A stretch of 64,000 nt of DNA from Perna viridis (taxonomy: Eukaryota): assembly GCA_037379345.1 (NCBI GenBank), contig CM074516.1, positions 48,583,626-48,647,625 on the forward strand, written 5' to 3'. The notes under the pieces were generated by a model. The model saw only the letters and a list, made by a program, of their open reading frames with translations, had not been told where the DNA came from and made no database searches. Position 1 is the stretch's first letter. Each line of letters begins with the position of its first letter. A program made the translations under genes and the position numbers. Of the stretch, positions 1 through 64,000 are shown piece after piece.

Positions 1-955
1 GTCTGAATTCCGAGAGTTCTGGAGTGTTCGTGGACTAGTATTATTTTTAATCACTGAGTTATGTTGTAAGGGAATTGTCAATCCCTGGGAGTGATTCTGA
101 GCAAGATCCGAGGTTGAACAAATCACTTTTGTCTCTTTTGATGTTAAACCCTGTGCATGAATTATCTCTGGTTTAATAATAGAAGATGATGAGTAACCAT
201 GGGTAACCATAGAATCAACACCGTTAACATAACCAGTACCACTATACATAGAAGATGACCTCAAGTCAACTGGTTCTAAAGTTCCGTTTAATCTAGATTG
301 AAGTCGGTCACTTCCATAGTCATATGCATACTTCCTGAAATCGTTGTCTAGTCTTGTAATATCCTCACTATAGTGCACTTTTTTGGCAAGTTCTAGCCCA
401 TAACTATCACATCCAAATCCATAGCCATATTTACTAGCTGGTGTCATAAGGTCAGGATACCCATTACTATGGTAACCTAACGTATGCTGGTATTGTCTCC
501 GATGAGAGTCAAGATAATAACCGTTAGCATAACTGTGTTTGTCAGCTTCTGTGAAGCCATATGTATCTGTATTAGGGTAAACAGCACTTGGAAACCCTGT
601 ATAGCCATGAGAACGATACACATCAGTTTCAAGTCCAAAATTATTGGGAGGATAAGGATATAAAATATCTGGCTTAAACTCTCCGCTTTCAAAGTTCCCA
701 TATTGTGGATAATTTCCATTGAAACTATTAAGTCCATTTATAATATCTCTGCATCCAGCTTTCCTTTTTCTCCCCGGAGACTGTAAATAGTCTCTGTTTT
801 GATTTTTGGGTTTCTTTTGTTTCCCATTTTTAATTTTTGTGATCATATCATCATTTGGAAAATCAAAGCCAGAACATATATCTAAATCTAATAACGGATA
901 AGGTAACTTAAACTCATTTCCTCTCTTGTGGAATAAGTCCTGACCTTCATCATCG
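1..955 (-). CDS. AHR: AHR coding exon 10, partial (C-terminal putative transactivation region, runs off the window edge)
   Basis: Acceptor TTGTAG at 957-956. Begins DDEGQDLFHKRGNEFKLPYP (compare vertebrate DEEGTEHLRKR) and stays open for 318 codons to position 1. The ORF track misses it because no stop lies in the window. Confidence 0.95.
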
Positions 956-1291
956 CTACAATAAAACAAAACTCAGTCATATATTTACAATAATTAATAA
1001 ATAATATTAACTTTCTGCAAAATCTTAATACTTCATATTTCTGTGCAAATGTGTGAACAACAATACCACTGATCACCAATCTGACGAATACTTCTTACTA
1101 AAATGTTTGTGCAAAAATTAACAGAGTTATAACACATTGGTTTTAAAAGTGAGAGACCCATAACTTGATAGTAACCCTATTTGTTTGAAATTGATGTCAC
1201 ACTGTAACTGGTGTGTATTGGCACATTTACCTTCATTTTACAAAAACAAAAGATACAAATAACTCTGATAGCCAATATATATACAACTCAC

Positions 1292-1433
1292 GTTAATTGT
1301 CGATGTGTACAGATGACAAAGTCTGGTTTACTGTTTTTATAGATAACTTTACAGCTGGACTGTAACCAGATCCAGCGGAACTCTTTCGTTAACCACCGAT
1401 AGGCTATTAATCCTGAACTTCCTGTCTTAATTA
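1292..1433 (-). CDS. AHR: AHR coding exon 9 (PAS-B/PAC)
   Basis: 142 nt, acceptor TTTTTAG, donor GTGAGT. Translates IKTGSSGLIAYRWLTKEFRWIWLQSSCKVIYKNSKPDFVICTHRQLT. Confidence 0.97.
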
Positions 1434-1594
1434 CTAAAAATAGATACAAAATGATAGGTGGAAAATGTTATTTTGAAATTTCTAAAATGCAAATTAATTA
1501 AATACTCAACAAAGTTTTACAGAACTGTGATCAATGCAACCAAACTTTTTAAAAGCATCCATTATTGTAAAAATGATGATGATATTGACATTGT

Positions 1595-2160
1595 AAAGAC
1601 AACCTCATAGCCTCATGTCTTCACCTACACTAATAGACTGACGGTAAAGGAAAGCTATTGACCATGTGGCAACATCCCATCAGCACCTTTGTATGGAGTT
1701 TTCACAACTCATACATTATGCCAGAACTGGCTGTAACTTCGCAGACTTTTTGTGTGGCACTAGACTTTTATAATTATGCTCCTGGAACAGGGTTATGTTG
1801 CTACAAGACTGAAGTCACCACTACAGAAGTTTTATGGTCATCATCAGAAACTTGTGGATCATTACAGTGTATACATCTGCACTATGAGAACCAATTTGTT
1901 CAATGTGTCAGTTTTCCTTTCCTCTTTTGTCTACCCTGTACTTTCTAGAAAAGCAGAGGACGCTTATCGTACCAGTACACCTGGTACATGCTCCCAGTTT
2001 TTAGTGGAGTCTGAGTTGCTTATTTACTTTTATTGCTTTGTATGTATTGTCTTGGTTATTTTATGTTCTTTGTTGTGTGTGTCTATTTTCCATGTCTGGT
2101 CTTTGTCCCTGGATTACATTCTTCTGATTTCCGCCAGAATCTTGGTTCCCTTTAAAACTA
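1595..2160 (+). mobile_element. Decayed retroelement RT C-terminal fragment plus 3' region, probably Penelope-like
   Basis: Broken translation CGNIPSAPLYGV..SQLIHYART...LLEQGYVATRLKSPLQKFYGHH resembles the SNIPxxPAYGVYISQLIRYAR...QGY...L...KFYGR motif I recall from abundant bivalve Penelope-like elements. Deletions and frameshifts are present. A related 3' segment occurs at ~40560-40697. Confidence 0.65.
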
Positions 2161-2297
2161 CCTGTTTTTTTAAGGTGCTAACCAAAGTAAGGGTGAATAA
2201 TTATGCAGTTTTTTTCTGATTTCTACCTCATTTGTTTCAAGAGATTTATCTTAAAGCAATGTCTACATGTTTAAAATGTAAGTTTTAAATGACTTAC

Positions 2298-2404
2298 ATT
2301 CCTGATGAGCAGCGGAGAAGTAGTTCAGATCGTCTGGGTGTACCAGGTCATATCCAGACTTCGTGGCAAGTTCTCGGTCTGAGAATCCAAACATCATCTT
2401 CCCT
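2298..2404 (-). CDS. AHR: AHR coding exon 8 (PAS-B)
   Basis: 107 nt, acceptor TTTAACAG, donor GTAAGT. Translates GKMMFGFSDRELATKSGYDLVHPDDLNYFSAAHQE. Confidence 0.96.
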
Positions 2405-2436
2405 CTGTTAAATTAAGAAAACCGTCAGGACAATTT

Positions 2437-2597
2437 TAAACAGGACATCTACACTAGTTAAACAGAACATCTACACTAGTTAAACAGGACATCTACACTA
2501 GTTATACAGGACATCTACACTAGTTAAACAGGACATCTACACTAGTTAAACAGGACATCTACACTAGTTAAACAGGACATCTACACTAGTTAAACAG
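2437..2597. repeat. Minisatellite, 22-bp unit TAAACAGGACATCTACACTAGT x7.3
   Basis: Near-perfect tandem copies read directly, ~30 bp from the exon 8 acceptor. Confidence 0.95.
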
Positions 2598-2723
2598 CTG
2601 AGAGATAAATACTCATTCTACACAACCAAAACAATTCTATCAGGAAGTGTTCACAATAGTGCATAATTTATTTCCTTTTACAAAAAAGTTTGACATACAG
2701 GAGAAGTTTCTGTGTGGAGTCTT

Positions 2724-2873
2724 CTGTTTATTTTACAAGGTTTGTAGTCTCAGAGACTTTCTCATTTCATTAGCTGTTTATTTTACAAGGTTTGTAGTCT
2801 CAGAGACTTTCTCATTTCATTAGCTGTTTATTTTACAAGGTTTGTAGTCTCAGAGACTTTCTAATTTCATTAG
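2724..2873. repeat. Tandem repeat, 50-bp unit x3
   Basis: CTGTTTATTTTACAAGGTTTGTAGTCTCAGAGACTTTCTCATTTCATTAG repeated three times. Confidence 0.95.
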
Positions 2874-3516
2874 TTTCATGTACTTTGTTTCATTACAGGT
2901 TGACAAATTAAAAACCTTTAGATTTAAATGTGTAGAACCATGGAGAAAGTGAAAAATGGTAACAAACACTTCAAAAAAAAGAGGAAAGTTGAAGATAATG
3001 TCAGCACATTCAATTCAATATGACATGAAATACTCCTACACCAATAATAATGCTAAGTCATCCATGATAATAATACCAACGCTGAACATCAGAAGGCCAA
3101 GTCATCATTACAACTATAAATCTTCTTTATATGTCAGTAGTATATCAAACAAGGTAACTTCATCTACATCATGAAAACTTAAACTAAGGATGTAAGGTTA
3201 ATTAAAATGACTTTTATCAGTATCAGTTTAAGTAAGGATTAGTTGGTAGTACCGTGGGAAAATAGTAGGAATAAGTTTTATCAATGACCACAAAATAGAC
3301 AGTAAGTGGACTTTACTGGCAAGCCCTGTGAGGAATAATCATTACCAACAGCATAGGTCAGCACAAAATGGAGTGACAGGTTCCCATTGCACATTGAAAA
3401 TGAGGGAGTTAGTAGACATTACTGACAAGTCCTCTACATTGTAAGGGACAATGATTACTAACAGCATAGGTGGGTACAAAGGCTTTTAATGTTTGCATAT
3501 TAAGTAGCTGTCTTTG

Positions 3517-3888
3517 TTAAAAATCATGCAAAATCTGAAAAATGTGATACACCCCAAAAAAGGCTACATATTTTTATTTTTGTAACTAAGTTGTTTTATG
3601 GGTCTATACTATGAAATGTGTAATTATTCATACAAATCTGCCTGCTCTTAGGAGATAATCCACATTGAAAACCCAGTAGATTATAATGTATTTGAGCACC
3701 ATTTATAGAGTTATCTCCCTTAATTTTGAAATTTACAGCGCATTCTATATAATTTTTATCTCCTAAGAGCATGGGTTATATGAAAAACCACATGTTAATT
3801 TCTGTTTACTATGACATTTCAAACAAAATATAAAAAATAAAAAAATATAGGCTTTTTACCCATGAATCACATTTTGCATGATCCTTAG
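3517..3888. mobile_element. MITE-like foldback element (~370 bp)
   Basis: Terminal inverted ATCATGCAAAAT (3523-3534) / ATTTTGCATGAT (3871-3882), with further imperfect inverted similarity. Internal inverted pair GCTCTTAGGAGATAA (~3644-3658) / TTATCTCCTAAGAGC (~3756-3770). TTAA and TTAG flanks. Confidence 0.6.
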
Positions 3889-4380
3889 CTGGAGTGCTAC
3901 TCAAGGTGTGTGAACAAGTCCCTATGATCGGTACAAAATAAATGGCATATTCCCACTGCACAACAAAAAGGGGGAAGGGATAAGTCTTATTTTCTTAGAT
4001 AAAATGTGAATGAACCATTTGTAACTAATACTAGATATGTTTCTACTATTTAATTCAATTAACAAGGATATAAATAATAAATAATATAACTAATAAGGAT
4101 TGTAACATATGTTTAGAACCACCAGTAAAATAATGTCTGTCATATGTTTAGAACCACCAGTAAAAACAAATGTTAAGGACTTAAGGTTTAATTCATGGAA
4201 CAGAAGTAAATACAAATCATATATTGTAATTACAGGACTTTCTACATGAGAAAAATATGGTTTTTGTACAATTTTGGAAATCATATATTTTTATTGGTTT
4301 AAATATGAACAAAAACAAATATTTCCATATTGGCCCTAAACATATGTTTCTATATGTTTTAAAAAATATGAAAAAAAAAA

Positions 4381-5120
4381 TAGAGGCTCAAGAGAGTCTG
4401 AATCGCTCACCTTGTTAACCATTTGCTTATTTGAAAAACTTGAGGAATGAGACAGGGTAAGTTAAAATCAACTAAAATTATTCATAGCATTTTCATGACC
4501 TGAACCAGAATTTTGCTTAAGGCAACAATTTTTGATTTTTTTTCAAAAACCTGTCTTATGACCCCTAAGTTCCATTTTTAGTATAGGCAGCCACATCTAT
4601 TCACGGATTAAAAATCACAACAGTCATTTTGAGCACAATACACTAAAGAACTATCATGCTTATTTTCATTCAATGATCTTAAATGGTTTTAGAGAAGAAG
4701 ATTTTCAAAGTTGTACATGTGAAAAAAAAACAAAAAACAAAAAAAAAACTGTTTCAGGGGCCGTAACTGCTACATTAGTCAATGAATGGTTTTGAAAATT
4801 TCAGCGTACATCCTACTCATGATGCTTAACAATTTTACCCTATCAGAAATTTGCTAAAAGCAATGCTTTTTGAGTTATTTGCAAAAAACTGCAATCTGAC
4901 CCCTATGTTCTATTTTTAGTAACAGCGGCCATGTTTTTTCATGGATCAAAAATCCCAACAATTATTTTGTGCAGAACACCCTAAGGAACAATCATGCCAA
5001 GTTTAAAACCTGTCAGTCCAGTAGTTTCAGAGGAGAAGATTTTTTAAAATTTGTCCACGACGACGACGGACATCAAGTGATGTCATAAGCTCACTTGGCC
5101 TTTGGCCAGGTGAGCTAAAA
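4381..5120 (+). mobile_element. Non-autonomous Helentron/HINE-like element
   Basis: Subterminal GCTCACC (~4406) is inverted relative to GGTGAGC at the far end. Terminal hairpin AGCTCACTTGGCC-TTT-GGCCAGGTGAGCT (5088-5116), short (GAC)n tract before it, two diverged ~150-bp internal repeats (~4559 and ~4897), and A-rich flanks. Confidence 0.7.
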
Positions 5121-8100
5121 AGTTATAATTCTTTCTACGAACCAATTTTATTGGAAACATCTTAAATATTAGAAATCAAATACTGAAATATACATGTGCT
5201 TTGTGTACTTTATGTTATTGAAAAAAATTGAACCTTTTCACAAGATGAATACCAATTCTGTTGAAATTAGAGGCTGTATATCATGATGAAACATATTTCT
5301 GTCACTGGTACAAGTACACAAAGAATTTAATCCCTTCACTGTGCAGCCAAATGTAAAACACTGGAAACAGATTCTCGTCACATGATCTGATAATGTGACA
5401 TGTTTAACAGCCAAGTAGGCTCTTGTCTTACCTCAAACCATAAAACATTTTCACTACATCAAGGTTAAAATATCATTTAAATATCAGATTTCACTCTCTA
5501 TACAATGTAAACCACAAAAATATTGTTAAACGAGATATAAAATTATGTATCCTTGTCAGTTTATACAAAATCATCACAACATCGTTAAAAGAGACATTAA
5601 AAGTTGTATGAGTAATTTTGTTTCAGGTCCTGACTTGGAGTTTTATACAGTAATTGGATCCCCAGATCTTCTGAACAGAGAGAAGATTTTAATTTCACTT
5701 CTCCAGTACAAATCTACAAATTACCCATCACAGCTTCACAGTAATAACAAATAGTTGGCGGGTTGGCCTCAGTTACAACCATTGAAATTATCAACGTAAA
5801 ACAGATAATAAAACTTGTAAGTGGGCAGGCTAAAGTGAACCTCATTCTGTTTTCCTGTTGAAATCGTGTTTCCTATATAACCTTTCTGACAGATCAGTAT
5901 ACAGTGTTGGCGTGCTGGTAGACCATTTGAAACACTAATGGTTAAGTTTATATCTATTGGGGTGCAGCCTATCAATCTCTGAGAATGTTGGAATCTTGCT
6001 AATGAAGTCAAAAACTAAGATTTATGTGTAAATAGATATCTGATCACATATAATGTTAACTGACTTGTTCATGTGTGGAAAGACCCTTACATTATCCTGG
6101 TATATCTAATTAAAGCAAATGACACAAAATGTTCGTCCACAAAATTTGCCTGTTGAACAATTATGTTAATTAAAATGAATTTCAAGGATCAGAGTACCTT
6201 TTTACTGACATGATAATATTGGACTGCAAATTAGACTTGATTTTTAGGATGATTTTAAGATCAATCTGTTTTATTGATAGTAATTTTGAAATATGAATTA
6301 TAAATTTTAACTACTGCAGAAAGAAGATTTGAATCAGCAAATGATTTTATTTCCTTCCTATACCCTACCCACCTAAAAAAATACCAACGCACATAAAAAA
6401 CAGAGAAACATTCAAACAATTGTTCAACTTCCAGCCACTAAAGGTTATCAAGTTTTAATAATGAAACTATCTGTAAAATATTGTATTCAGTGGATTCTAG
6501 GAAAATTGAGTAATATTTAATCTTATATGAAATTAAACCTTATTTGGTCAAAATACCAAAATACAGATGCAAAATGATGTATCATCTATATGGTTAGCCA
6601 ATAGTCTAGATACGGTATTTAAAATGGTATCTTTCTTGACAATTCAAAATTTACACCAAAAAAATGTGACTAATATTATACCCTAGTATAAAAGGCATGT
6701 GTGACATCTTATTTCAGTTCAACTACTTTAATTGACATCAGTTAATAAAAATTGATGTCTCCCCCAAGGTATGGACATTAAATGATATTATGATATTAGT
6801 ATTATGTCATTAAAACTTACTGTTTTGTAATCAATCATATTTAATTATGGTTTTACATTTTTATGCATGTTGAGTTTTACATGAATTTATTACAGTGAAG
6901 TAAGGTTATAGCAAGTACATGGCTTTCAATGTAAACATGTATCTAACCTGGACTTAAAAGTACACAAACCTTGTATGTGACCTTGTTGATGTCAAAACTT
7001 ATGGTATATCAGTTAAGATTGTATCAAGATTTTAAAACAAATTTTTAATTTCAACATTTAAATATATCATATTTTCATATCAGATATTAGCAAAAGGACC
7101 TTTGATATGATTTACACACCTGTGGTGTACACACTGAATGATAAAAACACATATTGTGCTTCTACTGTTTCTATAAATTGTTTATTCTAAACTTATAAAT
7201 GTTTAAATTTGAGAAACTTTATACAGAAAATTAGAACAAATTTTTTCATCTCAGTAAATATAAAATATGTAAATGAATTTAATATGATGGTATTATGATG
7301 AACAATCTGTTTTGAAGAGATTGTCCCAGAACTTTATGTTAAAATACACTTGCATATCCAAAGAAATGACACCATTCAGGACATATATACAGCATGATAC
7401 AAATTCAATCTGTTGTTACTTTAACAATGGAAATGTCAGATTTTGAGTGATATTACTGCAGTTTTTTACCATATGGACTTACAATATGTTATTGGACACT
7501 ATCTGCTGTTTTTTTTTTTTTTTATAGATTTACAAAGATAGCACCAGATTGGGTCATTCAAACTTTTCCTTTTCAATTTTTTTTTCTATTCATGCTCATA
7601 CAGTTTAATAAATTTACACCTATTCTTATATAAATTTAATCTAATGATGTGGTTTTTTTTTGGAAAATATGACAGGAATCAAAAGATTCAAGAGACTTTA
7701 AAGTGTTACACTTTATTACACTGTGGGGAAATAGAGAATTGATACAGTGCAATGGTAACCATGGCTACCAGCATCCTATGTTAGCCAGAAGACCTGAGCA
7801 TTGTTTCACAAAGCACTGAAATGACTTACTTATACACAAATCCTTAACATACCAATTTGACTTACATAAACTTTGTAAAACCATGCCCTGAATTCTAAGT
7901 TGATAAATAAAAGAGTGGGAGAATGGGTGTGAATGCGCAGGAAAATTGGTCTGTTGACTGAAAATTGTCATTTTTGGTAATTTTTTGTCATATTTTGCCA
8001 GTTGTGAGGTTCACCTGGGGCAAGACAGGGTCCAAAAAGCAATTTTCCTAAATCTTGTACTCTTTCATGGTCATTAAAGCAAAATATGGTTTATTACAGT

Positions 8101-8586
8101 CATAAGTGGCAGGTCAGGGTCACCAGAAGTGTCACTCATGTGAAAAAAAGAGGATTTTTTGCAATTTTTTACTACATATAGGTATATAACAGGAAGTGGT
8201 TAGTATAAGAGATTGACACTGTAGGAGAGACATCATTCTCTTATAGGGAAATAAAGGTATATGGATCAATTTTGCTGTGGAAAGAGGCTGAGAAATGAGC
8301 CCTGCTCCTGGCCACTGTTACATATAACCTCTTGTTCAGCTCTCAAGTCTGTATTTTTTATCAAACTCTGTATTAGATAATCTTATTTTAAAGCACATTC
8401 ACTCTGCTTGCAGATGAAATCATATTGTGGTTCCCTAAGCTACAAATAATATTGCCAGGACCCCATAATAAAAAAAACTGCCCAGATCGTATATATATGT
8501 GGTCACTACATGGTATGGGTTAAAATTATTATTAGGGTTTTTTAAATTGTTTAACACACCTTTAAATAGCAAATTTGCCGAGCAGT

Positions 8587-8746
8587 GCTTACCTATTATC
8601 CATTGACATAGGAGAGAAGCTTACCAATTATCCATTGACATAGGAGAGAAGCTTACCTATTATTCATTGACATAGGAGAGAAGCTTACCTATTATTCATT
8701 GACATAGGAGAGAAGCTTACCTATTATCCATTGACATAGGAGAGAA
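8587..8746 (-). repeat. Tandem repeat, 32-bp unit x5, spanning the AHR exon 7/intron 7 boundary
   Basis: Plus-strand unit GCTTACCTATTATCCATTGACATAGGAGAGAA at 8587, 8619, 8651, 8683 and 8715; each unit is the last 26 nt of exon 7 plus GTAAGC. Confidence 0.97.
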
Positions 8747-8911
8747 GTCCATTTTATGCTTAGATTTGAATGTCAGCTCTCTGGACGGGAGATCAAGTAA
8801 GGACAGTGGACCAAATGGACAACATGTGGCAAACAGACCCATCTGTGGTTCCTCAGATTGTCGTGGACCTGAACTGTGAAGTAGTCGAATCCAACCATTG
8901 ATTTCTAATGT
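8721..8911 (-). CDS. AHR: AHR coding exon 7 (end of PAS-A, start of PAS-B)
   Basis: 191 nt, acceptor TTTCATAG, proximal donor AG|GTAAGC at 8720. Translates TLEINGWIRLLHSSGPRQSEEPQMGLFATCCPFGPLSLLDLPSRELTFKSKHKMDFSPMSMDN(R). Confidence 0.95.
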
Positions 8912-9184
8912 CTATGAAAGAGAAAAAGGATGTTATGATTGAACAAGTCTAAATGGTTAAAATCCTGACTGGTTCTTAACTATTCAACCTTTGAAGTTTC
9001 AAATTTTGTCTATTTAACAATGCTGAAGAATGAAAAAAAAAAGACAATTTAAGATATCATTAAATCTTTCAACAACACAAATAAAGACATATAACTGTAT
9101 GGCAATCTGAAGAAAAACCGTGATAAGTGAAAAAAGAGCCTGTACCTTTTCGAATCCTTCAATCCTCACAAAGGTAAAACTTAC

Positions 9185-9258
9185 AATGAATCCTGACGTG
9201 TTATCCAGAAGACATCTGAATCGTACTGTGAAAGACCTGTGTAGGTAATGGTAATTCT
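9185..9258 (-). CDS. AHR: AHR coding exon 6 (PAS-A)
   Basis: 74 nt, acceptor TTCCAG, donor GTAAGT. Translates ENYHYLHRSFTVRFRCLLDNTSGFI. Confidence 0.96.
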
Positions 9259-9668
9259 CTGGAATAGACCATTGGAATCATTACTTCACTACAAATCATA
9301 ACTCTATATTTAAGGACTATTTATTATTTTTGACGGAGTTATTCAATTAAACTGACTTAAGACCTAGTAATACTTTGTAAACTGCAAAGAGATTTAAGAA
9401 CAAGCATTGATTGCCAAGCTTAGTCAAAAGTTATATACAATCCTTATAATCTAATTTTAAATGGATTCCAGTATTTATTATAAATTGATCAAAATATTAC
9501 TGAGTTCAAGATTATCTGTATCCTGGATTGTGAACTAATTGAAGTTAAAGATGTATAAGTAACAAATTAGTTTATACAAAATAACCTACGCTGTCTACAA
9601 AAAAAAACAACAACACAAAAACATACAAATCAACCAATCTAAAGAATTATAGCAATTAACTCATACAA

Positions 9669-9866
9669 CCAATGAGGGTCAGTTATGGCATTTGGACTGA
9701 TGAGGGTCAGTTATGGCATTTGGACCAATGAGGGTCAGTTATGGGGTTTGGACCAATAAGGGTCAGTTATGGGGTTTGGACCAATGAGGGTCAGTTATGG
9801 GATTAAGACCGATGAAGGTCATTTATGGGATTTGGACCAATGAGGGTCAGTTATGGGATCTGGACC
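9669..9866. repeat. Minisatellite, 28-bp unit CCAATGAGGGTCAGTTATGGGGTTTGGA x~7
   Basis: Tandem copies read directly in intron 5. Confidence 0.92.
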
Positions 9867-10007
9867 TCTACAATCTTCAGTTTATAATTCATAAAGCTAG
9901 AGGCAGTGCTTCATAGGTATCATTTGTATGCTGTATGTATCTCATATTTTGTGTCTTAATTTGGAAAAAGAAAACAACTATATTTTCATTTTTAGGTAAC
10001 ATCCTAC

Positions 10008-10143
10008 CTGGCATCATAATCTCATGTAGTGTCATGCTAGATTTTTCCTGAGGCAGAGTTGAGTTCCATGTCAACTGTTTCTTAAATTCTTCCCGGTCTT
10101 CAGAGTGAATTAGTTCCATCACACTTTGATGTATAATATCAGA
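10008..10143 (-). CDS. AHR: AHR coding exon 5 (PAS-A)
   Basis: 136 nt, acceptor TTTCAG, donor CAG|GTAGGA. Translates SDIIHQSVMELIHSEDREEFKKQLTWNSTLPQEKSSMTLHEIMMP. Confidence 0.96.
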
Positions 10144-11633
10144 CTGAAATAAAGAAAAAACAAAGACTTCAACATTCAGCATACAGATAATCAGATTTCT
10201 CTGGTTATAGATAATTATGAATGTATATATTTACTGCAGAATAGAAATGACCCTGGTTAAAACGGGTTCTTCTGATTTATACCGCATGGCTTATTTTTTT
10301 TTTTGCAGTTGCAAATTTTAATGATTTAGAAGTGAAAAAGGAATAAGAAAATTTTAGTGTTTCTTTTTTGGGGCGGATGCTAAGTGGTGCAATAAGTTCT
10401 TAAGGCCCCAAAAAACTATTTTGTGGAATTTTTTAGCAGTTTTAGATAAACATGTACCACTAAGTAAGCGAAACTTAGCACCCCATGGAAATTACTTGTA
10501 ATACTGTATAACATGGTGTTCATGTGGCCAAGTCAATCATTATTCCATATTATACTCCTTACAATATAACAATCTACATACTGTATAAATAGAAGTATAG
10601 AAGATCACACATTTTTTTTTCTGTTGATTTTCATTTCCTACAATCGGTAGTCTACTAGTACCATTATAAACTTCTTCCCAAGTACAAATAAATAACAGTT
10701 TTTTTGAAGTCTCATTTAATTCTAATCACTGGATAAAATGATTCTTTAATTTAAGGTTCAGTTCTGATGTTTAAGTTCATCAAATAATTATAAGTCAGGC
10801 TATGAATGTCACATAACTCTCTAGTTTTATTAAAAAACCTAGAGAACGACCTGCTCGTCTTTCTCAAACGACAATGATGGTGTAATTGTATCCTTGGAGT
10901 TTAATCATGTTGTAGGTCGAAATTATGCCATCTTAAAGTTTGAAGGGTCAATCAATCAGGGAATCATAAAATAAAGCAGAACTACCACCACTAACAGGAG
11001 ATAGCACTAAGGGGAGATAATTAACGTCAGAGACTTAGTAGTAATCCAACTTTACTCAAAACAAAATCCCTCTAATACCTCTAATTAATTACTATGCTTA
11101 ACTTAAAATCAATGAACAACTTTCTGTTTTCTTAAATGATTTCTAGATCTTTAGGAGACAGGAACAAAGAATGAAGATCTCCGCGATGCAACTTCTTTCT
11201 CCGTCAATTATGCTATAAATAGCTTTAAAACAACAGTAATTATTGCATTAAAGTATATTAAGTTCGGCAATTAAGTTGAAATTGACTCTACAATGTATTA
11301 CGTCTCAATCAAGTTATTCAGCAGGCGGAAGCACGGCGACTTGTATTCTCTCCAATACTACCATCAAGGGTACTATTAACAATTTTACGCTCTGAGATCA
11401 CAGAATTAATGGGATTTAGCCTTCAGATGCTTTACACATCTTTTAAGGAAGAAATCAACTTTATGGTCCCTCTGCCTTCATTGCATCATTATAATTTACT
11501 GTCGGTATGGAAAAGACTAAATCAAACACAACATTGTCTCAATGTTCTGCCCATTTGTCGACAGATAGAGTATATATAGTTGTGCCAGGATTTAATCAAC
11601 TATTAGAATTTGTAGGAGTATGTCTCCATTTCT

Positions 11634-11637
<4 letters not shown>

Positions 11638-11670
<33 letters not shown>
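11638..11670. repeat. (TA)n microsatellite
   Basis: About 16 TA dinucleotides. Confidence 0.95.
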
Positions 11671-11672
<2 letters not shown>

Positions 11673-11875
11673 AGTTACATAAGAAAACCTGTTTTCATTT
11701 TAATTGGATTCTAAATCAGGAGATAATAGCTACTGGAAGACACATTACTTCCATGAAATCAAGATATTACTTAAATCAGATTTTTTTGTGTAGTTATGGG
11801 GATAATCAGCGATGTACTTTAGTAAGAGGGCACAACATATTTAGGACTTTTTTTTATAAGAGTTGTTCCCCTTAC

Positions 11876-11965
11876 CTGATGGAAACCTAGGTACTGTTCA
11901 ACTGTTCTGGCAGCAAAGAAAACTTCACCATCACACGTTACAACAAAAAGGAATCCATATAATGC
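11876..11965 (-). CDS. AHR: AHR coding exon 4 (PAS-A)
   Basis: 90 nt, acceptor TTTCCAG, donor CAG|GTAAGG. Translates ALYGFLFVVTCDGEVFFAARTVEQYLGFHQ. Confidence 0.97.
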
Positions 11966-12326
11966 CTGGAAAATGTAGAACATATACATCAATTAGACCC
12001 CTCTCTTATGTTAGATGACATTTCAGTAGAATAAAGGACCAATCAATCTGTCTGTCTGTATTTTTTTCTGATTTTTGTACTGCAAAGGAGTCTAAATTGA
12101 TGGCTTTGCATTTATTTTTTTTAATTCCATGATCATAAAGTGCTTATTTATTTCTGTGGTGCACAGCTCGAGCTGTTTAAAAAATGTTTCTTTGATACAT
12201 GTACCATACTATAACCAATGTTGAAATTTCAGAGAAGAGCATTGATATTTTATAGCTGACTCCCACTGAAATATTACTAGCTACAAAAATGTATTAAAAT
12301 AAAACTATTCAAAACCTTACACTAAC

Positions 12327-12430
12327 CTGTAATATACTTTCTCCCTCAGAGAAACCATTGTGTGGGAAGAAGTGTGATCTACTTATAATATGGTGATGTG
12401 ATTCTAAATTATATCTGTCTGGTAATACAG
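12327..12430 (-). CDS. AHR: AHR coding exon 3 (HLH to PAS-A linker)
   Basis: 104 nt, acceptor TTTCAG, donor CAG|GTTAGT. Translates AVLPDRYNLESHHHIISRSHFFPHNGFSEGESILQ; EGESILQ matches vertebrate EGEFLLQ; phases fit both neighbours. Confidence 0.93.
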
Positions 12431-15400
12431 CTGAAATACAGAAACAGTTACCATCTAAAAAAAAACAGACCAACACAGGAGACTATCATGATAGTTAGGT
12501 TTCCTTAACATAATAACCACATAAATCACACAAAGATTTTTATACATATTTGTGGAGGACAATCTCCTTTCAATGGCTAGTTTTTTTCTCCAAAAAGCCA
12601 TCTGGATTCTGTCTTTCTAAGGAATCTTATCAGACTCTACTGTAATCTGAAGACTTCTGTTACCTATAAACCCAAGGACAAAAAGCAAAATGTGCATGTA
12701 ATGCAATCTCAAAATCTTTTCTCATTGAATAAAATCAAACATCTGGTCTGTAGTGTAAAACATACCTTCAAAGGACATGCTTTTATTGCATACTGAAAGC
12801 AGGTCACACATAGAATCAGTCAGGGCAGGCTGGGGGTCAACATTAGCCCATTTTTATGCTTCATTTAATCTTAAATACACCAATTACCTTTAAAGTTTGT
12901 AAGATAAATATTTGCGTCAAATTATCTCACTGTATGGTGAAGGTTTAACTTAATACAGTGTTGAATTAAATTCAAATTAAATGAAGCCTTTAAAGTATTT
13001 TTTAATCTTAAAAGATTGATTTTAACTAGAAACTTTTTTTGCATTAGAAGTTTGATTTGGTGTCCTTCATGGGACCCTTTATTCCTGAGATATTAATTGT
13101 CCATGAGTCAACTTCATACAATCTTACAATACTTATCTTTCTTCATTAATAAAATATTTTTTAATACCTGAATTTCTTAATTGTAATAATAAAATATATA
13201 TTTTAAATAACATTAGAATATCATTAGATACAATCTAAATTCAAAATTCCCCATAATAATGTAAATACAAGCAGACAATTTCCCAAAGAGTATAAGCTAA
13301 AATTACAAAGGTTTTTCTATTGTATTCACAGAACTTGCAATCCTTTTTAACACTTTTAATACTCTTCAAAGTCATTTACCAGCCCAGGAAACCTTAAAGC
13401 TATCTTTTGGCCTTACTTTACCTTATCACACCCTTGAAAGTAATACCTATATATAAAGGAGAAGCAGATTCTCTCTCTCCTGATAAATTCACACATTGAT
13501 TACAATATTTCCAAACTAAAATATACTATTTCTTACTACTGTTCATGTTCATTCAAACAAGAAAGGCAATACACTAATTAAAAATTTAATTTTAAAATTT
13601 GAAGAAATAAATTCTGTTCTAAACAAATTGAAAACCATATTCACCAGCCTTTATAGCACTAACTATAGTTTTTGATAGAGAAATATAATTTTGATTTATT
13701 TTGACTACTTTTCATTAGATGTCCTTACAAAAAACTGGAGCTAGGATGAAATGGCAAATATAACATTACACAGATAATTTAAATCAATGTGCATTTAATT
13801 GACCATCACAAAGAAATTCTTGGCTCTTCTACATCTTATTGTGAGGCTCATAAGGGGGAAATTGGTTTCAGTAAAGAGTTCTATTGACATTCTTTTTTCA
13901 ATCATAATTCCCATACTAAATATACAAGTTGTAAAGTTTCATCGTCATTGAGACTTTGAAATATGTTTCTTATTTTATTTATCAAAGCATGTGAATTTAG
14001 TGCTATTTATAGAACTTCACTTCTGATGGGCTATAATTAAACCAGATTTCTAATATAACATGCTTCAAACCTCTTTAGACCACACATATGGTAAAAAAAA
14101 GTGATTATCACATGACCAACATTTAGTGCAACACATAAGCTGCATCTATTAAAAAATATGAAGAACTAGTCCAATTAGAATCGATGGAAACTCCATTTAG
14201 CTCGGTGTAAAACAATGTGACATAAATGACTAGCCCATGGTAAAACAATGACAAAATAGAGTTTCCATGATTTATTTCTTAAATGAAACTCTGAGGATAG
14301 TGAGTTGACACAAAATGAGTTAGTCTTCTTCAGTATAAAATTTTAGTGTAGTGTTGAAAGAGAAATTGGCATTGTAGCTTAAGGAAAAGGGAACTGTTTT
14401 TTAGAAAACTGAAACCAAGCCTACAGCGTGGATGGCTAATCTTAAATCCAAGAATGAAGTCTTCCAAGTTGCTAATCATCAAATATTCTATGCCACTGAT
14501 TTTGGCTTGCTTTCAACATCCAGAATGGCACTTAGCAAGAATCTGATTTACTGATTACCAAGAAGTGCGGGAAATGTTTTCATTTCACAAGTAACCCTCA
14601 AATTGCTAGCGATCTTTGGGTCGCTTATGATATTGACCAGGGAACCAGATTTGGAACCAGATTAAACAACTGGCAATGACGATATATACATATCAGGGGC
14701 CCTGACAATGTATATGACCTATATAGTCAATTGTAACGAGCCCATGTCTGAATCGGAAACTGGGTAATATTCAATGCTATCTGATCAATTCATCTTTTAA
14801 TGTAAACTTCCCATCTTCATACCAGCAAAAAAAACACGTAGAACACATGTGTATGAAATTTAAGAGGTACATTTTGATTTAGTAATAAGCTAGAACTATG
14901 AAGCTATGATGGTAAACATGGCACCGATCAGCAGCTTAATGTGGAGTAGTAATATACAAATATGCAAATCATATACAAATGTAAAGTACTACAATTATGA
15001 GTGCAAGAAGTCGACTTGAAAAGACACAAAAAAATAATTTAATTCAAAATCATTCATTAAACAAAAATCAGGATCGTTCCCTTGGGTCCCTCCATACTTC
15101 TATAACATTATCTAGTGGCACTAAAACATTAGTTGAGAAAGTATGGATGCCAAGCACTTTAAAAATTATGATGAAACTTTATCCAATGACTGATTTGTTT
15201 TTGAAAGGTAATTAAAGGCATAAATCAAAGATAAATTTCCGCCTGTATTATAATAGACACAACAATAAGTTTCCTGTTGTTAGCTGTCGTTTTAATGGCA
15301 GCCAGATTTTGAAAAATTCTTGAAATTTAATGTGTGGCTTCACCTAAAATATTAAAAAAAAAAGTGAAAGATGAAAATGTTCTGATTTAAAACCTTCCTG

Positions 15401-15540
15401 TATTACAGGTTTCGATGTGTAAATAAAATCTTCATTCTCTGTAATTGTGCCATCTTATCCATTGTTTTCATTTTTTACTTTCAGAGATACCAATAATTTT
15501 CTGAAGCATCAAGCACCACAGGTGAGAAATGGTGACAGAT

Positions 15541-15650
15541 TTTTGTTTTGTTTGTTTGTTTGTTTGTTGGGGTTTAACGTCCGAGCAGCAATATTTCAGC
15601 TATATTCAGACGATGAATATGAAATTGATGATAAAATGAACATGAAAGTG
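15541..15650 (-). mobile_element. Probable SINE 3'-end fragment with (CAAA)n tail
   Basis: (TTTG)n followed by GGGGTTTAACGTCC..GCAATATTTCAGCTATAT, similar to mollusc SINE tail sequences as I recall them; not verified by search. Confidence 0.45.
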
Positions 15651-17396
15651 ACAGATTTTTATTTGAGTAAATTTTTAGTCATATTCGTATTGTCAAAACT
15701 CCTAAGATTTATTTTTTGATAATGAACTGAAAAAAAATAAATAAATAAATAAAGCAGAAAATGTTCATTATTTCACTTTCATTTGATGATGGTTATATTT
15801 TAGAAGTATGTTTCTTAAAGTACAAATAGGTTCAAAGGCATATGCTAAAAATCTCTATATATTAAAGGCTAAAATTCCTTATCTTTATCTTCTAATAAAA
15901 AAAAATTACAACTAAATAGTATGTTTATCTTTGACATTTTTTAATTAAAGCAATCTTCTAACACTTCAAAGCAGTTATAACATTATGAAATTTCCTAATT
16001 ACGAACTTCATATTTCAGCCAATCATCCGTAGAACTTGGATGAGAGCAAACTTTTGTCAAAAAGTGATAAAAATCTTTGAAATTGTCAAAGTATTTTGAT
16101 TGACGATACTAAACCAAGTTCAACGAAGGTGGTAAAAGCAAATACAAATGACATCGATCATATTTTCCATGTAGTCCAAATGTTCTGACACGTTTTCAAC
16201 AAATAATTAAGACAGTAACTTAGCTGAGGCCTAGAGAGCTAATATACTTTTTATTGATACCGTAATTAACAATCTTTGTTGAAGATGTGCTTGACCAACC
16301 AACCACGAAAACGCTACTCATCACGGACAACGACAAATAATTGTTTACAGCTGATGTTTATCACATTGTTGTCTAATGTCTCCCATTGAAAATAAATTTC
16401 CTGATAGAATTATGTTTACATATGAGTTGATTGAATATAACCTCAGAAGACTGTGGATATACTAGTACTATAGGGTAGAAATATCTCAACACATGGAAAC
16501 TGCTCATTTGTACGCAAAACTTAATCACAAATATCAAATCAAAGTCTACAGCTTTAACATGTAAATGTACTCACTAATTGATTTAACTTGCATGTTTGGT
16601 AATATCACATTGAAACACAGCTTTAACAACATAAAAGTTATTGCAAATGTCATGTGAACTTGATACAAATACCAAGACAAGACATTTAAAAAAATTTTTT
16701 TTACATTCATCAAAGCGAATACTCTCAAATTTGTGTTCTTTCATTTGTTACATAAGCAACTTATTTAGAAGTCTACAGTCATCCCCAAAATAACAGTATC
16801 TTTCATAAAGTATTGAAACATCAACACATTTCAGTCAAAATGGAGTAAAATAAAACTCCACTGAGTATTGACAATACTGTTACTCTGACAATAAATAACA
16901 CACTCTGGCCAAATCATTGACAGAGCCAAGCAGCATTTCTCTTCCTTCTTCAAACTCCCAAATCTCTTAAGATTCAATGAAAGTGTTGGTAATTAAAATA
17001 TTAATTGTTTATAGTGACAGCTTTACCACTGTCTCCATTTTTAAAATTTACATATAAATTTGGTTAGTGACACTTCGAAAAACAAAAAGTAGAAAAAAAA
17101 AGAATGATTATCTGGGACATCTCTGAGGGAATTCCTACCACGTTTTATTTTTCAGCCATCAATTATCAGAATGTCTTCATGGAGGACCAGGTGTGACAAG
17201 ATCTTGTACAAGTCCAACATATGGAACATCCACTATGACAAGTATTCTCACTTCATCCATCTCAGAATAATAAGATGTCATCTTTCTTTATTGATGGTCA
17301 TTTAGAAAAAGTTATCTCTAATTTAGAAATGGGACGGTGAGACACAGATAATATAGGGGATGAAGATATCAGGAGAATATAAGGGTGAGACGAGGT

Positions 17397-18165
17397 CAAA
17401 ATAGGGACTTGTGACACAAGAACAAAATAAGGGACGGTGAAACAGCCTGGTGAACATGAACAAATAAAAGATGGCAATATAGCCTAGTGAACATCAACAA
17501 AATAAAAGACAGCGAAACAGCCTGGTGAACAAGAACAAAATAAGGGAGGGCCATACAGCTTTGGGTGAACAAGAACAAAATAAGGGATGGTGATACTGCC
17601 TGGTGAGCAAGGACAAAATAAGGGACGACAATATAGCCTAGTGAACATGAACAAAATAAAAGACAGTCTTACAGCCTGGTGACACAAGAACAAAATAAGG
17701 GACAGGGATACAGCCTGGTGACACAAGAACAAAATAAGGAATGGGGATACAGCCTGGTGACACAAGAACAAAATAAGGGACGGCAATACAGCTTCGGGTG
17801 AACAAGAACAAAATAAGGGACAGAGATACAGCCTGGTGAAAAAGAACAAAATAAGGGACAGAGATACAGCCTGGTGAACAAGAACAAAATAAGGGATGGT
17901 GATACAACCTGGTGAACAAGAACAAAATAAGGGATGGTGATACAGCCTGGTAAACAAGGGCAAAATAAGGGATGGTGATACAACCTGGTGAACAGAAACA
18001 AAATAAGGGATGGTGATACAGCTTCAGGTGAAAAAGAACAAAATAAGGGACGGGATACAGCTTCGGGTGAACAAGGACAAAATAAGGGACAGTGATACAG
18101 CCTGGTGAAGAACAACAAAATAAGGAATGGTGACACAGCCTGGTGAACAAGGATAAAATAAGGCC
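17397..18165. repeat. Minisatellite, ~38-41-bp unit GAACAAGAACAAAATAAGGGAYGGTGATACAGCCTGGT x~19
   Basis: Tandem copies with small indels; this array explains the overlapping spurious minus-strand ORFs. Confidence 0.95.
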
Positions 18166-18204
18166 TGATGAGATAATGAAGAAATATCAGAAATATATAG
18201 TCCT

Positions 18205-18320
18205 GGTAAGACAAGTTTAAAATAGGGCTGATAAGACAAGATTAAAATAGGGCTGATAAGACAAGTTTAAAATAGGGCTGATAAGACAAGTTTAAAATAG
18301 AGGGTGTTAAGACAAGAACA
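18205..18320. repeat. Minisatellite, 25-bp unit TAAGACAAGTTTAAAATAGGGCTGA x~4
   Basis: Read directly; adjacent to and loosely similar to the preceding array. Confidence 0.9.
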
Positions 18321-20928
18321 AAGTGGGGAAAATGATGGCACATCACACATTCCTAGAAATCATCATAAAATATCAGTTGTCATCAAGACAAAACATTTCA
18401 TATTTCAGAACTTTTTTACATCTACTTCATGTGCTTTCTTAATAGAAGTTGTTGATCAATATGATATAACTTTTCCTGTTAGTTTATATATTTTTCTTTG
18501 GATAATATTATTTGAACAAATGTGTTGATGAAAACAAGAAATTAAAACAAAAACACATGAAACAATACAACACAGAATGAAGTTTTGGTTTTTGTCTGAG
18601 ACTTCAACTAGTCATTAACTACAGATAAAGGTATAATAACTTTAATTACATCTAACTCAATACCTTACTACAAATGAACAGAGGTTCAATCATCTCTATA
18701 ATGTATGACTTTTTCATTCCCATTCGTCCAAATCAATCCAGTGGAAAATTTGAACAAAAGCAACAATTTTATACTGTAATATAAGGATTATGATATCAAC
18801 TATGTACTAAATGTCAGTGGTTTTGACAGCAATGAATCATATTATACTGGTGTCCAGTTCAGACTTATCTGATCTTAAAATCATTGGTGAAAGAAAAGGA
18901 AATTGGGAAATATAGTCAGGAATGTGAAGTTTGGGAAATACCTTAAATTGTTGGAAATATATAGAATATTACAGATGCTAGAGGTAGAGAGATTTCAATG
19001 TTACCCAAGAATTATACCATAAATATCATTTCTACTGAGTGATACAAATCAGGAATGGACTTTTTATCCAATGTTATAAAAGGCTAAAAGTACTCTACAT
19101 AACGACAAAATATACTTGTACAACATTGGGTAAAGATTCATTACTGACGTCAGCAAAACAATTGTGATATTCTATTACAGATTTCAAGACAAATATATTA
19201 TCATCATTTATCAATATACAATGAGAATGGATACGGAGAATATGCAAAAGAGACAACAACACCCATCTGGATGAAAAAAGTTGGATACATGTATAACTTT
19301 AATTCATATTAAAATATATTTTTTCTTCAAAATAAAGAAGTTTAGATTAACAACTACATGTCCTGAATAAGAAATGAAAATTTGTCCACAATTTGATTCA
19401 AGGTTATTTTTTTACCTTTAAATGTTTATCAGCCATAAATGATTACTTTTCCTCAGGCTAAAGCCCTCCATCCAATATCAATGGTTGGACTGTTAACAAT
19501 GGCAATAATAAAAAAGTCATGTATGATGAAACTATAGGCAATACATTCTAACCCCTACATTACCACTCCTGTCAGAATCTTTACTCTAATCAGAAATCAA
19601 CCCTGCTCTGTCATCTGACCTAAGGATTAATGATTAGGTAATTCATGGTTGTCACCCCCGTCCTTTGAAACAGATCAATGTTGGCCATTATTTAATATAG
19701 TGTTGAATGCTATTAAGACCAAATACAGTCTTTTCCCTTCCTCTGACATTGATAAGTTTGATTCTGGCTCAAAATTCATTCTTTAGAACCATAAGGAATA
19801 ATGGTAATGATGGAGGCTGATTATTTGTAAAATAGAAATTAAATGAAAACCAATGTAATTACAAAATGGCTCAGGACAAAATGAAAAAAAATATTAAAAA
19901 AACTACAAAGAAAACTGGTCAATAGAAGAAAGATCTGATAGTTCCAACAAATTTTCACCTTAATCATTATGTAATTAAGTGAACTTTGATCAAAGCAAAC
20001 TTTTCTTAAATGAAAAAAAGTGCTCCAATGGAAATCATAAAAAAAAAATCTGATGTAAAAAGATTACAGTATAACTTTGATTAGTGGCAAATGTTAGCCT
20101 TTTGACAACATCTCCAATAAAATTCATCAGAAAAGTCTGTTATAAATATTTAATTATTAGATATGTCAAACATCTGGGAAAAACTTGATTTCACCTGTAA
20201 AAAATGAGCTGAACGGTACATACTTCTAAAGAAAATCCACGTCAGCAGGGGAGACGATTATAATTATGATATAATTAATTGGAAAGCTGATTTTATTTTC
20301 ATGGAAAACTGTCAATAATATGAACCCAATGGAGGCTATTCCTGTCAGATTTAAAGACCCGTCAACTGGCAACGTGTAGACAAGTTGATCCTACAGGGGA
20401 TGCTGGGAAGATTTTAATTACATTTGACGGCCATTTATAGTAATGATTGTGTAAATAGTAAACATGTTATATTTTTTATTGTTTGATGACAGAAGCTGCA
20501 GATAATGTACTTCCATAACAGGAAAGTGACATTTTATTCAGTAAATTTCATTTACAATTTCTATTCAATTTTCCAGCAATAAAAGATATTGTATAAAGTT
20601 TTTTTCATTCCCTATGTATATCCAGTAAAGACTACCCAGACTTATCAACTACCATTTATTTTCAACTCCCGTAAGCTTTTTAGTATGGAACAACCAAGGT
20701 TTACGTGTTCTTTTATTGTTCAATAACTAAAATTTTAATGTGGGTAAATATGTAGCTATTTTAACATCTAAAATTGGCCTTGAGTACATAAAAAGAGGAG
20801 GGGGTGTTAGTGTAAGAAGGGTATATACATCACAATCTCAGTATACACAGCAAAACCTACAAGCCAATAAATAGTTCTCCAAACAAAACAAAAAATCACT
20901 AGCTGTTAAGTACTTTCTATCAACTACC

Positions 20929-21058
20929 ATTTTATCATGTTTGAAAAGTAAAATACAATTTTCATTTTATCATGCCTGAAAAGTAAAACACAACTTTCAT
21001 TTTATCATGCCTGAAATGAAAAACAACTTTCATTTTGTTATGCCTGAGAAGAAAAACA
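20929..21058. repeat. Degenerate tandem repeat, ~33-35-bp unit x~4
   Basis: CATTTTATCATGCCTGAAAAGTAAAACACAACTTT-like copies. Confidence 0.8.
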
Positions 21059-22655
21059 AGCCTTATTTCCCACTGAAGGAAAGAATGTTTAGACAGAATA
21101 GATATCAGTTAAAACATCAAGGGTACAGGGTAACAGGATTTCATCTAATTAATGATTAATTATTAATTGCAATTACTGATATCAAGATATAACTGACAGT
21201 TCAAACAAAAATTTTGGTCAGTCTCTTATTCCCCGAGGACTGGAATAATATGTTAAATCAGCCTTCTCTGATTCCATTCAGTCACTGATGTATTAATTAA
21301 CAAAGAGAAAAAGTCCTTTACTAACGTTAATGCACATAAAATTGTTTAAAATGCATAAAAAATGGACAATACAGCAAAAATATATCTATCAATACTGGAA
21401 AAATTAGAACTTAATGTATTATATTTTTAAGAAAAAAATATTTTTCTCTAGATAATAAGATATTCAAGTTCCTTATCAACAGATGAACTCCTCTGATGAA
21501 GTTTTTACTTAAAAGGGCAAGAATGATTATGGAATAGACCATTTCTATCAGGGCTTATTTAAACAAGTCAGTTCAGTCATTAGTATCATGTTACACCAAT
21601 GATCCTACAAAATTTCTATTTTCAAATTGTATCCAACAAAAAAATTGAATACAGTAAGCAGTAGTTTAACTTCTGGCAATGAAATATCAGGTGTGAAATC
21701 TCCCGACTAATGATTGGAATCACTAATGACCACTGATCACTTTTTAACCACAATAATTATTACAGTTGTAAAATCTACAGAACAATTGTTTTGTTGACTA
21801 TCAGCTTGCATGCGACATGCGATGTGGCGTGGTACCAGTAGTGTTTTCATTGACAGAGAAGGTTCTTTATAGCCGTTATAACATCCAGACGCAACTTATA
21901 TAAATGTGTTCACCATGTTGCGTGCTGGACAAATTTGTTGGCGAGAGGAATTGTCGTTTCTATGTTTCCTGAAATAGGCGTTTAAAAAGTATTTGACTGA
22001 TCATGTGATATTTCCGTAAAGCCGTCACGATACATTTACTTTTTATATATGGAACATTTGGCGAAGAACTGAAAATGCTACATTGTCAAAATGGAGAGTT
22101 AAAAATACATACAAATAAGGTTAAAATGGCTATATTGCATGAGACAGGCACTTAATTTTGTATTATAACATTTTCACTTTAATGGTTAGATCAGAGTTAA
22201 CTAATATGTAATTACTGACACAGTAGTATTTTTCAGATGTCAGACTTTGGCTACATTATACAACAGAACATTTGTAAATGATTTAAAGCTTAATGTATTT
22301 TTTAGTTTATTAAATGGCAATAAATGGATAACAGTCGTACTAGGAATTAAGTACACTCTGTATTTAATTATTGTGAAAAAATATAAAGCATATTTTTACT
22401 TACGGTATTTTTAACATTTATTTGGGTTTTTGGAGCTCTGATTCTTGGAACAGATCCATTCTTAGTTAAATCAGATTTACAGAGTTCATTTTGAAACTTA
22501 AAACTTAAAACTGCTTAAGAAAGAAACAATTCTGTAAGTTTGAGCACAGTGTTAAAAAATTTGCTTTATAAAAAATGTTCACTTACAAATAAGACCATTA
22601 TCCTAGTATTCTCATGGTACTCTTAGATATACCCAATGTATTTCTTTACAAATTC

Positions 22656-22783
22656 AAAGTTTTACCCACTACAGGATTTATAAATGTACAGGTAACCAGT
22701 AAATAGTGAGGAACGCTGCTCCAAAGTTTTACCCACTACAGTATTTATGTACAGGTAACCAGTAAACAATGAGGAACCCTGCT
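22656..22783. repeat. Tandem duplication, ~66-bp unit x2
   Basis: CAAAGTTTTACCCACTACAG...GTACAGGTAACCAGTAAA...TGAGGAAC occurs twice. Confidence 0.8.
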
Positions 22784-24199
22784 TCACTTGTTACTTCATT
22801 ATTATTACTGCTAATTTTTTACATTTATTCAAATACACACTATATGTAGTACCTACTGTTGATACCTGTACAACCAAATAAAAACACATGTACAATTTTT
22901 TGTAGTTTAACTACATAATTGAAAGACTAACACTACAAATAGGGGAAAGTGTTGAGTGCTTCAATCAATTTTGAATTGTACCATATATAGCATCTGACCT
23001 CTTCCTACTATATACATCAGAATCTAGGGTAATGAAACAATACGCTAATTCATTTACATTGGACAATAAATCACATCCGATTTCTGGATAATTTTGATTT
23101 TTGGCATTTTTTGTGTCTCACATTTCCGTTAGCAGCAAATTATCCTAATGTACTGAGACAAGTTTTCCACAGAAATGGGCAGCAAATGGAGATTGGCAAT
23201 CTCTAAAACTTTTGATCATGGTTATCAATAGCATATAGATACAAGTCTATGAAAATTTCAGGCAAATTTTAAAATTTTTCTACAAGAGTAGGGTAAATTT
23301 TAAATGGTCCCACTTTGTGTGGACTTATAAAGCAGTATACTAAAAAATAAATATTCATAATGGAATAAAAAAATCACTTAACAGAATGCAGAAAATTAGA
23401 TTTGTTTAAATTTCTACCATAAAACCAAAAAAATATTTCTGAAATTAAAACAGAACTAACATCTAGGTCAATTAGGTAAAATTCATCATTCTCAATATTA
23501 TATTAAATCTTATTTGCCTGATATTCATAATGACAAATACTTAATTGCATATCAATACAAAATAAGACCCTGTAATTATTTGTCTGGCATATTTTACATT
23601 GCATAATGCCATCATTGTCTTTAATGGAATAAACACAGCTCTACAATGTCAGAGTGCTTCAATGCTTAAAACTAAGTGATAATTAAATTCTCCCAACTTG
23701 ATGGAATATAAAATATCTGTCAGTTTACAGACAAACAGAACAATATCTTCATTTATTTCTCTTCATAAAACAAATCAGCCAAAATATGAATTAAATAAAG
23801 CAGTAAATTCTATCACCATGGGACAATGAAAGTCAAGACAAACTCAGAGTAAAACAATATTTTTTTAAACTATTAATTTTCAAGAAAATATTTTGAACAA
23901 GACGTGTAGCCGAAGTGATAGGTGTTACTGGGTCTACTGAACCTTGTGTCATAGCACCACATGGAAGGAAATCCTACAAAAATAAACATACAGATATACA
24001 GACAGAAAACTTTCTACCACGTCATAAGAAATGTTTGTTTTGCTCTCCTCCACTCTTTAGATAGTTGTCATTATAATGTTAAGCCTCAATGAATAACACA
24101 GGAGTCTTTTTGGAATTTATTAAACTCTTGCATTTTGCCCCTGTACTGCGTAAAAAAACATCAGTAAATACTTTTCGATAGTTTCAAGAGACTGGCAAT

Positions 24200-24392
24200 A
24201 AGCTTCAACAGAGTATTTTGGGAAATTTCCAAGTTCAAAGGGGTATAACTCCCACCAAATAGGAAATCCAAGTACAACTAGATATGGTGTCCTTGCTATC
24301 TACAAACTTTCATGAAATTCAGTTGAGAAGTATCAGAGGAGTTGTAATGACAAACTGTGTGGTGGACAAATGGCCAAGTCAAAAACTATACA
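24200..24392 (+). mobile_element. Degenerate bivalve-type interspersed repeat (HINE-like core) relic
   Basis: Motifs TTCAAAGGGGTATAACTC and TTTCATGAAATTCAGTTGAG...CAGAGGAGTTG resemble common bivalve repeat cores and partly echo the 4381-5120 element. Confidence 0.4.
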
Positions 24393-25515
24393 TCTCACAT
24401 TATGATCTTAGATAAATTCTTGTTTATTGAAAATGTTTTTTTTTCTATTCTGAACATTTAATATAACTTTAATGATCAAACCAATGAAAGTATTTAGAAA
24501 ATTTAGAAACATCTGAAATCAAGTGTAGAAATATTAATTCTAAAATAACAACAAATTAAGTTGACATAAGGTCATTAAATCTTCATTACAGATTTCATGA
24601 AAACTGTAACTTCAATATAATAATAAACTAAAACAAATATACTCAGAATATCACAGCAGAAAACAGAGCTGGAAGGTAATAATTCTATGGAATACACAGA
24701 AATTCAACAATGTTTTAATTATATTAAATAAAAATCACCATCTGTTTTTTTATTTGCTTCAGGAAGCAATGTGTTAATCAGGCAAGGATTATTACTAATT
24801 AATTTCTTTTCCAATAAAAATATTTCATTTCCTAGAAAAAGTAAATCTTGACTTCTGTCTCTTTATAAAGGTAACAAGTATAATTTAGACTAATCACATT
24901 GAACCGACACATGTTAAAGTCATACTGCAATTCATGTACAACATTCAATGTATTTTCCACCGACTCTTGAATGCAACAATCCGATTTAGGAATTATAACG
25001 GTAAATTGATAAAGGATATAACCGTTTCTAATCCAAGTTAATATTGAATGATGACAAAAAAGGATGTTTAGGATCGAGAGGTTGGTCGAGCCGGTTAATA
25101 ATCGTTCTTTCATGTCTTCTAACTACTGTAAGCCTGGCAGTATAAAAGACTTTAAACCTAATTATTTAAACACAATCAACATTCAACAGAACTTCTATAC
25201 ATTGGCAGTTGGCCTCAAGGTGAAATATGCAAATTTCATTAATGGACATTTTTATTCCTTCAACATATATTATTCTGAAGTTACACTGCAGGGTATATTG
25301 GGTATCTTCAGGAGCTAATCAAGATTATTCTAGTCAAGCACTTTTTACTACATTGTATTAGGTCTTCATAATAATGAATTTCCAAAATATTAGGTTTACT
25401 GATTCTTGGCTTGCCATCCAGTGGAACTACAAAAATGTAACATGGAAATTTATTTCACTGTGACTTTCAAAAATAACTTCTAAAATAAACTGATACTGAC
25501 CAAAAAAGTGACCAC

Positions 25516-25930
25516 CAAGATAAACAATTCTGTTGATGGTGAATCATTGCTAACCAAGATAAACCATTACGTTGATGGTGATATTGCTAACCAAGATAAA
25601 TCATTATGTTGATGATGAATCATTGCTAACCAAGATAAATCATTCTGTTGATGAATCATGGCTAACCAAGATAAACCATTCTGTTGATGGTGAATCATTG
25701 CTAACCAAGATAAACCATTCTGTTGATGGTGAATCATTGCTAACCACGATAAACCATTCTGTTGATGGTGACATTGCTAACCAAGATAAACAATTCTGTT
25801 GATGGTGAATCATTGCTAACCAAGATAAACCATTCTGTTGATGGAGAATCATTGCTAACCACGATAAACCATTCTGTTGATGGTGAATCATTGCTAACCA
25901 AGATAAACCATTCTGTTGATGGTGAATCAT
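25516..25930. repeat. Minisatellite, 39-bp unit CCAAGATAAACCATTCTGTTGATGGTGAATCATTGCTAA x~11
   Basis: Read directly; unit length is a multiple of 3, producing spurious repetitive ORFs. Confidence 0.96.
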
Positions 25931-28656
25931 TTCAATCTCTGGAGACAACAAATTGTCTGAATTTTTTAAATTCTAATAGATAGTTTTGTTAAAAAACACA
26001 CTGACCCATGGAATAAACAATAGTGATTGAGATCTAGACTGAAATGATTGACTCACACCCTATATCATTGGTGTGGTCTATCTGATGAAAACTTAGAAAA
26101 AAATACCTCTTACATTTACAGGTACATTTAAACTTGACTTCAATCTAAAAGGTTTACAAATCAAATCATTTCTTCTCTCTGCCTATTTCAAGTTTAAAAA
26201 AGAAAATAAACTCTGAAATTTCCTGGATTATTTTTGTTTTGTAGTTATAATAAAGGGGAAAGCACTTTGATCTAGAGGTCTATATTTTGTGGTCTAACTA
26301 CTTTCTGTAAGTTCAACCCATTTCAAACAACCAAATTACCCCAATAAACTTATCAATAAGATATTAACAATTCAAAAAATTTTAGTATTGTACAATAGTT
26401 ATGATTATAAATACAGATATCTGACTATAGAATACACAGAACTGAGAAACATAACCTTACCATGAATGTTACTGTATACTGTGTTTAAATATGACAGAAA
26501 AACACAACATGAAACAAAATCTGTCAATGATGTCACCATCACCTGTATAATGTTTCCTTCAAGGAAGATTTAAGGAGACATTGACAAAGACAACACCTAC
26601 GTTGGTAGAAAACTGTCGCTGAACTAGTAAACCAATGAGGAAATGTTATTGTACATACTTTATGTAATACAGAACTAATTTTTTTCAGAACTGTGTTCCA
26701 ACTAATTTTGCAGACTGATAACCTTTAACCTTTTCATGAAACTGCATATGAATAACCCTAAAGCTAAGGACCAGTATTATAACAAAGCAAAAAACTTTAA
26801 TAATAATTTGTATTTCAACCATCCAATACTTCCCCTTTATCTGACTAAGACACTAAGCCAGTATATGGAGCTTTAACCTAGACAATGTTTCTTCAGAACT
26901 TAACAGTGGTATTTACTTCCTGTCGGATATGAAGTGTCTTTAGAAGACAGATATAAATAATAATCAGGACGTAACAAACCCACATCTCTCTGAATATTGG
27001 GTACCACCCAAATAATAGCCCAACCATCGTACTTTCAATATTCATCGGAAATAATTAACAGTTGTTCTGATTTTGAATAGCCTACATGATGGAAAGAGAG
27101 AGTTACTTGGAGTTTTTAATGTCCTGCACAAGTTAATACACACAATTAATTCAAGCGCTTAGTGTAATTTTATCCCACTTGCAAAGTTCCCTGCCATTTT
27201 TGAATAATGGCATCTTTTAGGTTATCAATGTGATATGACAGTATGCCGGATGCTTACAGAGAAATATTTTGTACAATTTCCGTAACTTTGGAATCACATC
27301 AGAGTCGTCATAATTAGCAAACCCTATGGAATTATGGGTAATAAAAGCTTTTATCATCATTATTTTACCTGAGAAAATTGATTTTTAAGGTTTTCAGTAA
27401 TGAATGGAAATTGTCCTCATGCTGAGTACAAGTCAACAACTGGAGAGAAAACATTTTATCAAAATAATAATTTATATTCAAAAATTGTTCTTAATATAAT
27501 AAAAAAAATGATATCGTTAACATGCCCATAAATGATTACAAACATTAATACCTTTCTGAGACAGACAGACCATGTTCTTTTGTAAGAACTAAAACATTGA
27601 GTCATTGTAAAGGTCAAGGTCAAGAGCATGTACCCTTAACACCTTCTGCTAGACATGTTTTTTTCTCAGTTGAATGGATTATGTTAGCTCAGTTAAAAAT
27701 TCTTATCTTGTACCTATAGTAACATATTCCCATAATTTCAATAGAAACTCATTGTCATCTATTTTGCTGTTAAAGGATTTACAGCCTTTGAAAATACTAC
27801 CAGCAGAAAGAAATGATTAATCATGACAAAAATACAACAATGCTAGCAATTTAGTAATCACCAAATTTCTGAGACCAACTCAAGCAAAAGTTATGTAACA
27901 CCTGAAAATTATCATAAAATCAACAAATATTTACTAAATAATTCATTTCCGACTTTTCTTTTTTAAAATGAAATATCATTTACCAATCAGTTTTTCTTTT
28001 CAACAGAGTAAAGTTTCCAAATCAGATTACAAAACTATGCCAAACCTACAAATTGTAATGTTATCAAACAAAAACACAATTAAAAACCCATGATACAAAA
28101 ATCATTTTAATTTCTTTTTATTGGTGGGGATTTTTTTTTTTTGTACTGCGGAAGTCCTGTGAAGTCTGTGTTTGAACTGACAGTTGTAACAATAATTATA
28201 TTGTAGTACAAATCGATGTATAATAGTAAATAAAGTGCTCCTCACTTGACAAGGATGATTTCCTCATTAAAACCAACTCAATTTAAATAAATTGTATTTA
28301 TGCAAATAATAGTTAGGATTGTCAGTGTTTTGCAGAATATCGATCACACAACTATAACACAATGTACATTTCTACCTCCATTTGATTTTAGGAACAGAAA
28401 TGTTAAAATAGTGATAAAAACGAGGAAATATAAAGAGAAATGACATGATTTACAGAACCAGCTCTCAATTAAGTTAATAGAGAATTTAATGTATAAAATA
28501 AGGATTATCAGAAAGAAGAACAATTACTAAAAAAATCTTTCAGTCAAACCAGTGAGATACCATCTATCTTACCCCCCCCCCCCCCCAAAAAAAAAAAATA
28601 AAAAATAAATCTGTGAGCCAATTCCGAATTGTGATGCACCAAAACCAAACTAGATA

Positions 28657-28839
28657 CTGTGAAAGTAACTTATGGATACCAATTTTAGTTGATTAAGAAA
28701 GAAGCACAAGTTCATGGATCCTTGATTTCATGGTTTTGAGGTTTTCAGTATACACAGGAATGGTAACCAAATTTCATGGTCTGACTCACCCACCAAAGCC
28801 ACGAAAATTGGTACCCCATGAACAATAGAACTTTCACAG
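28657..28839. mobile_element. Short MITE (~183 bp)
   Basis: TIRs CTGTGAAAGT (28657-28666) / ACTTTCACAG (28830-28839), plus subterminal inverted TACCAATTTT / AAAATTGGTA; TA on the left flank. Confidence 0.65.
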
Positions 28840-29331
28840 AAATCAACTTATAAACTGAGTTGTCATACAGGAAGCTACTGTTACCTGAAATAAAACACTT
28901 TGATTTAGCACAACTATATAAAGCACATCTATATATATATAGTACACCTATATATATATCTTGTGTCAAAATATCAAGTAGTTACATACACAAATTGTTA
29001 CTAAAATAAATGTTAAGGACATACAGACAGTCAGACAGACAAGAAAAATCAGTATATTCTTTCCTTCGGAGCAGGGGTATAAAAACATTGAACCATGTTT
29101 GACCTCATTTGGGATGCAACAGTGTAATTGTTATGTAATTGATTGCCTGGCAAAATATAAACACAAAATATGAAATGACTTGTACTAATATGGTTTACCA
29201 AATCTACATGTTAACTCTTGATTATAGAGTCAATGAAGTCAATAGTAAGTCAATTAAGGCCAGACATGGGTAGGTGATAATGGATTGGTATTGTTACATA
29301 AATAATACTCTATTATCATCAATAATAAAGC

Positions 29332-30425
29332 AGGAGGGTTATACTAGCTGTTCCCATGAAACAGTAAAGAGGATGATAATACTAGCTGTTACATTGGAGC
29401 AGTAGGAAGGATGATTATATTAGCTGTTCTCATGGAGCAGTACGGAGGATGATTATATTAGCTGTTCTCATGGAGCAGTACGGAGGATAATTATACTAGC
29501 TGTTCCTATGGAGCAGTACGGAGGATGAATATACTAGCTGTTCCTATGGAGCAGTACGGAGGATGATTATACTAGCTGTTCTCATGGAGCAGTACGGAGG
29601 ATGATTATATTAGCTGTTCTCATGGAGCAGTACGGAGGATGACTATACTAGCTGTTCCTATGGAGCAGTACGGAGGATGAATATACTAGCTGTTCCCTTG
29701 GAGCAGTACGGAGGATGATTATACTAGCTGTTCCCTTGGAGCAGTACGGAGGATGATTATACTAGCTGTTCCTATGGAGCAGTACGAAGGATGATTATAC
29801 TAGCTGTTCCTATGGAGCAGTACGGAGGATGATTATACTAGCTGTTCTCAAGGAGCAGTACGGAGGATGATTATACTAGCTGTTCCTATGGAGCAGTACG
29901 GAGGATGAATATACTAGCTGTTCCCTTGGAGCAGTACGGAGGATGATTATACTAGCTGTTCCCTTGGAGCAGTACGGAGGATGATTATACTAGCTGTTCC
30001 TATGGAGCAGTACGAAGGATAATTATACTAGCTGTTCTCATGGAGCAGTACGGAGGATGATTATACTAGCTGTTCCCTTGAAGCAGTACGGAGGATGATT
30101 ATACTAGCTGTTCTCATGGAGCAGTACGGAGGATGATTATACTAGCTGTTCTCATGGAGCAGTACGGAGGATGATTATACTAGCTGTTCCCTTGGAGCAG
30201 TACGGAGGATGATTATACTAGCTGTTCCTATGGAGCAGTAGGGAGGATGATAATACTAGCTGTTACCTTGGAGCAGTAGAGAGGATGATTATACTAGCTG
30301 TTCTCATGGAGCAGTAGGGAGGATAATACTAGCTGTTCCCTTGGAGTTGTAGGGAGGATGATTATACTAGCTGTTACCTTGGAGCAGTAAAGAGGATGAT
30401 AATACTAGCTGTTACCTTGGAGCAG
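29332..30425. repeat. Minisatellite, 38-bp unit GGAGGATGATTATACTAGCTGTTCCTATGGAGCAGTAC x~29
   Basis: Homogeneous central copies and more diverged edge copies. Confidence 0.97.
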
Positions 30426-33400
30426 GAACCGAAGAGGTCTTAAACTAGTTCAATTTGATTTAAACTTAGCAAGGCTAAATGGCATACTGCAATAAATGAC
30501 TTAATCTTGACAATTCAGAACAGAATAACCTCAGCCATCAATAAGAAAAGTTGAATTGAATTAATAAATCTGGAATCCACACTTTTTTCAGTGTTGTTTA
30601 AGTTAAATTCCATAGTTTTGCATTTATTCATAAGAACTTCAAATATGATTATTTCCTTTGACGATAAGATCACCAAACTTCATTAAAACAAATTCTATAA
30701 CTAAATCAGTGCTGTTTTAATAACAAAACATCAAGTTTGCAATTTCACGAGATTAATCGAGTCAATTGACTTAACGGTAATTCACAATCAGGTCATTACT
30801 TCCCCTGAATAAATGTGAATACGAGTCCTATGTTAACATCATCTCAGTTCATTTGTAGCAGAAAATTTCTAATAAAACTAATTAATGTTGTACAGGTAGA
30901 AGGTTTTGAGGGTCTACATGGGAACTTGAAGTCAAATCCTCTGGTTCATCTCTCAAAGAGTTAGTTTTAGCTGCTCACAGAAAGTGGAAAAACATGATCC
31001 ATACAAAGATGTTCAAAGAATGAATAAATACTCATAGCAGATAGAAATGGAGGAATGGAGACAAATATACCATAAAAAACCTCAACAGACCACATTCCAA
31101 AAGCTTACAGATGGTTCTAGTAAATTACATTGATTTTTTTAACTTTTGATTTGGAGCTATACTGATTTTTATTCTAAGGACTAGAAACTCTAAAGTCTAA
31201 CAGATGTCAAAATTACACAGCCTTATCAATATTTAAAAATCAGACATAAATATCATATCACTTTTAATGAAAACAATAATTACAAATTCTACCCTACCAA
31301 TAAAAGTACAATTGTTTGGTTTGGTATAACCTAAGGGGACAGATTTAATATGGTATAGCTGGTTCTGATTGTTTTTCCCCAGACTTGACAGTCTGTTTTT
31401 TTTTTGATAACTGATATAACATGTTTCAAATAATAACTTAATCAAAATTCTAATTATGCTTTATGTGAAATAGATGATTATGACAATGTAATCAAATGTA
31501 ATTATGACAGAAAAAGGTAAATGTATACCCCAGTGTAATCAGTCCAATCAGTTACGCATTATTATTACTGAAAATTTGGTGCAAATCAATTGTTTATAAA
31601 AATCATCAACTCATTGTCAACAAGTGTCGTTATCTACAGTGGTTAAATCCTGTTAAGCAAGGATGTGAGAAACTTGCTCACACATTAATGTAGACCCTGG
31701 AGTAAGTACACATCATCTCAAAAAGAGTTTTGTATCAAATCTTTTAATATGAGACAGGTGAAACCTGAAGAAGCACAAGTTCATTCCCTAATTAGTTAAA
31801 AAGCTACTTGCTTGATCTAACTGGATCTTGGTCCAACTTTTCACTTTATGATATGACATAATGATATCATGGAAATTTGAGAAAGTTCACCAGAATCCCT
31901 TTTTTTGCTAACTTGCAGACATTTTTTGGTCACCATAGTATATCAGCTCTTTAGTTTTTCATATTTTATCATTTTAAATTTTTGTTTACCATTCATATCA
32001 ACTAAGATAAAACTGAAGTCAGATCCAGGTAAGTGTGAGCATTTATCATAATAAAAATCCAACCATGAAGATCAGCAGCAAGCTAAAGCTAAGCCAGACT
32101 TTGATCATGTAAAAATATGGCAAACAATCTAAGAAATAACTACAATCAGAAAATCTGCCCTTGAATTAGACAGTATTTAACAGCATCACTGATATGATGA
32201 ATTAAGTGTTCTGTGGTGTCGAGTTTGTTGTGGATATGTGCTGTGGTCAGGCAATGTTCATATTAATTATAGCTGGTCACATGACAAGCTATAGCGAAGA
32301 TGTGTGGTCATCCTGTAATAATACCGCTGACAGTCTGATTAATGGCGGTGTAAGATTTCTATAGTTATAACAAGATAATAGTATTATTAACTCAATAATA
32401 ATTTTGATAACTTAGCAAATTTTGTTAATTAACTAAAAAAACCAACAAATTATGGTACAAACATCCTTGATGGTTACATTTTCTATGAAGTCAACATTTT
32501 ATAATAAACATTCACAATACTCAAGTTTTAATTTGAAAAAAAAATATCTTTAAAGTCTGTTACTGATATTAGTTTTAGTTAATTCTGAAATTTTGTCAAT
32601 CTAATAATTTCATGCTGTCTGAAGTTACAAACCAATTTCATCTCATTTCTACTATTGACAGTTATTGCCAATCAGAAAAGTAATGTGTTTTACATAAATC
32701 TACATTAACAATTGGAGACATTATTTTTAAATTCAGAATTGTCAACTTAATACAATCATGAGTGGCATATTTTAGTATTTCAATGTAATGTTTTTTTTTA
32801 TGATTTCAAAGCAGCCATAGTCAGAGAATCAGGGTACATATGTACTGTATTACAAGTTTATTGCATTTCAATTGGGAAATATTGCACCAGTGTATTATTG
32901 CATGTTCTTGGGAAATATTGCACCAGTGTATTATTGCACGTCCTTGGGAGTACAATAAAACACTATATGAAGCATCAATGTCTATACTATTATGCCACTA
33001 CCATATAAAGTCTAACTTCATTTTTGATGAAATTCGCTGTTTAAGTTATCCACTGACATCACATGTCAAGGAAACTGGGAAAATTATTGTGTAAATATTA
33101 ATGTTACTTGTCTAGAAATTATCACTTTATGGTAAAATCAAAAAACTTTATTCATGTAGATTACTTTTCAACATTTCCAGAAGATAAAAACAAAATGCAA
33201 AAATAAAAGAGACTTGTAATGGAAGCTTGCTGTATCTATTGTATACAATACTGTGTAAACTGTGAAAATATATGTTATACCAGTAACTAAACACATTTGC
33301 TACCCTTCTTCAGAGTTTCAATTCCCTCAAATATAAACTGAAATATCAGAAACAAACTTTGTTTGCCAGATATGTAAAGAAAAAACAAAAGTGGGCTTCC

Positions 33401-33528
33401 CTCTTCAAAAACAAATTATTAGAATACCCCTATTTGTTTTTCTTTAGTTGTTGTACAACATATGAATATTGCAGCATAACTATAAACAATGTGTAATATA
33501 GAACAATAACACGACTTCATACGCTTAC

Positions 33529-33716
33529 CTTGGAAATAAGCTTTAGTCCTAAGAAAACTGACAGCTAGTCTTAGTATAGATAGTTTATCTAACTTGGATA
33601 TCACACTTTGTTCAAATGGTAATAGACTTGCTAAATGATCAAGTTCAGAATTAAGTCTTTCTCTATGACGTTTACTGGGGTTACTCTTTGGAGGGTCTTT
33701 GGATGGAGCTTTTACA
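33529..33716 (-). CDS. AHR: AHR coding exon 2 (bHLH domain)
   Basis: 188 nt, acceptor TTTACAG, donor G|GTAAGC. Translates [62 protein letters not shown]. Confidence 0.98.
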
Positions 33717-34494
33717 CTGTAAATAGAAAATTAAATTAATACTATGGGCAGTATACATTTACTGGTTCAGATAAACATGACAGTTGATTTCCACTTTGTT
33801 GGAAAATGTAAAAAATTCAATTTATTTAGCCTTTAATTTACAAAAACATTGCTGGTGACCCTTTTTTATTCAATGATGTTAAGGTTTTGCCCTATAAACA
33901 GTAAGTAGGTACTTCCCCAAATCTGAGATGGTCCACCTCCAAATATAATATCAGAAACCATTCCTGTATATGATGTTTACAGAAAAATCCTAAGTTAAGC
34001 ATGGTTATGGTTATACAATAATTATGTATTGTAATATCTAATAATTGTTATCCTCCATCAAATTAGAGAGCAGGAACATTAAAACATTGTAACAAATGTC
34101 CCAAATGTTCACACATTTCTGAACAATATGACCATAAATGACTCCTTCACTAAAGAGCTCTTCAATCTCAAGTGCTATACCAACATTGCAAGGATTTGTT
34201 TAACAAAAGAGAACTTGAGAGGGGTGACAGACCACTTGAGAACTGTCAGAGAGTTTCTCTACAACGATCTGTATAACTACTTCATTATGGATAATACAGC
34301 ACACAGAATATTTACGTTGGCTTTTTAAAGATTATCAGATGTTCGGCTTACAATTCATATTTTCTACCATTGCCTACTTACCTAAAACAGATTTCATTTG
34401 GATTGCAAATTTGTGAATATTAAGTAGACACTGCTACCTTAATGGACTGGCCACTTCAATCATTTTTTGAAGTAAAAACAACTAGCATGTATAG

Positions 34495-35180
34495 GGTACT
34501 GCCTCCAAAACTCATTTAGATAAATTATACAAATTACAAAAAAAGAGCAGCAAGAATAATTTTAAATGTAAATATTGATACCCCATCAAGATTAATGTTC
34601 AAAAAATTAGAATGGTTGAATATATATAACAGAATGAAAACTTCAATGCGATCATGATATATAGATGTATGAATGATTCAGCACCCGAATATTTGTCCGA
34701 TTTTTTTCTCCAAATTGCCCTTCCATGAATACATACACATTAAGATCAGCGACATTAAGTAATCTTTATATAAATAGACCAAATTCAAATTTTGAGAAAA
34801 AAAAATATATAATAATAAATAAAAAAAAAAAATCCAAAAAAAAACAACAACAAAAAACATTTCAATACACTGGAACAATCTTGTATAACTCCCTTCCATT
34901 AGAACTAAAACAGTCAAAAAGCATTGAAAATTTTAAGAAAAAATGTAATGTCTACCAACTAAATCATCAAGTAAATAGTAACAAATTATATTGCATAATA
35001 TCTTATTTATATATATATATATACTTTAGAATAATAATCATATGTATGCTTATAGATTTGTGTATTGTGGTTATTATTATTTTTTATAATCATTATTTTG
35101 TTTGTATTTGTGAAGGCCACAGGGGAGGTTAACATATTTTATTGTTAACTGTGTTACCTTCTGTTAGTTAGTTAGTTAGC
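34495..35180 (+). mobile_element. 5'-truncated CR1/L2-type LINE 3' end (ORF2 C-terminus plus 3' UTR)
   Basis: Frameshifted translation THLDKLYKLQK-RAARIILNVNIDTPSRLMFKKLEWLNIYNRM...IYRCMNDSAPEYLSDFF...YTLRSAT...KTFQYTGTILYNSLPLELKQSKSIENFKKK is typical of CR1/L2-group ORF2 tails. A 3' stem-loop GAAGGCCACAG...CTGTGTTACCTTC is followed by (TTAG)n, and there is an A-rich insertion at ~34797-34858. Confidence 0.8.
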
Positions 35181-38100
35181 ATACTTTGCAAATTATGTTT
35201 GATAAAGATCTCTTCATTTTTTTCGATAAAATAACTCATAACTCATGGAGACTAAATCTAAAAGATATGAATGTTATCAAATTTATGTACTTAAGAGAAA
35301 AATATATCTAATAATATATTTTTCATAATTAATGGTTTTAAAATCATAAAAAAAACTGTCAAACTTCACTTTGTTACTATTGAAACAGACAGCATCTGCA
35401 ACTAAAGCTTAAAAATATAACATCAGTAAAAATGGGAAATTCTATCTTAAGTAATTTTAATTGGTGGATAATTAATTCTTCCGGATATTAAACTGATTCT
35501 TAGTAACAGTATGACCAACTACCAACACAGCCATTTAAGTAATACAACACAGCAGGAAGAACCATTCAAACTGTTATTTTGATTGGCAAGGATGATGCAC
35601 ATTTCACAATATTTGATAATCTCAATGGGAGACGAAATCTTCTTTAAATTGTCCTCATGCAAGTTCATTATTTGTATAATCACAAATGTTCTGCTATGTT
35701 ACAATAGCCACTGTCCAAAGGGATCATCTATCATTATTGAGAGATAAAAGAGAATGTCATACAACAAATTAACCCTAAATTATTTTGTTTCTCAAACTAT
35801 TGACTCCGATTTTGGGGGCCACTTCAAAGCACTCTAGAGACCAGGAATCTTGTCACATCTGCTAACTAGACGCTTGGAGAACATTTATAAATTTCTATGA
35901 ATCTCGATGTTTAAAAAGATGCTGAACTTAGGATTATACATTGAACCCTTGGGACAAACTTTAGAAATGACTACTGACAACACAATTCTATTATTTTACC
36001 AAAGAAAATCTAACTATTCTTTAAATGTTATCTTCTAACTCAACATCATCATCCAAATTCATCAACAAATAGTTAATTTTACATTAATAGCTTTCTTCAG
36101 GAAAGAGTTCTTCCATCATGGACCCGTTAACTACATTCAAAATAGTTTATTCTTACTCATTAACAAATTCAAGTGCCCAGTGCTCCTGGGGATATTTGTC
36201 TTTCTCAGGGTGTCAATCCCATTCAAACAATTGCATCAATGTTATAAAGATTTAGTTTACTTGTTAAAGTGTTGAGGCTGACTGTGACACCTTAGAAACA
36301 TCTGCACCTTTAAAGGTAACTGTAACTTAAAAATCACTTGTAAAAGTAGTTGGTCAAAAGGAAAATAATGACATTCACTGATGATAATGCCCATTTAATG
36401 AAGGCTAGATGGTAGCCATTCACATATTTATCATCAAACTTTTACTATTGTGGCTGTTATTTCCATTTCTCAGCTTTTTAAGAACAACATGGACTTGAAT
36501 ACATAGAATATATATATATTAATACTATTCAATATTAAATAAATGATGGAGTTTCAAGTAAAAAATGCTATCTACAGAAAGAAGGTAAACAGACAGTCTG
36601 TCTTACAAGCTAAAACAAAAAAGATAGTAAACCTATAATTCAGAGTCAGCTAGGCCAGCATAAATAAGATATAACCTAACATAAGAATGTACTAGCAAGG
36701 CAAACAATTATATAATAGTATAGAATTTTTCGAAATAACATATTTTTCACCTAAATTTAATTTGGTGAAAATAAAAGATTCTGATATCAATAAGTTGTGT
36801 TGATTAAATGGAGCCTGCATTCATTAGTTTAAGTTTTAATTAGATAGTAAAATTTACAATACATAGAAAAGAGCATCAGTAATTTAGTGTTATCATTTCT
36901 CCCTCGTGTCACATCTTCTCGGCCGACGCAAGACCACATCAAAATACAGTCCCATCAAAGTCTAATTTAAAATATCATTGAGATCTTGTTAAATAGAAAC
37001 CTAGTAGTCTGTAATTTCATTTGAGACCCGTCAAATTGCCCTCGGCCATGTAACTGTTGAGGAATGATCAAATACAGTATTTTATCGCCCATAGAAAACA
37101 AGACCATGTCAGAAGTGTAATTGAATTTGGGAGCATTAACGTCGAATTTGATGCCAATTTAGAATTATCAATCTTATTCAATGAGGTACAATCAACCATT
37201 GGTGTAACTTCATATCGGCATTCCGAACGACATCAATCGCACGGCAAAAATCGACAAATGTTTTGGCGAACATAAAAATATATTTGATTCTACTAGATTT
37301 GATTAAGAGCCAGTAAAACATTGTGAGATATTGTTCATTTACTAATTTGATTAAGAGAAATAGATTAACCTTATCTTTGTTGTTTGGATGTAGTATTTTA
37401 TGTGTCAAGCAACACATAATTTGTGAGCCGACTTCCTCACAACATGCAATGTTATAACATGCAATACCAATTCATTCAAATATCTGTTTCCGTGTTGAAC
37501 ATGCAAGGCAAATGTATACTTGTGTAACTTATGAAAAGGCCTTGCATTTACTATCATTGTAACTTTTAACTTTTAAAATAGTTCAAGATGCCAAGGACTT
37601 GTACTTGAAAGTGTAACTAGAAACAAAGAACTAAGAAGCCTTCACACATGAAAATAATCATTTTCTTGTTCTACATTTACATATCATATCATGGTATGGG
37701 GAAAGAAACACCTGATATACAATTGTCTGATGTTTTAGGAGCTTGTTACATGAAACGAAAAGGCCATTTCTGGTCAATGTCATCTGCATTTGTGCAAACT
37801 CAGTAATTAATTTATATAAACAAAATATGGACATTAAAAAAAAAGGAGTAAATTTGGCATTTTTCAAAGTAAAAAATAACATTGAAATAATTGCTGAAAT
37901 TATGGTAAAATAAAAAATGTATATGACACCTTTTACAATTCTTAAAAACATTTGCCCCATATTTTACATGAAAATTACATATAAAATGAAATCCTTTCCT
38001 TATCAAATTGATAACCTGGTATAAAAATGGTTCTCCTGATTTTAAATACCTTGTCAAAAAGTATGGGGCAAAAACAACCTACATAGTTCTATATATTACT

Positions 38101-38659
38101 CTGATAAAATCTATGACAATTTAGACTTAAAATATATCTATCATCAAAATCTACAAAAAGACAGTTTTTGTGTAAACATTTCATACAATTGTCAATGTAA
38201 AGCCGTCACAACATCATGTGCAGAAAAACTATTATCACACTTATAATTAAATTAAAATCGGCAAATCTGTTTTAATCATTACAAAACGAAGCCACACTGT
38301 ATTTTAAATTGTAGAAGTAATTGATTATTAGAACTCTTCAAAGTGAAATTTGTACAATAATATTATATGACTTTGTATTAAAATATAATTTTTAAAATGA
38401 GATATGTAAGCCTTATGTATTGTGAACTGATGAAAAGGGGATGAGCTTACCCATGCAAAGAATGTGAGACAAAAATAATATTTCGTCAAGAACCTTTTGT
38501 GTAAAAGTCAACTATAAAACATTTAGATGGAGGGAAATTAAAGCATCGTAGTTTATTGGAGATCAATGCAAAATCTCAGGACTTTGCTGTGCATTATAAG
38601 ATTTAATTCCATTATATACAGAAGTATACAGTATACATCTGGTTATCAACCATAGTATC

Positions 38660-39144
38660 TTGACAAGTTAGAACCAGAAACTTCAACAATTATATACCAC
38701 AGTACATTGACAAGGAGTCAGAACCAGAAACTTCAACAATTATATACCACAGTGCATTGACAAGGAGTCAGAACCAGAAACTTCAACAATTATATACCAC
38801 AGTACATTGACAAGGAGTCAGAACCAGAAACTTCAACAATTATATACCACAGTGCATTGACAAGGAGTCAGAACCTGAAACTTCAACAATTATATACCAC
38901 AGTGCATTGACAAGGAGTCAGAACCAGAAACTTCAACAATTATATACCACAGTGCATTGACAAGGAGTCAGAACCAGAAACTTCAACAATTATATACCAC
39001 AGTACATTGACAAGGAGTCAGAACCAGAAACTTCAACAATTATATACCACAGTGCATTGACAAGAAGTCAGAACCAGAAACTTCAACAATTATATACCAC
39101 AGTACATTGACAAGGAGTCAGAACCTGAAACTTCAACAATTATA
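38660..39144. repeat. Minisatellite, 50-bp unit AGAACCAGAAACTTCAACAATTATATACCACAGTRCATTGACAAGGAGTC x~9.5
   Basis: Near-identical tandem copies. Confidence 0.97.
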
Positions 39145-40559
39145 ACTTGCAACAAAGATGACAAAATTTCAATAAATTCACTTTGAAAAGCAATACCGGT
39201 AAATCATTTCTTTTCATGAGCAATGAAAAAACTCAAAGAAAATAAGAAATGACAACCATCCAAAGTTTTTGCTATACAATTAAATAAAATTTTCTAAACG
39301 AATAATTAAATGCAATAAAGTTCAGATTATGATGGAGAGGTAGGGCATCTAATGTTATAGACCACCAAGGATATAACATAGGAGAAATGAATGTATACAA
39401 TTCTTATTGTATACGATCAAATGTAATGTTATATAAAAATGAGCAACAATCTATCAGGTTATAATTTCTACACATCATCCATTGTTTTGGATTGTAGGGT
39501 ACTCCATCTCACGGCGGTGACATCTGTCAACAGGTCCTGCTATGGCATGCTGGGAAGACAAAACAGACCTTGTTTCCTGTTGTTGAACGATTAAGTCATA
39601 CATAAACTGTCAACCAGTGAACTGTAATGTGATACCAGAACATTACACCATCATATAGAGACATCAATGCAGTATAAAGAAAACTTATCAGTTCATTATA
39701 AAAAACTAAATGCAGTAGGAAGACATGTTTGTGCATATCAAAAACATCTGCTTTCACCAAAATGAAGAAGCACCTTAATTCAAAATGGATTCAAGGAAAT
39801 AAAAATAAACTGCAAAAGATAAAAACGCTGAAATGAACCAAGATCATTCAAAATAATATGTAATATTTCTCAATAGAACACAGCTAAACTTTCTAAGTAG
39901 CTGAACTTATAGTATACTAGATATGTCTTTGCTAGAGTTGAACATAGATTACTGTAGATTCTTTAGTATTATAATCAGGTGCATTAACAAGATTGTACAG
40001 AGAGAATATACCTCTGTCAAATAAGGTCGAACTTGAGTCAGTTTGGATTGAAAAGTGTCCCATTACAATATAAACACATTATCAGCACCGAAATCAAACC
40101 TTGATCAAGATGTCAAATCTAGGTGGCGCTGCGTCTCTTCATCTGAGGTAGGTAAAATGGTCTTCATGAAAATAAAATCTTTACAAGTATAGACTAGGAA
40201 CTGCACTGTAAGGTAGACCTGGGACAGTACGAAATGGTTTAGGTATTACTCATTGTTACTAAATATAGAATAATTTTTGTTCTCAAATTAGGCAGATTTA
40301 AACAAATTATAACAAATGCCATACCTTTATAATTAAACCAACATTATAAAGGCTGACAGTTATTAAGACATTCCTTCTGTAATTGTACCAGGTTTTAGGT
40401 TCCTTTTTTCAATGACAATTCTATGTATTCAACTCTGTCAATGTAAAACACCTGCTAGAGAGAGAACACTGGACACTGGCAGTTTTAACTCAACTTTGGA
40501 TGATTTAATCACTGCACATTACCTTGTACTTAAAAAAATACATTGTATTTCATACTTTT

Positions 40560-40697
40560 TCATGAGTTGCTCATTCTTCACTTTTGTTACTTTGTAATGT
40601 GTTATTTTAGTAATTTGATGTTGTGTGTGTCTGTTTTCCATGTTTATCCCTGGACTACTGATTTCTGCTACAACCCTGGTTCCATTGATTACTCTTA
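40560..40697 (+). mobile_element. Second fragment of the retroelement 3' region seen at ~2010-2155
   Basis: Shares TGAGTTGCT..., TGTTGTGTGTGTCT.TTTTCCATGT, TCCCTGGA, CTGATTTC.GC and TGGTTCC in the same order. Confidence 0.6.
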
Positions 40698-41273
40698 CAT
40701 AATTTACAAGTAACTATTAGCTAGAGTATATTGTTTTTATCTGTTTTGATACATTCTGGAATTGGTGCACTGAAACCCTCAGGCTTCTTCCGAGTCATAA
40801 CCCAACACATCTTAACTCATTTTATATTTAAAAAAAAAAAGGTTTCACATGAATCAACAATGCAAAGCACAAATTTAATTGATTTTTTCCTAAATGACTA
40901 ATTCATTAAGCGAGTTAATTCAAGCCTAAAGCATATTGGAGTATAAAGGGAGACCACCAACTAGCAACCTTGATGTTAATTTCTGACATCTGACTACCAC
41001 AGGGTCAAACAGGTGACAAACTACGGAGACACACCCTGTTCTCAGTACAATCTGACAGAAAGAGGAAGTCATTCAATGGATACCAACATAATCTTAAAAA
41101 ATGTCCACATTTCAAAACTGTCCTTAAATGTCAGAGGCTAAGGTCAGGGTACATTTAAATGGTCAATTCTTAAATGATTTGTTATTTTAAGCATAAATTT
41201 TCTATCAATTTGTTCCATACAATATCGTTACCTGGAGGTCAGAGTAAGTCAAGTAAAGGTATAGAATTGTAAA

Positions 41274-41582
41274 AGCATGGCTACTTGATGTGTAAGGGCA
41301 TAGCTAATTGACGTGTAGTTGTGTGGGTACCTGAAGTGTAGGTACATGGCTACTTGAAGTGTAGGGGCATGGCCACCTGAGGTGTAGGGGCATGGCTACC
41401 GAAGGTGTAAGAGCATGACTACGTGAGGTGTAGAGGCATGCCTACCTGAGGTGTCTGGGCATGGCTTCTTGAGGTGTAGGGGCATGGCTACCTGAGGTGT
41501 TGGGGCCTGGCTACCTGAGGTGAAGGGGCATCGCCACTTTAGGTGTAGGTGCATGACTACCTTAGGTGCATGGCTACCTGAA
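41274..41582. repeat. Degenerate minisatellite, 24-bp unit GGCATGGCTACCTGAGGTGTAGGG x~13
   Basis: Read directly; many substitutions between copies. Confidence 0.9.
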
Positions 41583-43159
41583 TGGATGCCTACAAATTAC
41601 TACTAAAACCTCATTATACTTCAATCGATCATTTCAAATTTACAAATATGGTTGCATGTTTTGTTTTTTTTTTTTGTTTTTGATCAAATAACTTTTTTTT
41701 TAATGTAGAAACCAATTATGGTTATTAAACTCTAACCAGAGCCACACAAATGTTACAAAAGTTTCCACAATTCAGCAGTCAAAACATTACACATGTAAAC
41801 CTAATGTGTCTACTACTACTCCTATCAAAACATTAGAGATATTTATACCCCGTCAATCCATAGATCTCAACAACAAAACCTCCAAAACAATGGTCTGTAT
41901 AGATTAGCTGATTCCCAATTGTTTTGGATCTGATCCGAGAACAACCGATGGTTACATCTGTAAGACCAGATAACATCGCCATTTTTCTATTTTCAAGCTT
42001 GTCTCCATTGTTTGGTAGAAGTTGGTGACATAATTTTTAAATGTACTGTAGGAATGGCTATAGAAACAGGATTGATTATTAATATCCAGTGGAAATAAAT
42101 CACAATACATCATGATGGATAGTGGATCAGCTCGTTCTCAGATTCTTCAATACATTTCAGTATAGGAAATAGATGTTTAAAACACAAAAGTCAGCCATAG
42201 TCAAACCACATTTGATACAAAAGTCACTACATTTCTGAAAATTTGTCTTCTCAAAAATTCAGAAAAGTGAGATCATTTTATGCACAGTAAAAATCACAGA
42301 AGTCTTCACAAAATAATCTTTAAAATATTCATAATATCCATTTATTAGAAGTTTAGGAAAAAAATGATACATAAGACCCAGTACCAAAATTTGAAAGTTA
42401 GAAAGATTGCTGAATTTGAATTCTCTTCTGAACTGGAAAATATATGAACCATGACTGCACCCTATAAACACAATGATGATGATAGTAAGTCTTATATAAT
42501 TATACCAACAGTTTAAAGAAAAATTTTATTGCATTAGAGAGAGCAGGGAGTCCAAAGAAATAAATAATTCAGAAATTGTCAGAGAGGTATGGCATAATGT
42601 CTTCCACCTGTCTCACTGTAATGGACCTTAATTACTGTTCTGTAATATCTTTATAACTTTGTCGTCTCCAAACTCTAACCATGCACTATATAGCGTACTA
42701 TCAAATCTGCTCCAATTGACAAATGATATAAATGATGAGCAGAGGGCAGTTAGTTCAGATCCACCCCAGTGTATCTGCAAGTCACAGGATTACAGGTTTC
42801 TGGTTTCCAATCGGAACATTTTACAATGTAATACAACATAAATTACATGTATTATAAGAAGTGTAACACTCTATAGGAAGAAAGCCTGTGTTTTCTGCCC
42901 TCTATAAAACCTGAACCCCATAATATTGACGGTGATACGATGAGACGGACCAATGAAGATCTACTATAAATCTATTCACACATTGTATGGGGATACAGCA
43001 ACAAATTGTAGGGCTATAAAACCACAATTAAATGGTCTCACCATCAAACCACTGAATACTAAACTTTTGATAATTGTAGCGAGTGATTTGTATGGAGTGA
43101 CCAGGCATGTTGTGGGTCAACGGACAATCAGACCTCGGACTCAATCAAGTGCACTTTAT

Positions 43160-44347
43160 GATATATAAATCAGTATGTCAGAGTATCACATACAGTTAAG
43201 ACCTACATCACAGGTGCCAAGGGAAATTCCTGTTCAACAGTGAAAATAAAGATCCACTGTTTTGTAAATGTAAACACAGAATATCTGTATCCTGGGAAAA
43301 TGAAACAAAACCCACAACTAGAAATGTTTTAATGTAACTTATACAGTGTCCATTTTTAAATTAGTCATTTAAATTAGTAACATATTGTAAACATGGTTGA
43401 TTAGGTGTATAAAACAGTGTGTTTTGTTGACAATTCTGAATATGTCTATCAGAGAAAAAAATGTGAAGGTTTTATTATTAATTAGCTTAGTAAACCTTTA
43501 AAATGGACACCAATGAGAAACCAATTTATTCACTCAAATATGACATTAAAAATATTTAGTCTATTTGCAACATTTTAATATACTTTCAATTTTGAAGAAT
43601 TAAAGAAGTCACAATCGAACCTTGAAGTATGTATATTTACCGATTACAAATGAAATTACAGTTGTAAGGATAAGACTATTTCTAAGATTATTATATGAAT
43701 TTAATCTTTTACATAAAGTTGGGATATTAGATGTGAAAACCAAATTTAACTATGGTGCATTAAAAGCACATACAGCTAGACCCTAGTTTTCAAAAGTCCA
43801 GTAAGTATTGTTCTTGCTGTCATTCTGCAAGTGCCATGTGCCAGAGTGTCACTCATAAAAAATACCAAAACCTAGGGTCAACTTACAAAATGTATCATAG
43901 ACAAATTGTAGCGTACACCATTCAACCGTGGTTTATGATGAAGCCATTCACAGCATTTCTCCCTGATTAAGTACCCAGTGTTCCGAGGATTGATTCCATT
44001 CAGACCAGTGTTGGTAGTCTTACAGTGTATACTGAAATATTGTGTTATATGATCCAACATCCATTGTTTTATAAAAAAAAAAAAAATACAGTGTAGCAAT
44101 AAATTGTAAGCACTTGATACACAGTGTAAACTTACATTTATATGAATTTAGACACCAATAAGGTGTGGAAATAACAAAAAAAAACAAAAAAAAAACGAAG
44201 CCCAACAATTTTAGCTGTATTAGCATACCCTTACACTAAAGTGTTTTCAGGATAACTTTATTTTCACTGTTGAACAGGAATTTCCCTTGGCACCTGTGAT
44301 GTAGGTCTTAACTGTATGTGATACTCTGACATACTGATTTATATATC
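43160..44347. repeat. Perfect 92-bp inverted repeat pair (43160-43251 and 44256-44347) around a ~1.0-kb spacer
   Basis: By manual comparison the second arm is the exact reverse complement of GATATATAAATCAGTATG...CAGTGAAAATAAAG. Confidence 0.95.
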
Positions 44348-47300
44348 TGAATGTTCTTGTTTATTTTTTGAAGAGACCTTTCCCAACAGTCATCTACCTA
44401 TATTAATGGTAACTTATATTTAAAGTTTAAGAAACAGCTCTGATTCCTAGCTATTGTTTGTTTTACCATTCTAAACTGAGTAAAATCCATGTGGTAAAAT
44501 CAAAGGAATGCTTTCACTTCCAGTTTTGATTGGAACAGTAATAACTTCTCAATATAAAAAGTAATACTACCAAGAAATATGATCAACTTATGTCACAATG
44601 TAGCCAAGCCAAAACTGTAAAAAAAAATGAAAGGTATACAATTAAAGGAAATAAACTTTTTTCCAAAAAAAAAAGAAAAAAAACTCAAGTACACAGGTAA
44701 AGGCTATACCAAACTAGAGGACATGTTATACAGATCTTTATATTCCAATGAATTCAACACAAGTTTGATAATGTCAACTCCTTATCTTAATATGAACTTC
44801 AAAAATGTTAACAAACACACTATAAATGGTATAGAGAATGGTTATATTGTATTAGGCCACCTACAAACCTGTCATAACTACAGATTCATTTTTGATTATA
44901 TACATTACTCATTCAAAAGGCCATGAACATTACTACTTCTCTAATCTTTTTAATGGTTTATTCAAACTTTTTATCTAATAATCTTAATTCAAGAATTTTT
45001 CTAATGTGAGCAAAATTATGCAAAATAAATATGGTTGGTCAACAGCCTATGCAAAACTTTATCTCCAGTTAAAAGTACTTGAAACTGTAGACCCAATGTA
45101 AAGAATTGTTGTTCTGACCTCATTTGGTCCAGTAAGAATAAAAATTTCATTGGATCAAATGTCCAGTATACTTGACCATAAAATAATATTAAAATAACCT
45201 TATTCTTCTATGTGATAGAAGTATAATCTTTTGGTCTGGGGGTATTATAAAATTATGTGGAAAATTTTATGACAGTCCTGACATATAACAAATCAAAACT
45301 CCTCACTAATAAGTTCAAAAATTGTTTTGTTCAAATGTCTAAATAGTTGTTGAATTAACACAGTAAAACATACTCTGAACAGAATAATTCACACTTAAAG
45401 ATCATAAGTTTTCAGTAGGTCCTTTGACATGTATATAAACAGATCGGACCATGGTAAATTGGTGAAAAATTTGTAATTTACCTACTGCATTGAGTAATTA
45501 GCATACCATACTAGGCGACTAATGGAACATGATAGCCTCTGAAACAGGAAAGGATTTCAACCCTGACAAAATTAGTAATTGTGGTTTGTTAAAATGCCTG
45601 GGAAAAGACAAAATAAAGAATTTGAAAGGAAGCAGAAATTCTGGTTCATTGGGTTTGTGTACCAACAAATAATTGTCAAAACACTGAATGAATACTTCTT
45701 TGATTCAAAAATGTGTCCATATATTAAAGTATAGCAATTCTTAAAATATGACCTGTTTGACAACAAAATTTTTAGTGAGTATTCAAGAACAATATAAAAT
45801 TTAAGAAAAAATAAAAAGTTACAAATGGTCCATTGAAGTTCAGATATGAACTAATTGACTAAACATATTGACCAAATACCAACATTCCAACAATGTATTT
45901 ATCTTCTACAATTTTTGTCTGTTTTGAAAAGCTCTCATACTCTGTAGAATGGCATACTTTATATCTTTTACTACTATTTAAAAACAAGAAGAAAATGGAT
46001 GCAAAACAAACGATCCAATACATTATTTTTTACTCATGGACCTCATTTTTAGAGTAATTGACTCTTAATAAATACCACCTCATTGAGAAACCCCTATAAA
46101 AGCCCTGATATGCAAGATAAAACTCCACTTATAATCAATAAAACAGATAATATAGCCATTTCATGCATTACATTGAGCTAAGTGGTGTTTTTCAGTTGCC
46201 GTTTAGTGAACCGTGAAGTCAACTCCGCCCCTGTTATCGAAAATGAAAGGGAAGATGACAATGGCTTTGTAATTATAACAAATGGGAAATGATATCCATA
46301 AATTGTATAAATATTCTCCCAAAGGAGTCCAACAGGGTTTAATAATGACAATGTATAAATTGTCAAAACAAAATTTGTCTACTTATTCATTCAATACTTC
46401 ACATGGTTGTTCCTGTAATCCTAGCATTATAATATGAACAAGATTATAAAGTATGTTTATCTGTATTACATATATATAAGACAGAAGCAATGTTTACATC
46501 ATCTTTACTTTCCACAATAAAATATATTTTGAGATTTGTAATTTAGTATTTAATTTCTTTGTCTTATAACTATAAGTAATTTACATATTTCTTATATTTC
46601 CAGGTGTTGGAGACAAATAAATACATTTTTGATGAAATTGACTTCATTTCTGGGCCAAGGTGTCTACAAATAGCTCTTTCTTACAATGAAATCTTGGCAG
46701 TAATCATTGTAATAAGTAGATTGGATGTTGACAACCTTCAAAGCCTTCTTGTTGAGTAATTGCACCATAGATCTGTCATAAAACCTAATATAAACTGTCT
46801 TAATCATTACAGTATGTTCATTTTGAAAATTACTTTTTGTTCACACTTAATTAGCTGATCTTCTTCCTTTATGTAAAAGCTACTCAAATAAAAATGACCT
46901 TGTCTCTGTTAAAAGGGGGAGGTTCCATTAGGGGTATAAAGAAATCTGTAGTGGTTTACTTTAATTATTCAATTGTCATAATTCAAATTTCAATGTGCTA
47001 CACTTTTTGTCAAATTTTGCCAAAAGACAAAATTTTCCAATTCTCCAATTTCCACCTGGAAATTAAAAAGGCCTTAGACACCACCTAGATATTACCTGCC
47101 TTCTGACAGAGGGCAAATTAGACCAACACAATACTAGGATCTATAATTATGGTCAAATTAGCCCACTTCATTGTAAAATAATAATACGTTCCAATAGACA
47201 ATGTGTATTTATACCTTGATTCCATATTGTACGACAGATGGACCATCGGCACCAAGAAATCACCAACAATCAATGTCAAATTTACCCAACGACTTATAAA

Positions 47301-47467
47301 TCTTCAATGAGAGTCACTTCTTATAATTAAAATTCTTCTTTCCTAATCTACTGGCAGACAGATATCATTTCTCCACCATATTGTTTATGCCAAAGAACAA
47401 CTTGTTAACATATTGGGTTTTCTGGTCTTTGGGAAAAGACTTTGAATTAACACTAACCACAAATGGG

Positions 47468-47630
47468 ATGTAAGGAAGGCTAACCTAAAAAGTTGTACTG
47501 ACACCCGGAAAGTATGTAAGGGAGGTTAACCTAAAAAGTTGTACTGGCCCCAGGAAAAGATGTAAGGAAGGTCAACCTAAAAAGTTGCACTGACACAAGG
47601 AAAAGATGTAAGGAAGGTCAACCTAAAAAA
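47468..47630. repeat. Tandem repeat, ~46-bp unit x3.5
   Basis: ATGTAAGGAAGGTYAACCTAAAAAGTTGTACTG...GGAAAAG copies. Confidence 0.88.
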
Positions 47631-50600
47631 TAGCATTGGCATCAGAAACATTATGATGACTGCACCACCAATAAACAGTTTTTATTTGAATGGTAAACCT
47701 GAAATAATTTCTTCCCTTGAGTTTACTTATAACAAACTTTCTTATTATGCAACAGACACAAAATGTAGAATAAATACATTCCACATAAATTCAATACTAA
47801 AGCTATCCTTTTTTCAATTTCTTTGTCAACATATTTTGTGTGAAAGACCTGGAAAAAGATCTTTTGTAAACTGTAACAAATTTGTACAAGATAAATATTT
47901 TTGTCTATTGTTTGACCTCTATCTGGTAATCAACTCCACGTTTAATCTAATTACATTCTTGTCCCTATTGTAAAAATACACAAGCATTACTAGAAAGGAA
48001 GCCAGTCTACACTACTCCGACTACGACAGATATTCATTCCATTTAATTGAAATATCACAATGAAATATCTGATTTTATACAAATTATCTCATACATTTTA
48101 ATTTTGTAGTAAAAAGTCTCAATTCAGATCTTTATCATTTTCATTAGTCCCATCGAAATCAATTTCATATCTGCACTGTCCAAACATTTGTGAATGTTTG
48201 TTAATATTTTGTTAAATTTTTGGGATATTTTTGTGGACTTGTTAACTTAATTAATATCGGTAACAATTCAAAAATCTTCCATGGCAATTTAATTTTTTCA
48301 CTCCATTCAAGTTGTCTGGGTCTTGTTGTAATATTTGACTATTTGTATTGTTTATTTCATGAGATTTTTCATCATGGTAACCATATTCACTTAATTTCCA
48401 ACTTAACATTTTGGTCCTTTTTCTATACAGAAAGGAGACATTATTCTCTTAATTTCCATTTTTAGTTGATGAAAAACTAGCAACACAAAAACAGCTATTA
48501 CACAAAGATGTAATAATAATTACTACAAATTATAATGATATTAAAAATTAAATTGATTAAAAACAAAAAATGAATATTATGCATTTATCATTGACTTTTC
48601 TAGCTCTACCAATAATTAACCAAAATATTATTATTCTATTATAGATTTGGGCTAAACGCCCCTTTTACTTAGCTCTGCCATCCAGCACCACAAAACCTGT
48701 CTTTTGTATTGGCTCTTATCACTTGAATTATGGTAAAAGTTGATCTTTTGATCCAGGACAACATATTAATAGCATGTTATGTTAGATGAGGTGAAGTCAA
48801 TGATAATTCTAGAAGACAGAAATGCCCCGAAAACATATTCTCTTGCTCTTAATTATACTACAACCATATGCCACCAATCACCTTTGGTTTTTTTTTTCAT
48901 GTTCAATGGGGGAAACAAATGAAATGTGATGTTTTATGGCCTAATACAGATGAATTAATTTAGGTTATTGTGATTTCTATAGTCAATAAATTCTTGGCTC
49001 ATATAATTTTATTACTATAGAAATCAACCTTTCCCATTTCACTATATGAAGCTGATTTGACTTCAAAAATACAAAGGTAAATTCACTGCAAGTTACAACT
49101 AATTAACTTTAATGGTAATTACAGAAAGAGAATGTTCAAAGTCAAACCAATCTTAAATAAACATAGCAATAATTACAGTGAACGAAGGAGGATGAAAATG
49201 CTTGATCAAGCAGAAATAAAGATAGATGTCAAAAATGTTTAAATCCGTAGAACTAGGTGGTGAATGTGGAATTTAACCATTAAACCTTATATATAAAATC
49301 TTGTTGAATCATTAAATTTAAAAATAATTGCCAACAATATAAACTGTGTACACCTTAGAAAGATAGGCAGTTTTTTTAAATTATACGTAAAATTTAATAA
49401 TAAAATAAATAAATACATAAATATTATATAAATATAGATCAATTCAAAATAAATATTTATGAAAATAAAAAATTCAAACATTCTTAAACTGAAAAAAAAT
49501 GGACAATCATTTTTAATCGTAATGGATTAGTTTAAATACTTCAATAAAAATTAAAGAAAATTATATACCAGAGGATCTGTGTCTTGTTTTATTTCATCTA
49601 AATACGAACAAAGACTGCCAAAGTAATTTTATGTTAGTTTGTTTTTATTCTAAAGCCTTCACAATGGAAACATAATTCACTATTAAAGACAATGATACAA
49701 ATTTAAAGCAATTACGACAATTATTCTGGCAAGAGAAATTTCAAATTTCCTGTCAGTTCCTTCATCTATCAGATTCACAGAGTTGATGGCCTAAAAGTGT
49801 GTTTAACATCCGTGCCTTGGTCGCAGGGTATTCAGTGATCTCTTTAGAATGACATATTTATGTTTTATGATCCAGTGCATGCTTATAAAATAGATCATGT
49901 GTTGTTCATTTTTTGGGCTCACAAAAATACAAAAATAATTTATAACAAAATTCAATACTAGATGCAATAAGAACAAAATTGTTGTTAACTTGCATACAGG
50001 AAGAAAAAAGAAATTTTCTCTTAAAATATTTTTAAAACATTTCATTAAGAAATTCTCTGGTTTATTGCAAGGGGAAGGAAAAATTACTTATATAAAAATT
50101 GTTTGTTTGTTTGTTTTTTTTTTAATTAATAATCATAGTAATGAATATTTTTATTCTTGAGTTTTCAGTATAGTAACTGATATAAACATAATATATTTTA
50201 TTTTCATTATGTTTTAAAAAAATATTATTAACAAGAAAAGGCAGATGAATTTTTTTTCATTTAAGAAATATAAAAATAAAATCTTAAGTGCAGAATTAAC
50301 CACAGTCCTAACAAACTCAAAAGATGTATTTATAAAATCTAAAATAAAACACATTCAGACCAGTGCTATAAACTGTGTAACCATTCAGATTATAATCAAC
50401 AGAACAAATATCCCCAGTGTTCAGACTTGAATTTTAACTTCAAATGATAATTTTATCAGATTTGAAACAGTATAAGTTACATTTAAATTCTGATTTTAAA
50501 TATTACCAACCTGAATATTTGCCAAATTTAAAGGATGCACACAAAAAAAAATTGTGTCAAAAAAAATATTATACCATATAAATGCATAAAACAATTTATA

Positions 50601-50681
50601 AACAATTAAAGAAGCCTATGTTATCACTTACGAAATAAAAAACCAACAGAAGTCGGCGAACAAGTAAATCCTATGGCTTAC

Positions 50682-50746
50682 CTTTTGACAGTTCGCCTCC
50701 TGCGCTTCGTGGCATACATAGTTTTTATGACCCAATCGTCAACCAT
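50682..50746 (-). CDS. AHR: AHR coding exon 1 (MVDDWVIKTMYATKRRRRTVK; basic region/NLS)
   Basis: ATG at 50746 is immediately preceded by an in-frame TGA. 65 nt, donor AG|GTAAGC, phase 2 matches exon 2. YATKRRRR corresponds to the AHR N-terminal basic motif (vertebrate YASRKRRK). Confidence 0.93.
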
Positions 50747-51260
50747 TCAGACGCTATAACTTCACTCACGATTTCCGCACATCCAAAGAAGTACGACATA
50801 CAACTAATTCAAACATTCCAAAAAATATTGCACTTGAGTAAAACTTATGAATGAAAACTTCCGTCTATGTAACGCTCATGATGTTAATTGTTGTTTGGGT
50901 ATTCATCAGTATGTTTAAATTAATCGTTGTGATTTGACGCAGACGGAACTGACTAGTCATGCGAAGGCCGATTTCGGTCAATTTTGAAAATTACGGACTA
51001 ACATTATATTAGTGTTATCGTGAAAATGCATACATTAAGAGTTAAAAACTACAACAATCATGACAATGATGTTCTGACACTCTGGACTTATTTTTCTGTC
51101 CAATTCCATGTTAACTACTTTCAGCCACGCGACCTGTCACGGAACAAATTAGCTCCTCCCACTGACATAAACTCCTCCCATTTCATCAATTACTACCAAT
51201 AGAAAGTCACAGAAGTGTGAACTATATAACAGGTAAGAATTATCCAGGTGAGTCCAATCC
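50747..51260 (-). promoter_or_regulatory. Putative AHR 5' UTR and proximal promoter
   Basis: Locally CpG-rich compared with the flanks. Contains TCGCGTG (XRE consensus, minus strand, 51126-51132), two CTCCTCCCA boxes (~51153-51180), CCAAT (51196-51200) and TATATAA (51223-51229). The TSS cannot be determined from sequence. Confidence 0.45.
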
Positions 51261-54200
51261 CCTTGTTATCTGATTCAATATGGTTTTATCACCATCGGTA
51301 CCTCAAATGACAAATTCTTTGACAAAAACTACAGAATACATTAATTCACTTGTAATTAATGATTTTTTGGGGATATCACAAGCAATCTATAAAAACTTCT
51401 GATTTTCTGATAATAATTTATGATACCAACTGTCATTCATTTCATAAATTTTGAAAAAAAGAAGATTAAGACTTTTGAGAACTTTAGTCAGGATTAGGGA
51501 AATTGGAGAAAAAATATATTATCTTTTGAAATATGAGGACAATAACTTATGATTGAATTACAATAATGTCTCTTAAAAAGATTTTCACTTTTTTATGAGC
51601 AAGTCTCTCAATCCAAAGCTCCATGGTAAAACATCAACAGTTCATGTAATACTACATTACATGGAGATAGCACTTCAAAATAATGCAGGAAAAAATGTGG
51701 ATCAGAATGGGATCTGTACCATAAAGATTACTATGATTAAGATAACTCCTATAAATGCCATGTTAATTTTTCAAGACTCACATGTATCTATTACATGAGT
51801 TGCAGACCTACATGTGTCCCTTTATATGACTTTAAGATGAATACTGCAACACTTTACCTGAAAATTAACATGAATTTTACCTGAAGTATTTCATGTGTGA
51901 TGGTGATGTGACAATAGAAAATTAATCCTGGTGTGAATCTTCAATTGAACGTTACCTCTAACTATATCAAGTAGATTACTGCAACCCGCAGCTCACATGG
52001 TCTGAAAACATTAAAAGAAATTCAAATCAAAAAAAAGTTTTTTATTCTAATTTTTTGAAAGTAAATCATAAGTTAGTAAATAAAATGTTTGTTTTCTCAG
52101 GAAAGTCTTAACAAAGTCATTAAAGTCAAAGATCTCTTTTGAAAAAATATAATTCTCAATATATCATTAATGTACTGGACATTTTAAACATATTCACTTT
52201 AATATAGAAAATCATTACACTATAATGAATCTTAAGACTTTTAAAAACACTTTTAACAGCTGATCTTACAGAATATTAGCAAGATTATAGAAAATGTAAA
52301 AAAATATATATACAACTAAACTACTGGTGATGAAACAGTAATTACAGGGTTTGATATTACAGGGTTTGATATTATTACATGTTGTCATTTAAACCAAAAA
52401 AAAGTATTCACCAATGATTTGACTTGGTGACGATTTAGGAACAATTAACTATGTCAATGTTCTATAATTATTACACAATAATTACGACACCTCTAGACAA
52501 TGGTAAATCCTCTAGGCTCTCTTTCATCTATGGCAAACTTTGAACACATTGTTCTGTCAGTTTCACAGCTGGACCAATCATCTAACTGCTGTTCATTTAA
52601 TTCTGGCTCTTTCTGAGGTGGAATCACCACATTATACTATAATAACATTATATATTTCATTTGGACTTTTTATACATTCTGATGTATCTGATATCAAGTG
52701 GTTTGATTTCTTACTTTAATAATAAATAACGTCACTGAAAAATCTATCATTTTAAATTTTCTTTTTTATATACATTGTACTTTTCTAAAACTCAAAGTAA
52801 ATTAAACCTCTACCTGTAAATAATCCAGTCCAATCCAAAGTAACAGATTATGGAAAGCAGACATCAGAAAAATAATGAAAGTAAACATTTGCAGTGTCCA
52901 GATAATTACTGTATGGAATACATTGATAAAAAAAAATACATTATCAAACTTCATTTTTGTGCTTTATAAGAGATGGCAATAAGTAAATCAAATGAAACAA
53001 ATATATCATTCAACAGGATCTTAGGAATTAATTTTAAGCTAAAACTAAATAATTTATAATTAAAAAAAATAAATAACTGCGGCTCTAAAGCATTATGAAA
53101 ACCCCTAATTTTATTTTTTTTAGTTTAAAATTCCATCACTGCAAAATCCTAAATAAGAAATAAAGAAGAGACTCCTTCAATGACAAAAAAATATTTCAAA
53201 AATTTACTGAAAACTATAGTATACTTGTGTTAATGATCTAATTAGACAGGGCTCTACAATCTTACCTTAATTTTTACAAACAAATAACCTTCTAAATAAC
53301 ACAAGCATGGTGGTTAAGGGTAAGAGCAGGCTATACCTACAAGTGATAATACTTTCAGCATAAATGCACTTAAGCAACATCATTATTTGCCCAAATTTTG
53401 GCTAACAGTGACAGAATATGACCTTAAGTTACTCAAATGTCTTAAAGGAGTAGTTCAAGAACATTTTCATTTATATGTAAATCTAATCTGATGTCAATTC
53501 TGGCCAATGCAAGTACAATGTAGATGCACATTTAAATGCTTTATTTTTAAGACCCCAAAAAGGCTTCACTTACCATTACCTTTAATTGGCATTTATATCA
53601 TAATGCTACTAGTCTTCATTTACTGGAAATTAACTTTTTCATGTTTTGAATTAATGAAAGAAGCTTCATCTGTCTTCAAGAGAAGTTTACCACAGAATAC
53701 AATAGTCGTAACTTTACATTGCATGCGGTGATTCCTTGGAGACCAACTAAAACTGAAAGCTCAGACTGCATTAGATAAACACCTGACTCTCTTCTATCTA
53801 CTTTATCATATCTATATATTAACTCCTCTTAAAAAATCAAAAGCTGAAGAAATTTTCACCTTATAAATATCACCCTGCTGGGCTAAATAGCTGTGAATAC
53901 TTCACACATTGAAATCAAACAATTTTTTACCTGTTTTTAATTGCAACAGGTAAGAGGATCAAAGGATAAGTTTAATTAGTAGCCTGTGTGTGAGGCACAA
54001 GGCTGGTGGGTTGCCGATCGCAATCAGTAGCTAATGATCAGCGGTCAGTCTACACACCTGACCACTGCCCAATCAGATCATGTCGCTGATAACAACTCAC
54101 ACGGAAATCAAAGTATTACAATATTAAAGATAGTATTATAGTGACTTGAGGTCTCAAAGGAGATGACAAACAGCCTCAATAGGCTATATAGAAATTCATA

Positions 54201-55252
54201 ATATCAAAACTTTCATTCTGGATGATTTATCAATGATAGAATCTAATAATGTTTAATATAACATATGCAGTGTGTGGGTCAGAGAAATTAAACAAGACTT
54301 CCATGACCAAATAAATAGTAACAAGTTTGTATCTAATGAAGGGAAAAATCAACAGCAGACATTGTTACAATTTTATAACATTGTATCTTAATAAATCTAT
54401 AAATTACAAAAAAAGCAATTTCTTATCAAATTTCATCTGATAATACTCACGTTCACATTAATTTCTTAAAAACATCAAATTAGAAAATTATACAGTCAAT
54501 ATTAAATGATGCAGATAAAACAATACTCAGGATTTGAATTTTCTCATCAGAAGAGCTGGGATTGACAAACTGCTGAACTAATTACAGATATAATATTAAG
54601 GCATTGAACACATTTCAAATAATTTGAGTTGTGAACTAGTTATCATTTAAATAAAATCTTTGAAAAATTTTTGAACAAGAGTTTTTTTTTGCCCAGTTTC
54701 ATCATTGCAGGATATTGATCTCAATATTTTATTACTGGTAATAATGGTTACTGATTATTTCACTTAACTCTTTAGATTTAACTCTTTCATAATAAAACAG
54801 TGTTGTCAATAAAGACACATATTTAGCATGTGAATTATGATATTTTTTATCTTTTTTTTTTTAGAACAATTCAGATTTGAGGGCTGATATTTTCTGAACA
54901 TACCTCTTTAGCATCTGTTAATATTTTCCACATGATGACAAACGTACACTTCCACACACATAAAAAATATTATTAGAATTTGAATTATAATCAAATATAT
55001 ATATATTTTTTTCAAACTACTCCACTTTATCTCAAATCTCTGCATAGGATGACACTCTTCAGGGCACAAATAATTATTTTTCAAACACCTCAAATGACAT
55101 TATTTTGTTTAATTGGATAAATCACATATTCTACACATGACTGGTAGGTGGAATTGTATTGTAATTCTGAACAGTATTTATATTTAACAATATAGAACCA
55201 TTTACTACAAAAACTATTTAACAGATATACATGTACACATAGATTGTTAAAC

Positions 55253-57370
55253 ACACCAGGTATGTGGACACATATTCCTTCACAAGGTATGTGGACTCAG
55301 ATGCCCCCACCACCAGGTAAGTGGACAGATACCCCAAGGTATGTGAACACAGATGCCCCATCAGGTAGGTGGATATATATGCTCCTACCAGGTATGCAAA
55401 CAATGATGCACCCACCAAGTAGGTGGAAATGGATGCTCCCACCAGGTATATGGACAGGGATGCCCTACCAGGTATGTGGACAGCAATGCCCCACAAAGTA
55501 TATGGACAGGGATGCCCCACAAGGTATATGGACAGGGATGCTCCCATCAGGTATTTGGACAGGGAAGCCCCCAACAGGTATGTGATCAGGGATGCTCACA
55601 CCAGGTATATGGACAGGGATGCCCCACCAAGCATATGGACAAGGATGTCCCCACCAGGTATATAGACAGGGATGTCCCCATCAGGTATATGGACAGGGAT
55701 GTCCCCACCAGGTATGTGGACAGGAATGTCCCCACCAGGTATATGGACAGGGATGCCCCCACCAGGTATATGGATAGGGATGCCCCCATCAAGTATGTGG
55801 ACAGGAATGTCTCCACCAGGTACATGGACAGGGATGCCCCATCAGGTATATGGATAGGGATACCCCAACCAGGTATGTGGACAGGAATGCCCCCACCAGG
55901 TATGTGAACAGGGATGCCCCCATCAAGTATGTGGACAGGAATGTCCCTCCAGGTACATGGACAGGAATGTCCCCACCAGGTACATGGACAGGGATGCCCC
56001 ATCAGGTATATGGACAGGGATGCCCCAACCAGGTATGTGGATAAGGATGCCCCACCAGGTATGTGGACAGAAATGTCCCCACCAGGTATATGGACAGGGA
56101 TGTCCCCATCAGGTATATGGACTGGGATGCCCCAACCAGGTATATGGACAGGGATGCTCAACCAGGTATGTGGACAGGAATGTCCCCACCAGGTACATGG
56201 ACAGGAATGTCCCCACCAGGTACATGGACAGGGATGCCCCATCAGGTATATGGACAGGGATGCCCCAACCAGGTATGTGGATAAGGATGCCCCATCAGGT
56301 ATGTGGACAGGAATGTCCCCACAAGGTATATGGACAGGGATGTCCCCATCAGGTATATGGCCAGGGATGCCCAACCAGGTATATGGACAGGGATGCCCCA
56401 ACCAGGTATGTGGACAGGAATGTCCCCATCAGGTATATGGACAGGGATGCCCCAACCAGGTATGTGGATAGGGGATGCCCCCACCAGGCAAGTGGACAGG
56501 AATGTCCCCACCAGGTATATGGACAGGGATGTCCCCATCAGGTATATGGACTGGGATGCCCCAACCAGGTATGTGGATAGGGATGCCCCACTAGGTATGT
56601 GGACAGGAATGTCCCCACCAGGTATATGGACAGGGATGCCCCATCAGGTATATGAACAGGGATGCCCCAACCAGGTATGTGGATAGGGGATGCCCCCACC
56701 AGGTATGTGGACAGGAATGTCCCCACCAGGTATATGGATAGGAATGTCCCCATCAGGTATATGGATAGGGATGCCCCAACCAGGTATATGGACAGGGATG
56801 CCCCAACCAGGTATGTGGACAGGAATGTCCCCACCAGGTACATGGACAGGAATGTCCCCACCAGGTACATGGACAGGGATGCCCCATCAGGTATATGGCC
56901 AGGGATGCCCCAACCAGGTATGTGGATAGGGATGCCCCACTAGGTATGTGGACAGGAATGTCTCCACCAGGTATATGGACAGGGATGTCCCATCAGGTAT
57001 ATGGACAGGGATGCCCCAACCAGGTATGTGGATAGGGGATGCCCCCACCAGGTATGTGGACAGGAATGTCCCCACCAGGTATGTGGACAGGGTTGTCCTC
57101 ATCAGATATATGGCCAGGGATGCCCCAACCAGGTATGTGGATAGGGATGCCCCATCAGGTATATGGACAGGGATGCCCCAGTAGATATATGGACAGGAAT
57201 GTCCTCATCAGGTATATGGACAGGGATGTCCCCATCAGGTATGTGGACAGGGATGTCCCCACCAGTTATATGGAGAAGGGTGCCCCACCAGGTATGTGGA
57301 CAAGGATGTCCCCACCAGGTATATGGACAGAGATGTCCCCAGCAGGTATATGGACAGGGATACTCCCACC
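55253..57370. repeat. Large GC-rich minisatellite, ~26-28-bp unit CCAGGTATRTGGACAGGRATGYCCCCA x~75-80
   Basis: Read directly; degenerate left edge and local 240-bp higher-order period (55981-56040 is identical to 56221-56280). Source of ~25 spurious ORFs. Confidence 0.97.
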
Positions 57371-57805
57371 TATAGTATTAAACATGAATAAGTTTCCGAA
57401 AAAGTGACTGAAACTTATCATACTAAAAGATCATCCTAAATTTCAAATCAGTCCTATGAAGGATGACAAAAAGATATAGAACCCCCAAAATGATGAAAGT
57501 CGCCTTCAGATCTCTACACCAAATAATAAAAAAATTATTCCTCGAATTTAAAAGTTATGGGTAATGATACATCGTGAAACGAATGTAAGGGTAACAACAA
57601 GACTTAATGTCTTACTCAAAAATCAGAAAATAAGTTGACCTAACACAACAGTAACATGATAAATACAACAACATAATAATTAATAAAGTTCAACTGCTTA
57701 GCTCAATTATACTGTAACTAGTCAGAGTGGCTGAAATTGAAAAATCATAAATTTAACTTTCTCATGTAAATTGACAATAGGGACAGAAACATACAATACA
57801 TTTAT

Positions 57806-58090
57806 AGATTAGTTGATTGGTTGCTTGTTGTTTTACACACATTAGCAAATATCATATTATGTCAAACGAGTTTAGCAGACCCTGCTATGAACTAGTCCAC
57901 TGAGCCAATTTTCAAAGGGGTGGCCAACAGAAGCATCAGCTGCAGGTAGACACATAACCCTGCTCAAACATATCATTCCAACTAAGGGCAAGCCAGTCAT
58001 CACTCTCTCTCTCTATTATGTGGCTTTGTCTATCAATTTTAAAGTTTTTGGTTTTTACAATCTCCCACATATGAGGCGAGTGTTTCATTG
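57806..58090 (-). mobile_element. Degenerate tRNA-derived SINE relic
   Basis: GATTGGTTG-type tail, then GCAGGTAGACA, CCAGTC, CAATTTTAAAGTTTTTGGTTT and GAGGCGAG in the order I recall for a common mollusc SINE on the reverse strand; not verified by search. Confidence 0.55.
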
Positions 58091-58865
58091 TGAGAGGCAG
58101 TTTTATCAACTGTCAGAAAGTTCAGTGAAGTAACAATCTTAGCACCAGTGAGTTAAACATCCTGAGCTTCTCTAGAAACACTGATACTGTTAAATCATAG
58201 AGTGACTTCAGCAGAGCAAAATAAAGAACCTAATTGCACCAATAGTTAGATGAAAGCTTCCCTGATGTGTACAAATTATTTCCCATATGTTTGAATGATA
58301 TAAAACTGAACAGTCATGACACTAAAATATCAAAGTGACACCAATTGTATATTTACCAAGCAAACATATTCAAATAGAAACTAAAAGCCAAACACAGCTA
58401 AGTTGTAAGGAGGGAGAAATAAAATTGTCCATTCTTTGAACAAAATGAAACTGTTATGTAGATAATACACCTTTAAAGGAAGAAGATATCATCAAGATCT
58501 CATCAATCAATTAGGTCAGTTTTTTTTGTAAATTTATAGATCTCATGTAATAACACTGGTACAGTGGGAAAAATAAAATATCACTTTATGTGATGAAATT
58601 ATCAAAACATTTTTGAAGATAATACTTTCAATGAAAGTGAGTAAACAAAACTATGAATAAATGAAAATAAACTTTTCTGAAAAAAAACTTTCCAAAATGA
58701 ATATAGGATAAAGAGATATTTTTATTTCTATATAATAATGATAGTAATGAAGCCCTTTAATGGAATATTCTAATTCAGTTTGGGAATGTATATCTTTAAG
58801 CTTGATGGTTTAAAAAAATCAAGAAAGTTAGGTCATAAAAATACTATTAAAATAAAGAGTAATAT

Positions 58866-59903
58866 GTTGTTGTACTGGGTATACCCCACCACTTGTTGTT
58901 GTACTGGGTATACCCCACCATTTGTTGTTGTACTATGTATACCTCCTACATGTTGTACTAGGTATACCCCACTTGTTTTTGTACTAGGTATCACCCCACT
59001 TGTTGTTGTACAAGGTATACCCCACTTCTTGTTGTACTAGGTATAACATCACATGTTGTTGTACTAGGTATACCCCCACTTGTTGTTGTACTAGGTATCA
59101 CCCCACATGTTGTACTAGGAATACCCCCACTTCTTGCTGTACTAGGTATACCCCACTTCTTGTTGTACTAGGTATACCCCACCATGTTGTTGTACTAGGA
59201 ATACCCCACCACATGTTGTAATATGTATACCCCACTTCTTGTTGAACTAGGTATACCTCCACTTGTTATACTAGGTATACCCCCACATCTTGTACTAGGT
59301 GTACCCCACCACTTGTTGTACTAGGTATACCCCACATGTTGTACTAGGTGTACCCCACTTCTTAATGTACTAGGTATACCTCCACAAGTTGTACTAGGTA
59401 CACCCCCACTTGTTGTTGAACTAGGTATACCCCCACATGTTGTTGTACTACGTATACCCCACATGTTGTACTAGGTATACCCCCACATGTTGTTGTACTA
59501 GGTATACCCCCACATGTTGTACTAGGTATACCCCAACTTGATGTACTAGGTATACCTCCACATGTTGTACTAGGTATACCTCCACATGTTGTACTAGGTA
59601 TACCCCACTTCTTGTTGTACTAGGTATACCTCCACATGTTGTACTAGGTATACCCCAACACTTGTTGTTGAACTAGGTATACCCCCACTTGTTGTTGTAC
59701 TAGGTATACCCCCACATGTTGTACTAGGTATACCACACCACTTGTTGTTGAACTAGGTATACTCCCACATGTTGTTGTATTAGGTATACCCCCACTTGTT
59801 GTACTAGGTATACCCCCACTTTTTGTAGTACTATATACACCCCCACATATTGTTGTACTAGGTACACCCCTACATGTTATTGTACTAGGTATACCCCACT
59901 TGT
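58866..59903. repeat. Minisatellite, ~23-28-bp unit (TTG)nTACTAGGTATACCCCCACAT x~40
   Basis: Read directly; unit length varies through the TTG and C runs. Confidence 0.96.
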
Positions 59904-62900
59904 ATATTTTTGGAGTTGTCTATGATAAATCTTTATTTTTAAACTTTCCCCTTTCCTGTTTTTCATATCACTTTATTAAAAAAACTGAGGAGGATGTGGT
60001 TAATGTATTATCTCAACTGTGTTAATGTGAATATGTCAATGTTTTCTGAAGAAAAAAAAATCATTTGTGGGATTAAATTACTTAGTATTTCATTAAAGTT
60101 AGGAGGAAAACACTATAAAAAGGGGCTCATTACCTTCCATCAATTATATTATACGCAACATACAATTGGTCAACTGGAAATACTTGAAAAGGTATTATGC
60201 ATTAATAAAGTAAGACAGTTTTCAAAATTGTCTCTTCACACATCCTCTCATCTAAAACACTGTGACAATTTACAAAAGTTGGCAAGTATGGTAGAGCACC
60301 TTTATAATGTGTGTAAAACATATAAAACACAGGTGCTTCACATTAAATTCATTTTGACTAATGAGTTAAGAGTTCTACTATGATAATATCTACAAATGTG
60401 AGTCAGACCTTTGGTTCCTTCCTCAATGATAAGAGATACATGTGTGCCAGCTATTAGATGCAAAACAATTTAAAAAAAAAACTAAGATTGCATGTAAATT
60501 AAAATTAGTGTTAGCGTGAATTCCTGAAATTTGTCATGTGCGTGTAATTTACTAGTTACTGCACTCAACACAGTGTGGATTAAACACAATAAAAGTCAAA
60601 CTTTTATAAGGTTTAAGAAAGCAATCGTTAGAAAATATCAATAAAATAAATCCTGATAGCATTTCTCTCACATTGTTCTAATTTTTTCTTTTTTATTCTC
60701 TCAAATCTCAAGAGAAACATTACTGGTGTAATTTGAATTGAGTGCGAATTTTATTATTTACTTTTCTTTGGATCTTTTTATAAACTTAAAACATCATTTT
60801 TCCCAAGATGACATGATGGTTGTCAACAGGCATGGATTGCAAATAGCATAGTAATGAAATAACTGAGAGTAAAACAAGCGACACCTTTGAAATTAACTAT
60901 CATTTTCTAAAATCTAAACAGACGACCATAATCTTCCTTTTATTCTAATGAACAAATAAAGGATTTTGATAATCAATATTTCTTTAAAGGTTCTGAAGAT
61001 GAGTTAGAAGAAATGGCAGGATACAGTTTTTTATAAATTGCCTGATTTCCATTTTGATAATGGTCGCAAAACATAGGTAAACAATTACAAAAGGAAACTC
61101 AGCGCATAGTTACGAAGAGCAGGACCATACCACGATGAATGTCGATAACAAACGCCCAGGAGATCGGGAATTGAGTATGTGAATCGGTTATTAAAGGTAA
61201 TATCCTGTACATTTACAAGACAAAGATGTTTGCCAAAGAAAGCGTTTCCTTTTCAAATAAATTCACGTTGACAGCAATTTTACAGGAAGTCATGTTAATG
61301 ATTGCGATGGTGGTCGTTCTCGTCAGCTGATGGAAACCTTTCATCAACCTTCATTAATCAAATCAAAGTTTCAAACCCATTGAGTCATTACTGCTTTCAC
61401 AAAACTAGTTCAGTAATTAAAAAATCATTTTGGTAAACTTTTTTTCTATGGCCATTTTTCTAAGCTAGCTTTTATCAACTTGTTCATTAATAAAACACTA
61501 TACATGTAAAACCATCCCTAATAAGATTTAATGATAAGTTTGTCATTTATTGTGAAAATACAATTTAATTAAATAAAAATTAAAAAAAAAAAAGAATTTC
61601 TAAAATTCATCTTTATTATTTTTGTGTAAAAAGCATCCACATTTTCAAATTTTATTTGCATGTAGTTTTTTTTGGGTATAAAAAGACTAATTTTGTTTTA
61701 AATACAAGTGACCTCCACTCAATTTAACTGGATACATAACAATTTCAAATGAAATTTTGTACATTATTTGTAATAAAATTTGAATTTCAATGAATCTAGA
61801 AACTAAACTATAATTAAAAAATAATAGATAAGACTTTTAGTTCTATGTCTTTTAATCATTTTTGATGAATGGTACAGCACAATTTTATAGTAATCCATGG
61901 ATTTTAATGTACATTATGATGTATGAAAGTGTGCTATAAGTATTGATATTATAGCTTATGTACAATTTTACTCACTTTGAGCATCAATTAATCAACCTCA
62001 TGATCTTCTATAAGAGAAACAGGTGTCAACAAAGTCTCTCCAATATTTATTTCTTCCATTGAATAGTCTAGAAAACAATATAGAACCTTATAGTTTTTAA
62101 TCTTTTTTTCTTACATAATACATGTTACAAACATATGTATTTTGCTGAACGAGTATAGGAGTTCATTTTATACTTAAAAGATTTAATATTATACATGTAT
62201 CAAGAATTTTCAAAAATGTGGACCTTTTTTAGCATCATCTTCCTTCATATCTTGAGATATACTCCAAAATGGCAGTCATATTTCCCTACCTGTTAACCCT
62301 CCAATATGAGACAGACTCCCACATTTGAGCTCCCACAAATTATTTATTGCTATAGTTCCCACGTCTTTCTTTTATGTTGTTTTTTTTAATATCTTATAGT
62401 TTTAGCACAAAATTACACCAAAAAATAGTATAAAAGTTGGGTATCTCCTATATGTACTAATTCTCCGAGGTTAACAGGCTAATTTCTTTCCTATCAATTA
62501 CTAAGGACTGTTTGTTTCATTGGTGTTTTTAGTAATTTATTTTAAATGTTTCACACTAAACATTTAAGGGACACCATACATGGAAGGGAGTTTTAGCCCA
62601 GTACTTCTCTGAAATGAAATCTTTGGTAGAGTTATGCTGATTGTAATTTTTTTTCCAAAATCTTTATGCCTACACAGAAATAGAAACATCTAAATAACAA
62701 TCTTAACAATTGACTTATCAGAAAATGGGATAGATAACCAATGACCAGTGATCAATCTGATTATAGTTTTGTAATAAAATGGTGGCTGATTCATTCAAAA
62801 TGTCAATTCTTTAACAATCTAACCAATCAAACTTAACTTAATTTGAACTTAAAATAAAAATTGTTGCATTAACTTTTTAAAATCTTTATTCTAAAAAAAT

Positions 62901-63007
62901 GCATATGTTAAAAAAATTGTGTCAAAACTCATATTTGTAAATATGTCAGTAAAAGGAAAAAGAAAACAATATTCCATATATTATATGAATCTATCAGGAG
63001 TCACATA

Positions 63008-63500
63008 AGCAAGTGGTCAGTGGGTTCTGAAGAGCAAGTGGTCAGTGGGTTCTAAAGAGCAAGTGGTCAGTGGGTCCTAAAGAGCAGTGGTCAGTGGATT
63101 CTAAAGAGCAAGTGGTCAGTGGGTTCTAAAGAGCAAGTGGTCATTGGGTTCTAAAGAGCAAGTGGTCAGTGGTTCTAAATAGCTAGTGGTCACTAAATTT
63201 TAAAAAGCAAGTGATCACTGAATTTTAAAGAGCAATTGGTCAGAAGATTCTATAGAGCAAGTGGTCAGTGGGTTCTAAATAGCTAGTGGTCACTATATTT
63301 TAAAAAGCAAGTGGTCACTGGATTCTAAAGAGCAAGTGGTCAGTGGATTCTACAGCGCAAGTGGTCACTGGATTCTATAGAACAAGTGGTCACTGAATTT
63401 TAAAGAGCAAGTGGTCAGAAAATTCTATAGAGCAAGTAGCCACTGGATTCTAAAGAGCAAATGGTCACTGGATTATAAAGAGCAAGGGTCACTGGATTTA
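63008..63500. repeat. Minisatellite, 25-bp unit AGCAAGTGGTCASTGGRTTCTAAAG x~20
   Basis: Read directly; variants drift along the array. Confidence 0.95.
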
Positions 63501-64000
63501 CAGATCAGCTTGATGAATGGATAATTATGGTTTACTTCATAAAAAGTAGTTATTGTACATTTGATCATAAGTAATGACGTCATAAAAGAAAATAGCATTT
63601 TGAAGTAATAACTTACAATCAACTACACACTTGCATTTTTTTGTAACTGATTGATGATCAATGACTGATAGAAAATTAGTTGCATGATTAAGTTCAGTTT
63701 TGAAACTGTGAAACAGACTATGCTATAAAAAAAACCTATAGATCACAGCATGATATGACCACAGTATGTTGAATTCTGTTCACTTCATACAAGTGTGGTT
63801 TGATACAATTAAGCATAGGGACAGTAAGTAAACATAGTAAGGACACAATAACTCATTTAAACACAATTATGCACAAAATTTGAAAATCTGTAATGGAATA
63901 TTTAAAAAAAATGTCATAAACAACACATTGATCACAAACTATCAGAATCAAATTTTCAAAAAACTTTTTTTATCAATTCAAAATATACAACCTATTTTCC

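What the first reader, a model, noticed from the sequence alone, without database searches (positions are those of the whole stretch)
8587..8746. AHR exon 7 splice donor amplified five times, with an in-frame stop: possible switch to a bHLH/PAS-A-only product
Seen: the last 26 coding nt of exon 7 plus GTAAGC form a 32-bp unit repeated five times, giving donor GTs at 8720, 8688, 8656, 8624 and 8592 (minus strand). The proximal and most distal units are identical, four of five keep AG|GTAAGC, and unique intron sequence resumes only after the distal copy. Reading past the first donor gives AGG TAA, so any distal donor, or intron retention, ends the protein at 283 aa. Established: that removes most of PAS-B and the transactivation region, leaving the bHLH plus PAS-A core; vertebrate AHRR also lacks PAS-B and represses AHR signalling, and a stop this far upstream of later junctions is a classical NMD substrate. 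Inference: copy number of this VNTR could tune full-length AHR dose or produce a dominant-negative form. It could also be neutral if the first donor always wins.
Basis: partly seen in the sequence, partly recalled or inferred. Interest (0 to 1): 0.75.

Follow-up and report, generated by a model that had tools for sequence, protein, structure and literature searches.

The report
Silent repeated splice donors in AHR
The end of one exon of a mollusc's AHR gene, with its splice signal, is copied five times in a row into the intron, but the assembled RNA shows only the first copy in use, as in a known kind of repeat, so it looks tolerated.

Summary
A 32-bp unit (the last 26 nt of exon 7 plus GTAAGC) stands five times head to tail at 8587-8746 on the minus strand. 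This gives donors at 8720, 8688, 8656, 8624 and 8592. Reading past the first donor gives AGG TAA, so the protein would end at 283 aa.

The gene is the invertebrate AHR/spineless orthologue. Its closest named relatives are molluscan.

In 3 of 3 transcriptome-like runs from three studies, one long spliced contig joins exons 5, 6 and 7, leaves the genome exactly at 8721 and continues with the first 30 letters of exon 8 (acceptor 2404). No contig uses a distal donor. The few contigs on units 2-5 run on unspliced into unique intron. An independent DNA run also holds unit-to-unit junctions, so the array is not an artefact of this assembly. Only the assembly gives the number five.

This is a known kind of repeat: a minisatellite whose first unit spans an exon-intron boundary (human F7, CBS, IFI6, LMNB2; lancelet 'mirages'). 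There the most upstream donor normally wins. The scan has already noted many such arrays elsewhere in this genome.

Low-level use of distal donors, hidden by NMD, is not excluded. Copy-number variation was not tested.

The parts
8587..8746 (-). Array of five 32-bp units, each made of 26 exonic nt plus GTAAGC (TRF reports 8587-8747 because one base, C, is shared with the flank)
8721..8911 (-). Exon 7 of the AHR-like gene (191 nt). Its last 26 nt (8746-8721) are the exonic part of unit 1.
   Evidence: Contig pieces 8721-8911 in X11, X13 and X17, with the joint 8911/9185; homology to P0004 and P0005
8719..8720 (-). Donor 1 (TAG|GTAAGC), the donor used in the assembled mRNA
   Evidence: Loose end at 8721 in 3 of 3 RNA-like runs; its 30 letters are the reverse complement of exon 8 from 2404
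8717..8719 (-). TAA stop met in frame, straight after AGG, if donor 1 is not used
8687..8688 (-). Donor copy 2 (TAG|GTAAGC); its unit carries G>A at unit position 19
   Evidence: no use seen
8655..8656 (-). Donor copy 3 (TAG|GTAAGC); its unit is identical to unit 2
   Evidence: no use seen
8623..8624 (-). Donor copy 4, weakened (TTG|GTAAGC)
8591..8592 (-). Donor copy 5 (TAG|GTAAGC); its unit is identical to unit 1 and is followed by unique intron
   Evidence: low-depth contigs of X11 (8502-8652) and X13 (8502-8616) run through it unspliced
2298..2404 (-). Exon 8 (start of the PAS_3 match), with acceptor ttaacag| before 2404. The 2404 end is shown by RNA; the 2298 end is inferred from homology and GT.
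9185..9258 (-). Exon 6
   Evidence: Joints 8911/9185 and 9258/10008 in 3 of 3 RNA-like runs
10008..10143 (-). Exon 5. The contig piece reaches 10147 because 4 letters fit both sides of the joint.

Best explanation
This is a young exon-boundary minisatellite (a 'mirage', of the F7 intron 7 type). A 32-bp piece made of the last 26 nt of AHR exon 7 and the first 6 nt of intron 7 was duplicated in tandem, probably by replication slippage or unequal exchange in a genome rich in minisatellites. The extra copies lie inside the intron. The spliceosome uses the most upstream donor, so copies 2-5 are removed with the intron and the normal full-length AHR mRNA is made. The array is therefore tolerated and has no shown function. 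Shown here: the array itself, the use of the first donor in the assembled mRNA, and unit-to-unit junctions in independent samples. Inferred: how the array arose, why the first donor wins (by analogy with F7), and neutrality.
For: Array anatomy.

First donor used: in X11, X13 and X17 (three studies) one contig each, of 4321, 4788 and 4293 nt, has pieces 10008-10147, 9185-9258 and 8721-8911. The skipped parts end CT..AC on the + strand, which is GT..AG on the gene's strand. Each contig has a loose end at 8721 that reads exon 8 from 2404. That is 3 of 3 RNA-like runs laid.

The resulting junction ...MDNR|GKMMFGF matches the relatives ...MDSR|GRMVFGY (P0004) and ...MDNR|GKAMFAY (P0005).

The only contigs of the RNA-like runs on units 2-5 are short, and the tool gives them low depth figures: X11 8502-8652, X13 8502-8616 and X13 8683-8744. 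Two of the three continue into unique intron, as unspliced RNA or DNA would. X17 has none.

An independent DNA run, X3, holds contigs that cross unit boundaries (8634-8694, 8686-8726, 8698-8744) and the exit junction (8393-8616).

Background: 17 minisatellite arrays cover 12.5% of this window.

Four of 4 short read-through ORFs from relatives (81-89% identical in exon 7) show no second unit after the donor, so the array looks specific to this lineage.

Precedent: in F7, five to nine identical donors exist, only the most upstream is used, and the others become active only when those upstream are mutated (PMC1557585; abstract, introduction, results section 6 and discussion read). Lancelet 'mirages' do not disturb regular splicing (PMC3087553, passages).
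Against: Contigs show the main form only and drop rare variants, and 5 loose ends were not listed. Products of distal donors carry a stop right after the first donor and would probably be removed by NMD, so steady-state RNA under-reports them. According to the introduction of PMC1557585, the two pseudo-sites nearest the authentic donor are also used in IFI6 and CBS. The copies here are strong donors identical to the real one in 3 of 4 cases. The tissues and conditions of the runs are unknown. Neutrality is an inference, since neither copy number in other animals nor expression per allele was measured. The RNA fold gives no reason why donor 1 should be favoured (z = 0.12).
Confidence: 0.8

Rival explanations
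1. Unproductive-splicing dial. A fraction of pre-mRNAs is spliced from donors 2-5, meets the TAA and is destroyed by NMD. More copies would then mean less full-length AHR mRNA.
For: All distal donors give an immediate stop. Three of four copies are identical to the used donor. In IFI6 and CBS the nearest pseudo-sites are used (PMC1557585 introduction). The CBS 31-bp array, written c.1444_1467+7(16_21), is built the same way (PMC2630376 passages). A paper whose title I saw only in that reference list (Lievers 2001) links it to reduced CBS activity. Contigs cannot show rare or degraded forms.
Against: No contig and no listed loose end shows a distal donor in 3 of 3 RNA-like runs. Contigs on units 2-5 run on into unique intron, so they look like unspliced background. 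In F7, identical pseudo-sites are not used even at low level.
Confidence: 0.12
2. Switch to a truncated 283-aa bHLH/PAS-A protein that acts as a dominant-negative AHR, as vertebrate AHRR does.
For: The truncated frame would keep the bHLH exon and PAS-A and lose the exons that match PAS_3. The bHLH exon matches AHRR and AHR about equally well.
Against: No such transcript was seen. The message would have a stop followed by at least three further exon junctions, a usual NMD substrate (established knowledge). Nothing points to regulation of donor choice. Four of 4 relatives' read-through ORFs lack the array, so it is not a conserved device.
Confidence: 0.03
3. Assembly artefact: the real genome has one copy, or a quite different number.
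For: Only the assembly gives the number five. The contigs laid break inside the array, so they cannot count copies. The lancelet globin paper notes a mirage that was wrongly assembled in a draft genome (PMC3087553, legend of a supplementary file seen in passages).
Against: Pieces crossing unit-to-unit boundaries occur in DNA run X3 and in X11 and X13, from three studies other than the likely source. Such junctions cannot exist in a single-copy allele. The locus is single in the 723-Mb assembly.
Confidence: 0.04

Closest known systems
Human F7 intron 7 minisatellite (37 bp, 5-9 copies; PMC1557585)
   Same: The first unit spans the exon 7/intron 7 boundary, so the authentic donor is followed by identical pseudo-donors. 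Only the most upstream one is used in normal RNA. The number of copies is similar.
   Different: The F7 unit holds 4 exonic and 33 intronic nt; here it holds 26 and 6. The F7 donor is weak (TGG|GTGGGT) and this one is strong (TAG|GTAAGC). F7 polymorphism and pseudo-site competence were shown by experiment; neither was tested here. F7 is a vertebrate gene, this one molluscan.
Human CBS 31-bp VNTR, c.1444_1467+7(16_21) (PMC2630376 passages; PMC1557585 introduction)
   Same: Almost the same build: 24 exonic plus 7 intronic nt per unit, against 26 plus 6 here.
   Different: CBS has 16-21 copies. Two pseudo-sites are reported as used, and a link to lower enzyme activity is claimed (title seen in a reference list only). 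Here there are five copies and no use of pseudo-sites was seen.
Lancelet 'mirages' (Adh3 and globin genes; PMC3087553 passages)
   Same: Minisatellite-like tandem duplications of exon-intron boundaries in an invertebrate. Regular splicing is not disturbed, and length varies between haplotypes.
   Different: Units are 10-160 bp and both donor and acceptor sides are affected. Haplotype variation was shown there and not tested here.
Other donor-anchored arrays in this same genome
   Same: According to those notes, they show the same build: exon end plus donor repeated into the intron, with the first donor in use.
   Different: They lie in other genes, with other unit lengths and copy numbers. I did not re-examine any of them.
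Vertebrate AHRR
   Same: A bHLH/PAS-A protein without a working PAS-B would resemble AHRR in domain content. The window's bHLH exon matches AHRR at E 2.1e-22.
   Different: AHRR is a separate gene with its own repression region. Here no transcript for a truncated form was seen.

Membership tests
Exon-boundary minisatellite ('mirage', F7 intron 7 type) | Head-to-tail array of three or more near-identical units | tested here: met
   5.0 copies, period 32, 96% matches; 0-2 differences between units
Exon-boundary minisatellite ('mirage', F7 intron 7 type) | The first unit spans an authentic exon-intron boundary, shown by RNA | tested here: met
   Spliced contigs end at 8721 and continue with exon 8 in 3 of 3 RNA-like runs. 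Unit 1 is 8746-8715.
Exon-boundary minisatellite ('mirage', F7 intron 7 type) | The splice-site sequence is reiterated in the intron | tested here: met
   TAG|GTAAGC four times and TTG|GTAAGC once
Exon-boundary minisatellite ('mirage', F7 intron 7 type) | Downstream pseudo-sites silent, most upstream donor used | tested here: met
   Met for the assembled main mRNA in 3 of 3 runs. Rare use cannot be judged from contigs.
Exon-boundary minisatellite ('mirage', F7 intron 7 type) | Copy number varies between individuals | tested here: inconclusive
   X3 holds unit junctions, but contigs cannot count copies. One piece (8686-8726) has one other letter at a place the tool did not list. The metagenome scan found nothing.
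AHR/spineless subfamily of bHLH-PAS factors | N-terminal bHLH closest to AHR rather than to other bHLH-PAS proteins | tested here: met
   Pfam HLH 5.4e-07. The top 8 of 20 PDB matches are AHRR/AHR at E 2.1e-22 to 7.9e-21; the next is BMAL1 at 4e-08.
AHR/spineless subfamily of bHLH-PAS factors | PAS-B closest to AHR/spineless | tested here: met
   PAS_3 matches on exon 8 (2.3e-07) and exon 9 (8.7e-06). Exon 9's best PDB match is 'Ahr homolog spineless' at 9.1e-19, then AHR at 2.2e-14, then CLOCK at 4.2e-07.
AHR/spineless subfamily of bHLH-PAS factors | Orthology shown by a tree; ligand and ARNT binding | not tested
   No tree was built. The closest full-length proteins are molluscan. Sources name some cluster mates 'Aryl hydrocarbon receptor, partial' and one 'single-minded homolog 1-like'.
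AHRR-like truncated repressor isoform | A transcript whose frame ends before PAS-B is present | tested here: not met
   No contig uses a distal donor in 3 of 3 runs. The pieces on units 2-5 are short and unspliced. Rare forms are not excluded.
Regulated unproductive splicing (alternative splicing coupled to NMD) | An alternative donor is used and yields a premature stop; the product rises when NMD is blocked | not testable with these tools
   The stop is there. Use of distal donors and the response to an NMD block need raw reads or bench work.

The most novel reading that the evidence does not exclude
The five-donor array is a copy-number-variable decoy. A share of AHR pre-mRNA is spliced from donors 2-5 and destroyed by NMD, so that array length sets the dose of this xenobiotic-sensing receptor in different animals. 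More broadly, donor-anchored arrays, which earlier notes of this scan report as recurrent in this bivalve genome, would arise by a process tied to the 5' splice site itself and not by chance placement.
Probability: 0.08. Interest if true: 0.55.

Novelty: new member of a known kind. Interest (0 to 1): 0.2.

Why it matters
As it stands, it matters little. It is one more example of a repeat type described in human genes since the 1990s-2000s and in lancelets, here in a mollusc AHR gene, and the normal message is made.

It is useful in three ways. It is a caution for gene annotation and variant calling, because five identical donors with an immediate stop invite false 'truncated isoform' models. 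It is a natural test, outside mammals, of the rule that the most upstream of several identical 5' splice sites wins. And it is a possible length marker in a gene used in pollution biology.

If copy number did change AHR dose, it would give a simple genetic handle on differences in receptor level between animals. Nothing here shows that.

Tried and rejected
1. My first exon 3 acceptor (12404/12403) gave 274 aa. I rejected it once the chiton protein P0151 showed nine more conserved residues. The acceptor before 12430 gives 283 aa.

2. I asked whether an RNA structure could hide donors 2-5. The fold of 8540-8800 (minus strand) is no better than shuffles: z = 0.12, and 106 of 200 shuffles fold as well. 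This idea is dropped.

3. I asked whether the 22-bp x 7.4 array at 2436-2597, which ends 31 nt before the exon 8 acceptor, is a matching 'mirage' of that acceptor. Its best local alignment scores 14, and 477 of 2000 shuffles do as well. There is no evidence for it.

4. I looked for a second copy or paralogous array in the genome. The 501-nt query gave one place, the window itself.

5. I looked for other animals' alleles in metagenome contigs.

6. Notes of this scan near this place: none.

7. Papers with 'aryl hydrocarbon receptor' + 'minisatellite' + 'splice': 0. This one search is my only basis for saying I found this array nowhere in print.

8. I give the depth figures of X3 pieces (161 for 8634-8694, and 95 and 104 for pieces over the unit 1/2 boundary, against 58-67 for flanking single-copy contigs) only as a hint of several copies. 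The tool itself says depth is no copy number.

The span of 6.2-6.3 kb exceeds the 6,000-letter limit, so I used the loose-end letters instead of a joint.

10. I searched no joined spliced model. Searches went exon by exon or used database proteins as they came.

The alignments of lancelet mirages (additional files of PMC3087553) and any F7 supplements were not seen.

Full report
**What is there.** On the minus strand, the sequence reads ...AAGCATAAAATGGAC, then five head-to-tail copies of a 32-nt unit, then unique sequence. Tandem Repeats Finder reports one array at 8587-8747: period 32, 5.0 copies, 96% matches, no indels, score 301. Cut in register, the units are 8746-8715, 8714-8683, 8682-8651, 8650-8619 and 8618-8587.
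- Units 1 and 5 are identical, and units 2 and 3 are identical (one G>A at unit position 19).
- Unit 4 has one A>T that turns AG|GT into TG|GT.
- The next 32 nt differ from every unit at 25-26 of 32 places.

**The gene.** Open frames on the minus strand carry a bHLH-PAS gene.
- Pfam finds HLH on the frame at 33422-33730 (5.4e-07). It finds PAS_3 on the exon 8 frame (2.3e-07) and the exon 9 frame (8.7e-06). It finds nothing on the exon 7 frame or on the large last exon.
- Against solved structures, the top 8 of 20 matches to the bHLH exon are AHRR and AHR (E 2.1e-22 to 7.9e-21); the next is BMAL1 at 4e-08.
- Exon 9 matches 'Ahr homolog spineless' best (9.1e-19), then AHR (2.2e-14), then CLOCK (4.2e-07).
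- A phmmer search with the 63 residues of exon 7 against 1.84 billion representatives gave 159 proteins at E up to 0.001. The best full-length ones are P0004 (791 aa, 79% identical) and P0005 (830 aa, 77%). These are records of a chiton and a freshwater snail. Cluster mates are named 'Aryl hydrocarbon receptor, partial' by some sources and 'single-minded homolog 1-like' by one.
- I take the gene for the mollusc AHR/spineless orthologue. I built no tree.

**Exon model and the 283-aa count.** I placed the exons by a local tblastn of P0004, P0005 and P0019 against the window, by GT-AG signals and by the chiton isoform P0151. They are:

| Exon | Coordinates (minus strand) |
|---|---|
| 1 | 50746-50682 |
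| 2 | 33716-33529 |
| 3 | 12430-12327 |
| 4 | 11965-11876 |
| 5 | 10143-10008 |
| 6 | 9258-9185 |
| 7 | 8911-8721 |

The exon 1 peptide is identical to the first 21 residues of P0151. Together the exons make 848 nt with no in-frame stop. RNA confirms exons 5-7 and the start of exon 8. Exons 1-4 and the later exon ends rest on homology. I searched no joined spliced model; all searches were exon by exon.

**Which donor is used.** The look-up of sequencing runs listed 24 runs of the coded organism A and of invertebrate gut samples. I laid four of the 24 on window:8200-10300. Three are transcriptome-sized runs from three studies (X11, X13, X17) and one is a DNA run from a sample other than the best holder (X3). 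All are Logan contigs, so they show where contigs lie, not rare forms.
- In each of the three transcriptome-like runs, one long contig (4321, 4788 and 4293 nt) has pieces at 10008-10147, 9185-9258 and 8721-8911.
- Their joints skip 749 and 273 nt, and the skipped parts end CT..AC on the + strand. These are GT..AG introns of the minus-strand gene, which shows that the contigs come from spliced RNA. X3 has no such joint.
- Each of the three contigs has a loose end at 8721. Its 30 letters are the reverse complement of the window's minus strand from 2404 downwards, which is the start of exon 8 after ttaacag.
- So in 3 of 3 runs the assembled mRNA joins the first donor to acceptor 2404.
- The protein junction...MDNR|GKMMFGF, is the conserved one...MDSR|GRMVFGY in P0004 and ...MDNR|GKAMFAY in P0005.

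**What lies on copies 2-5 in the RNA-like runs.** There are only three short pieces: X11 8502-8652, X13 8502-8616 and X13 8683-8744. The tool gives them depth figures of 2-3.3, against 55 and 63 for the mRNA contigs of the same runs. X17 has none.
- The first two run from inside the array straight into unique intron, through donor 5 without splicing. They look like unspliced RNA or traces of DNA. A similar short piece lies in unique intron at 8200-8256 in X11.
- No listed loose end falls at a distal donor, but the tool left 5 loose ends unlisted.
- The tool warns that contig depth cannot rank parts of a gene and that contigs drop rare variants. I therefore conclude only that the main mRNA uses donor 1 and that nothing seen points to distal donors.

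**Is the array real?** In DNA run X3, pieces at 8634-8694, 8686-8726 and 8698-8744 cross unit-to-unit boundaries, and 8393-8616 covers the exit from unit 5 into unique intron. Such junctions (GTAAGC followed by the unit's start) cannot exist in a single-copy allele. X11 and X13 hold them too.
- Three studies other than the likely source sample therefore hold at least two units.
- The G>A variant of units 2 and 3 is also present in X3 (piece 8634-8694, no other letters).
- The number five is not independently checked. X3 gave no contig on exon 7 proper; the tool says a filter leaves holes that prove nothing.
- The locus is single in the 723-Mb, 46-contig assembly.

**Setting.** The window holds 17 separate arrays at TRF score 100 or more, 7,993 bases or 12.5% of it. 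That one of them touches an exon edge is not surprising in such DNA.
- The four short unnamed ORFs from relatives (P0001, P0002, P0003, P0006; 81-89% identical over exon 7) read through the donor into their introns. Their tails (LVRHL, WL, CVAKLVY..., LVLEKFQ...) show neither a TAA nor a second unit.
- In 4 of 4 relatives, then, the array is absent right after the donor, and it looks specific to this lineage. The near-identity of the units fits a recent origin.

**How it most likely works.** The extra donors are part of the intron and are removed with it. Why the first wins is inferred from the closest model. In human F7, a 37-bp minisatellite of five to nine units has its first unit across the exon 7/intron 7 boundary, and only the most upstream of the identical donors is used. 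Each pseudo-site becomes active only when all those upstream are destroyed. The authors propose a 5'-to-3' scanning choice (PMC1557585: abstract, introduction, results section 6 and discussion read).
- Their introduction lists the same build in IFI6 (6-16), CBS, LMNB2 and PDGF. The two nearest pseudo-sites are used in IFI6 and CBS, and none in LMNB2 and PDGF.
- The CBS array is written c.1444_1467+7(16_21), that is 24 exonic plus 7 intronic nt (PMC2630376, passages). This is very close to the 26 plus 6 here.
- In lancelets such arrays are called 'mirages' and do not disturb regular splicing (PMC3087553, passages).
- I found no structural reason for the choice of donor 1: the RNA fold of the region is no better than shuffles (z = 0.12).

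**What stays open.** Messages made from donors 2-5 would stop after codon 283, with at least three exon junctions downstream. They would probably be degraded, so steady-state contigs could hide a modest leak. The stable dominant-negative protein gets about 0.03.

**Earlier notes of this scan.** There are none at this place. By words and across the genome, however, many notes on other genes of the same genome describe exon end plus donor repeated into the intron with only the first donor in use. They file these under the same known kind. One note gave me the word 'mirage', which I then checked in a paper. Its claim that such arrays are about ten times commoner at donors than chance allows is untested here.

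**Verdict.** The thing is a new member of a known kind of repeat, with the extra donors silent in the RNA that could be seen. One search for 'aryl hydrocarbon receptor' + 'minisatellite' + 'splice' found no paper. Interest is low, about 0.2.

Noticed in passing
window 2436-2597: A 22-bp x 7.4 array (97% matches) ends 31 nt upstream of the exon 8 acceptor, so intron 7 has a tandem array close to each of its ends. Its units end in TTTAACTAG, which resembles the real acceptor TTTAACAG. The similarity to the acceptor region is not above chance (477 of 2000 shuffles as good).
   Followed up: yes
whole window: 17 separate minisatellite arrays at TRF score 100 or more cover 7,993 bases, 12.5% of the window. 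Several lie in AHR introns (2724-2873, 9668-9866, 17411-18316, 25514-25931, 29332-30425).
   Followed up: partly
window 55254-57370 and 58865-59903: Two large arrays (27-bp units, about 79 and 40 copies, with higher-order periods of 80 and 107) lie upstream of AHR exon 1. The first unit contains CAGGTATGT on the + strand, a donor-like string. Their origin was not examined.
   Followed up: no
window 8385-8432: A short stretch in intron 7 is covered by many short contigs with loose ends on both sides, in all four runs. In DNA run X3 the depth figures reach 928. It is probably a high-copy dispersed repeat.
   Followed up: no
window 8686-8744 in run X3: Pieces over the unit 1/unit 2 boundary have depth figures of 95 and 104, against 58-67 for flanking single-copy contigs. 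One piece has one other letter at a place the tool did not list. This may hint at a different unit order or number in that animal, but contigs cannot settle it.
   Followed up: partly
window 10126 in run X11: There is a loose end at 10126, inside exon 5, in one run only. Its letters are unrelated to the window. It may be a short shared stretch with another contig (record 6) rather than an alternative splice. This is unexplained.
   Followed up: no
window 50682-50746: The exon 1 peptide (21 residues from the ATG, with the KRRRR motif) is identical to the N-terminus of the chiton AHR isoform P0151. This is unusually strong conservation for a first coding exon.
   Followed up: partly
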